DNA of 64,000 bases from contig JAPEUD010000021.1 in the NCBI GenBank assembly GCA_026026165.1, positions 248,001 through 312,000 on the forward strand, read 5' to 3'. Under the pieces are notes generated by a model. The model was not told the DNA's origin. It was given only the letters and a program-made list of their open reading frames with translations, and made no database searches. Made by a program: the position numbers and the translations under genes. This DNA is from Sarea resinae. Its lineage: Eukaryota. Within the stretch, counting starts at the first letter, position 1. Every line of letters begins with the position of its first letter. Shown piece after piece: positions 1-64,000 of the stretch.

Positions 1-176
1 TACGTATTGCACCCTGCAAGCAAGCAAGCTGCACACCTCACGACGTATCCACCCCACCATCCACTGACTCTACCGCAATCGACACCAGCCTCGCACGCCC
101 TCGCCCTCCTCAAACATCAAGCCTCGTCCTCTACCGATCTTATCAATCCCCTACAGCTTTCCCAAGTTTCTTCAAG

Positions 177-1020
177 ATGCTAATCAAGTGCGTATATCCC
201 CCGTCAACCCTCTCGTCCCCCGCGCTTCACGGCCTCGTGATATCCTTGTCTGCTCTGCTGGGGCATCTGGCCCACGACCGCGATAGAAGCACGTGCAGAC
301 ACGATACAGCAGGGCAGAGCTCCAACAAAGGCGAATGAGACGGAGAAGTCCAGAGCTTCGGTCATCCAGCTAGCTGTTCAGCTCAGTTCACTGATTCTCA
401 TTTCGTCGGCACTATACAGGGTCCGAACGCTAACGGGCAAGGAGATCGAGCTGGACATTGAGCCCGAATACAAGGTTCGTCTCTTTCCCCCTCCTAGCCA
501 CGTCTATGTCTCATGGGCGACGGAGGTGCGCATATGTGTCTGGACAGGTTGGACTGACAGTATGTGTGGCCCCGGTCTAGGTGTCGCGGATCAAAGAGCG
601 CGTTGAGGAACTCGAGGGGATCCCGCCTGTGCAACAACGGCTCATCTACGGTGGCAAGCAAATGTGTGTCCTCCGCTCCCGTCCCTTCCACTCCACGGCC
701 CTCCGCCTCTATCGCCTCTCTCTTTCCAACGTTCTCCTCCACTCGCTCTCTCAGCAGCTTTCACCCATGGTGAAGTATCGAAGAGCAACGCCGAGAATAG
801 CTTGAAGACTCACTGCAGAGATGAAGAGATAGTGAGGGAATGAGGGAATTACTTTACTCCACATTGAAGCCGGGGAATCAAACGGATAGCTAACATCTTA
901 CCTTCGGCGCTACCCTATAGGACCGATGACAAAACGGCAGAAGAATATAGCCTCGAGGGCGGCGCGACGTTGCATCTGGTCCTAGCGCTTCGAGGTGGTA
1001 GCGATAGTAATCACATATGA
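177..1020 (+). CDS. RUB1: Ubiquitin-like protein NEDD8/Rub1 precursor (4 exons)
   Basis: Exons 177-187, 420-474, 581-663 and 921-1020 splice at GT-AG to [82 protein letters not shown]. The LALRGG ending (Ala72) is diagnostic of NEDD8 rather than ubiquitin. Confidence 0.96.
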
Positions 1021-1160
1021 CGAGACGGTAGCGGTGATGGTGGCAGTAGTGAAGTGGGCCCGAATGCGGGGCTGGGACGGCCGGAACGGTGCTACCGGAA
1101 GGAGGGCAGACAGAGAAATCAGGATCGAGAGAAGTGGACTAAACCGTGTCAAAGAGAGAG

Positions 1161-1195
1161 GACGCAAGGCGCAAGACGCAAGACGCAAGACGCAA
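1161..1195 (+). repeat. Heptamer tandem repeat (GACGCAA) x5, one copy variant
   Basis: gacgcaa ggcgcaa gacgcaa gacgcaa gacgcaa, read directly. Confidence 0.85.
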
Positions 1196-1989
1196 GACCA
1201 GGGAAATGTGTCGATATTCGCATGCAATCTCAACGTTTGAAATACCAGACCTTTCTCTTCTCTTCTCCTTTTAAGAGAAGGATTCATATGAGTGGTATAG
1301 GGCGCGGCCTTTTCGTCTCATTTATTTGGCTACAACCGTGTTGGCTTGAATGCTGCCCCTGCTGCGCTTGAGAAACATTGTCAGACTGCAAGCAGAGAGG
1401 GGAGATACGATGATGCTCTGTCTAGACTGCTGTCGCTGCTGCTACTGCTGCTACTGTGGTTCTGGTAGTATATCTCCGGGTGCGTTTGCTGCTGGTAGAG
1501 GTGGTGATAGTGGTGGTAGAGGTAGTGGTGGTGGTACTACGTTATTCTCACTCAGAACAAACCGTCATCAATATCGTCATCGTCCGGGTCCTACCGTCGC
1601 CCCGGGCTATTATATTGCAGTACAGATCAACATGACGAGCGGGGCGGCAGATGGATAGAAAAGAGGAACAGCGAACTGGAGGGCAGATGCATGGATGGAT
1701 ACGATACGATACGATACGATAGGATAATAGGGCCGTGTAGAGCTTTGCCTCGATCTTACCTTGCCTTACCTTAGCTTGACCTTCTGAACCCATCCCATCT
1801 CATCACATCTTCGTTTGACCTTGCCGCACTACCTTATCCTGCACTATCCTGCCGTTTCCCGCATTTGTTTTTCTTTCGCTTTTTCTTTGTCTTCTTCGGC
1901 CGTGGTCCTATGACTTACCTTGACTTAACTTGACTTACCTCACATCAACGTAACTTGGCTTCTAATCACTTTGTCTTGTCCGAGGTTGA

Positions 1990-2740
1990 TTTTATCCAGA
2001 CTAGGCTTGTTTTATTTTCCCTAGGTACTTGATTTGGTTTGATTTAGTGGTTATAAAACTGTACTACACTGGATTGATTGTACAACGCTATAATTGACTA
2101 CCTACCTTACCTTCTATACGCTTTACTGCGCTCTATTGCACTATTCTATAGTTTATTCTCTCTTATCATATCTCCTCTTCAATATCTCACATACAAATAT
2201 CTTGTGTCCTCTTTCTCTCTCTCTCTCTTCTATAAATACCTATTACTCTATCTACTAAGTAAACAGATATAAAGATATATTCTTATTAGCTAACAGGCAC
2301 CTTACTAGTCTGATTGACTTAGGTATTATTAATTATCACTCTAATTAAGCAATAAAGATTACTCTAGTCAAGTAGTTAAGCTGTAGTGGTCTTCAGCCTA
2401 GTGTCTTTTCTAGTAGTAGAGCAGTGGAGGGTGGTTAAGGGTAGGTAGTTATTGCTATAGTGCATGTTTAGAGTATCAGGTTTGCTGGTTGTAGAAGGTG
2501 TGCTAGTATCAGGTATAATAGTATAATGTGTGATGATATAAGGTGTGATGGTAGAACGTGAGATAAGACTGAATTTGTAATATAGCTAATTAAATAGATA
2601 ACTATTTAGGCTTGTATCTAGCGTAGAATATCTAAGCCAGTCCCAGAGAGTCAGACCGACAGACAGCTAAGCATCTAGTACTATAGGTAAGGCTAGGTCG
2701 ATGTAGATGACAAGATATATCAGATGCGATAGTATAGTGT
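1990..2740. repeat. AT-rich, TpA-rich degenerate segment (RIP-like repeat or transposon relic)
   Basis: Abrupt visual drop in GC versus the flanks, abundant TA/TAG/CTA words and no credible ORF. No transposase or RT motif recognised. Boundaries are approximate. Confidence 0.45.
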
Positions 2741-2812
2741 AGACATCCGTCTCCTCTTCCATAGGTACAACGAAGGTAAAAGCCGGGAGTCGACCGATTG
2801 ACCGGTCATCCG

Positions 2813-2848
<36 letters not shown>
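2813..2848 (+). repeat. Hexamer microsatellite (AGAACC) x6
   Basis: Read directly. It explains the RTRTRT run in the spurious ORF 2798-3061. Confidence 0.9.
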
Positions 2849-2849
<1 letters not shown>

Positions 2850-3032
2850 AAGTCAGAACGAGCACTCCTCATATCTCCTCTCCTTTTATCCCGTTTCATA
2901 GATACCGAATCAGACGCCTTTTCTACGCCATACTATGCCATCCCCAAATGCCGCAATGCCATCCCAAACAAGCAGGTCCCATGGCCATGTATCCTGGGTC
3001 GACCAAACAAAATATCAATAATGAATCTCATT

Positions 3033-4425
3033 TCATACGCGCCGCTTCTTCACAGGCATGAACACGTCCACTGCCGGCCGCTTGCGCGGCATAGGTCCGA
3101 GTCCCTGAGATGGGCGTGGCGGGCCACTGGTCAGGGGTTTGGAGGATGAGTGGGAAGAAGAAGGGGGCTTGATGAGCGGGGCGCGATAATTGGGCGCCGG
3201 GCTACGGTTGTTGGGTTCGTACTCGCGTGCAATGCGCGAGGTGGGTGGAGAGGGCGAAGGGGAAAAGCACGAAGTGTCTTGTGCTTTGCGAGTCTGCGGG
3301 CCGCGAGCTGTTGAGCGGGATGACGGTGATGCTGAGGCTGAGGCAGAGGCTGGAGGGGAGTTGCCATGCTTGGCTGCTGTGGTCGTTGAAGGGTTGGTGA
3401 GCGCTCGAAGACGCGCTTCTCGTTCCGCCATCGATGGCGTCCCGTCTCCTGCCGCACTCGCTGTCGTAGGAGGCGGATTGTTCCGCCGCGGTGCCATGAT
3501 CCTCTGGGGGACCGGGGACGGGGCGTCCATGTACTGCGGGTTCTGAGGCCGTTTGTGCTCGTCTAGCAAGCCACGCGGCGCACTTCGGACCTGACTAGCC
3601 CTGTCGTTGAGCCGATGAGTCGGCGTAGCTAAGATACTTTTGCTCATGCTGAAGAGACTCATTTCTTTTGCTTCCCGCTTGGCTTTGGCGATCACGCTCT
3701 TGCCCGTTGTCGTCTTCGTGCGCGAGCCGGAGCCAAAGGAGAGCGAGGAGGATGAAGGGGTGGTTTGGTGACGCGAGGGAGGGGCGCGCATGCCGCGAGA
3801 GCGGGGCAGTCGAGGCAGGTTGGCGTCGGAGATGGGATCGACCATCCGGGACGTGTGCTTGGCTTTTTCGGATTTGATGCCGTCGAGCGCGGCTTTGAGA
3901 ATTTCGGCATCCTTGTTCAATTGTTCTTCGCTCTCTTTCACCAGTTTCTGTGGTAGCCCATGTCAGCTTGCGATCAAGGTCATTTCTCATATACCTACCC
4001 TGTAAACTTGATACCATTTCTTCGGGTTTCTAGGTTGATGTGGTTTCGACTGCCAGCTGGGAACGTCGCGCTTTATAAATTTCATCCATATCTCGGCGTC
4101 TTCGCCACATATCTGCGACGATGCTTGTTCGATGATTCTCTAGAAGACCGTCAAAAAGATTCTCTTCTCTGAGACGGTCATCCATGTAAGAGCTGTCGGG
4201 TTTCACATACAAGTTGGTCGGGGCTCTCAAGCTTTAGTAGAACAGGTCGTATCAGTTCGTATGGTATGTCGCCAACGTCTCGGATAGCTTCAAAACGTCG
4301 CGCCATGTCAGTTAAGTCGGTTGCGCTTGACACAAGAGGAGTCTGCCAGAAGTAGAAATAAGATTACATGGCAAGCATTTCATAGATGCGTTTCTGGCCA
4401 GCTGCCAGAGAGGAAGGGCGGGCAT
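3033..4425 (-). CDS. ELA1: Elongin A / RNA polymerase II transcription factor SIII subunit A3 (4 exons)
   Basis: Spliced product MPALPLWQLARNASMKMLA..IRDVGDIPYELIRPVLLKLESPDQL-RIIEQASSQICGEDAEIWMKFIKRDVPSWQSKPHQPRNPKKWYQVYR-KLVKESEEQL... matches the fungal elongin A domain. It ends in a low-complexity tail with NLS-like KKRRV. Confidence 0.85.
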
Positions 4426-4827
4426 GGCTGGACGATGTGGCCCAATATAGTTCGATCGAAAGACGGGAATCAGTGAGAGCCAAAGAGCAACGATAGGCGT
4501 ATAGACAGCATAAGTATAAATGGTAGATACAAATTGGAGGGAGGGAGATGGAACGAGTCAGGAGGGAGATTGAGAAGACGTCGAGTTGAAAGCAGCGGTT
4601 ATTTATACTGGTGGACGTTGACGTTGCTCGAGTCCTACGCAGGTAACAGTACACAGTTTTCCTCTGTGGAGTGCGCCTCTTCTGGTAGAGATACATCCCC
4701 GCGATAATGGCGATAAAGCGATAAGTCAATAGACGCAGGCAGCCTTCTCCACCATTGATGTGAAAGAAATGCGGGCTTCACCTGTACATAATCAGCCACA
4801 AGTCACTTTCTTTGAGCTTCAGCAACA

Positions 4828-7501
4828 ATGGCCTCTTCTATGAGAGCCAAGCTGGTCACTCGACCCTTCACCTCCATTCGGAGCTGCCCTCGTCACTGGC
4901 GAAGCTTACATACCAACAACAGGGTCTTCACTGTCTCGGAGGAGGTCCAGCAAGCATTGCACGAGAAGAGACCAGTCGTAGCGCTGGAGACGACCATATA
5001 TACTCACGGTACGGGCTCTGCCTCCGAGCGTTCGATGTATCAGGACCTCTCTAACCTCCACAGGCCTTCCCTACCCGGAGAATACAGCACTTGCATCCCA
5101 TCTCGAGTCGGTTGTGCGCGTCAATGGCGGAGTGCCAGCTACAATAGGCATAATAGACGGAGTGGCGCGCGTGGGTCTAAGTGCGGAAGAGATAATACGA
5201 TTGACCGAGTCGGCTGGACGACATGAGACTATCAAGATCTCAAGACGGGATCTGGGGTACATCTGTGGGTTGGTATTGTTCCCCCGTCGTTCCCGCGTCA
5301 AAAGCACTCACAGAGTCAGTGCTAACGGTCACTAGGGCATTGCTGGGAAGAAGCTGAATGGAGGTACAACAATTGCCGGGACGATGGTTCTGGCTCACCT
5401 GGCAGGGATCAAAGTATTCGCGACCGGAGGCCTGGGTGGGGTTCACAGAGGTGGGGAGGCCAGTATGGATGTCTCCGCCGATCTGACGGAACTCGGACGC
5501 ACGCCTGTCGCGGTCATCAGCAGCGGCAGTAAGGGATTCCTCGATATCCCAAGGACTCTAGAGTATCTTGAAACACAAGGCGTCACGGTAGCCACGTTTG
5601 CCGACGGAAGAGAAGGCAAGGTCGACTTTCCAGCATTCTGGGTGCGAGAGAGTGGGACGCCGAGCCCTATGGTGCTTGCTGATGAAGTAGAGGCGGCAGC
5701 GATCATTCGTGAGCTCTCCCCCTGAGCACTGAAATGTGATGCTTGCACTATACTTCCTAGTTGCTGATTTCCAGAATAGACGCACAAGCTATGCTGCCCC
5801 TTTCTTCGGGCTTATTATTCGCTAACCCTATACCCCTTGAGCATTCGATTGCAAAGTCCGACATAGATGCAGCTATATCAGAAGCTGTTGAAGCTGCAAA
5901 TAAACATGGCGCGTCTGGAAAGGAAAACACGCCGTTCATCTTGAACAAGATCATAGAGCTCACCAAGGGAGCGAGCCTTGCGGCTAATAGAGTCCTTGTA
6001 GAAGCAAACGTGACGAGGGGGACAAAAGTGGCTACAGAACTTGCGAAGCTAGAACGCGAGGCATCGAGCATCGAGCAACGGTAAGGGGCGCGCAGATGAG
6101 ACGTGCGGAAATGAGGCTGATGGCCTTTGGATATATAGAGAATCTCCACTCATCTTCACGAAGCCGAATCGAAACATTGAATCGAAGCAAAATTTTGAGC
6201 CTTCGCAAGTGCTATCCCGTCCAGTTCTAGACTCTCTACACTCGATATCCCCCGCGCCAAATCCACCAGCTTCCAAGGAATCGGAGACAGATATTCTCGT
6301 AGCCGGCTCCTTGGCCATCGATCTCTCCTGTGACTATGCGCCACTCCAGCCTCAATCTGGAGATATCTCTCCCCACCTCCACACCTCCAATCCGTCTATA
6401 ATCACGCAGACTCTAGGTGGGGTTGGCAATAATATAACGGCGGCCGCCCATCTCGCTGGTGCTTCCGTCCGACTATGCAGCGTCATAGCCGACGACCCTT
6501 CGGGTCACGCAGCACTCGACCTCCTCAAGCAACGCGGCATCCAAAGCAGTGGCATCAAAGTGCTACCACGCAGCAGCGGGCAGCGAACAGCGCAATACAT
6601 CGCGATCAACGACATGAAAAAGGACCTCGTGCTTGCAATGGCCGACATGTCGATCCTAGATACCACCTCTTCTTCCACCGACTTTGCCGAAACATGGCAA
6701 CGGCAGCTCGACCTGGCCAAACCCAAATGGCTCATCGCAGACGCCAACTGGGCCCCAGAAACCCTAAGCGCATGGATCTCAGCCGCCAAAGCGAGCGGCG
6801 CCCACGTAGCCTTCGAGCCCGTCTCCACGGCCAAATCAGCGCGTCTCTTTGCGCGATCCCTCTCTAACCCCCTGAAAACGGCCATCTACCCCACGCCCGC
6901 CATCGACCTTGCGACGCCCAACGCCTTCGAACTAGCCGCCATGCACACAGCCGCGCGCGACGCTGAGTTCTTCGACCGCGCCGACTGGTGGGCTGTCATC
7001 GACGCGATGGGGATACCCAGCTCCGGCGCACGGGACCGGTTCGTCGCAGTCACGAACGCAGAGATGGTGCGGCAGGGCGTGCCACAGCAGGCGCTCCAAC
7101 TGCTGCCGTTCATGCCGTGCATTTTGACCAAATTAGGCGCTCAGGGCGTGCTGCTGACGCAACTGCTGCATCTCGGGGACGAGCGCTTGCGGTCGAGACA
7201 GCACGCGCCGTTCATCGTGGCGCGCTCGTTGGACGAGGACGACGAGCGTGGGGTCGGTGGCGTGTACATGCGACTTTTCGCGCCGGCCGAGACCGTCGAC
7301 GAGAAGGACGTCGTCAGCGTCAATGGGGTTGGGGACACGTTTCTCGGCGTGCTTGTTGCCGGGCTCGTCAAGTCTGGTGCGGGCATGGCGCATCTGGAGA
7401 CGTTGGTGGAGGTGGCGCAGCGAGGGAGTGTTTTGTCACTCAAGAGTCGGGAGGCTGTGAGCCTAAGGATAGGGGAATTAAGGAGCCTCTTGGAACGGTG
7501 A
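4828..7501 (+). CDS. Bifunctional pseudouridine-5'-phosphate glycosidase (IndA/PsuG) - PfkB-family kinase fusion (5 exons)
   Basis: PsuG motifs [50 protein letters not shown] and TPFIL. C-terminal PfkB motifs GGVGNN, FEPVS and [10 protein letters not shown]. Four GT-AG introns restore one reading frame. Confidence 0.92.
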
Positions 7502-8065
7502 AGTTGGGTCCAAAGACCAGGAGGCTGTCAGAAAGAAGCGCGTGCACTAGATGTTTTGTCTGGGCGTTTATGCGAGCGAGGCTATTCCGACGTGTAAATT
7601 TCCAAGTCACTGGGTGGTAGATTTAATGTCCATATAAACCGGATGCCGAATAGATAGCATTGAGCACCCGAGCATGAATTCCGAGGGTGATGCCGTTTCG
7701 CATTATGCATATCTTCTCAACCGAATTGCCAGGTATATTAGGATCAGCGGCCATTGTCCGCCTGGAAGGAGAAGACGCCTCGTTGTGGCGACGTGCTGTG
7801 ATAGAGTTGAAGCGTTATATAAGATGCTGTAACACAACAGAAGGCGAATGATTTAGAGCTAGACGGCGTCGACACCTAGATATACCGAACAACACAATAT
7901 CGACCAGAATGCTCTCCAAGCAAATTGAGAAGTTCGATATTATTTTCTTCTGTTTTTGCATACCCGCCTCACGTAACCACGCCCGTACACGGAAAGAAAA
8001 GCTCATACACCAGACTCGTACAGCACACCACTCGCCCGTCCTAGACATCCTCATCACCGGCGCCT

Positions 8066-8901
8066 TCATTTCCCCTCCTTCGCAATGACAGCGTTCCCCC
8101 TTTCCAACAATTCCGGATTCTCCAGCACGTGTGCCTCGCCCCCGTGCAGAGTAACATCGACCATAGCCGCAGCCAAGACATCGACCTTGATAGACGGAAA
8201 CAGGCACTTCATGACCGACGGGATGAAGCCGGGGTCCTTCTCGAGGATCAGGGCAGGGCGAACGGCGTAGGCCTCGAAGGAGTCGGGGTTGGCGCGGGCG
8301 AGGTCGAAGAGGCCCTTTTCGGCCGCGCCCTTGGTCTTCAGCGTGCCGGTCGGATACCAGAGGAATTTGTCGGGGTCCTGCTCCGCGAGCATACCGCTGC
8401 AGTAGACGAAACGGAATGGTTTGGTTTGTGAGGAGGGGAGGTTGGTTCTGAGGGCGGTGTGAAAGGCGCGTGCGGCCGAGAGCGTGTAGTCGACGGTGAC
8501 GAGGCGGGCTTCTTCTTTTGTCTTGAATGCTGAGGCGTTGCCGCCGAGTGCCCTGGTGATGTCGTTTTAGCAGCCATCTCATCTCCTCAAGATCTCTAGA
8601 GAAAAGTTCTAGGCGATTCGAAGGTGTTTGTTTTCGCAGGACGTAGAGATTCTAGGAGACGCAAGTAAAACATTACTGACCAGAGACAAGCCTCGGCCCC
8701 AGCAAGCTTCTTCAGCAGTTGATCTGGGTACTCGTTGAAATTATCGTGGATGATGTTCTCGACCTTCTCGTGCGAGGTTACCGCCGGGGCCAACGGGCGC
8801 CGGGTGAGGGCTATGATGGATGTTATAGAGGCATTGCGGATGCATTGTGTGAGGAGTTCGCCGCCCACGAGGCCAGTCCCACCGGTCAGAATGATGCGCA
8901 T
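8066..8901 (-). CDS. NAD(P)-binding Rossmann-fold protein (nucleoside-diphosphate-sugar epimerase-like, 2 exons)
   Basis: N-terminal MRIILTGGTGLVGGELL glycine-rich loop. After one intron: WALGG...VTVDYTLSAARAF...PFRFVYCSG...KTKGAAE...VRPALI. Confidence 0.85.
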
Positions 8902-9182
8902 TTTGCAGGTAGGGAACGGTGAGTATGGTGAGGTACCCGTGGCAGATGCCAGCTGTTCTGGAGTTGTGAGAAGATGGCGAGAGTGTCAGATATAAGCAAT
9001 GTTGATGCGCGGCGCGGCGCGCATCGAGTGCGGCCGCACCGGCCGACCAGCTGGAACCGTCTGTTTTTTCTGCCACCGCACTCGGCAATTTATTTTCAGA
9101 CCCCACCACACTCACCACCGACGCCGCCCAGCTCTCCACCCCTAAGCCTCGAATTCAATACTCAACACCAGCCTCCAGAGCC

Positions 9183-10705
9183 ATGAGTGAAGAGCAAAAC
9201 CCCGCAATGGGGGCCTCAGAGCAGCCCGATCCAGAGCTCGAAGCCCAGATGATTCTCCTAGCCGCTTCCCACCACGACATCGAAACCCTACGCACCCTCC
9301 TCCGCACCGGCTCCGCCAATGTCCAGGACCCAGACACGGGCTACACGCCCCTGCACTGCGCGATTGCGGCTCTGGCTCCCGAGCCAGAACATGCGACCCC
9401 AGGTGCTGCTGAGGGAGAACAGTCGAACGGTCAGCTAGACGCAGATGCAATGGCGCAGAAGGAGAAGGAGAGAGAAGACGACATCCAGGCGGCGGCGAGG
9501 ACCATGCGCCTACTGCTCCAGAACGGCGCCATCTGGAACGATTTGGATAACAACGACGAGACGCCTGGGTGCTTGGCTAGGAGATTACGATTGAGGGAGT
9601 TGTACGAGATCATGGTTGATGCGGGCGTCAGGGCCGAGTTATTGCTGAATAGACTCGATGAGTACGAGCCGCTTGGTGACGATGATGAAGACGACGACGA
9701 GCCCGAAGAAGGAGAAGCAGACAATCAGGACGACAAAGAGAAAGACGCTACTACCACCAGCGCGCCCGAGGACCAAGTGGACACGGCAAATACTACCACG
9801 CAGCCTACCCCTATCGCCACAGAAGACAACGCGGCAACCGGCCCCACCCCCGCCGACCCTACGGACGCCTCCACGCTCAACCCGGCTTACCTCTCCTCAA
9901 CCCTCTCCATAACGCCCCACCGGATCCTCGACGCCTCCGCCAACGCAGTAATGATGTCGTGGGAAACATCGCTGATGCAATCCACAGCGCGCCTCCTGGC
10001 ACCGGTACCAGGCCTGCGCATCCTCAACATCGGCCACGGCATGGGGATAATCGACCAGGCATTCCGCGACGCGCCGACGCCGGAGCTGGCCGCAGGGGCC
10101 CCCCCCATGCCCGAAATACCCCACACGCCATCAGACCACGTCATCGTGGAGGCGCACCCGGACGTGCTACGCCACATGGGCGAGCAGGGCTGGCACTCCC
10201 GGCCCGGCGTGCGCGTGCTCGGCGGGCGCTGGCAGGACGTCGTGCCGCAGCTGGTCGAGAACGGCGACGTCTTCGACGCCATCTTCTTCGACACCTTCGC
10301 CGAGGACTACAAGGCCCTGCGCGACTTCTTCACCGAGTACGTCGTCGCGCTCCTCGAGCCCGACGGCGGCCGCTTTAGCTTCTTCAACGGCATGGGCGCC
10401 GATCGCGCCGTCTGCTATGATGTCTATAATAAAGTGAGTCTTCCACTTTTTGCCCCCTGAAAATCAGAGAAGGATACAGCAGAGTTGGAAAATAGAAGGA
10501 CAATGCGCAACTGACTGACTGACTGACACCACTGCACACACAGGTCGTCGAGATGGACCTCTTCGAGGCCGGCTTCGACGTCGAATGGAGCGATTTCCCC
10601 ATCCCAAGCGAGGGCCTCAAGAAGAGCGGCACCTGGGACGGCGTCCGGCGCGCCTACTGGGACGTCCAGAATTACCGCACTCCGCTCTGTCGCTTTATGC
10701 AGTAG
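9183..10705 (+). CDS. RMT2: Protein arginine N-methyltransferase 2 (ankyrin-like N-terminus plus SAM-dependent methyltransferase, 2 exons)
   Basis: Motifs LLQNGAIWNDLD..ETPGC, VDAGVRAELLL, NAVMMSWE, ILNIGHGMGIID, VEAHPDV, FDAIFFDTFAEDY and FSFFNGMGAD. Intron 10434-10543; last exon VVEMDLFEAGF...WDGVRRAYW. Confidence 0.93.
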
Positions 10706-10890
10706 TTAGTCTCTAGCCGATATGAGAGAGGTGTGTGTTTGTGGGTGGGTGTGTTCTTGTTGCCGGAGACGCTTGTCTGGCTAGCGGGTATCTCGGGGAT
10801 TTGCGTTTCATGGATTCGTTTCAAAAATCGGGTTCGTTGGCGTTGGCTTGGGTGTACGTGGCATGACTCTGCTGGGAGCGATTGAGGCAT

Positions 10891-10955
10891 GAGATGGGAT
10901 GAGATGAGATGAGGTGGGATGGGTTGGGATGGGATGGGATAGAATGGTATAGATA
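10891..10955 (+). repeat. Degenerate pentamer array (GRGAT)n containing a G-quadruplex-pattern run
   Basis: gagat gggat gagat gagat gaggt gggat gggtt gggat gggat gggat. Five GGG tracts at 10916-10938. Confidence 0.8.
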
Positions 10956-11111
10956 TTTAGATGTTTGGACCTATGACATCTACCTAGTTACCCTCATTAC
11001 AATCAAACTAAACACTTAGGGAAGACAAGTGGCCATTAAGTCCTAGAACGCAGAACGCAGAACGGAGACCAAGGGGAGAAAATCTCGAGGGAATATCCTA
11101 GGACTAGAGAT

Positions 11112-11133
11112 CCCCCCCCCCCCCCCCCCCCCC
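11112..11133 (+). repeat. C22 homopolymer
   Basis: Read directly. The length may be imprecise because of sequencing error. Confidence 0.9.
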
Positions 11134-11294
11134 AATGCTATTTTTCCATAGTACTCCTCCGGCTAGGTATAAACACAGAAAAAGACACAGGTGTGTGTGC
11201 GTGACGGAGAAAAGTCGTTGAAGAAGAACGAGAGAAGATCCGGAATATTACACAAGACGAGGCGTAGATTGAGGAACAAACGCCAGCCCGCTCG

Positions 11295-12705
11295 CTACCA
11301 GTCCGGGATGAGTTTATTATAGACAGCATCTTGCTCGTCTCTCACGACGGCCGCGGCCTCGGCGCCGCTGACAACAGGCAAGCGCTTCCCGTGCGCCTTG
11401 CCGACGCCCGCGGTGCCGGGATCCAGCACCCCAGCCTGCACCAGCACGCTCGCCTGGTCCCAGTAGACGCGCTCGTGGGCGACCTTGCCGCCACGCACAC
11501 AGACGATGCTGATGAGGGGCACCTCGACGTGTTTGCCCGTCGGCGGCAGGCCCGGCAGCATAAAGGGGATCTCGACATCGTGGTCGAAGGAGACGATCAG
11601 CTCGTCGACGACGCGGTCGACGCCGATCGTGCGTGAGATTAGCTGGGTGCGGTAACTCCGAGGGAGCCGCGGCATGAAGAATTCTTTGTAGAAGCGCTTT
11701 AGGTCCTTGTGGCCGACGCCGCCCGTCAGCGTTGGGGTGTATGTGATGTGCGGTTCGGGCGGCGCGGAGGCGGCTGGGGTAAGTGTTTTAAGCGTCGCCG
11801 AGGCCGAGCGCGTGGTTGTTTCTTCTGTAAGGGTGATGAAGATCGGGAGGTTAGCTCTGGAAGATTGTTGATTCAAAGCGAATAGGTCCAAGGGGACAGA
11901 AAGGGGATATGAAGAAAAACATACTGGTCAGATGGTCCTCGACCATGTGCTCGAGATCGACTTCGGTGTTCGACGCCTTTCTCACAAGACCCAGTGTGCG
12001 GCTCCACGCCAGCGACGCGGCCACCTTGTCGTAGTTGACCGAATTCTGCTCCGCGAAGCCCGGCAGCACGCCTGGATAGGTGTAGTTTGGGTAGCGCGGC
12101 TCGTAGGGCTTGCCGCCGGCGAGGTGGACAAGAGTGCGCAGGCTCGGGGGAAAGCTGGCGTTCTGCGCAGGAATCTGCGTTGGGTAGTACGCTATTAGCG
12201 CGTTCATTTTGTTCATGGGTTTCAGAGCGGCGGCGAGGGCCTCGGTGGCTGCGATTCCGAAGACTGCGGAAGAGTATTAGCTGTTGTTTCAGTTTGGCGC
12301 AATCGAGGACGATTCTGTTGCTCTACATTCTCGACAAATGATTCAAGTGGACCCGGAGGTTTTGACTGACACCTCTGTCTCGAGTACAGGACCGGTTTCG
12401 AATGAGGACAATAATAATCAGGGGCAAGCAATACCCACAAGCGCATACCCCATCCCAAGCTCGAGGTCCTCGGTCTGTCGGTTTAGTTCATTAATGTATT
12501 CCTTGCCCCCGCCTTCGAAGGGCAGGAAAAAGACCTCGAAGCCTTCGTCCTCGAGGAAGTTCATGATATCTTGGTCGAAATCATCTTCGGTCGCGTCGGC
12601 GCTGACGACGACGCGGGGCGGCGATCGATTGAAGCTGAGGAAGCCGCCTTTACGATCGGTGCCGTTGTGCTTGTCGGCTGTGAAGGTGCTGGTTGGGGGC
12701 GCCAT
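11295..12705 (-). CDS. Dienelactone-hydrolase-like domain fused to a SnoaL/NTF2-like domain (3 exons)
   Basis: DLH-like N-half (ALIAYYP, YTYPGV..GFAE, YDKVAASLAWSRTLGLVRK). C-half PTLTGGVG..LKRFY..FF...LISRTIGVDRVVDEL..SFDHDVEIPFMLPGLPPTGKHVEVP...HERVYWDQASVLVQAGVLDP is typical of the SnoaL-like fungal family. Confidence 0.85.
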
Positions 12706-12920
12706 GTAGTGGTCTGCAGAGGAAATGTTCGTATGGTCATAGAGACAGGTAGATCGTGTCAATGGTAGAACTTCCTATGTTGTTGCAAGGTCGCCGGTGA
12801 TGATCTCCAGCTGTAGGTGGGAACGGGCCTACGCCGAGTGGAAGCTTTATCGATAACGTCGCCAAATCCGTCGACGTCAGTGTTACACGCATGCGGACTA
12901 GCTCTGACCATCGCCACGAG

Positions 12921-12956
12921 GCGACTACTGCGACTACTGCGACTAGGGCGACTACC
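12921..12956 (+). repeat. 9-bp tandem repeat (GCGACTACT) x~4
   Basis: gcgactact gcgactact gcgactagg gcgactacc, upstream of the DLH/SnoaL gene. Confidence 0.75.
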
Positions 12957-13099
12957 GCAACTGCTACGCCACAACATCAAGAATAAATGAGACATGACAT
13001 GGCCACTTTCTAATTTCTAAATCTTCGAAAATAAGGAAACAACAACATGATCTAGCCCTCTAAGCTCCTCTTCTCCACCCTCTGTTCCATCCATGGCCC

Positions 13100-13635
13100 T
13101 TAGAACATTACAATAAGCAATGCCTTGATAAATCCATCCGCCTTCGCCGCCTTCCTGGGGAAGATCTTGTCATTCTCCATCGAGTATTCCCTCAACGCGG
13201 TCCTGGACGGGAAGAGTTGCACCGGCGCTCCCGTTCGACGACAGTTGACCAGATCGACCAGATTGACATTGACGCTCTTCAGGACCTATTCGTTCCCTCA
13301 ATCGTATCAGCTTGATGCGTGCATGAATAGAATCACGACACAACAAAGAGCCCATCTCAGCACCAGCACCAACTGACCTTTTTGCACTTTTTGATAGAAG
13401 CCGGAATTTCCTTGATCTGAACTTCTCGGCACAGACCCTGCCAGGTCTCCAACTTGGATGCATCGCTGCCATAATGTGTGGCGAACTCGGCACTGTAGCA
13501 GAGCGCCCTGTTCTTGCGGAAGGCCTTTTTGCCGGGCACCCAGTTCCTCTGGAGGGCGAGACGCTTGAATTCGTCTTCGAGGGAGGCGGTTGGATCGGGC
13601 TCAAATTTGGCAAATGTTTCGAAGAAGCTAGCCAT
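13100..13635 (-). CDS. Small uncharacterised fungal protein (~147 aa, 2 exons)
   Basis: MASFFETFAKFEPDPTASLEDEFKRLA...F..HYG..KLETWQGLCREVQI..IPASIKKCKK | VLKSVNVNLVDLVNCRRTG..VQLFPS...LREYS..KIFP..AAK..G..KALL. Clean GT-AG intron. Resembles a recurrent fungal hypothetical family, from memory only. Confidence 0.8.
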
Positions 13636-14955
13636 GGTAGATGTCTGGCTTGCTGGAAGTATGCTGTCGCTGACAGCGAAGGGAGGACGGCTTATCAGGT
13701 GTTGATGTGTGTACAGGAGGTAAAGCTTTTGTTCCTGTCGGGATGGGATGAATCTGGTGGATCTTGTTCTCTCTCACACTCCTTTCCATTCCATTCCGTT
13801 CTTCTTCGAAGCTTCAACGTATTCTTAAACCCTCTCCCTTCCACGGATACCACGTCTCGACGGGTCTGCTCCCGGCTGTGTCGACCGCAGAAATAGGCGA
13901 TAGGCAGCAGACCGGGCTCTCGCCGCCGCCGTATGCGTAATCGTTGAAGCCCCAGCGGCACCCCAGAGCACAGCAGCCGTCCAGAGACAATGCATCCAAA
14001 GAGTTCGAGTTGGTCGATCCAGCGTGATCAGATGACTATGCCGAATGGAGCAATCTGGTTCACTGAGAAATGAGCTCACCGTAGCCTATGTTGTGATCGT
14101 CTTTGTCCCTTGTCCGCTGCCATTACGGAGTACGCGTTCAACCGCCTCATCTCTAGTCATATAAAGGCGTGGCACTGCACCTCAGCCGTCTAGGACGGCA
14201 GATGAATCGATAGCCATACAGCAATCATCGCCGCGAAAGATCTCCTGCTCCCATCGACACCGCGGATACCTGCATCAGCCACCTTCGCCTCATTGATCCA
14301 GAAAGCCAATCCGTCCAAACATGGCCACAGTCAGCCGCGGCCAAACGATGCCATCCTCTAAATCCAGTCACTAGAATCCTACCGGGCTCCATCTATCCAT
14401 ACCGTAATCCTATCCCCTACCCTGTTCTTGTCTGCGGGAACAAAGAAGTCAAGTGGCACACGGTGCACCGTTCGTGCACGGCACGCCTCACGCGTACCTG
14501 CAGCTTTGCACGGCCACAACAGCAATACTGTACATAGAACGGAAGCGTGACAGCGAACCAAACCAGACCAGACCAAACCGAACTACCTCTTTACCTTACC
14601 TTACTAAACTGGTCGCTTATCGATAAGCCCAGGCACCAGCGAGCGTGCAACGCCGACTTACCCAGCAGCGCCTCTGTCTCTGCTAGCGGCATACCTGTAA
14701 TACCTAAAGGAGTAACACTGGACCCCACCAAAACACGCACCGTCCGAACCTTGAGTCCACGACATCAATAACACAACAGGGCGTAGCAGCCAGCGAAAAG
14801 CATTTGCGATCCCACTCCCAAGAACCCCGCCACCACCTCACATCACACCCTCTCTCTCCTCACTCTACCCTCACCCTTCTCGAAAAACTCCCACCCCCAC
14901 CAACCAACCCAACCTCTGCCCCGCCCCAGCCCAGCCCACCAACGGCAGAAGAAAC

Positions 14956-15714
14956 ATGCCCCCACCATCGTCGCTGACCATCGCCACATCCGCGCTGCAG
15001 CGCCTGGTCAAGGAGGAGAAGAGCTACCACAAGGAACTGCAGCAGCAGGAGGAGCGGGTGCGGAAGCTGGAGTCTGAGAAGGCCGACGCGGATGAGGACC
15101 ATGAGTTTAAGCTTAGGCAGGAGGTGAGCGTCGGTTTTCTCTTTTCTTTTTCTTTCCCGTGTGGTGAGGTGTCAAGGGGTGAGGAGACGAGGAGGAGATG
15201 TTGGTGGAAGAGCGGTGGGGGAGGGAAACGTAGGGCATTTGGGAAGAACTGGTGGGACGGTAGAAACGAAATGATGCCCGAGTGAATTTGGAGACGTTCA
15301 GGAGGGAGAGAAAGATAATGTTCTGAAGCCCAGCTCGCAACGCTGGGATACAGGAATTCTTGGGAGCGCGTATCGTGCTGCGACCTTGCCTGTGCACTTG
15401 GCTAACATGTGGCAACAGCGTCGTGCGGTCGAGGAGACAAAGGCCGTATTCCCTTCGCTGAGAGCGAGGATCAAGGAAGCGCTGGAGAAACTGCAGGGAC
15501 AATTGGTACGTCAGCGGTTTTCGTCCCTGGTTACCTGCACTACAATCTCTGGCTTGCACCGAGGAAGCCTTCTTCCATCGATTCCCACCTTTGCTTATGT
15601 TTACATTCATTTTAGGAAGCGGAGAAAGAGGGCGAAGGCGCTTCGGTGGAGGAGATCACGAAGGCAAAGGAGGCGGTTATGGAGGGGACGACTGCACTGA
15701 GGGAGGTTGCTTAA
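14956..15714 (+). CDS. RBL2: Tubulin-binding cofactor A (3 exons)
   Basis: MPPPSSLTIATSALQRLVKEEKSYHKELQQQEERV..FKLRQE | RRAVEETKAVFPSL..I..AL.KL | EAEK...EEITKAKEA is the TBCA signature. Confidence 0.92.
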
Positions 15715-15923
15715 GCGGCGTCTCGTTGGTTGAGCTTGTGAGATAGAAAGGCGATTATCTTTTCTGCACTGCACTGCACTGGAGGCGCATGTGGGAAATG
15801 GATTATTGAAATCATAATGATGATATTGTACATGTGGAACGGAAACGCCAAAGATCCTACCAATCGCAATGCCCAGTACATGAATCCACGAAGGTTAATA
15901 GACCCGACCTCTGAGATGACTAT

Positions 15924-17028
15924 TTACGTTGTATCCATCTGATCGCCTACCTTCTCGTCTCCTGCTTCTCCGCCAGCCACCAGTCCTTCTCTGGGGGCAC
16001 CCCCCATCAGAGCCACATCGCCTTCCTCATCCTCGGCTTCCCCTTCAGAGATCTCTCCCTGCTCTGCCATATCCTGGTCCTTGGCATCTTCATCCTTTGC
16101 TGGCGACGCCGCGTCATGACTTCCGCCCCTTCCAGGTGATCGCCCAGACGGCATGTTCTCCTTTTCCGGTGCTGACAGACCTCCCGGCGTAGACCCATCG
16201 CTGCTAGCATGCAAGGGTGTCGCGCCTCCAGCCTCACCCCTCGGCGTCCCGATCCGACTCGCATCCCCATCCTCACCATCCTCCTTCTCCTCCATACCCT
16301 CTCTCCTCTCAACCTCCTCTTTCTCATCCCGAATCAGGCGCCGCAACTGCATGCCCTCCTCCACGATCCGTCCGAACTGCTCCCGACGCTCCGCCCACGT
16401 GGTGGCATATTCCCTGCTCTCCCTCTCGAGGTCGTGGATCTCAGCCTCGAGCTTCCGGAGATTGGCCTCCTGGTCCTCGCGCGGGCGCAGCAGCCGATTG
16501 GTCGTGATCTTCAGCGCCAGCTCGTCGTACGTCTTGCGCACGGCGAGCGTCGCCTGCGCTTCGTGCAGCTGCTGGTGCAGGTCGGCCGTGTTGGCGCGCA
16601 CGGCCGAGGCCGTCGAGAGGATCTTGGTCTTCTCTGCCGCGTACCGCGCGCGCTCTTGCGCGTTGGACGTCAGTAGGAATTGGATGCGCGCGATGCTGGC
16701 TTCGAAGGCGGCGAAGTCGAGCAGGATGTCGGTGCGGGCTTGTGCGCGTTCCGAGGCCGCTTGCTTTTGGGGGCTGGGGTCGTCCGAGGAGGCATCTGGG
16801 GGTGGGCTGGGCGGGAGGGTAGGGGTGGTCAGGAGAGAGTTCGTGGTCAGGAGGCGTTTCGTTATTCGCTTGAAGGGCTTCTCTTCGACGTTGAGGAGGC
16901 GTGATTTGTGGAGGGCATCTGGACGGGGGTGGGTGTGCACGTTAGATCTGAGGGTGAAAGAGTGGCTTTTGGGGACCAATAGATGGATTACCTTCTTCGG
17001 CCTGATCGAGAAGATCGTACGTCGCCAT
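15924..17028 (-). CDS. THO7: THO complex subunit 7 / Mft1-like (2 exons)
   Basis: MATYDLLDQAEE | DALHKSRLLNVEEKPFKRITKRLL...DILLDFAAFEASIARIQFLLTSNAQERARY...YDELA.KI..NRLLRPR...TWAERREQFGRIVEEGMQLRRLIRDEKEEVERREGM, followed by an acidic tail. Confidence 0.88.
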
Positions 17029-17820
17029 CGTCGCGACAAGTTATCGGGCTTGATGTCTCCGAGAGGGATGCCTGACAGCTGTGACCGATATATTCTGGTG
17101 GCTTTACTGCGTAGATGGTAGGATGATGGTGTTAGATCGAGTAGCCATGCGCGAGTGAAGCTCTTGAAGATAAACGAGCTTAGAATTGTTCGCTTCCTGC
17201 GCTTCGCTTCTAACTTGAACTTGTAGGCTTCAGCCTTCAGTGATTTGCAGGCGGGGGTTCCTGTCAATGGCATTCATGCAAGCCATCTACTAGAGAGGAT
17301 GAGGGCGCTTGTGTCCGAAACAGTCCAATGCTGTTATTACTGTCTGTCACAATACATTGGCATCATCCCGTTGATTGCGGCAACGTGAATCTCGATGCAC
17401 TGGGACCAACTTCAGGTTCAGCCTTGCACATCTATCCCAAACATGGTCAATCTTAGCACCTGCTTTATTTCAGGCCATCACAATTCGCAGTTGGATCGAT
17501 GATGTCGCTGCGAACCCTAGTCCCATAATGGCCGCCTGATATCAAATGCTCTCTTTGATGTGTTGCAAGGCTGAAGACCAACATGCAGGGCACTTCCGCT
17601 AGGACGCCACAGCTGATGCACACCCCTCATACTCATTTCCACCGTCTCTGGCATCAGCTCTGATGCTTCGTGTCCGTCGTATCTATTTAACGGCCATATT
17701 TGCCCACTCTGCGTCATGGCTTTCTCATTTTATCCGCGTTATTCTTTCTGCCACTCTATGGACCCCATCATTTAAACTGTCAACCACTTGAAATAGACAA
17801 AGACTTGAGGCTTAGAAAAC

Positions 17821-18767
17821 ATGGCGCCAAAACCGCCAAAGCTGCCGAAGCTTGCTGCCACTGACTTTCTTGTCGCCTTTGGCCCGAACAACACTTATCT
17901 TGCGCGTGCCCCCGCGGTCAGCCGCTCGAGCCTTGTCTGCTCTCCCACGATGCTAGATATCATCAGTGAGGCCAAAAGCGTGGCCTTTGCTGTTTTTCCG
18001 CCTTTCGAAACAAGTGTGGATGACGAAGGTAATTCTATCGCATCAGCAGAGCATCTGAAACGCTTACATTAGGTGCTGCAGACAACTCCAGCCCAGATCC
18101 ATATCTATCCTACACCAAGAAAGCTTTCATGAGCGATTCCAAGTGCTACTTCCCAGAGGAAGATTACTACCCCGAACTGAAAGAGTGGCTCGGCCATCGA
18201 TGGGGTACTGGCGGCTTACAAGTCATCTCCAATGGTAAAGGTGGATGGTGGGCATTGTCCCACTCGGGGACCACCAAGTGGATGGGCTTGCCAGGAGATG
18301 CACGACAACTGCTAAAGGCCGGGAATCCGCATGGCAAGGTGATTCACATGGCTTTGGGGGTCAAAAACTCATATATTGCGCTATTTGAAGACGGACACGT
18401 TGATTGGGATCTGAAAGGCTCGTATGATCGACTGGACGAGCACCTCGACACTCGATCTCAAGGAGAACTCGTCTATGTCTCCTTGAGCGTCTACAAACCC
18501 GATCAATTTTTCTGCGTATTCAAGGACACGACGGTCATATACGACTTCCCCAAAGGCGCGGAAGATCTGGATGAAGACTTTTTGGATGCCGAGGGACTTC
18601 GGGTAATCGTCAAGAGTGACACTGCCAAGCATACTGGCCTCTATACGGAGGCCAAACCGTCTAGGCCAGGAACATTGCGTAAGATTTCCGAGGACACGGC
18701 GGAGGGCGTGGTTGAGGATGTAGCTGAGAAGACTATTGAGCTGGCTTTGGGCTTAGATAAAGATTAG
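17821..18767 (+). CDS. Uncharacterised protein with ~5 degenerate beta-hairpin repeats (2 exons)
   Basis: Intron 18029-18072 joins ORFs 17821 and 18129 in frame. Repeated motif seen as VAFGPNNTYL, VISNGKGGWWAL, MALGVKNSYIALFEDG and VSLSVYKPDQFFCVFKD. Confidence 0.75.
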
Positions 18768-19320
18768 ACCCTGGTTGGCGAGAGTTCTGGCTGAAGATTG
18801 TACTATTCAAGAGTAAACCGTCAGTCGAGGTAGTATAGGCTCCTTTTGCGTTGCAAGAACGTGGGTATTCCGGGATTGAGGCTGTAGCTTTTTCGAAATT
18901 GAAGTAGTAAATTAAGACCTGCAACCTGGAAGCCTCTTCGTTCCTTTCCAATTGAGCTCATACATCAGGCTGAAGCAATGATTAGAGTCCAGGGTCAAAA
19001 AAGTACGCAGTATGTGGAAGGTGGAGGACCATTGAGAGGCTTAGCTAAGCATGCCGGGTAATTACGTGTGCGTGCCCGTTCAGGACAGCTATGATGGAAC
19101 TGGAGGCATGAAGACGAAGCTGCCCTCGAATAATCAATAGCCAATCCAGCATCACGAAGTCACACTCTTTTCGCAGCTGTTTATTACCTGGCTCAGTGCT
19201 GGAAACAGAAGAAGCTGCCAGCTTTCGGGGCAATTGAGCCACCCCTTCTGTTGGCCACCTCCTAAGCCTGTTTGGTAGCCCAGCAGCGCTGATTACGCAG
19301 CTCCTGTGCAGGCCATCAAG

Positions 19321-21163
19321 ATGCGATCTCTCAACCTCGCCGCCGCGGCCTTGCTGTCCGTAGTTTCACTCAGCCAATGCGCCTCCGATGCAAATATTAC
19401 GAAGCCATTGTCGTCGCGGCAGATCCTACCTAGCAACTTCAAGCCTCCACAGGTCTTCGAAAACGTCAATCTACTGCGCAACATCAATTTGGAGAAGTCG
19501 TATCCGCGCGAGACGATTAATGTGGTCATCGAGAATAAAGACGCAGAGCCGCAGGATGAATACTATCTGCCGTTTGAGGCTGGCACGATCGACAGCGTTG
19601 GAGGACTTGAAGTCCGGGATAAGAAAGATGCTGGAAAGGGTCTTTTTAAGGTCGAGGTTGTCGAGTATGACCCTTCAAGGTAGGAATCGTTTGTTGTAAA
19701 GCCTGAGAGGCATGAGCTGATTTGGCTCGAAAGCTCGACGCAGTTCTACCTTATCCGCCTCCCAGAACCCCTCGCACCATCGGCCCAGCAAACCCTGAGC
19801 ATCACCTACTCTCTCCTCTCTTCCCTTTCCCCCATTCCCGCCAAGATCTCCCAAATGGACAAACAATTTCTCCGCTACACCTTCAGCGCCTACGCACCCT
19901 CTGCCTATTCGACCAAAAAACAAAAGACAAAGGTCAAGTTTCCCACCACCGACATCCCCGACTACACGGTTCTGCCATCCACCTCCTCGGGCGAAGACCC
20001 CCAACGGCAAGGCTCAACCTTCACTTACGGGCCCTATGATTCTCTTCCAGCAGGGGCCTCCGAGCTCGTGACCGTCCGCTATGAATTCACAAAGCCTGTC
20101 CTATATGTTTCCTTGCTAGAGCGCGACCTTGAAATCAGCCACTGGGGCGGCAATCTCGCAACAGAAGAACGCTATTGGCTCGTTAACCACGCGGCAGAGC
20201 TCTCCAGTCAGTTCAACCGTGTCGCCTGGCAGTCCACACAATATTACAACCCGCCCACCGCGGCCTTGCGCGAGCTGAACTTTCCCTTGCGCCCAGGCGC
20301 CCAAGACCCCTATTTCACTGATGATATCGGCAATGTCTCTACAAGCCGATGGCGCAGCAACTCACGGGAGGCCAAGCTAGAGCTTAAGCCCCGGTATCCT
20401 GTGTTTGGCGGATGGAAGTATAGTTTCCGCGTTGGCTGGAATGCGGAGCTGAGTCGATACCTTCGGCGCTTGAGTAATGGAGAGAGCTACGTGCTTAAAG
20501 TTCCCGTTCTGGAGGGGCCGAAACAAGCAGAGGGGATCGAATATGAGAAGGCTGTTATCAGGGTTATCTTGCCTGAGGGCGCTACGTATGTCATGTCCTT
20601 CCGATATCCAAGTACAGAACTTTGTGGTCTCCAAGCCAGATATGAAGGATACATACTAAATAAGCCTTGTTTGCCACAGCAACATCAACTACGAAACCTC
20701 CCTTCCCATCACCTCCGCAGAGAAAACGCTTCACAAGACATTCATGGACACCCTAGGCCGCAGCACTCTCACCCTGACCGCTGCTAATATTGTTGACGAG
20801 TTTAGAGATAGAGACCTGATCGTGAGTCCTCCTTCTCCTGGTTTCTATTTTCCCCTCTGTCTTGCCGACCATTCCCACTCATCGCTCTCCTTTCGATTTC
20901 GCATTCCATACTCCAGCATTGAATTTTGCCCACACTGCTTCATCTCTCGACTTCCCCCAAAGCATCCTTGAGCCTTCGTATGGGAGGCATCCCAGCTAAT
21001 ACGGAAACCAACTGTACAGGTCACGTACGATTACCCCTTCCTCGCCGCCTTCCGCAAGCCTCTCACCATCACTGTGGGGCTTTTCAGTGTGTTCGTCACC
21101 GTCTGGGCGCTTGGAAAGCTGGACGTTAGCATCGGGCGAAAGAGGAAAGCGGTTGTGTCGTGA
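19321..21163 (+). CDS. OST1: Oligosaccharyltransferase subunit ribophorin I (4 exons)
   Basis: Signal peptide MRSLNLAAAALLSVVSLSQCAS. Motifs ERDLEISHWGGNLATEERY, YFTDDIGNVSTS, LELKPRYPVFGGWKYSF.VGW and KTFMDTLGR. C-terminal TM after RKPL. Confidence 0.95.
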
Positions 21164-21440
21164 TGTTTGCTCCTTCAAGTGCATTTGTTTTATCGTAATT
21201 GCATGTTCTTTTGTAGGCATTCGACGATGCTACCTTTAGCTAGCGGTCTAGCTCCTGTAAGAGACTTGCAGACGGATTGGTTGGGAATAGTTGATTTGAA
21301 GATGGAGACCAGGAACTTTGGTCTCAATGTGCTCAATCTATGCGGCGTGAATAGAGAATGTCATGCACGTCAATGGGGAGGGCGTAGTATTTTGTCGATG
21401 CCGGATTGTTGATGCAATTTGGCAGAAACGATGAGCAAAG

Positions 21441-21446
21441 CACGTT
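21441..21446 (+). promoter_or_regulatory. CACGTT E-box (possible Pho4/NUC-1/PalcA site) upstream of VTC4
   Basis: GCACGTTGG lies ~270 bp before the VTC4 ATG. VTC genes are PHO-regulon members in yeast, but a single hexamer is weak evidence. Confidence 0.3.
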
Positions 21447-21709
21447 GGAGAGGGGCGAAGATTGATTGGTCAATTGCACTCACCGCCCGGAGATGTCGAC
21501 GACTACTACGGTTGCGAGACTCCCATGTGCCTCTCCCCATACGTACTGAGCCCCCACGACCACGAGGTCGAATGAGATGCCTTTCGTTCGCCTTCGATAC
21601 CTTTGACGTCGCCGATCATATGTTGTGAATCTCCATTCCATTCCATTCCATTCCTCAGTATAGAGGCCATAGAAGCCACCACCACGGTCGGTGGTCTGAA
21701 CGGCACGAC

Positions 21710-24603
21710 ATGAAGTAGGTGATTCCCAATTGGCCTCCCAGCAGCTTGCATAGCTAATGCCCTTCGAGATTCGGCCAGCAACTTCGCACCTCGCTCATCA
21801 GAGACTACTATTATTACTACATTGCCTATGATGATCTCAAGGAGAGCCTGAAAACCCCATTCGAGACGGAGCCGACGCCTTCGCATCCCAAGCCCAAGCG
21901 CAAGCCATGGACCGAGGACGACGAGAAGCGATTTGTCGCTGAATTGGAGGGCGAGCTCGATAAAGTCTTCACCTTTCAGAAAGTCAAGAGTGGAGAAATC
22001 GTTCGGAGGATCAAGGCTAGCGAGAAGGAGGTCAGCGAAGTCATCCAAAGAGCGGATCGCCATGGACAAGCCGAGGATGCGCCAACGGAAGACGACTTCA
22101 TGCTCCTGGAGGAGGATCTGAGCGACATCATTGCCGACGTCCATGATCTGGCCAAATTCACCCAGTTGAATTATACCGGCTTTCAGAAGATCATCAAGAA
22201 ACACGACGTAGGTCATCTCTTGGTTCGACGTGGGCTACCTAAGTGGATCGATTTAACACTAGACATTCTAGAAACAAACATCTTGGCATCTAAGGCCCGT
22301 ATTCGCTGCCCGGTTGAAGGCCAAACCTTTTTTCAAGGACAATTATGATGAGTTCGTGGTCAAGCTTTCCAAGCTTTACGATCTCGTGCGAACGAGAGGA
22401 AGTCCGGCAAGGGGAGACAGTGCTGCTGGAGGTGGTCAACAGAACTTCGTCAGACAGACTACGAAATACTGGGTTCACCCCGACAACATCACTGAGCTCA
22501 AGCTCATCATTTTAAAGGTAGATAGCAGAAGCTCTAGATGAAAACTGATACTGACCCTGGTAGCATCTCCCGGTCCTCGTCTTCAACGCCAGCAAAGAAT
22601 TTGAAGCCAAGGACTCCGCCATCTCATCCATCTATTACGATAATCCAGAAACATGGGAACTCTACACTGGCCGACTCAAGAAGACAGAAGGCGCAGAGGC
22701 CATTCGTCTGCGGTGGTATGGTGGCATGGAAACCGAGACAATATTCGTAGAACGCAAGACCCATCGAGAGGATTGGACCGGGGAGAAATCAGTCAAGGCT
22801 CGTTTTTCTCTGAAGGAGAAGAACGTGAATGCATTTCTGTCGGGCAGGATGACAGTTGACAGCGTGTTCGAGAAGATGCGAAGAGAAGGGAAGAAGAGCG
22901 AGCAAGAGATTTCAGAATTGGAGCGGCTGGCGCGAGAAGTTCAGTACACAACAATCACCAAGAACTTGCAGCCCGTTGTCCGATCATTCTACAACAGAAC
23001 CGCCTTTCAACTACCTGGAGATGCTCGAGTGCGGATCTCGCTCGACACGGAACTCACGATGATTCGTGAGGACAACCTAGACGGCAGACAGCGTGCTGGC
23101 AAGAACTGGCGGAGGATGGACATTGGTATTGACTACCCGTTCTCGCAGCTTCCTCCAGAGGACGTAGAGAGGTTTCCGTATGCTGTGCTTGAAGTCAAAT
23201 TGCAAACTCAAGCCGGACAGGAGCCTCCAGAATGGGTCCGTGATCTCATAAGCTCTCATCTTGTCGAAGCTGTACCGAAATTCAGCAAGTTTATTCACGG
23301 TACCGCAACGCTGTTCCCAGACCGGATCAATCTTCTACCCTTCTGGTGGCCTCAAATGGAGACGGATATCCGCAAGCCTGTCACTCATCGTTTCGGTATC
23401 GAAAGGCCTGGCCAATCGGCAAGTATCACTACCAGCGATGACCCATACGACGATGACGACTCCGACGCCGGCGAGGACGAGGACGACGAGGAGATAGCTA
23501 CCAATAGCAGCCGCACGATGCATGGAGACGAAGTCAACGATGAAGGTCTGCGACGTCTGCGCGATGCCCACGACGCCATGGAACAGAACAGCCGAGACCG
23601 CGTCAGCGACTACCTCGACGCCCCCGGTAATACGCTCGACATCGAAGAACGCATCTCAGCGCAGCCGCTGTCGAACATCGATGACTACCCCATCTACGAT
23701 TCGGAAGAAGAGGACCAAGCCGCCGAACTAGAAGATGCTAGAAGAACGGGCGGTTGGCGTTACAGAGCACTGCTGTGCAAGCGGTTCCTGCAGTCAGCCG
23801 GCTGGCGCGTTTTGAGTATCTTGGAGGCCGCAAGCCCGAAAGCGAAGCCGACGCCTATTCCTGATACGAGTAATGGCATGAGTGCGCTGCGGGGACCACT
23901 TGCTACGAGGAGGTTCAAGGCGCCCAAGGGGAAGCGTAAGTTTATCCGTGCTACATCCAATCTGTCGATATTCCCCGAAAAAGGCAGCATGGAACAAAGG
24001 ATGAACGGACAGGAGAGCTAATCATCGGGCCCAGGCATTCACGTCCCCGTCCGCGTCGAACCCAAAGTCTACTTCGCAACCGAACGCACCTTTCTCGCAT
24101 GGGTAAGTCGCACATCCCATCTCATCCCCTCCCATCTCATCCCCTCCCATGCCATCACTCTTTTCCTCTCCTTCCCTCCTTTGCAACCTCACCTCGTCTC
24201 TCCCCAGATCCAATACTAACACACTCCGCTTGCTCGACCCGTCCAGCTCGAATTCTCGATCCTGCTCGGCTCGATCGCGGCGACGCTCTTGAACTTTGGA
24301 TCCTCGGTCTCGCTGGCGTCGGCCGAGGCCTTCACCGTGCTGGCCTGCGTCGCGCTCTTCTACAGCATGGCGCTGTACCTGTGGCGCGTGGACAAGATCC
24401 GGCACCGCAAGGCTGTGCGCTATCATGACGCCCTCGGCCCGACCGTGCTCTGTGTCGGCCTCTTTGTCGCGGTGGTCTTGACTTTTGTGTTTAGGGTCAG
24501 GGAGGTCGGGTGGTGGGTTGGCGATAGGGGGGGTAGTGTCGGTGGTGGGGTGAATGCGAGTGGGGTTGTGGGTGCGGGCGCGGTGGGCGAGTTAGCGAGG
24601 TAA
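21710..24603 (+). CDS. VTC4: Vacuolar transporter chaperone 4 (polyphosphate polymerase; SPX-VTC-DUF202, 6 exons)
   Basis: [15 protein letters not shown] and [14 protein letters not shown] (SPX). [49 protein letters not shown] and PKFSKFIHG (VTC). [17 protein letters not shown] followed by TM segments. Confidence 0.96.
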
Positions 24604-24991
24604 GTTCAGGTGCGTGGCATTGGGCGTATAGATAGTGCAAAGCAAAGGAAATAGAAATACAAAGGAAACCAACCCAGAGAAAACAAGGAAAAGAAAAAAG
24701 AAGGGGGCAAGACGGGGAAAAGGGGAAAATACCAGCTCTTCTCCCTTGACGTCTGCTTCTTCTCATCTCTTCTCGTCTAGTCTCATCTCGTCTCTTCCCA
24801 TCTCATCTCATCTCCTTCCGTACCTGCTCCCTCCGTCCCTATCCCCAGAATCACAAATTCCACGAAAAAGCCTCGTCCCTAATCCAACACCAACGCTAAT
24901 ACCAATACCAGCATCGGCCATCACACAGCAAACACCCACCCCTAGCCAAGTCGCCGTATACGACGTAAATAACACCACACATCTAGGGCCC

Positions 24992-25091
24992 TCGTTCGTT
25001 CGTTCGTTCGTTCGTTTGTTTGTTTGTTTGTCCTGCTGCTTGACTGTCTATCTACCTATCTACCTATCTACCTACCTGCCTATCTACCTAT
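24992..25091 (+). repeat. Compound tetranucleotide microsatellite (TCGT)n(TTGT)n...(CTAT/CTAC)n
   Basis: Read directly downstream of VTC4. Confidence 0.85.
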
Positions 25092-25439
25092 CTGCTGCTG
25101 CAGGGTGCGTACCTTGCGCAAGTAGGCTCTCGTATCCAAGCAAAAAAAATGAATCAACATTGGGCTAGGTTCGTGTGTAACGTATGTATTGTATGTACGT
25201 AAGGACTGAATGGGGAAACTGCGCAGAAAATCTATATACCTGTCTGGTCTAGTGGATTGGATATTGGATTGAATAGGATATCAGATTGAGTATCTATCAT
25301 ATTGGGTATCATATCTTGCTTGCTTGCTTCCTTGCTATCTTCTATCCACTAGTTCGAATCTAACATTTTGAGGAGAAATGATCGAGGTGCGAGTCATGCA
25401 ATGGAATTCCATGTAATGCAATACCAATACGATGTGGAT

Positions 25440-26191
25440 CTGTGTCTGTGTGGCTTTGGCATAAGCTCCAGACCGATTTTTCATTCGGGTGTGAGCTGCT
25501 AGAGACTATGGCAAGTCGGCTGACGCCTTTTACAGGTAAAGTATTACGAATAAGCTTTTCGATGACTCGGACCAGCCCCCTGTTGCTAATGAGCATAGGT
25601 ATTACGAGTCTAGCAGAAAGGGGATTGTGCGTCACGATGCCAACAGGCTTCAGCTGATCCATGACCACTTCAAGATCTCTCTGAGAGTGATGTCTTGCTG
25701 GGGACGAAGTTCGAGAATCCCCCCTTTTCCGCCCGTTTGCTGGACTAGAGTCACCGGTATCGATGAGGTCGGTCCTTGCCGTGTCTGGGGAGACTTCTGC
25801 GCTCTCGCTGAAGACGGACTGTGCGCTTCTGAGCCCAAGGGCGGACATCTTCCGGACAGTTTCTGGCGTTGGACCGGGTTTCTTTGATGAGTTCAGCGAG
25901 TATTGGAAAGAGTAATTTGGCAAGCCTCATTGGCCTCCCAGTCCTTGGATGTGGTGACTCATTCTCGTCCATATGGCTGCCATGCTGGATTTATCTTATG
26001 TCAAGAACACGGTGCCGACATATATAACGGGCTGGAAATTCGAGGCGACCAATGGCGGCCCGGGGGTCTGCGTGCCATTCATCAAGGACCTCAGGAAGAC
26101 CACAAGGGTTTCAATGCAGGGAAGACTCTCCCCGAGCTGGAAAATGATCAAAGACCCAAAAACCGCTCTCGCTGTGACCGGTATTCCTTGA
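25440..26191 (+). pseudogene. Probable degenerate ORF of unknown family
   Basis: One + frame reads ...GFFDEFSEYWKE*FGKPHWPPSPWMW*LILVHMAAMLDLSYVKNTVPTYITGWKF... with stops at 25913 and 25955. An intron-like segment GTAAAG...GCTAAT...ATAG lies at ~25536-25598. Family not recognised. Confidence 0.3.
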
Positions 26192-26291
26192 GCTATTATG
26201 GCATTGAATGTTCCAGGCTATCGTATCTCTTGTCAATTATTGAATCTCGCATCCCAATTTCTCTATCCTCTTTTCAGCACATATGCTCTGT

Positions 26292-27405
26292 TTATGCCAA
26301 CTCTAGAAACCTTGTAGCTGGATTGATCAACAGCCCATCCAATTCACGCATATTATATGCTCCACTGTCATCGTCTCGAATTGGCACCGGCTCCGGCATA
26401 TTCGCAAGACGATTGGTGAAGCCTCGCGACAGGAGCAGTCCGACAATCCTTGCCGCTTTGATGACTTTGATGGTCTCATCACCCAAGCCTCCAGCTTCAT
26501 CGCTGAACGTGGTCCAGAAGATTTCCTCCAACATGCCGTAATCGTCATATCGGACCCAGCCATTCTTGAGGTGGATCTTACTTATCAGTCGCTGGTGAGA
26601 GTGGAGATTCAGGCCAAAGGGCGCAATCTCAGCTTCGGCCCAATCAACCACCCCGGCTAGACTGCAAGACGTGTCGTTCACCATGATGTTGCAGACACCA
26701 AAATCTTTGTGGAGCAATACCATGGGTAGAGAGAAAATGGCTGGTAATGAGTTGAGCGAGCCCTGGATTAACGGGCGGAAGCGATCTGGCAGGGAAGCAA
26801 GCAATAATTCCAGTTCTTTTTTGTATCGATGGTGCAGGCTGTCGCGGTACGTCTGATCAACATCCTGACTACCTTTCCACGAAAGAGCAAAGAACCTGAC
26901 GGGGCGTATAAGCAGCAATCCAGCGTATCTGTAACATAGAATGCAAGCCATACTTCGCGATACCAATAACAAGATTCTTGCGCCAGGAGGAAAACTCGGC
27001 TGAATTCTCGGACACATGACCATTATGTGCCAGAATAAAATCCAGATAAGTAATTCCTGGTATTCGGCTCATGACGTAGATGTAAAGGGGTTCCTTGCTG
27101 TCAGCATCCTCTCCAATCTGCCCCCTGAAGGTGACCTCGGGTGCAAAGTGGCCGTAGATGGTTCGAGCGAGATTCGCAGTCTCCATCCTCAGCTGGAGCG
27201 ACTTGAGGCGGAACTGAACGACGAATTCAGCGCTGGGTCCGGCATAGACGGTATAGCTGCACACACCTTGCACGGCTACCGGGACGGTATTGCCACCAAG
27301 ATGCTCTCTCGCAAAGGTATCACAGGCTGAGCGAGTCGCTGTAGTCTGCGCGAAGAAATCGGCAATTTCTTCGTCGACAGAGTACTCCAGATTACTGGAA
27401 GCCAT
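26292..27405 (-). CDS. APH/choline-kinase-like phosphotransferase (protein-kinase-like fold, 2 exons)
   Basis: QGVCSYTV, VVQFR, IYVMSRIPG, then after the intron LPMVLLHKDFGVCNIMV (HxDxxxxN) and GVVDWAEAEIAPFG. Confidence 0.88.
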
Positions 27406-28323
27406 GGTGGATACAGGTTGCTGCTTTGAATTCTATCCACTTGAAGATGTAGATGAAGGGAGGCAAATAGGAGAAGTGGCTTCAGTCATATATATCCCTG
27501 GCAGGCTAATTGTTTCATAGGCATTATATGTGAATATATCGTAAACATTGGCGTACACGTGACAAAGTGACCGCCTTGGATCATATCTAGAACTATTTAT
27601 TCTTTCCCTACAGCAACTTCCTCGCCATTCTCATAAGTGATAAATGACAGTACCCGGTATCCATCTTTAATGCAATGAGGTGGTCATACTCTGATTGAAT
27701 CGTGAGAATTGATCGTCGGGAATCACCTTGCTGGCAACAATGAGCTAGCAAATCGAGCACTTTTCTCAACAAGTCCTTGCTACCAGTAGTCCTCTTCCAA
27801 TTGATGTTAGGGCCCCTGAACACTCTGGCAAAGAGTGTGAATCAAACATTCTTGTAAATAAGGAGGAGGAGGAAAAAGAAGAAGAAGAACCTACTAGTCG
27901 CATACAGTAGCCGCGCATGCTCTGCTCTGCTCTGCTCTTCGGGAGAGCAAAGTACCAAGGGACACTCTTTCGAAAATATTGTTGAGATTGATTCAAGTAC
28001 GGGACTATGGACTATGCATGGACTATGGTATTTTCATCTCCCGGGAGTTCATGATCGTTGAAACCATAAATGTAATTATATCATCAAGCATACCGGTGAC
28101 GCTCGATCTCATGCCCCTCCTGCCCGGCCCGCCCCCGGGAAACAGATAGACAAGACGCCCCCTAACGATGGATGAGAGTAAACACTTGATATAAACCCGC
28201 CCTTGTTCTGTTATCGTGATCGTCACTCCCGTCTTGGTTCCGTCCTCTCTTCCTTCCATCCATCCATCCACCGACCGATCAACCAACCAGAAACGGCAAA
28301 GACAATAAACACCTCCGCGACAC

Positions 28324-31300
28324 CTACACAACAACGCCAGTGACACGTCTAATAGACCTCCGCGGGCCCTCACCCGAAATAGTGACCTGGCCCTCCTGCT
28401 CGAGCGCCCTCAGTGCCTCCGCAAACTCGGCGCTCTCAACAGCGACGCTGCTGGCCTCGCCCAGACGTCTCAGGACGTCAGAATAGCGGGCCAGGCCACC
28501 TTGACGCGTCATGTCATCCAAGAGGCCCACGACGGCGTTCTTGAGATCGAGCTTGCGGCGTCGCTCTGACGCGCTGGTGCCCTCGGTCAGCAGTCCCATG
28601 TCAATGAGGCCAGTGCGTGCGTCCGTTGCCGCTTGCTTCAAAGCTGATTTGATCAGGCGCACGGCCTCGAGGACGTCGTCGGCCGTCACCTCCGCCGACA
28701 GCCGCATCTTGGCATGCGCTTCCGCGAGCCGGATCATCGATTCCAGCTGTCGCGTCGTCGCCGTTATGCGCCGCTCCGCCGCCCGCACATCTTCGCCCAG
28801 CTTGCGCATCTCGACGTATGAGCGCACGAGCTCGTCCGAGGCCGCTTGCGTGATGCGCGGCTGGCATTGCGTGCGCGCGTACGAGATGTATGAGGTCAGA
28901 AATTCGACGGGCTGGTGAGCGTCGATAGCGTTAGTTATGGGATCCGCAATGGAGGTGTGAAAGGAGTCAAGAAAGGCAGGTGAAGTGTGTTTGCTCACCA
29001 AAATCTCTTGCGCGGAGCCGTTGTCCGGGGTATCCTCCAAATACATGCCGACTAGATGTCTCGCTAGTCGTCTGTCATTCTGCTCGTCGATGCGATCGAG
29101 AACGAGGTAGACGAGGTCGAAACGTGAAAGCAGGGTCGGAGGAAGATCAATGTTCTGGGGGACAGGAAGATTCGGGTTATATTTGCTGCCGATCGGATTC
29201 GCAGAGGCTAGGATACTGGTCCGAGCATTCAGAGTCGTGATGATGCCGGCTTTGGCGATGGAGACGGTCTGCTGCTCCATGACTTCGTGCAATACGGACC
29301 GAGTTGAGTCGGACATCTTATCGAACTCATCAATGCAGCAGATGCCTCCGTCCGAAAGGACAAGCGCTCCTGATTCAAGGACGAGCTGTCGAGTTTCCGG
29401 GTCGCGAGACACATAGGCCGTAAGACCGACGGCAGAAGATCCTTTACCACTTGTATAGACGCCTCGAGGGGCAATCTTATGCACGTATTTCAAAAGCTGA
29501 GATTTTGACGTCGAAGGATCACCACAGAGAAGGACATTGATATCGCCTCGGTATTTAGGACTTCCACCTTTCTCAAAAGACTTGTTTGTCCCTCCGAAAA
29601 GTTGTAGGAGGATCCCCTTTTTCACGTCGTCCATTTCATAGACACTTGGTGCCAGCGACCGTGCAAGCAATTCATAAACGTCTGGCCTCGCGGCAGTCTC
29701 TTTGATACGCTTCTCTTCTTCTTCAGTGACCTTTCGAGTCTCCTCCACATTCCCCACTATCTGTTCCGATAACTCCTGCTCGACAGTCGAGACGTCTATG
29801 CCAAGCCTCCTCTTATCCACCTTCTGGACATGCAAGATATCCACATATGTCTTGAAAAGACTCTTGATGGTGCGCTGCCTCGGATTAATGCGGACCGGGT
29901 TGCATCTGAAGATGCCAGTGACCTCAATCCTATCACCAGCCTTACAGACATCCACAAGCTCGTCATAGGCGCATAGCGAGACCGAGTGGGGAGTTTGGCC
30001 ATCTGGAACGCTGTCCGGCGTCTCCTGCAATTTGATCACCTGCTTATCAGCGAACCGGGACCGGTTATGGACGATTTGCATCGAATTCGCGGACTTGCAG
30101 ACTCCTCGAGGGCATTCTGTTGGCTCGGCAATCTTTCCTCGGTCGATTTCAACGACAACGGTATGGTTGCATGTCTGACAGCGAAAGTATGCTGGATACA
30201 AGATTTAGCAGTAGATTCGGGACAGGGATACATGCAGCTTTTACCTTCTTTCATATCCGGTATGATAGGCGTCGTACGAATGACAAGTCCTTTGATGCTG
30301 ACCATTTTGTCCATGTCTAAAGAGATTTAGTGCACTGACAATCTTTTGAATGGCAAGGCTATATACTAACCAGCGGGGTTCAGATCTCTCAGATTTATGG
30401 TCTGATCAAGACCAAACGGCCTGATCTTGTATGTCCTGGACTCTATATCCTCTAGCAGATCTGGTATGGGTGCATCCGGCGGCTCCTGTTGTTGTTCGAC
30501 ATTCGCATCCGCATCCGAGCTTGGAGCTGGTGGGGCGGAGCTGGAATCTCTGGTTCTGATCCGAGCATGGGCTCGCCTCTGTTGTTGTGCTCTCAATTGG
30601 TTCATTTCCTTGGTGGCTAGCTCGACCATCAAATCCTTCACGGCCTGATCCATAAGAGGGACCACTTCTTGAGGGTATGCTTGTAGTTGATGCCACAGCT
30701 TCAAAGTCGAAGGGTAGGCCTTTAGATTCCGTAGATCGAGATTGAGGCCCACGACACCCAACTGCCGCATAGTCCTCATCATTTCCACGTATTCTAATTC
30801 GTTTGCAACATCGCCTGAAGCTCGAGTCTCCTCCTCCGTCGCACCATCGGCCCACATGCGGTACTTTTTTGTGAAATGGAGAAGAAAATTCTTGAAGGAA
30901 GATATGGTATCTGTGACTGAGACATTAGTCCCCCAAATTACTCTCGTGGAGTTTCCTCCCAACGCCTCCGCCTCTGAGGTTTCAGGATCAGCATTTGAGA
31001 AAGTTGCTGCGTCCGATCCTGCAATATCGTCACGAACAGGAAGGCCATTCTCATCCACAAACACGCGACGTCTTCGGTTAGGAGTTTGGCCTAGTACGTC
31101 GGAATGGATGTCCCCACGCCTCGAATTATTAGACGCTGATGCTCCCAGAGCACCCGAGCGGGAGGAACGCAGGAACAAACCGCTGCTACTACTAGGGAAG
31201 TCAGATCTGTTTTGCCGGGATTCATTCGTAGCGCGAGGTGGGCTGGAGCTCGAAGCATAACGTATGGGCGAAGAGTCTGTTTCCAGATACCACCATTAGC

Positions 31301-31693
31301 ATGCCGGAACAGCATGATGAGAGCTCCTCCCAACTTACCACCATTGAGTATTGGTCTTGCTCTGGGCGTCCTGTCGCCATCGGTCACGTCGGTCATTTGG
31401 CCGGGCGGCGAACTGACATCCATTCTGTCGGTCTGAGCAGCGCTCGCATTTCTATTGGCCGGCGAAGACTGGAAAAATAACGGCGAAGATGCATTTCCAG
31501 GAGGATCTGAGAAGAGAGAGTTGTTTTGAGACTGTGATCGTTGTGACGCAGCAGCTTCGTTCAGCAGCTGAGCGGCATCTGCTTGTACAGCGACCGGGGA
31601 GCTTCCTGAAAAGTGCTGAGCAGACCTAGCACTCCGCCGAGGTGTCGCATTCTGCGAATTCGGCTGTGATGGTCGAGAATTCGGCGAAGACAT
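28324..31693 (-). CDS. MCM4: DNA replication licensing factor MCM4 (5 exons)
   Basis: S/P-rich N-tail, IWGTNV, Zn finger CQTC..C...C, Walker A GDPSTSKSQ, Walker B CCIDEFDKM, arginine finger SRFD and ITATTRQLESMIRL. The start could alternatively be 31699. Confidence 0.97.
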
Positions 31694-31808
31694 CTTCATT
31701 AGACTATACACCTTCTCGTCTTCAAATGGATGTTGTTGATGTTGGGATGAGGGGAGGGGAGCTGAGGCTGGAGGTCAGACCTTCACGTTTCGACAAACGA
31801 GAAAGTTG

Positions 31809-31855
31809 GCGCGAATCTTACGCGTTCGCGTCCTCAATCGTTCCCCCCGACGCGA
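31809..31855. promoter_or_regulatory. Cluster of MCB-like boxes in the MCM4 promoter
   Basis: GCGCGAA (31809), ACGCGT (31820), TCGCGT (31826) and ACGCGA (31850) within 50 bp, ~120-160 bp upstream of the ATG. Confidence 0.65.
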
Positions 31856-32839
31856 CTTAAATTGATTACGGTAGTCTCTTACCGCAGCAGCGCAGAACCG
31901 ACAATGCTCTACTCCGGCGTACTGGAGGGCCCTCGGGCTGTTACCTTTCGGACAATGTTTTGGTGTTTTGATCGAGGGACCTGGGGCTCCCACAAAACAT
32001 CCCAAACATGGTGCTGACCTATCTCATAATCAGCCCCGGAAGAGTCGATCAACAATTCCAAGATCGATCACGTAGAATCACCAGATTCATTCATCCGTCC
32101 CTTCAGCTCCGGCTCCTATCGATTCACAATCGCCTCGTGCTATATTCCAAACGTCTCGTCTAGAGCAATGATTCCTACTCCTCTAGCGATGACGCTGATG
32201 AATCGTTGCTCGACGCTGGTATCCTTTTATCAATGAAGCATGGAATGGTCGACCTGCAGCAGGCCAATGTTGGCCCTAAGCCAGCCGTCTGAGGGATGAT
32301 CTGCTCCTACTATTGAATTGGACCTCTCACTATCACTGTCGCCGTAATGTTGTGTTGCACAGCTTCAGCGGAAATCTTTTCCAAAAAATATTCCATCGAA
32401 TCTGATGCGACATTACTTAGGCAAAGAAGCCAGTCTTGTTACAGGCACAAGGTTATCGCGAATCTATGTGGTGAGGCTGCAGCATGTCAAAGCTTTCTTG
32501 GACGTATGCAGCGCATGATAAATGGCCCTTTTGCCACATTTCAGGTTTGCTATGTTGGGTCGGCGCTTAGAGAAAGCATCGCATTGGACGATGGGAGCGC
32601 TGCTGACAGCGGGGCTGAACAATGCTGTTATGATTCAGCCTCACATTCTGTGCACCCTTAAGGGCGCCTTGATTTTGCTCATCGTCCATCTTCTCATCGC
32701 TCTCGCCGATCCCCGCTTTTGACTCTGGATATCTGACAGACTCTGCCGGTAGACTACCGGTAATTGCTTTCCCACGGCGAGCGTAGCCTTCAATCGCAAG
32801 ATCATGACATCGTTCCCTCCACCTCAAGGTCGCGATGGC

Positions 32840-35800
32840 ATGGCGCAGAAGTCTGGCCGCAGCAAAGATGATGGAATTGCATTATTGGCTCTCGGTATAT
32901 CTAGTCAATGCATACTCTTTTTATCTTAACGCCATGCAGATGGAGGTGGCATTCGCGGGGTGTCGGAACTCCTGATACTCCATGAAATCATGAATCGCAT
33001 TCAACACGACCTGGATCTCCCCATTCTCCCCCGGCCTTGTGATTTTTTTGATTTGATAGGAGGCACCAGCACTGGAGGGTATGTTGGCATTGAATTTAAA
33101 TTGATGCTCTATCAGATGATCGTGCAACAGGCTGACTCGCCTCAACAGTATCATTGCGCTCATGCTTGGCCGTTTACGTATGAGCACCAACGAAGCTCTT
33201 CGAATCTATAACTCGTTCTCGCGGGAAGTATTTTCCAAAGAAAATCGGAAATGGATTCACCAGGATGGGTCTTTCAAAGCGACAACACTCGAGAGGAAGA
33301 TACAGGACATTGTATCGGAAAGAAACTTGGGAGAATTTTTGCTCAGTCCGCTCGAGCAGCAGGGGGAAAGCAAGGCTTTCGTCTGCGCAATTGCTGCCAG
33401 CGATCTACAGCCACGACTCTTTCGGACTTATCGGGTGAGGGAAAACCCCAGCGCAAATTGCAGAATCTGGGAAGCAGCCCGCGCAACGTCCGCTGCTCCG
33501 ACATTTTTCAAGCGCATTTCGATTGGCGAGGAAGGGCATCCGATGGAAGAATTCATCGATGCTGCAGTTGGCTACAACAACCCAGCGAATTTGGTTCTAG
33601 AGGAGGCCAAGAATGTTTTCGGAAGCGCAAAGCCTATCCGCTGCGTCGTCAGTGTCGGAACTGGCCATCCTGGAACAGTTGGCTTGGCAAGGCCGGATGC
33701 TTTTCAGAAGATCTTGCCTACAAAGCTGATACAAGTACTCAAGCAGACTGCTACCGAATGTGAGCAGACAGCAAGTCTGATCAGCAAGCGATTCAAAGAT
33801 TTCGAAGACTTCTACTTTCGTTTCAACGTGGAACATGGCGCCGAAGGCGTCTCTCTTGAAGAGTGGAATAAAATGGGAGAAATGCAAGGGTTCACAAAGA
33901 CTTATCTCTCAAACGTCTCGGTGACGAAAGCGATTGATAGTGTTGTTCAGAAGCTGTGCCATCCAGGGCCCTGTGAGCAGACTCTCGGAAGCACTTGTCT
34001 GTAACTACATCGTCGTTCTTACCTTACTCACATGGATCTAACCACATGGTAGTGGGTGAGCAGAATCGTTTGCCGATTCAAATTCAAAGTCGACCTAAGC
34101 CTGTGCCGAGCTCCATTTTTACTGGTCGCGTGAAGACACTGAGAAGACTTCAGAGCTTTTTCTCGACTCGAACTCTAGGCTCCGGACCGAGAAGAGAATG
34201 TCTCTTGTACGGGATGGGTGGGGCAGGGAAAACGCAGATCGCATTACAGTTCATCCGGGAGTGCAATGACAGGTGATCAGGCTTTCTGGCGTTTTATAAT
34301 GGGCACTAAAGTTCGTCAGATTTGAAGCGGTGCTCTGGATCGACGCAACCAACCGTTTGACTATCGAACAAAGCTATAAATCTATAGCGATTGCTCAGAA
34401 CTTGGCTGGTATGGGTAGAGATAATCTTGTCCAACAGGCTCTTTCTTGGCTCTCGCAGTCAGATCAGGAATGGCTTCTGTTGTTCGACAATTGCGAGAGC
34501 GTTGAAGCCATCGAGCGGCTCCTTCCCGATGGCGACCGAGGAAATATATTATTCACGAGCAGAAATCCGGAGCTCGGTCTTGCTGTTCAAGAATCCATCT
34601 CGATTGTAGAATTCGAAATTGAGGATGCTGTCACGTTGTTGCTCAAAGCTGCCAAGAAGGACCCCGAGGATGAGAGGCTGCGAAAGGACGCAAAGCCTAT
34701 TGTCGAATCACTTGGATATTTACCTCTTGCCATCGATATTGCTGGGGCGTCGATTTACATGGGTCGCCACCGCTTGAACGACTACGTGCAGACTCTAAGC
34801 CAACATCGCAGAGCAATGATGAAGGACTCGAGCTTCAAGGGTTCCTCAAAATATAATCAAGCTGTATATACCGTTTGGGACATCTCATATGAGGCTCTCA
34901 GCTTGGCAACGCAAGGTCGGGAAGATGTGCGGAAAGCTGAAGCTGCGCTATCAGCAATGCATATTCTTGGCCTGTCTGCTTACTTCCATAACGAAGCCAT
35001 CATGGAAGAGATCTTTAAGCGGGCCGCAGAGAGCCGCGCTCTCTCCAACGACCGAAGAGCACGGTATAGGATAGGAAATAGCGGAGATCTCTTAAGACTG
35101 TTCACCCTTGATAAGACAGGAATATGGGATTCGTACCTTTTCAGGATGGGATTGTCAATGCTGGTCTCCTTTTCCTTAATCAACCAGGATCAGAGTGGGC
35201 ATTACTTCTCAGTGCATACTTTGATCCACTCCTGGGCTCGAGATCGAATGCCTCAGTCTATTGAACAGGCCCAACATGACGCTGCAATTGCTGTTTTAGC
35301 ATCCTCGATCACTAGGGGACATCTCACGGAGGACTATGCTTTTCGCCGGCAGTTGTTGCCACACATCAAGACTTGTATCCAGTACAGCACAGCAAGAGCA
35401 ATAAACAATGAAGAAAAGCTCGTGGATGCAAGCAATTTTGCTCTCGTATACGGCGAGAGTGGGTACTGGAAGGAGGCGGAGGATCTCCAGATGCAATTAA
35501 TGGAGACAAGAAGCCGAGTGCTTGGGCACGAACATCCTGACACCTTGACTACTCAGGCTAACCTGGCTGCGACCTTTTTGAATCAAGGGCGATGGAAGGA
35601 GGCGGAGAAGCTTGGGTTGCAAGTCATACAGACAAGTAAACAAGTGCTCGGGCAAGAACACCTACACACCTTGATTAGTCAAGCTAATCTGGCTACGACC
35701 TACTGGAATCAAGGGCGATGGAAGGAGGCAGAGGAGCTTGAGGTGCAAGTGATGGAGACGAGCGTACGAGCGCTTGGGCAAGAACATCTCTACACCTTGC

Positions 35801-36360
35801 TTAGTCAAGCAAATCTGGCTGCGACCTACCAGAATCAAGGGCGATGGAAGGAGGCGGAGGGGCTTGGGGAGAAGGTGATGGAAACAAGAAAACAAGTGCT
35901 CGGGCAAGAACATCCTCACACCTTGATCAGTCAAGCTAATCTGGCCTCGGTCTACCTAAATCAAGGGCGATGGAAGGAGTCTGAAGAGCTCCAGGTGCAA
36001 GTGATGAAGACGAGAAAACAAGTGCTCGGGCAAGAACATCCCCACACCTTGAGCAGTCAAGCTGATCTGGCCGCGGCCTACTGGAACCAAGGGCGATGGA
36101 AGGAGGCAGAGGAGCTTGGGGCGAAAGTGATGGAGATAAGAACTCGGGTGCTCGGGCAAGAACATCCTGACACCTTGGTCAGTCAAGCCAATCGGGCGGT
36201 CACATACTTGCGTCAAGGCCGGCATTCTGAAGCGCTTGTTTTGATGAGGCAGTGCGTAGAGTTGTCTCTGCGTACGCTCGGGGAAGAACATCCACATACA
36301 CAAGCCCGATTTACTGCTTTGAGAAAATGGGAAGAAGAGCTCAACCCCAATACCTCATAA
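32840..36360 (+). CDS. Fungal NLR-like protein: patatin-like phospholipase - NB-ARC - TPR repeats (5 exons)
   Basis: Introns 32895-32939, ~33079-33148, 33997-34052 and 34273-34319 give one frame. Patatin LALDGGGIRG, GGTSTGG, WEAARATSAAPTFF and FIDAAVGYNNP. NB-ARC FTGR, Walker A GMGGAGKT, Walker B WLLLFDN, ILFTSR, GYLPLAI and VHTLIHSW. Then 42-aa TPR units. Confidence 0.93.
35533..36288 (+). repeat. Intragenic tandem array of six 126-bp TPR-coding units
   Basis: AA(T/C)CAAGGGCGATGGAAGGAG recurs at 35581, 35707, 35833, 35959 and 36085, an exact 126-bp period. Confidence 0.95.
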
Positions 36361-36749
36361 TTACACATCACGATTCTGACACTTGAATTTCTACTGGATC
36401 ATCCGCTTATTTGTACGATTCAAATATAACTTCACTTGACTGCAACATGTTCCTGAACATATCTGACACTCAAACGTTCTTCTGGATCTTCAATTTCTTT
36501 GTACCATTGCAATATCCCTTCTCTTGGTTGCAACTCGTCCCTGAACATACTCTGGAAGTTTCTCCTGATACCATAACCTTGGCCGCCAAGGAGTACACCT
36601 CTATAGATTCGCTGATGTGTGATATCTGGTTCTTTGTTGTCAACGCACCGGGTGGCTTTGGAGCGTGAGACAGTCCTTACGGTATCGATCGATGACACGC
36701 AATTATAGGACTTTTTCGGCGACGAGGGGATTCGTCTTCCCAGAAGCGG

Positions 36750-37095
36750 AGGGATGGATGGATGGATGAATGCATGGACGAGAAATAGAACGCATCCATG
36801 AGACCCCTCGAGTGGGAAAATCATTCAAACGTGCACAAGAAGCAAGCAAGCAAGCAAGCAAGCACATGCAGATCTCAAACGTGGGCCAGGGAGGGGTGTC
36901 CACGAAATATTTGATGTATAGAACGCAGGCCACTTAGATACACGCTTTGGGAACTTCTGCTGCAGTGAAACTAAACTCCTTCCTTCCTTCCCTTTCTCTC
37001 CCCTCTGGGGCCTGATGAGCCTGATGACCTATCTGCAATGCCTGCCTGCCTGCCTGCTTGCCTATAGGATGGGACCGGGAGGATGGATGGATACA
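36750..37095. repeat. Cluster of tetranucleotide microsatellites (GGAT)n, (GCAA)n, (TGCC)n
   Basis: Read directly between the NLR and sirtuin 3' ends. Confidence 0.8.
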
Positions 37096-37205
37096 TAGAT
37101 CTTTTATGATTGACATCAAGGACGGTCGTGGACTTCGGATATCGCATAACATACATCGTTATAACCCCCCACCAAATGAACTCGGTCTGCGAAACTGCCG
37201 GCGTT

Positions 37206-38623
37206 TCACAAAGACGACTTCTTCAGGTGCGGGAAAACGTGGCCGAGGGATGCGCCCTCGGAGTCGTCGCCACCTGGGGCGTTATCTGTCTGCTTGCCAG
37301 ACTGATGCTGCTCACCTCCCGGCGTGCCATTCCTGCTCGAGGGCTGGCCGAGGTGGGGGTCCGAGAGAGTTTCGGATTCCCGCGCCTCTCCAGCAGTGGC
37401 GTCGCTAGTCTGAGGTTTACTATTCTCTTTCTTCGATTCGGCCAGATGCTCCCGGACCCATGACTGATGGTCCTTTGAGAATCTCAGGCTCTCTTCGACC
37501 TCGCCCGTCAGCTTTTCGACCTCGTCTTCGAGTTCCTCGTCTCGGCTCTTCTTTGTCGGTGGGCCCTCTTCCTTTAATTTCTTAATGGTGTCGTTCTTAT
37601 CCGGGTTCGTCTCTTCCCAGAGAGCTTCTAGCTCGTCGAGCCAACCCAGGGCGGAGGCGAGTTTTCGTACGCCGGCGTCGCAGTCGCCTAGCAATAGGAC
37701 ATCGTCGGGTCGGGATCCCAAGTCCCCAACACGTTCGAGATTGAGTAGCACTCTGCGAGGATAGCAAATCAGCCTTTTGGAACGGCGCATATAGACTAGC
37801 CGGACGAGTGCGGGATTGCTCACCTTGGCACGCCTTCATGGCAAACCCCGGGTAAACTGGCAAAGGGCTGAACAGTCAACGATGTGCCCATGACGAAACA
37901 CAGGTCGGCTTCTTCTGGGAGCCATCTATTTCTATGGAATGCCGTCGGCAGCTGCTCCCCGAAGAAAACAATCTCTGGTTTCACCAGTCCATTGCACGAT
38001 TCCTTGATACAGTGAGGCACGGATTTTGACTCTATAGTACTTTTCATGAGATCATCCGGATATGGCGCTTTGCAGTCTATGCAACTCTGCCGTGCAAAAC
38101 TGCCATGTGCTTCCACGATCTTCTCGTCCGGGACGCCGGCTTCACGCTCCAAGCAGTCTATATTCTGCGTAAATGATTTCAAAAGAAGGTTCTTGTCCGA
38201 CAGAAGGCGAATGAAGGAATGTGCGATCGTAGGCCGATATCTTCCGGGATATAGCTCGTGCGCCAGGGCGTAGAATGGCAGCGGATTTTCGCGGAAGAAG
38301 GAGATATCGAAGACGGCTTCGGCATAGGGAAGATTCAGCCGCGCCAGGTTTGCGTACAGGCCTGTTTCCGGCGATCGGAAGTCGGGTATGCCAGCAGATG
38401 TCGATATGCCCGCTCCTGCCTACTAGGTATATTAGTTGCTGTCCCGGGGCAGGATGCACGAAAGTGCGCGGGGGGCCACATTGCTGTAGATCCAACATAC
38501 CATGACGACGATTTTCTTTGCGCGGCCATCTTTGATGAATTTGGCCACCGCGTCGACGGTCCGGCCCTCCAAGGTCCGCGAAGGCGTACTCTCATCTATC
38601 GGCGACGACGCTTCCTGGCCCAT
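37206..38623 (-). CDS. HST2: NAD-dependent deacetylase, SIRT2/Hst2-type sirtuin (3 exons)
   Basis: MGQE..., [54 protein letters not shown], Zn CxxC..Cxxxx[10 protein letters not shown] and [10 protein letters not shown]. Confidence 0.93.
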
Positions 38624-39090
38624 CTTGGCCCACCGCGGCTTGCCCGACGGATTGAGCTGCTGGTGCCTGGCTCTCCTGCGGCGACCTATGGTTGCTTTTT
38701 GGATGAAGTCGAGCAGTCTCTGATGCAGTCGGCGGTACACGATGGGCAGATTGAGTTATGTTGTGTTCGTATGTACAAAGTCTGGGTTGGGTTGGCAGGA
38801 AGAGTATTGCGATGCGCGCGGAAATGTGAAAATGCGCCTGGGTGTACACGGCAGAAAGCTTTCGAGATAAAGCTCCGACGGCGATCGCCGCCACGCAATC
38901 GCTGCGTCATGGTCTAGGCAACCGCCTGGGCATCGGAACTTTTCATTGCCCGGCAACTGCTTTCAACAACATCTTACCTGGTCAGAAGCCACTTACGAGG
39001 TAGTATAGAGACGGAGTAATATATCACGCTCCAATTACCGGTGATTTTACGCTAGCATGTTTGATAATAGATGTTCTGCTGATGCAAAGG

Positions 39091-41606
39091 CTACTGCCCC
39101 TTACTATCTTGTACCATGGCTCTGGCTCGCTCCTTTTCATCCACCCCCAGGTGCCAATGCATTGCGGCGCCAGTCTCCTGTTCACCCGCAGACTGTAATT
39201 CATACCACTCATCCTCTTCCATGTTCATAATCAGGCAGATCTGCGTGCACCTTGTGAAGGCTTCACGCAACCCGTATCGCCCGCCCTTGACCGCTATCCC
39301 AATCAGTCCAGCAATATCACGCTCGAGCCGCACAGCACCAAGCTCGTTGACTCGTCCGTAGTATCCCCATATTCGCTTCTCCAAAACCCTGCTCAGGTAG
39401 AATACAGCTGCAGTCAGCAGCTTATCAAAGTTGTGAGCCGTGAGAAGTCTCTGGAAAGGTTTAATCAGAGCCTCCCAGCCATGGGCGAAGCGGTCCTTGA
39501 CCATTTCCTCCGGCATGCCTTCCCCTACCTCGTCGATCTCCTGCCGGGCAGCTATCGAGGTAAGCTCTTCTGAATTCAACATATAATTGGCTTCGCGGAA
39601 GGCATCGGCAAGTATCGGTCGTAGGCGTGGCTTGATAACATGACTGAAAAGAACATTGATGCCATCACCGACGAGCTCAGAAGTCTTAGCCTCAAAACTG
39701 TTACCTAGCGTTTTCAGGGAATTCGTAACAAACACGGCATCGTGATTGAAAGGGAACATGTCAACCAAGGAAGATGCAGCTTCCTGGTTTCCGGTTTCAT
39801 TCGCCGAATCCGACTTGAGAAGGGTCTGGACAATGCGTTTCGTGTAATCAGTAGCCAGGTCGAGATTGTTAATGAGGACGACAAAATCAATGATTTTGTT
39901 TTCTGGCGGAAGGCCACCTTGGACGGCGGCTTTAGGGTAGCTCTCATCCCGCATCTTGCGTTGTATCATGCCAACAAAGTCAGAGCCCAGCACCCGACCA
40001 ATAGTGGGGATGACGTTGGCGACAACTGCGCGCGAAGATGTCGCCAATGACCTTTGTAAGACATTATTGACAATGTACATCACATCATCAACCGCGGACG
40101 TAATAAACGGTGCGCTTGCTTGCAACGGCTTATTCAGGTTGAGGGAGAGACCCGTCGGTGGTTCATCAAGTTGGAACGCTTTCTCCACAGACCGACGGAA
40201 AAAGAACATGGTCATTGTGTTGAAAGGCTCAATCAGACGAGCTGCAGTTTTCTTGCTGAGAGCAGACTCCGAAAGAAGAGGGGGGACGGTGAGGGGCGAG
40301 GGTTCGTGCTGCCCTTCTTCGTCGAGGTGAGGATCCTTCATGTTGTCAGAGACCGGCAAAACTCGAAAGTATGACGACTTACCCTGCATTTCAGCGCAAG
40401 GAAACGGGAGTAGAGTGACCACCGCCCAAGCATGACAGCCGCTTCACTCAAAAGCCCATCAACCTCTTTCATGTCGACACCTTCGTCTTCACTGTTCCGG
40501 CCTGCCGCAGGATCTCTGCTCGAGGGAGAGTCTGATCTCAGGGCTCCGCCAGACCCCCTTTGTGATGGTAGGAAGCTCTGTACGAGGAAAGAGAAAGCAT
40601 ACGACTTGATATCAGTAAGCTTTCGGTCGATATAGCGTTCGTCGGCCCAGGTATCAAGGATGATTCCACCTTGCATATCAGCCTCTGCCTGCAGGCGCTC
40701 AATGACTTTGACCATCTTGCCGACGCCGTAATGGCGTTCGACAAGACCTCCGTGGCCGTCCACGATTTGGGCGATGTGTTCAAAGAGTTTAGTGAGAGCA
40801 CTTGCGTAGAAAAATCCTTCACTCCTCTGGTTCCCACCTGTGCCAGCATTCAAATTTGACCTTGCCCTTGATGCGACGCCTTGGCACACGTATCGTCCAT
40901 AGACGTCGAGTCCCACGTCTGACCTTCCAATCAAGGGAAACAATTTGAAAAATCGGGTGACCTTAGCGCCATCGGCTTCTTTGGCAGCTTTCTCAAACTC
41001 TCGAAGAAACAGCGCGCATAAAGATTCGGCGGCCGTTTCCAACGTCACGCTCGGGAGATCAGGGACCTCAGCTGTTGGGACGATTTCCTCGGCGAACGAT
41101 CCGGTGACGATCTCCTTCGGGATTTTCGAAGCTCTATTCAGATACCCAGCAGCAGTTTCCCAATCGTGGGGAGCACCCATGGAGCCTGTCACCCCCAGGA
41201 CACAGGCTTTCAGCTCTGCAACCTGCTCTACGACCTCCAGTGTAGCTTGTACTCGTGACTGTTCGAGATCTAACCGTTTAACAGCGCTCGATATCCTGCT
41301 GGCCGTAGACGCGGCATCGGAGAACATGCCATTGCTGATGGATCTTGTATTGACCACTTGTGAGCCCAATTGAACACGAAGTAGGTCCAGCCGGCCCAAT
41401 TCTCGCGATAGATCCTTCTGCGATGCGACGAGCGAATCGAGACGCTCGGTCACGGATGCCTCACGGACATTGAGCGCTTCGAGGGTAGCTTGAATATCGG
41501 CGATTGAGCTGGGTTTGAAGATGTTCAGTTCAGCGCCGGTTTCGTCATGGCTAACCTCTTCGTTCTCGAGGTTAACATGTCCGTTGACGAGCGGAGAGGC
41601 CGACAT
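39091..41606 (-). CDS. COG4: Conserved oligomeric Golgi complex subunit 4 (2 exons)
   Basis: RISSAVKRLDLEQSRV, DWETAAGYL, VTRFFKLFPLIGR..VGLDVYGRYVC, FFFRRSVEKAFQLDE, SAVDDVMYIV and NELGAVRLERDI...LREAFTRCTQI. Confidence 0.92.
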
Positions 41607-42179
41607 TGAAGTTCTCGGACTGGCGAAAGCTAAGGCAGCTGACGCAAGTAGGTAGGCCGCGCGCAAGCAAACGAGAGCTGATCAGAACAGGGGCTCAACT
41701 GCTTTGCATAGTAGCAGCTACCGTGCACCGATCTCTTCGGGAGGTTTGGGGGAGATTGAAGTCTGGATTTCGAAATCCGTGGCAGCCCTGTGCGCCTCGA
41801 GGTACTCGTGGTGCCTGGCGATCGAGATGTGAGCTACAGCACTCCGTAGCGTACTCCGTAGCCCGTCATGAATTAGACGAGCCTGGACCCTGAGGCCCCT
41901 GCTGACGCTATATATCTCACCTCTCCCTTTGTCGATAGCATCATATCACTCTCTCACCAGATCTCAATTCAATAGTACTAGAATTCCAAATGAACAGGTT
42001 GATCAATCTGACTACTACAGGCTCCTGGGTTCTGACCATATATCTATACGTGCTTACAAGTCGCCATCAGATCCGTCCCATACTGGGGCAGTCGCATCTT
42101 CCCTTCCTCCTTCCCCATCCTCCTTCTTCCCACTCCACCTTCACGTGCCGTCACCCATCATGGTACAGCTAGGTAGGAC

Positions 42180-44000
42180 TAAAGCCACCGACGAGCTGCC
42201 CCCCAGGTCAATCGAAGTGGTATGTTCAGCCAAGGGAACAGCCCTGGTTTGACGCCCAGATGGACACCGTCCCACGCTCTCGAAAAAACTCGATACTCCT
42301 CCCGATTGAAGAGTAACCTCGCTCGGTTCAAGTCACATTGTTTGACCCGGCTGTTGTTTTCCCAGTCTTTGACTAGAGGATTCATGGAGAAATCCCAGAT
42401 GGAAGTTGATACAGTATATCCGTTCCAGTCGCGCGTCCTCCAGAGCATATGAGCCCTCGTCCACTGAGTCTCTTTTTCGGTTTCCGAGATGGATCCTATC
42501 AAAAGAATGCTCAGTCGCATCAAAGGCGAGTCCGGTTTTCGAGCATGTCCACTCATCTGTAGCTGACTTCGCTCTTGGTATATTCGCCGTAGGAGAGAAG
42601 TGACAGCTCGTAGGCATCGAAATGACGTAGCTCATTCTCTATATCACGAACACAGTGGCTTTGCTGTCCAGTGCTATCAAGCCATCCGTTGCTCAGTCAT
42701 GTATGTCCTCGGCCGCCTTTCGCATTAATCGTATATCTCTCTGGCTTATATTTAGTCCTCTGCTAGGCAAAGGTTCGTTGGAATGATCTCATCTCGAAGA
42801 GGATTCGAGCTACTTTTCAAAAGCAGAAAGACGACTCATTCTACTCCTCCCAGCACGGCCTGTCGCATGCTCTTGAACGATCGTATGATTTGGTCATCAG
42901 GCTCAATATGATCCCTAGAGCTAGTGTATGCGGTACTAGAATCGGTCTCGATATCATTGGTTAGCTTCCGTTTTGTTGATATCCCTAGAGATGTTGCTTT
43001 AGCTGCTGGCATCCTTGTACGAGCCAAGCGCTAGTTCATCTTCTTCAGGGTCTTCCTGGCTGTTTTCTTTATCATAATTGACGGGTTTCTCGAGTAGGAG
43101 AACGCCGAGACCCAGTTCCTTGAAAATGCAAGACTCCGACTCCAGGTTCCTCATACAGAACTTGATACCATGGATGGCCGTCAGTATATAGGCTGATAAG
43201 CCGGTGCGTGTAAGCGGCATGCACGGGTACACGACAAGAGTGTTCGTGGAAGAGAAAACAACTTTTTGCCGGAGTTCAGCGACTTGGACCCGGCGTTCCC
43301 GCACTTAATCAGCAATTCATCGTCTACCGACCCGTTTGCTCGAGCACTTGATGAATCAAGGATTGCGGAACGCCGACCTGGTTGATGTGAGACGTTCTTC
43401 TGTTTCGGTCGAATTCGTCCTGTGCGTGCAAATCTCCTTCAGATCCAGGGGCCTTTGTTTCCACTTCATTTTTATATCAGCCTGGGCCGCTCAAACATAT
43501 CTGCAGATGCTTTGATATGAGCGCGTGCGTGGCCGCTTCGATAATTGCGCCTTGTCAGTCATGAAAGTCTCTCAGATGTTTTTCAACCAGAAAGTCGAGC
43601 TAAGGAGGACGGGCAGAACGAAGATCATCAACGGTGCTTCACTAACAAGCGGGAAGAAGAGAGGAGCCAACATAGTTTGTTTTGGTCGGCTTGTGCATGA
43701 TCATGTGGACCTGGTCGCTGCTGCTAGGTTATCCTATATAGTCTCCAGTGCTTTGGTAATCGGTCTTGCTGATGGCTATAAATAACGAAACAGAAAAATG
43801 TTGAAGCGGATAGGTCCTGGCGGCGCCACAAGGATGTTGACAGCAGAGGGCAGCATACACTGTTCGACTCCAGATAAAATAGGTCCCAAGTTGCTCCATA
43901 ATGGCAAAGGCCAACGCTCAAGATGTCTGTGGTTGTGATCACCATAATACACATCTTGAATTCCTGTTGTTGCTGTTCTATTCTTTGGTGATAGTGGAGA
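42180..44000 (-). pseudogene. Decayed kinase-like gene, fragments in several frames
   Basis: Fragments AIMEQLGTYF..TVYAAL, NTLVVYPCMPL and LEDARLERIYCINFHLGFLH, then after a frameshift NPLVKDWENNSRVKQCDLNRAR (H..N.LV...V..DL pattern with the catalytic loop missing). Many stops; boundaries approximate. Confidence 0.4.
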
Positions 44001-45509
44001 GCATAATTGAGTTTGAGGCAGCTTGCCCTATCAAGGTTCCTAAAGTGGCCAATCTGCCCTAGTCCCCGTTGTGAAGAAGGTGTGGGTGTTATTAGAGTCC
44101 CTTGGTTGGGATAGGCTGAGTCAAATAGAAAGAGCTAGAGTGGCCATCTATTAGATCTCTGTCCCAAGTGAAAAGTTATCAGTATCAGGCAAGCTCACCT
44201 TTCCGTGCTGATAGAATACTCCAAATGTATGCCATTCTGTGCTGGAACTGTCAGGCAGCCAGTGAGCCAGCAAGCCAACGATAGTCACGGCCATCCTCAG
44301 TATTTGCTTATAATACCATCTCCAAGCTGGGCTCTAGAATATGTTTCCGTTCGTATAGCACGCGATACCAGCAACGAAGAGGGATGAACCAAGTCGAGTC
44401 GGTCTTATATATCTGCTTGATGCACGATGGCTTGATTTCAGGCGATGACGAAAGAAGAATTGCAACAAGGAGGGAGATGGTAGGCACAACAAGCAATAAA
44501 AGATTCCAAACAAAAACAAGACACGAGAAGGGAGAGAGAGAAAGAGTAAGCAGGTAGCCGGATGTGCTAGGTGCCTTCCATACCACTCCAGCGTACCATG
44601 TCCTTTTCTTTACCTGTGTCCATGGACGGCGCGACGTGCTGGCTTGATCGTTTGTTTATTTTTTGTTGTGCTACAAGACGCCCACGGATCCGTCCCCGTC
44701 CAGCGGTGGAGAAAGTAGGTAGAAAACAAGTCAGGAAAGTGTCTTCTTCCTATTCGTGCAATCAAAACAGTCAAAGACCCAGGATCCCTCTTACTCCATC
44801 AGGAAACCACGCCCCACGTCCCTGCATCAAAGCCCCAAACAAACAAGTCGCCTCCCACCGCCCTCCTTCCCCCGACACCTCCAACAAATCAGCAGACAAG
44901 CAATCAAGCAGCAACAAGCAGCAACAGGGCAGAAGAACGAGAAGCCAGGAAAATTGAGGAAAGAGTGGTTCGCACTCCAGTCCCCCTAGGAAAGCCTGGC
45001 CTGCCTCCCTCCTGGCCCAAAAAAGAGCAGTGCCACCGCCCTCCGTGTAATACGTACCCTCGTAACCCAGCGGCGATATGTAAGGTAGAGAGGAGAGTGT
45101 AAGTATGAGATGACGAGCAAAGCGATTGATATTCCTGCCAAGTCAGCTTCCAATACTCACCTACAATAGTAGGTGAGAGAGAGGTAAAGCATATCAGGTA
45201 GGTAGTCATTTCAGGAGCGTGACTCCATGAAGAGCCGGCTTAGGGGTCATGGGTGAATGTCCAGGACCACCTCAGAACCCATTCACACATATCATTACTT
45301 GTAGGAAGTTACAGACGAACGTGACCAGTAGAGGGGAAAGAAAAAAGAATTTTATGCTATACAAGGCGTCATCGCTCCCCGCCATCGCGAACAAATAAAA
45401 AGAAACATAATAATTACATGGAAGAGGTCGCGCTGTTTTCTATCCGTCCGATCCATCCATCCATCCATCCATCACCCGTGTGTGCCTGCCTTCTATTGCC
45501 CAACGGAAA

Positions 45510-48500
45510 TCATACAGTGGAACTATAGCCGCCAAAAAAGCCGCCCCGTCTCCTCCGTCTATTCGCGAACTTTCGAATTTCGTCCGCCCAAAGAACGGAG
45601 CTGGCGACGAGGGTGAGATGGACCAGATCCCAAAGACCCAGCCCCTCGGTCTGGAAGATGCTCTGTAGAATAGGCAAGTAGATGACGGCAAGTTGGCCGC
45701 CCAGACTACCCGCGACGGCAATGTTGAACATTTTGTTTCCGAAGAGAGGCAATTCACCCATGAGGATCGACTTGCCCTCCGAACGACAGGTCAGGGCGTT
45801 GAACATGTCGAACAGGACAAAGGAGGTAAAGGTCATGGTAGTATCACGCGCGGTGACAACGCCGTCCGACGACATTTCTCGAATATATATCATCAATGTG
45901 CCGATCATAATGATGCTTGCCGAAGTAAGAACCCTTTGTATAACGGGCTTAGTGAGGACACGCGCCGATTTCGGTCGAGGTGGGCGAGTCATTACAGCGG
46001 GATCGACAGGTTCAACACCAAGTGATTGGGCTGGAGGCCCATCCATCAAGATATCTAAAAGCGCACTGTCAGTCTGTGAAATTTGGGTGGTAAGAGAGGT
46101 AAGGTGTAACATACTGATCCACAAGATCTGCATGGCATTCAAAGGGTTCTTGAATCCCAAGAAAGTGCTCAAAAGGACCAAGCTGAGTGCTGCGACACTT
46201 GTGCTTAGTTGAAACGTGAGGAAATTTTGTATATTGTAGAAAATGCCCTTTCCCTCTTCAATGGCGCTCAAGATCGTCGAAAAGTCGTCATCCGTAAGAA
46301 CCATGTCCGCGGCTTCCTTGGCCACGTCTGTCCCAAGTAGACCCATGGCCACTCCAATGTCTGCCTTCTTTAACGCTGGCGCATCGTTCACCCCGTCCCC
46401 AGTCATTGCCACAACATCACCTCGTGACTGCAGAGCACGTACGATCTTCATCTTGTGATCAGGGCTCGTGCGGGCAAAGATGCTGGTCGTGGACATCGCT
46501 TCCGCCAGTTCTTGCTCCGACATCTGGTCGATCTCGTCGCCTCTCAAAACAGCTCTGTTATGCTGCCCATGGGAAGGGACGATAGGCATCCCAATTTTTC
46601 CCGCAATAGCGACAGCTGTTGTCTCTGCATCACCAGTGATCATAATCACCTTGACCCCACCAGCCATCAACCGTCGAATCGACTTGTGAACGTCTTTCCT
46701 AGGTGGGTCATTCATGCCCACAATACCAGCAAATACGAGACCTTGATATGCATCTTCATTTTTGCTAGCCGCATTTCGGGTTGAGTTCTGCTTGGATTCC
46801 TGCTTCGGTGTTACGCTTCGACTCCTACTCGCGCTTGTCAATCCAGATTTGGGCGAATCTCGAGTAGCTCCACTAGCAAAGCCCAGAACCCTGAGGCCTT
46901 CTTCGGCCATACGCTCGGCCGCCTTGAGTGCAGCTTGCTTCCTTGGTGCATCCAGAACAACTTCTCGCCCTTCCTTTGTCATAAAAGTATCGCATCGCGA
47001 GAGCACTTGTTCTAGAGCACCTTTAATGTAGGCCGTCTTCGGGTGGTTGTTGTTCTTAGAGATCGCCTCTGAGCTGTCTCCTATCACAACTCCCATCCAC
47101 TTACGATCAGAGCTGAAAGGGGTTTCCGCGGCACGTTTCCCTACGCGCTCCCTCATATCATCATCGCCAAAGGCATCGAGCAAGTCTAGCATAGCAACAT
47201 CTGTGGGTTGCCCAACCCAACGACTCTTTGCGCCTGCATCCAGCGGGTCATGACTAGACATTGAAGAGAGGATAGCCGCCGACGAAGCTGAAGCAGGAGC
47301 GCCTGATGAGGTTCTTGCCAACCGTGCGTTGTTCGCTATATTACCGACCCGGAGAATTGTGCGAATAGGTGAGTCTGGTGACTGCGATGTGATATCTTTT
47401 GTCACATCCAGAGGTTGAGAGATATCGAAGTGCCACATTTTGGTCACTGTCATATGGTTCATTGTCAAAGTCCCTAAAATCCAAGATTAGCAAAAAGAGC
47501 GAGTTCGTTTGACACCAAACGATTGAGCTTCTCCCACTACGCACCTGTCTTGTCACTGCACACTACATTGACAGAACCAAGGGTCTCCACGCTAGGCAAC
47601 CTCCTCACTATAGCTCCACGATTGGCCATCCTAAGAACGCCAAGCGCAAGAGTGACGGTCACAATAATTGGCAGGCCCTCGGGAATAGCGGCCACAGCAA
47701 GCGATACGCCGATCTGGAACATTTCTAGGAGAGCACGCCCTTGCCAAAGGCCAACGATTACGATGAGGCCTATGACCCCAAATGACATGTAACTCAGTTC
47801 CTGTCCCAGACGGTCCATTGATAGTTGCAGAGGGGTACGAGGACTCTCGATTTCCTGTAGAGATGCAGAGATGGCACCAAACTCGGTATTTGCTCCAGTC
47901 GCGATGACGACACCTTGACCATAACCGGAACGCACCAAGGTGCCCATGAATGCAATATTTGTCTGCTCATTCAGACGGAGGTCGGCGCCAACGGTGCCAG
48001 CGGCCGGAGCATCGAAGAGAGGTGAACGAGGAGCTGAAATCGGATGATCCAGAGCTTCTGCATGCTTGGAAACTGGCTCGTTCTCTCCCGTGAGGTTAGA
48101 TTCGTCTATGCTCAGGTCGGCGGCACTTGTGATCCTTATATCAGCAGGAATACGATCCCCAGTGGAAAAGAGGACAAGATCACCCGGCACGAGTTGCGCA
48201 GCCGGGACGGTTGAAGAAGCCGTTTCTACCCTCGCAAAAGACGACGCTGCCGAAGCACTGTCTAGAGTGTCAAGTTCTAGAGTGTTTGATGAACTACCAT
48301 AACTCCGGGACCCGCTTCCGCGTATGAGATGCGCATAATGGGGGACGAGACGGTGGAGCGCCTCAATGGATTGCTCGGAGCGATATTCCTGAACGAAGCC
48401 AACAGTGACCACGATTGTGACGGCGATTGTTATGCTGACGGCGTCGTCGAAATTGCCCATGAAGAAAGAGATCGCGGCCGAGGTGAGCAGGAGTAGTATG

Positions 48501-48863
48501 AGTGTCTCTTTGAACTGCTTGAGAAATCGAAGCCACAAGGGTTCGGGTTCCTCGTGAGGTAGCTCATTCGTGCCATGCTGGAGGAGCCGCGCCTCTGCAT
48601 CCGTCGACGATATGCCATGCGTAAGGGAAGAAGACAGCCGACCGATCACTTCGGGTGGTGAAAGAAGGGAGTAGACAGAGGTTATCGACTGGGAAGAGTC
48701 AGCTACCAACGTTCAAAACGCCCACTCACCATGGCTTTGTTCTTACCGAAGAGGCAGAGGCTGAGCGCCTATGTGCGTGTGATGGCTTAGGGCTAGGAGG
48801 CTGCAGGTTGTTGGAGGTAGAGACATTATATAATGGCAGTGCTGGAGTGGATGATCTTGACAT
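45510..48863 (-). CDS. PMR1: Golgi Ca2+/Mn2+ P-type ATPase (SPCA/PMR1, 4 exons)
   Basis: [31 protein letters not shown] (phosphorylation site split by an intron), [28 protein letters not shown] and [16 protein letters not shown]. Start inferred at [13 protein letters not shown]. Confidence 0.95.
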
Positions 48864-50085
48864 ATTCTCATGGCCGTAAATAAAGACCGAGGTGCGAATC
48901 GACAGCGGCTACGTCGATCAACAATCAACGGCCAGCTGAAAGAATGGGCACACAAGTCCAAGTATCGACGGATGATATTTAGCGGCTAAGGGCGCATCGA
49001 TCGCATCAAGAAGGAGGAATTGGAGGCTAGATATGAGGCAGAAGGCTCAGGTAGAGAGCAATGTATGAAGAGGTGAAGGTGTCGTGTCGTTTGCCGTTGG
49101 GAAAAGAGACTGCGGATGCGCGCGATGGGTGCTCATTCAGATCGAGGTTGGAGGTTATAAATTTGTATTTGCAACAAACGTCCGGTTTGGGGCCTTGACT
49201 TTGGGGGTTGCAGCTCCTCATAGGCAATCAAAAGCAGTAAGAGCAGCCAGACTAGAGGCGTCAACCATGAGGAACAGCGCAGGATGAGCTTGGGCATGGG
49301 CATCTCTGGGGGAGACGAGTACTCGGAACCTCGCCCCCCACGGAACTTGTGCGCCGATGAGAGGTAGCTCTACTTGATCGCTACCTGGCACCTCTTGAAT
49401 AGAAAGAAGAAAGACAAGGGGTAACTCCCAAGTCGTGTACCTTACTCTACTGTACACGACGGAGAATTCCTGCCCACTTCTCCTGCTTGTCCCTGGCTAG
49501 AGTACAGCGCACGCCGACTCCTTCTCTCGCCCTACCAACAACTACTGTCGGTCATTTGCCACTAAGTCTCAGCCCAAAAGTCTTATCTCGGGTTCACAGC
49601 AGAGAGGTACCCAGAGGATGCTATCGGAATGGCCCTCGAGACAAAGTAGACAAGAGACGAGCTGTGGATTATGTTGTTTGCATATTGAAATGTAGGACAA
49701 AGTAAGGTATCTGGCGAAGCCGTGCTCAGTCGCTCGCTCGTAGGGTTCCAAGGGTAGGTTTCAGGCAGATCACCATTTACCATGCTTCGGTGGTGGGCAA
49801 AGAGTACATGTATCTAGAGTCAAGCCATTTCAACCATCTTCCTTCCTCGATTCAGGGGTTAGGAGGTCCGAGGTAATGATCCGTCTGGCAGGCCTGCGTT
49901 GCGCACCTGTAAACAAACGATCTAATCGTCCCGGATCAGCCCCAAGGTATCAAACACATCAATCGATGCTATTTCCTGGTAAGGTGGTTTCTAATAATAC
50001 CCAATGTTCAGAGATGTTCTATTACTCGTACTAGGTAGTCAGTTATGATGAATTCTCACCCTGCCTTATTGAATTGCAAGCAAGC

Positions 50086-50656
50086 ACGCGTACTTGGATC
50101 GCCATAACAGCCCGTTCGACGCGTAAGCGTACGGAGTAAAATGGTAAAGGGAATTGAACGAAATGCAGTCCCTCGACCCTACTCCGTACTCCGGAGTACG
50201 CAGTACATAAGGTACATTACCTACCCGTTATCTTGGTTTGCTGGCAGCTTGCACTCACGTGATGGGGCCAAACACGTCCACGGGTCGGTACTTCGGTACC
50301 TACAGTACTCTGTACAGAGCAACTTTGAACTTTGAACATCGGTAGCGGCCACCCACCATTCATCCCAGCCCCAGCCCCCTCCCTCCTCCCTCCCTCCCTC
50401 ACTCACTCGCTCACACATCATTGCTTCGGCCTCTCGCCTTCACCTCCGGATTTCTTACCCCCCAGCTCAGAGGACTCTTGCATTGCATCCTCTCTTTTTT
50501 TGATATTTCCATCTGTTCTGCTTCTTTTGGGCTTGATAGAGGGGAGATACCTATCGCGATAGCCAGTAACGACGTTTTAGCCTTCGCTTCCAAGTGGCCC
50601 GACCAGCTGGATCGCGCGTTTGCCTGGGAAGCAATCGCGTACACATGTCAACGCGA
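50086..50656. promoter_or_regulatory. MCB-like boxes upstream of RAD21
   Basis: ACGCGT at 50086 and 50119, TCGCGCGT at 50612, TCGCGT at 50635 and ACGCGA at 50651. Confidence 0.6.
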
Positions 50657-50771
50657 CTCTGACCTTCAACACACATACCGAGTGCGCCAATTCGCATAGC
50701 ATAACCAGCCTTGGCCCGTGAAGCTGGTGCTCTACATTGCATTGCATTGATTATTGCTTATCACCTCCAGC

Positions 50772-52714
50772 ATGTTCTACTCGGAAACGCTCTTGTCGAA
50801 GACCGGGCCTCTGGCTCGCGTCTGGCTCTCGGCCAACTTGGAGCGCAAACTGTCAAAGACTCATATCCTGCAGTCAAACATCGAGACCAGTGTGAATGCT
50901 ATCGTGGATCAAGGCCAGGCACCGATGGCATTACGTTTGAGTGGACAACTCTTGCTCGGAGTCGTCAGAATATACAGTAGAAAAGCGCGCTACCTTCTAG
51001 ACGACTGCAATGAAGCATTGATGAAAATCAAGATGGTAAGAACTTCAGAGCGTATGGATGTGACTGGGACTGATCTGGGAAATAGGCTTTCCGTCCAGGT
51101 AACGTTGATTTACCCGCCAACCAACTGCACGCTCCCAACCCTGCGACCTTGACTCTCCCGGATGCTCTTACGGAATTGGACCTTCTCGCGCCCATGCCAG
51201 ATGAGTCGCTGCTGCTGACGCAACCCTCGGATATCGAATTGGGCAGAGGTGTCGATCTTGGTGGCCCCATCGATTGGACCAGTCAGCCTCTCACGCACAG
51301 TATTGAGCAGGACATGAATGCGCCCAGTGAGGAGTTTCTTGACGACGATGGCATAGTACTTGATCTTGGAGAGAACGATTTGGGACCTATCGGGGACGAT
51401 ACGAGCGTTCATATCGGCAGAAGAGAAGCCACTGCAAGACCTATGGAAGAAGATGTGGTCAGTGACGATATGAAATTCTACGAAGGGGAGGATCTTGCAC
51501 TTGACATTGGCGAAGGTCCAGCGAACGAGGGTCTCGGTGGCGCGACAGGCCTGTCGGAGGCAGGAGGTTTTGATTTCGGTGGTGATGAGGACATGGGTCT
51601 AGGCGCCATTGGGGAAGACGACGCCCCAACAGCGGCACCGACGCCAGCACGAGTCAGGGATTCACAATCGCCTCTATCATCGATACGCTCTAGTGCTGAG
51701 CGCGAGCTCGAGCACGACATTTTGCATGACTCTGCCATATTCGAGCCCGAAGAAGAGGAAGAAGAATCTCTCCATCAGGCTCACCGGGCCAAAAAGCGCA
51801 AAATTATCCAGCCGGATACCGACACGGTTCTGCATCAAAATCAAATCAGACAACAGCAAGATGATCGTTCCGGTATTCTAAAGCCGGCTTCGTTCTTACC
51901 AAGGGATCCTATGCTGCTGACGTTGATGTCTATGCAGCGAAGCGGCGGCTTTGTGTCCAATATCTTTGGAGATGCCCGAGGCAAGGGTTGGGCGCCCGAG
52001 CTGAGAAACGTTCTTTCTTTCGAGGTCGTTCGTCAATCTGGTGATTTGAAGCGGAAGCGCGACAGCGGCGTTGCAGACTTGAGCGACGTCGATCTCGAAC
52101 TGGGCGCAGAAAAGCAGCCGCAAATTGAGATTGGCGAGGATGATGAAGTGGAAGGTGTTGCTCCTCTTGGTGGCATCGGTGGCGATACAACCCTTGGCGG
52201 AGAAGAAGAGATGATGGATTTACCCGCCGATGATGGATTCCAGCCAGCTTTCGACGACGATATGGGAACGACGCCGCAAGCCGGCCTCGGAGGAGAGGAA
52301 TTTACACCAGCACCAGAGCACTTCGATGAGACCACCATGCCTCTTGTCCATCCCGCGGACAGCGGACCGGTAGCTGTGGGGACCAAACACGCTGTTCATC
52401 TGCTCCGTGAGCGCCTTGGCCCATCATCTGCTGAGAGCCCTTCTCAGAGGACCCAGACTAGTGTTCTTTTCCAGGATCTTTTGCCCGAGCAAACAACCAG
52501 CAAGGCAGACGCAACGAAGATGTTCTTCGAGGTTCTCGTTTTGGCCACCAAAGATGCTGTCAAGGTCGAGCAGAGGGAGGATGCTCTTGGTGGTCCCATT
52601 CGTGTCCGAGGAAAACGGGGTCTCTGGGGTTCTTGGGCTGAAACAGAAGCCGGTGGTGAGATTGCGCAGACTGGTGCGCCACCTGCCTCTGCACCTGTAA
52701 CCGCTGCCGCCTGA
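50772..52714 (+). CDS. RAD21: Cohesin kleisin subunit Rad21/Scc1/Mcd1 (2 exons)
   Basis: MFYSETLLSKTGPLARVWLSANLERKLSK..ALRLSGQLLLGVVRIYSRKARYLLDDC N-domain. Separase-type site SDIELGR. C-terminal winged helix ATKMFFEVLVLATKDAVKVEQ. Confidence 0.96.
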
Positions 52715-54364
52715 TCTGATACCTGATTCCTCTCGGGTCTACTATGTTGATGCCTGGCCGGCGTGGGGGCTCGGCTTCTTTTGTATCATCAAGGTCGGTT
52801 GGGGGCTTGTTAACGGGGTCTTGAGAGGAGTTTCCTCATGGGGTTTTCCATTTCTTTTCTCTTGCACTTTCTCTTTGCACGGGCTTGTTTTAGGGTTGAT
52901 TCCAGGGGCGTTGGGATGATTGGAACTGCTTTACTCTCTTTGAATCATGCTTCTTGACGGCGCGCTTATCATGACCGGCATTGCGTGCGTGCAGCATACA
53001 TTTTGATGTACGATCTCTCCGGGTCCTTTCTTCTCCACAGTGGGGACAATAATAGAAATCGCCAGACGGCCTCCTAGATTATCATCGTTGTCTCGTTATG
53101 GGTGTTGAGTATGGGCCCCGTGGTTCACCATTGGCACCACGGGCTGTAGGATTTCACATGGGGATGCATGCACCGTACGGTGGCTTGGGCTGCCTTAGGC
53201 GGTGCTGTTCTATCTGGAGAGCAACGCGGGTGCTCCCGAGGGATACATCCATGGATGCATCTTGATGGATGGATGGATCCATCCATCTTGATGCGCGTGA
53301 ATGAAACGGGACAGTACCAGTCTGGATACGGTATTTGGGACTTGACAACCTAACCTCATTCATCCCGTACCCAGATGAACTGGAACTTTGGTTGGAGCCT
53401 GTGCAACGAAGACTTATCGTACGAAGTACCTAGGTACCGACGACCATGACGACTATGTAGTAGAGTACTTCGTACGTGTACCGAGTGAGGTACGCCATTC
53501 TCCCTCTAAGCGCGGCACAGGAAGTTCTTCTGGGGTCGTGGTGGGGGGATCTTTGGTTCTATGGTTCTTTGGTTCTATGGTTCTTTGGCCAATGGGCCGC
53601 GCTGGAGGCTTCTGCTCTGTTGCGTGATTGCTCTGGACGGCACGTCTGGATATGCACGAAGCTAAGAATAACAGCCATCACAGATGTGACAATCCATTGA
53701 TTTGACCCTGGCTCAGAGGGTGGTATGCGATCGCGGCTGCGCCTCGTCTGGCAGCGGGGAGATTGGTGGGCTGAACTGCCATCAGTGGCCGCGACGGGCT
53801 GCCATGCCTGTCGTCCCCTCTTGATCGGCCACTTTCAGGCACGGCACTTGCATCAAAGCCCCTGCGCGACCTGTGCCGTCTCAATCATTGACGTCTCTGA
53901 GCCACTGGATAAGGCCACTGGATAAGGCGAGGTCGAGGGACCGCCTGCAGGACGAGAACAGATATCAGTACTGATACCTCGATCCTGATACCCCCCTCAG
54001 CACTGATGCTGGTACTGTACCGAGTAGAATGCAGGGCACGTAGGTGTGCTAAGAACATCGAAAGGTACTGTAGATACCGACTAGGACTCTCGTGGCGGTG
54101 CTGCCTCTGCTGCTCGACCTTACTCTACGCACTACGCTTGTTTGGCTCCCTTTTGCTTTCGAACCGGACTTCGACCCCTTCGTCTTCCATCGCCCATATA
54201 ACATGCCGTGCACTTCTCTCCTCACAAGCGAAATAACTTCTGATCTCGTTCTCTACTCTGCATCAAAGATCATCAAATCTGCCCAATAGCCCTTTTTCAT
54301 TTCTCACCTTGGCTTCTCTTATCTGCATTCGACGGTCTTATTTCCAAGACCTTGTCCTTTGATC

Positions 54365-55809
54365 ATGGCTTCACCCTTTCCGGCCTACACCCATACACTT
54401 TCACCCTGGGATTGTCCTCCAAATTCGCGCAACTTGAATGGCAGCACCGCTCCTCTGTGGAATCCGATTCAAGTCCTCAACTATGATTCCAACGATTGTC
54501 AGTGTCTCGGATATGCCCGTACCGCAGGCCGACGATGCCGAAATTCCACGGGACCGCAAAAGGGGAAGGCAACGTCACTTATTAGGGAAATGGCGATGGT
54601 GCCTCCGTCGTCTCCTGTGATGCACGCCATGTTGGAAGAGCTGGCTGGCTATTGTCTCTGTAGACGATGGCATCAGGACCAGAGCGATGAAATTGCTGAC
54701 AAGTGGCGGGCCAAGATCTCAGTCTCGCCGTCTTCGTCCAGTTCGAACAATGTCCGGAGACCGAAACCAGTGCCGACGAACTTTGATTATCTTACCCCGC
54801 CATCAACCCCGCCAAGGTCCAACAGATCTTCGATATCGAGTTCTTCATCGTATCAGACAGCGCCCTTCGCCCTGGAATCACCTGCCCCATCACGTGCGCC
54901 GTGGCCCAATCCGCAGATCTCGTCACTGTTTCTCAATGCATCCCCGGCAACGCCAGCTACCCCATCATCCCGGACGCTGCAAAGACCGAGTTCGCGGGCC
55001 TCACCGTTGTTTTCCAATGCACCACCGGCAACACCATCTACCCCATCACATGTGGCTCTGCAAAGGCCAAGTCCACGGGCCTCATCATCGACTCCTCGCT
55101 CACCATCGGAAATTCGAGGCAGAATCCAGGAAGTTGGCAACAGTGGCGTCGCCGCCCCACGCGAAAGAGCATCGCCAGAATCGCAGATCGCATCCGGGGC
55201 TCTTCCATCCTCAGTCCAAGCTCGGCCACCTTTGGTGCCAACGACAACCAATCTGCAGTCTCTAGCACTCGTGCGTACCCCAATAATTCAAGAAGCATCC
55301 ACTGCTTCGAGCACAGCAAGTCCTAGGGCTGGTTCACTCACCTCAAGAACCACGACCTCAACTACAACGACGACGACAACGACGAGTACTACCAGCACTA
55401 CCACGACGACCACTACCACGGTCACTTCCACAGTCGACGTCGCTTCAGAAGGCGCCGACATACCCAACGGTCCCCGTCATTCGCCCACTCCACCTCCCAG
55501 GCCATTAGCCCGTGAGCTGGCTCAATTAACATTAGCCCCACCTCCTCCTCCTCCTCCTCCAGTTCGGACTGAGCCTAGCGGAGAGAGAATTTTTGGCCAT
55601 GTCCGCGAGCATTCGCACCGAGAAGAGGTGCCGCAGCGCATTGTGGAGCTGCCCGATTCCGTAGAGGATGATTTGGAAAATATGCTGGAATCCTCAGATG
55701 AGGAATTCGAAGACGAGGAGTCTGAAAACGAGGAGTCTGGAGAGCAAGGGAGCTCGTCTTCGGATGCGACTTCCAACAGCCCCGAAGCTACACAGCCATC
55801 GTTGTCACT

Positions 55810-55846
<37 letters not shown>

Positions 55847-56199
55847 GCACCACCACCAGCACCACCACCAGCACCATCATCTCGCACAGCGGTTTTCGAG
55901 CCGCAGACTTACACGCATCCCTTGGAAATTCACGCCGCAACGGGCGTCGTTAGAAGATCGATTGAGGGAGACTGCCCCATTTGTCTGCAAGAATTTGAGC
56001 CTCGTTCAGCAACGGTTTGGTGCAAGGCTCAATGTGGCCAGAACTTCCATGAGGACTGTTTTACGCAGTGGACTAGAGAAAGGACTCCAAGCGACCTTAA
56101 TTGCGTCTTCTGGTACGTATTGTTGGCTTTCGTTGTCGCTATTTTGCGCAAGTAAATGAGGCTGATTTATCTCGCAGCCGCACAAGATGGATTCATTAG
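54365..56199 (+). CDS. Protein with N-terminal Cys/His Zn-binding motif, long S/P/T-rich linker and C-terminal RING finger (2 exons)
   Basis: N-term CLG...GRRCRN...LEELAGYCLCRRWHQDQ. C-term CPIC...WCKAQCGQNFHEDC..W...CVFC|RTRW. Intron 56113-56177 completes the last RING Cys. Confidence 0.85.
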
Positions 56200-59100
56200 C
56201 TGTGGGCGATCATCCTTTCGTCGAGAAGACCAAAGGGCATTAATCGAGATTGCATGGCCTTGTCCATCGTCCGCCAGAGAAAGAGCTTTTCGTTCTGCAC
56301 TTTTTTTTTTGTCACCATACGCTTTGTTCTCTTTTTTTTTTCAACGGTTCTTACGGTCATCATTTGCCGGCTTTTCGGGCGATTTAGGGCTCTGGATTCT
56401 TTTTGGTGCAAGGGCGCGGGGCGGTTGCTTTTCGAATACGAGATACCAAGATACCCGAGGATAGGATAAGCGTTACAGTAGTCCGCTCTCTCTCTTCTGC
56501 TTCTTATTATTACTGTTGTGGTGGCTTCCAATGTCATAATTTCCAATTCCGATTACTGAATCAGATGCTTCGTTCCCTTCGGTTCTGAACCCGTGCCGCG
56601 CCTTGCCTTGGCTGGTTGCCTGATGTGTAGTCTGTCCTGCAGCCTGCAGGTTCCATCATGCGCCCATGACCAGGCAATGTTCATCTCTTTTTTTTTTCCA
56701 ATTCTTCCCGTTACTTATTTCCCCGTCGCTTGGCAAAACGGTTTCGGCGCTCCAGACTTGACCAAAAATCGAACGCCACAAGCGCTCTCGCCTCCCCCAA
56801 CAACTTACGCTTTGCCACTGAATTCTGCAATCTGCAGGCCGGCACGGGAGGGGCCAAGGCGGGGAGTGTTATGAAATTCTTCACGGACCTTCTGAATGGG
56901 CGAATGGAGGGACGGAGGGACGGAGGGATGGATATGCTTGTTGCCCCGCCCTGCCCGACCATACCTGCCGCACACTGCCCGCTGCCCGCTGCCCGTAAGT
57001 ATCAGATGCATCCATGATGTATGTAGGTAATATATATGTAGGACCTTCCCTTCTCCCCCAATAGCAATACCGATGAGAAGGCCAAGAATATCATTTACGT
57101 ATATTCTCTATGATAGATCTGGAAATTTGGTAATTTTTCCGTCCTCGCCAAGCTATTGGTTGGCGGGCCAGAGTCGATCTTGCAGATCAGGAATATTTGC
57201 CCTGGCGAGATTATTACTGGAGCTGCGGTGCTAGTGGTGGTGGTCGTTGATCGTGTGGATCAGATGCAGTTGTACGAGGTACTCTTTACTCGGTCTTCGT
57301 ACGAAGGATTCGTACTCTGCTGCAGGAAAATGCCTGCCCAGGTACGTGATGTATACAGTCGACGGGCCTGTTACTCCACTCTATTTCTGAGTACTATATG
57401 GGAAGGCAAACTGGATCGACCGGTCGCAAGGACTATCATCATCATCGACTGGACACGTTTTCTTTTCTTTTCACTCCCGTCGATAGATGATGGATCCGAC
57501 CTGTCGGGCACCGATAGACCGACAGATGGACAGATGGGGAGACGGGACAGGTATTTAGACTGCGAATCGCCTCCTACTACTACTCCATCGGGACTAAACG
57601 ATCGATAGGTACGACTCAGGGATCGTGATGATCATTACGATGGTTGAGATGACGGTGTCTGAAACTTCATTTCAAGGCAGTCCCAATGTCAATCTACGAA
57701 ATGTGGAAATAATATGGGTAAGGCTACAAACACGATACGCTGCACGGTCGTCATCGTCATCGTCGTCGTCGTCGTCGGTGCATCTGATTATTATCCCATT
57801 TCGCTTGGGGAGTTTCGCAGGCCGCTATTTCGTTCTTAGTTCTGACCGTACGGATTGACTGTACATATGCTATTGGGATGGATTGAGCCAACGATAATCA
57901 AGTGTTTCTTTTCTGCTCTCTTCTCCAGGGCATAGGATGTGATGGCCGAGCGATCCATGCCGTTAGACCGACATCTTTCTGTCTGTCTGCCCGTCTGTCT
58001 GTCGCCTTCCTCCCCGTCACTACGGAGATGGGCCTTGGCCCCCAAACGAAGGGCTTAACCACGAGTGTTTAGCCTTACGAGCTTCGTGGAGTTTGCCATG
58101 CCTCGGCGCAGTCATTCATGGCCATGTTATGGGATTCAAAATGACGATCTCCTGCGACACTACTCCGTATTATCTCTGCATCGCCAAGGCTACAGCAGCA
58201 AGAAACGTTCATGGATGACTCGGCTAGGTCCGTGTCCAGTCTACTATGGTACATACTCACTTCCCCTGATTTTTCGTAGTATCCATGTCCTCACGCGCGC
58301 ACGGCACACTGTTTGAATATCAATGGATGGCATGGTCCAAGTGCCTGGAGCGAAGAGACTTGCGGGAGGGGAGGCAAGGATAAACGACAGGATTGATAGG
58401 AACAGGAAAGGGCAAGATGCATGCACACGAGCAGCCCGAGGTGCCTTGGTTGTCTAGCTTGTCGGTCGTGCAGCGCATGAATGCGGGATAAGGGCAAAGA
58501 TGCTGTCAACACACCACGATCATGGCTATGCCGAAAGCGTGGTTGGGGGCTTCTTTGGGCCGAGGGGCCTATTCCCTTTCGGTTGTGCGGTAGCCCCTGT
58601 CGTTTGTTGACCTTTACTCGTTTATCAGCCGTTCGGCCCCGGAGGCATTACGATCCCTGCGCTCTAAGGCAAGGTACCCGCGATCCCCTTTACTGGTGCC
58701 TTTTCGCTGACCTACGATGCCCATGGAGCTCGCTCTAGTCAGCTCAATCGAAGTGGAAACTAAGGGCGTTGTTCGTGACGTATCATACGGCTAAGAAGTC
58801 CGAAGTCACTCATGCTACGAGATCCGATATTTCCATCTGCAATGTCATCTCTCCTCACCGCTTGGCTGCCAGCGGAGAAAGCCTCGTTCAATATTCAGGG
58901 TGCTTGGTATTTCCGATATGCTTCGAGAAAAACAACGCTTACAGAAAGACTAGACGACAGCCCATGTCCTCGGGGCGCGGACTATGAGGGTAAGAAGGAA
59001 AAGTGATTGCAGATCACTCCAGCATCTCTGTGCTCCGTGCCCCTGGGGTCGGTTCTGGACCTCGGTACCCTTTTTGTACTTCTGCTTCTCGTATGCCGGA

Positions 59101-59976
59101 AAGGTTCGACAAGATCATCCTGGACGGCCGATTCCCATTTAGGGCAGCTAAGGATGATTGCCAAGGTCCCGAACAGTGAGCCCACATCGGCCCGACGTTC
59201 GTTTAGGGATTACTTCGGTCTATGACTATGCCAACTCAAGATAGCCAGTATCAATATGGCTTGAAGAAGGATTAGCTCTCAATGCACTATGAAACGAGGC
59301 GTCGTGCTGCTTGCCCATCGGCTGCTTTCTCTCGATGGCTTTCCTTTTGTCAAGGCAGGCTCAGGCTAGACCTGCATGTCCTCAAGATTAACATTGAAGT
59401 CGGTCACCTCAGATGTCTCTTAGCAAAGCTCGCAAGCTGCAACTCTAGACGATATCCCATTAGAGACAACTCAAACACGGAACCATGGATTTGGTGATGC
59501 AGGAGCTATATATTCCTTTTCAAACAATCCTACTGTATCTGCTGCATGAAGCTACGAGCTTATCGTTCCGAAGCCCTTGCTCAATCCCTTTTGGAAGATG
59601 ACCCCGCTTACATAAAGGATCTCACTGACAAAAGTGCTGCCTGAGTCCGAATACGATAGTATGAAACTCGACTTGTGCCCTAAAGCTGCATCTGGCTCCT
59701 TGGTTGCTCTCGGCATCCGAAAATAGAAAGCTCCATTACACATCACGGCCTCCATGTGTATTCTGTCAGGCTAGGGACAGGCAGTAACTGCGACGGGATG
59801 CATGAGCAGGGGCCTAATTTATCCCTGTTCATTCCTTACCTAGGGATCTCGACAAATCTTCTGAGCACTTGCCGCAGATCACCGGAGTGAAGCCGGCTCG
59901 ACGGACATGATTCTTACGATCTTGGCGAAGCTGATCGTCAGATAGCGAAGTTGCGCCCTTCGCTGGGCTGATTTTC

Positions 59977-59982
59977 TATAAG
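59977..59982 (+). promoter_or_regulatory. TATA-like element followed by a CT-rich tract
   Basis: TATAAG ~230 bp upstream of the ATG at 60208, followed by a pyrimidine-rich leader. Confidence 0.4.
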
Positions 59983-60207
59983 ACCTTGCCTCTTTCCCCT
60001 CTGCCTCCGCTTCAGTCCTTTCCCTCAGCAAACGTCCTTCTTTCTACAATCATATTTTTCGAATTTATTTCGATATCACATTCGTTCCAGATCTTCGGAT
60101 CATCCACTCGTTCAACCAGAACTCTAATTCAAAAATCTTGCCAGCGGCTTCTTATTTGATTTTCTTCGACTTTATACCCTACTACATTATCAACAAACAT
60201 CGCAAAC

Positions 60208-61398
60208 ATGGTCAGAGTTCTCTCCGCCTTGACGCTGCTCGCAGCCACTGCTTCGGCTCTCCCCGCCGGCCAAATCCACAAGCGTTGCTTTCCTCTAGCA
60301 TGGGGCAGCTCTGGTATCGAGTCTGCGTCCGGCGCCTCATCCGGCTCTGCTAGCGGCTCCGCCAGCGGCTCCGTCAGTATCTCTGGTGGTTTCTCTTCAA
60401 GCTCCTCGGGCGGCTGGTCCGAGAGCTCCTCCGGCAGCTCCTCTGGCGGTTCCTCGGGCAGCTCTTCGGGATCTGCCTCCGGCGTCTTTGCTCCCTGGAC
60501 CTCAAACGCTGCCGATGGTTCCCTTTCCGGCCAGGCCTTCAGCGGTCTCGGCTCCTGCATGGGTGGCCAGTCTTCCGAGGAAGCCGGCGCCTCTGCTCTC
60601 GCTGGCGTCGCAGCCTGGCTCGGCGGCTCTGCCTGCACTGGAATCGACGCCAGTGTCAAGTCTGCCATCCAGGGCTGGGCCGCCGGCGGTGCTGCTCTCA
60701 GTGCCAGTGAGATTGCCTACCTAAACGGATGGTTCTCCAGCCGTGGTTATGGTAAGTAGTGGTGGCGTCCTGGCCAGCTGTATGCTCTCAGACTGATCGG
60801 TTTTTACAGCCTCCCTGGGCGAGGCCTCCACCTGTGGCGCTAAGAGCCTGGTTGAATCGTGGTTCGCCTCGGCCAAGGCCTCCCTCAGCGGCGACATCCA
60901 GACCTGCGTCAGCGCTTTCGTCGCAGGCGAAGCCGTCGCCACCGTCAGCGCCGAGGCCGTCGCATCCTTCAAAGCCTGGATTGCTGGCGAGTCTTGCACC
61001 ATCACTGACCTCACCATCAAGGGTGCCCTCGAATCGTGGCTCTACGTTGAGGGTCTATTCGGTACGTGTCTACCGTTCTAACTATGCCAGATAGCACTAG
61101 CTAACACGGAGATCTATCTTCAGCGGGTGCCATCACCTCCTCAGCCGACGCCTCCACCGCGGCCATCGGCATTGCGCAGAACGAAGTTGCCGCCTGGATC
61201 AACGCTCATGGCGGCGCGCCTACCTGCTCGTGCGAGGCCTACAAGACCGTTCTCGAGGGTTTCGTCCAATGGGAGGAGGCTTCCTCTTTCGCCTGGTCGC
61301 TGCGTCAACAGGCCGTCGCCTGGCTCTGGAGCGAGGCTTGCACGTGGTCCGAGAGCACCAAGATCACCGTCAAGGTCTGGCTCGCCGTGTCCGCTTAA
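60208..61398 (+). CDS. Secreted Ser/Gly/Ala-rich protein with repeated Trp/Cys helical motifs (3 exons)
   Basis: Signal peptide MVRVLSALTLLAATASA, Kex2-type KR and an S/G-rich stretch. Introns 60752-60809 and 61062-61123 keep frame. Strong C-ending codon bias. Confidence 0.85.
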
Positions 61399-63847
61399 GC
61401 TTGAGTGGCATCGCGTCATAAGGTTGGCATTTCCGGTATGGGATTCTCAGCTGGGCATACAGCATTGATGAAGGGGATTTCATCCGTTTGGTTTTCCTAC
61501 GGGAAGTGTGTAATGTGAGGGGGCAAAATATCACAGCGAGCTTTTTGTTACCTGATTTGCTATGAGGTCGATATGTGTGCGTTACTTTACTTTTTCAAAG
61601 GGCATATGGGGTGTAGGGCGGAAGATAATAAGATCTAGCTACTTTTCTTTAATAATACATCAAAGCTCGCACGCATGAACATGCACGACATCTCAATTAT
61701 TGGCTGTTCGAACAGTATATACGATCATTGAAGTGATCTGGTGGGGTGGTGAGGAGGAAGGGTGGGTTGATTGCGCTCTTCGACTGTGCGGACTCAATTC
61801 GCTCAACAATCACCCGCAGCGGGCTTGACGTTTCCAGAACTTTTTCCTTTGAAATCGCTTCTTCCGATAGGTCGTACTTACCCCTGAATCGCCACGTTTA
61901 TTTGCGCACTCGCCATGTATCCTGCGCGCCCAGGTACGCTACCACCACCGAATAACGACACACAATTGATAATCAACAAGAGCAAGCAATAATACAGATC
62001 CGAGCCGTTCCTTGTCCGCCCTGCTCCCTCCCCAGCTACTCCGGACTCCTCTCCCCATTCTATCGTCCATCTGCGCAGTACCTATCTATCCATCGCCAAA
62101 AGTTTCCCCCCTCCGCTCCCGTTTCCATTCCCGCTTCCGCTTTCGCCCAAAACGAGAAAACACGAAACACATGGTCCGTGCGCCAGCGCGCCCGCACGCC
62201 CAACACCCCCTTTCCCGGTCGGGTCATGCCGAAAACAATCCACAGAAGCGAGAAGCCACAACGGCTCAAGGGGGGGGGGCACGTTTCAGCCTCCCCGATG
62301 CGGACAGTTGCGACGGACGGCGGACGGGACGACCAAAATACCCTGCCTATCTTGTGCGTGCCTGCCTCGAGTAGTAAGTCTCGTACGCAGGCAGCTGTTC
62401 TGGCTGGGCGAGCGAGCCCGGGGGGTATGTATGGAGTGCTCGACTGTGCCGGAAATGCGGCGGCCCTGGTGGCTGCTGCTGCACTGGCTGGCACCATTCA
62501 TCTATTTTTGGCTCGCTGGTGTTTTCTACTGTGCGGCGAGGAGGGCAGGGTTTTGTGTTATCCCCGTTTGGAGCCTGTATGGGTGTGCAAATGGTATGGG
62601 GTGAGGGGTGTCCGTTGCTATAGGCCGAGGCCGAGACCGAGATATCTGCGCGACGGACTGTGGTAAGTAAGTGGGCCGGGGTTTGCTGTATTCTTGATTC
62701 AAGATGGGTTGGGTGAGGTAGGTCAGGTGAGGTAGATGAGCAAGAGGGGCTTAAGGGTGTAGAGGGGTGGGGACGAGGTTGGATAGGAAAGTCGATGCCA
62801 GCGATAATGAATGCGGCTGCGGCAGTGGTGGTGGTGGTGGTGGTGCTGGTGGTGCTGGTGACGACAAGAAATGGGCCAAAGTCAGGGCAGTTGCTCGATT
62901 GAAGTCCAAACACATCCAAGATTCATGAGCATTGAAGCGCTGACTCCAGTCCAACCAAGTCTGCAAATATTGGGTCTGCAAAGAGTTGAGTTCGAGGATA
63001 TATCCACTTTCGGTGGCTCAATTCAGTCCAAAGACTTTTGTCTAATATTTACGACAGCCAGCTTGAGTGAGAATTGCAACTTCATGCAGATGAGCGAGTG
63101 GGCGGGCTTCTGAAATAGGAGGATGAGTATGCCACAGTCTTTGTCTGTCTGTCTGTCTGTTTGTTTGGATCTGGAGATTTTGAGGTGAACGGGGAAGCTG
63201 GTGGTTATGGGCATTGAAGGTGATGGATTTACTGTCATCACTTCTATTTGCATCGGATCCATGGATGGAGTTCTTGCTAATATGATCTATGCATTGCTGC
63301 TCTATGCTCGCAGTGTGAGTGTGCAGGGCTCACCGCAGAATATCAAGGGTTGAGGACATCAATGGAACTCGTGAGCCATCTCATCTATACGCAGCTGGTT
63401 CACGCTGTCATCACATCTACCTGTAGCTGGCCTACTTTCCTTTCTCTGACATGCTCTACTCTTCACCACCGCGGGACCGGATGGCCCGAACTTCTTTATA
63501 CCGAAGTCGCGTAACCCAGAAAGATGAGGACTGCGGTTGAGGTCATGGGCTTGACTCTTCTGAACGAGAGGACGTCATTTGGAGATTCACTCTCGAAACC
63601 GATTATCAGAGCCAGCAAACTCCTGTACACATTCACTTCATGAACAGATACAGCGCTCTTTTGGCCGTGGCAAAACCGAGTGAGCATGCCAGGACGTCTG
63701 CTGGAAAAACAGGGACTTTATGGACCCTCAGCCGCCTCTTCTGCATATCCTCAGACTCAGAATCAATTCTCTTCAAACGCAATCTCCGCAGTCAAAATCA
63801 CTGACAAAACAATATACTTCAACTAATCACGTACCCAAATAACCAAC

Positions 63848-64000
63848 ATGGCCTCCAACGCCTTGACATTCGAGGCCGGCGGCCTCTACATTCTAGTCTC
63901 CAACATCGGAGCAGAGAGCTACTTCCACTGGGGCCTCTACCACGCCCTCACGCCCTCGGACGGCCTGATCTCGCACCTAATCAACACGCCCCTAACCAAC
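63848..64000 (+). CDS. Partial gene running off the window; hypothetical protein with a FHWGLY motif
   Basis: CAACATG context, then MASNALTFEAGGLYILVSNIGAESYFHWGLYHALTPSDGLISHLINTPLTN with C-biased codons. Only 51 codons are visible. Confidence 0.7.
   Translation, partial: MASNALTFEAGGLYILVSNIGAESYFHWGLYHALTPSDGLISHLINTPLTN

Follow-up and report, generated by a model that had tools for sequence, protein, structure and literature searches.

The window, by which we mean the whole 64-kb stretch of Sarea resinae DNA that was analysed, probably carries an intact five-exon gene for a protein of about 1100 aa, a fungal NOD-like receptor (NLR; STAND NTPase) of the Patatin / NB-ARC / TPR class for which a death-triggering mechanism can be proposed. 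The predicted gene structure, the three domains, and the intact catalytic and nucleotide-binding motifs are all read from the sequence, and from what is known of the family the protein may act as an immune or allorecognition receptor. The analysis contributes a patatin NLR with an improved gene model from a resin-dwelling fungus, and revises a deposited annotation in which the catalytic serine and the P-loop are missed. A member of this large, catalogued class has already been characterised, and the Sarea gene opens no new question about the class.

Gene structure and conserved introns

Splicing at four introns, all with GT..AG boundaries, joins the five exons into one open frame with no internal stops (Table 1), and the predicted product is 1100 aa long if exon 3 ends at 33996 or 1092 aa long if it ends at 33972. 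The 'MAQ...LLAL' start is common to the annotated relatives P0007, P0014, and P0108 (P0009 starts MTQ) and is also found in the metagenome loci L001, L002, and L005 (L007 starts MEQ), with an in-frame stop lying just 5' of the start in L001 and L005. An in-frame ATG at 32804, upstream of the one at 32840, would add 12 aa.

Table 1. Predicted features of the Sarea resinae patatin NLR gene, in window positions (a slash marks a splice junction)
Feature	Position	Strand	Description
Exon 1	32840..32894	+	MAQKSGRSKDDGIALLAL and first base of Asp19 codon; starts with ATG
Intron 1	32895..32939	+	45 nt, GT..AG, phase 1
Exon 2	32940..33078	+	patatin oxyanion loop DGGGIRG and nucleophile elbow GGTSTGG
Intron 2	33079..33148	+	70 nt, GG/GT..AG/T, splits Gly65 codon
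Exon 3	33149..33996 (alternative end 33972)	+	rest of patatin domain and helical linker
Intron 3	33997..34052	+	56 nt, T/GTCTGT..TAG/TG; alternative donor 33973 gives 80 nt
Exon 4	34053..34272	+	NB-ARC start with P-loop GMGGAGKT
Intron 4	34273..34319	+	47 nt, AG/GT..AG/A, splits Arg codon
Exon 5, first part	34320..35379	+	rest of NB-ARC and helical linker
Exon 5, second part	35380..36360	+	TPR_10 array and C-terminal cap; stop TAA 36358-36360
DGGGIRG	32894/32940-32959		oxyanion loop
Ser62 codon	33068-33070		nucleophile, in GTSTG
Asp202 codon	33558-33560		catalytic Asp, in IDAAVGYNNP
GMGGAGKT	34211-34234		P-loop
LLLFD	34474-34488		Walker B
Tandem repeat (TRF)	35467-36197		period 126, 5.8 copies, 80% match

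The places of the introns recur in related metagenome loci. At the site of intron 1, a G/GT.. insertion 49-51 nt long is present in all four loci with an exon-1 match (L001, L002, L005, and L007), these matches being weak (E 0.26-0.9) but collinear. The intron 2 site holds an insertion of 55-203 nt in 8/8 related loci, and in the seven that were read base by base the insertion has the form GG/GT..AG/N and its removal restores Gly65 (7/7). For intron 3, the corresponding position shows a T/GTNNGT donor in 5/6 loci (L001, L002, L004, L005, and L006), with L007 having no GT there. Both candidate donors of this intron in the Sarea gene, GTCTGT at 33997 and GTGAGC at 33973, keep the frame, and the former is the more likely because it retains 'CEQTLGST', which aligns with 'TGVTLGSTC' of P0009, and because its place matches that in the five loci. 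Intron 4 is found as GT..AG at the same place and in the same phase in L002, L006, and L007 (3/6), and is missing from L003, L004, and L005, the NB-ARC regions of which are only 29-34% identical.

Furthermore, alignment with full-length relatives leaves the spliced protein unbroken at all four junctions, identity being 54-55% for P0007 and P0009 and 47% for P0102 over the full length. The junctions are thus placed by comparison, from intron positions and from alignment to relatives, and the in-frame five-exon model together with the introns conserved in relatives makes it very likely that patatin, NB-ARC, and TPR regions lie on one polypeptide. The GC content of the gene (0.48-0.50) is near that of its flanks and there is no signature of decay; GC is not an outlier and so gives no grounds for proposing recent transfer or RIP.

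Catalytic, switch and repeat regions

The patatin domain is split between exons 2 and 3. Exon 3 matches Pfam Patatin (PF01734) at 38.6 bits (cut-off 27.7) over profile positions 40-189 of 191 and includes an ATSAAPTFFK stretch, and exon 2 covers profile positions 5-37 with 24.9 bits over 45 aa, which taken alone is below the cut-off. Amongst 119 relatives, DGGGIRG is found in 91 and GGTSTGG in 85, and the motif at the catalytic Asp reads DGG in 78, DAG in 21, DGA in 12, DAA in five, and otherwise in three. With five such relatives, the DAA of the Sarea gene is a recurrent variant that retains the Asp, and in alignment this Asp motif falls on 'fadgglvannp' of the CapV phospholipase, the structure of which is solved (8zr9). 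Ala instead of Gly in both of the positions that follow the Asp is nevertheless uncommon amongst the relatives, which counts against the favoured explanation.

The predicted nucleotide-binding switch begins in exon 4, which aligns with 'LLYGLGGAGKTQ' of P0007, P0009, and P0014 and has an AAA_16 match of 23.8 bits, below cut-off, over the P-loop region. Residues 2-191 of exon 5 match Pfam NB-ARC at 27.4 bits (cut-off 23.5), and a weak DUF7779 match (19.5 bits) falls below its cut-off. Besides Walker B, the first part of exon 5 contains ILFTSR and GYLPLAI, and its linker an MHD-like 'SVHTLIHSW'; these motif names follow NB-ARC nomenclature. The MHD-like motif reads VHT in the Sarea gene versus MHV in close relatives, which likewise counts against the favoured explanation.

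The remainder of exon 5 matches TPR_10 (271 bits in seven stretches) and TPR_12 (199 bits) and is made up of seven 42-aa units followed by a C-terminal cap; of the solved structures, the TPRs of kinesin light chain come nearest to it (E 3e-32). Among the five central repeats, identity is 75-88% at the nucleotide level and 62-81% (mean 70%) at the amino acid level. Unlike NLRs with highly internally conserved repeats, for which the threshold is an identity above 85% across 100 aa or more and which are linked to rapid diversification (Dyrka et al. 2014, PMC4986451), the Sarea gene has repeats that miss this threshold. It therefore lies outside that subclass, a further point against the favoured explanation.

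The sequence-only reading had described five exons in one frame that keep the oxyanion loop, the nucleophile Ser, the catalytic Asp in its DAA form, a full P-loop, and a TPR sensor. All of these stand: the frame through the open reading frame, the conserved introns, and the unbroken alignment to relatives, and the domains through the motifs, each read in the sequence, and through a Pfam scan run per exon that matched Patatin, NB-ARC, and TPR_10 / TPR_12. [quoted passage not shown] According to the same sources, PLP-1 self-associates, and death requires both its patatin activity and its P-loop.

By analogy with these accounts of PLP-1 and with STAND proteins, the TPR array would keep the Sarea protein off until a protein ligand is bound or lost. 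The NB-ARC might then exchange nucleotide through its P-loop and oligomerise, after which the clustered patatin domains, with the putative Ser62/Asp202 dyad, would hydrolyse membrane phospholipids, and the cell would undergo regulated death when non-self is encountered.

Family, neighbourhood and alternative readings

Searches with patatin regions returned 558 matches in one case and 1309 when seeded with the patatin-to-P-loop region of the Sordariales relative P0202. The closest relatives among the matches listed, at 47-55% identity, are Patatin / NB-ARC / TPR proteins from Patellaria, Mytilinidion, and lichen-forming fungi; no protein of Neurospora, Podospora, or Cryphonectria is among the best 120 of the 558 or the best 120 of the 1309 matches. 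By crude regular expressions, a Walker A motif follows the patatin domain in 105/119 relatives, of which 61/119 also have at least two TPR_10-like motifs. The family profile matches kinesin light chain TPRs (1e-42), AfsR (3e-21), CapV (9e-17), and ZAR1 (4e-13), as well as the NB-ARC regions of NRC1 and Roq1. Scanning of metagenomes with the single exon-3 protein gave no relative, and a second scan, based on alignment A1, yielded 80 loci. The whole gene is present only in its probable source sample, and from another sample come just two short pieces, which differ from it at 0-1 positions; the DNA contigs X2 and X3, which match mostly the TPR repeats at less than 95% likeness, are from other organisms.

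The gene sits between MCM4 (28.3-31.8 kb) and a SIR2-family (sirtuin) gene (37.2-38.6 kb), with gaps of about 1.0 and 0.85 kb. Its earlier description as embedded amongst housekeeping genes is confirmed, as COG4, a P-type ATPase, Rad21, VTC, and ribophorin I are also encoded in the window. Neither MCM4 nor sirtuin was found in the flanks of 10 related loci (0/10), which hold unrelated genes (SDR, CwfJ, CPAF-like PDZ, NACHT NLR, TAF10, M20 peptidase), and thus no synteny was found. The Sarea gene is a member of a dispersed, fast-evolving family.

The deposited gene model, P0001, describes a product of 944 aa that starts inside exon 3, skips exon 4, and is without the oxyanion loop, nucleophile Ser, and P-loop. 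Were P0001 real, the product would be a non-catalytic, non-switching TPR protein, either a decoy or the remnant of a decaying gene. P0001 is the sole public annotation, but exons 1, 2, and 4 are open and in phase, exon 2 is 57-89% identical to related loci, and the introns around these exons keep their place and phase there, all of which makes this reading highly improbable. The same gap affects other deposited models amongst 10 that were aligned, P0106 and P0110 being without the P-loop, and P0107 and P0111 without the stretch right after it; since full-length relatives carry the exon, its recurrent absence points to a recurrent gene-calling error. A short P-loop exon between two short conserved introns would thus seem to be dropped by gene callers in Sarea and in several lichen-fungus assemblies, and if this is true, NLR repertoires of these poorly sampled classes would be systematically undercounted. 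Judged by comparison with relatives, the five-exon model of the sequence-only reading is better than P0001, which begins too far downstream, inside exon 3, and omits the P-loop exon. An intact gene could still encode something other than a death receptor, for instance a regulated lipase that acts in lipid signalling or remodels membranes, or a silent copy kept in reserve within a large NLR repertoire that is turning over. The very large size of the family suits such a role, but the catalytic and switch motifs are all retained, the closest solved patatin domain is that of the immune effector phospholipase CapV, and the only members of the Patatin / NB-ARC / TPR architecture reported as tested act in cell death; this reading is therefore rather unlikely.

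Another reading takes the gene as the equivalent in Sarea of the PLP-1/SEC-9 (HET-Z, vic2) allorecognition pair, in which the TPR array would read allelic variants of SEC-9 and kill fused cells that differ in genotype. The shared domain order is consistent with this, as is the repeated origin of NLR-SNARE pairing in fungi reported in PMC12881547. However, PMC11138114 places a polymorphic sec-9 SNARE gene near plp-1 in N. crassa, whereas MCM4 and a SIR2-family gene adjoin the Sarea gene. No SNARE or SNAP-25 family match was found in 52 ORFs of at least 127 aa across the window, or in 112 ORFs of at least 85 aa (18 of them also among the 52) from the parts of the window without a Pfam-annotated gene, and no SNARE family match in 41 flanking ORFs of the 10 related loci. 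The absence of Neurospora, Podospora, and Cryphonectria from the best matches also argues against the pair, and N. crassa plp-2, a protein of this kind too, works without sec-9 (PMC11138114). We consider a Sarea PLP-1/SEC-9 pair quite improbable. The Sarea gene has no linked SNARE partner among the ORFs scanned in the window, and a sec-9 allele next to it is unlikely to be the ligand, though an unlinked sec-9 could serve. The likeness to the PLP-1 system thus holds for the domain architecture and not for the nearby SNARE gene, and since the architecture occurs here without an adjacent SNARE, it is not by itself grounds for assigning a locus to allorecognition of the PLP-1/SEC-9 type. We suggest only tentatively, as a possible if doubtful reading, that this patatin NLR acts without a linked SNARE guardee, as a lineage-specific insertion between conserved MCM4 and sirtuin genes that is directed at another target, host or microbial.

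Comparison with known systems

That the Patatin / NB-ARC / TPR architecture had already been described, as the sequence-only reading stated, agrees with its place in catalogues of fungal NLRs. Patatin is one of 12 N-terminal classes, and NB-ARC pairs preferentially with TPR (Dyrka et al. 2014, PMC4986451); furthermore, in Sordariales the NB-ARC type accounts for 95% of patatin NLRs (PMC12258605). The predicted Sarea protein resembles this class in its patatin domain (PF01734) with Gly-rich oxyanion loop, GxSxG, and Asp, in its central NB-ARC with Walker A and Walker B, and in its C-terminal TPRs.

Amongst individual proteins, and compared by their descriptions, PLP-1 (NCU09244), Podospora HET-Z1, and the Cryphonectria vic2 patatin NLR share its domain order. 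The likeness to PLP-1 extends to the catalytic Ser and Asp and the P-loop, and the difference lies in the SNARE gene, which was found neither beside the Sarea gene nor elsewhere among the ORFs scanned in the window. The gene shares with N. crassa plp-2 and A. fumigatus hetC, patatin-bearing candidates for non-self recognition (PMC11138114), the lack of an adjacent partner. By description, hetC consists of the patatin-like part only, whereas the Sarea gene has the full NB-ARC and TPR regions.

The closest solved patatin domain is that of the bacterial CBASS effector CapV (PDB 8zr9), with which an ATSAAPTFFK-like stretch and the catalytic Asp motif D-x-x...NNP align. CapV is a cGAMP-activated patatin phospholipase, an immune lipase that kills the cell. 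Unlike the predicted Sarea protein, in which the lipase is fused to an NB-ARC/TPR switch, CapV stands alone and is activated by a cyclic dinucleotide.

Structure and motifs of the NLR gene

The five exons of the Patatin / NB-ARC / TPR NLR candidate join in phase into one frame, as the sequence-only reading had proposed; the frame codes for 1092 or 1100 amino acids and has no internal stop codon, and each of the four introns (45, 70, 80 or 56, and 47 nt) begins with GT and ends with AG. The motifs that had been claimed for the protein are all found in its translation, namely DGGGIRG, GTSTG (Ser62), IDAAVGYNNP (Asp202) and the P-loop GMGGAGKT, as is a Walker B motif, LLLFD, and a Pfam scan run separately on each exon matched Patatin, NB-ARC and TPR_10. 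The gene is real and apparently intact. Its MAQ start is common to relatives, and at two related loci from a metagenome scan (L001 and L005) an in-frame stop lies immediately upstream. A second in-frame ATG, with A at -3, is found upstream at 32804, and would add 12 residues (MTSFPPPQGRDG) ahead of the conserved start.

Features of the NLR gene and its neighbors (window positions)
Feature	Position	Strand	Remarks
NLR gene	32840-36360	+	five exons, one frame
Exon 1	32840-32894	+	open, in phase
Exon 2	32940-33078	+	open, in phase
Exon 3	33149-33972 or 33149-33996	+	open, in phase
Exon 4	34053-34272	+	open, in phase
Exon 5	34320-36360	+	open, in phase
Patatin	exon 2		Pfam 24.9 bits, 45-aa piece; alone below the 27.7 cut-off
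Patatin	exon 3		Pfam 38.6 bits, cut-off 27.7
AAA_16	exon 4, across the P-loop		Pfam 23.8 bits, below cut-off
NB-ARC	exon 5		Pfam 27.4 bits, cut-off 23.5
TPR_10	exon 5		Pfam 271 bits, seven stretches
MCM4	28.3-31.8 kb	-	flanks NLR gene
SIR2-family gene	37.2-38.6 kb	-	flanks NLR gene

Among 119 patatin-domain relatives the catalytic Asp motif reads DGG in 78, DAG in 21, DGA in 12, DAA in 5 and otherwise in 3, so that the DAA of the window gene represents a recurrent minority state in which the Asp is retained; Asp202 aligns with the catalytic motif of CapV, a bacterial patatin phospholipase of solved structure. The TPR array is moderately repetitive, its five central units sharing 75-88% nucleotide and 62-81% (mean 70%) amino acid identity, and these units fall short of the 85% identity by which highly conserved NLR repeats have been defined (PMC4986451).

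Splice junctions and the deposited model

The junctions were assessed by comparison, using protein alignment and related DNA. The spliced protein aligns without a break across all four junctions with full-length relatives from Patellaria atrata (P0007 and P0014), Mytilinidion resinicola (P0009) and Blastenia crenularia (P0102), with 54-55% identity across the first two thirds of the protein and 47% along its full length. A metagenome scan with the alignment as query returned 80 related loci, eight of which (L001-L007 and L014) were inspected for introns. Intron 1 is found in all four loci with a match to exon 1. At the place of intron 2, an insertion of 55-203 nt separates GTSTG-G from the following exon in 8/8 loci, with boundaries GG|GT...AG|N that restore Gly65 in the seven read base by base. 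The donor of intron 3, T|GTNNGT, directly follows the 'TLGxx' codons in five of six loci, which favors a donor at 33997 over one at 33973. Intron 4 (AG|GT...AG|A) keeps its position and phase in L002, L006 and L007, and is missing from L003-L005, where NB-ARC identity is just 29-34%. Locus L007, on an 81-kb contig, has 49% identity across the patatin region, just one ORF of at least 110 aa in 8.8 kb and no GT at the intron-3 donor place, and may be a decayed copy.

The translation of exon 5 is 100% identical to a deposited 944-aa protein, 'MAG: hypothetical protein M1819_002475 [Sarea resinae]' (P0001). In the stretch 33149-34320 this model begins MLGRLRMS within exon 3, joins VVQKL straight to FEAVLWIDA and skips exon 4, and consequently lacks the oxyanion loop (DGGGIRG), the nucleophile serine (GTSTG) and the P-loop; the gene model of the sequence-only reading is better than the public record. 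Among 10 aligned proteins, four other deposited models (P0106, P0107, P0110 and P0111), from lichen-fungus assemblies, are interrupted at the P-loop exon or directly behind it by a gap that ends at the conserved intron-4 place. This pattern looks like an error that gene callers make repeatedly in this family, and not like biology. Another deposited protein, P0100, likewise begins MLGRLRM.

Genomic surroundings and related copies

The gene does lie among housekeeping genes: beyond the flanking MCM4 and SIR2-family genes are COG4, a P-type ATPase, Rad21, an SPX/VTC gene, ribophorin I, THOC7 and TBCA, and the GC content of the NLR gene (0.48-0.50) is no outlier. Other non-housekeeping ORFs in the window encode ankyrin repeats (9006-10457, + strand) and SnoaL-like and dienelactone-hydrolase-like pieces (11298-12276, - strand). 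Right after the stop codon an 88-bp unit occurs twice (36375-36554, 76% match); farther along, a (CAAG)7.5 microsatellite (36836-36864) and tetranucleotide runs of GGAT and GCCT (near 36750 and 37040) are also present. At 10 loci of relatives, the genomic contexts are unrelated to that of the window. Some relatives adjoin other NLR genes, as a NACHT/NPHP3_N NLR-type ORF lies ~2 kb upstream of the patatin gene in one of them (L020:481-1866, - strand).

The probable source sample also contains two minor contigs, with a depth of ~10 compared to ~330-370 for the main contigs, that align to the patatin region (32743-33666) with 44-54 differences; one of them departs from the window sequence upstream of 32743. 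They may derive from another, related organism or strain present there. One contig of equal depth has only 33465-33514 in common with the window (50 nt, the ATSAAPTFFK region, with one T>C at 33506), is unlike it beyond, and is probably a paralogous patatin gene of the same genome.

Comparison with PLP-1 and the patatin NLR class

Published accounts of PLP-1 (NCU09244; PMC7414189), a characterized Neurospora crassa patatin NLR, describe recognition through the TPR region, a requirement of patatin activity and the NB-ARC P-loop for death, self-association and binding of SEC-9 (PMC12881547; PMC10197012; bioRxiv 2022.04.03.486892). A profile of the family matches first CapV-type patatin lipases, then the NB-ARC of AfsR, ZAR1, NRC1 and Roq1, and finally the TPRs of kinesin light chain. 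Together, these statements and matches make a ligand-controlled STAND switch the best-supported mechanism, in which the switch would come under ligand control, oligomerize, and bring a membrane-attacking lipase into action. What the analysis establishes is the anatomy of the gene alone; we infer each of these functional steps, and a role in immunity or allorecognition, as put forward in the sequence-only reading, is a reasonable inference rather than a finding.

The likeness to PLP-1 holds in part. The feature said to distinguish the PLP-1 system is a nearby sec-9 gene (PMC11138114), whereas the scanned ORFs of the window include no sec-9-type SNARE gene: SNARE and SNAP-25 families had no match in 52 ORFs of at least 127 aa, or in 112 ORFs of at least 85 aa (18 of them overlapping the first set) from window parts lacking a Pfam-annotated gene. 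SNARE families were also absent from 41 ORFs flanking relatives at the 10 loci. The missing partner weakens the specific PLP-1/SEC-9 analogy. Longer proteins matching the patatin exon numbered 558, and 1309 proteins matched a relative's patatin-to-P-loop region; no Neurospora, Podospora or Cryphonectria protein was among the matches listed in either patatin search. Every testable feature of the Patatin / NB-ARC / TPR class, as set out in published catalogs of fungal NLRs (PMC4986451; PMC12258605), is present in the window gene, which adds another member to a known and very large family.
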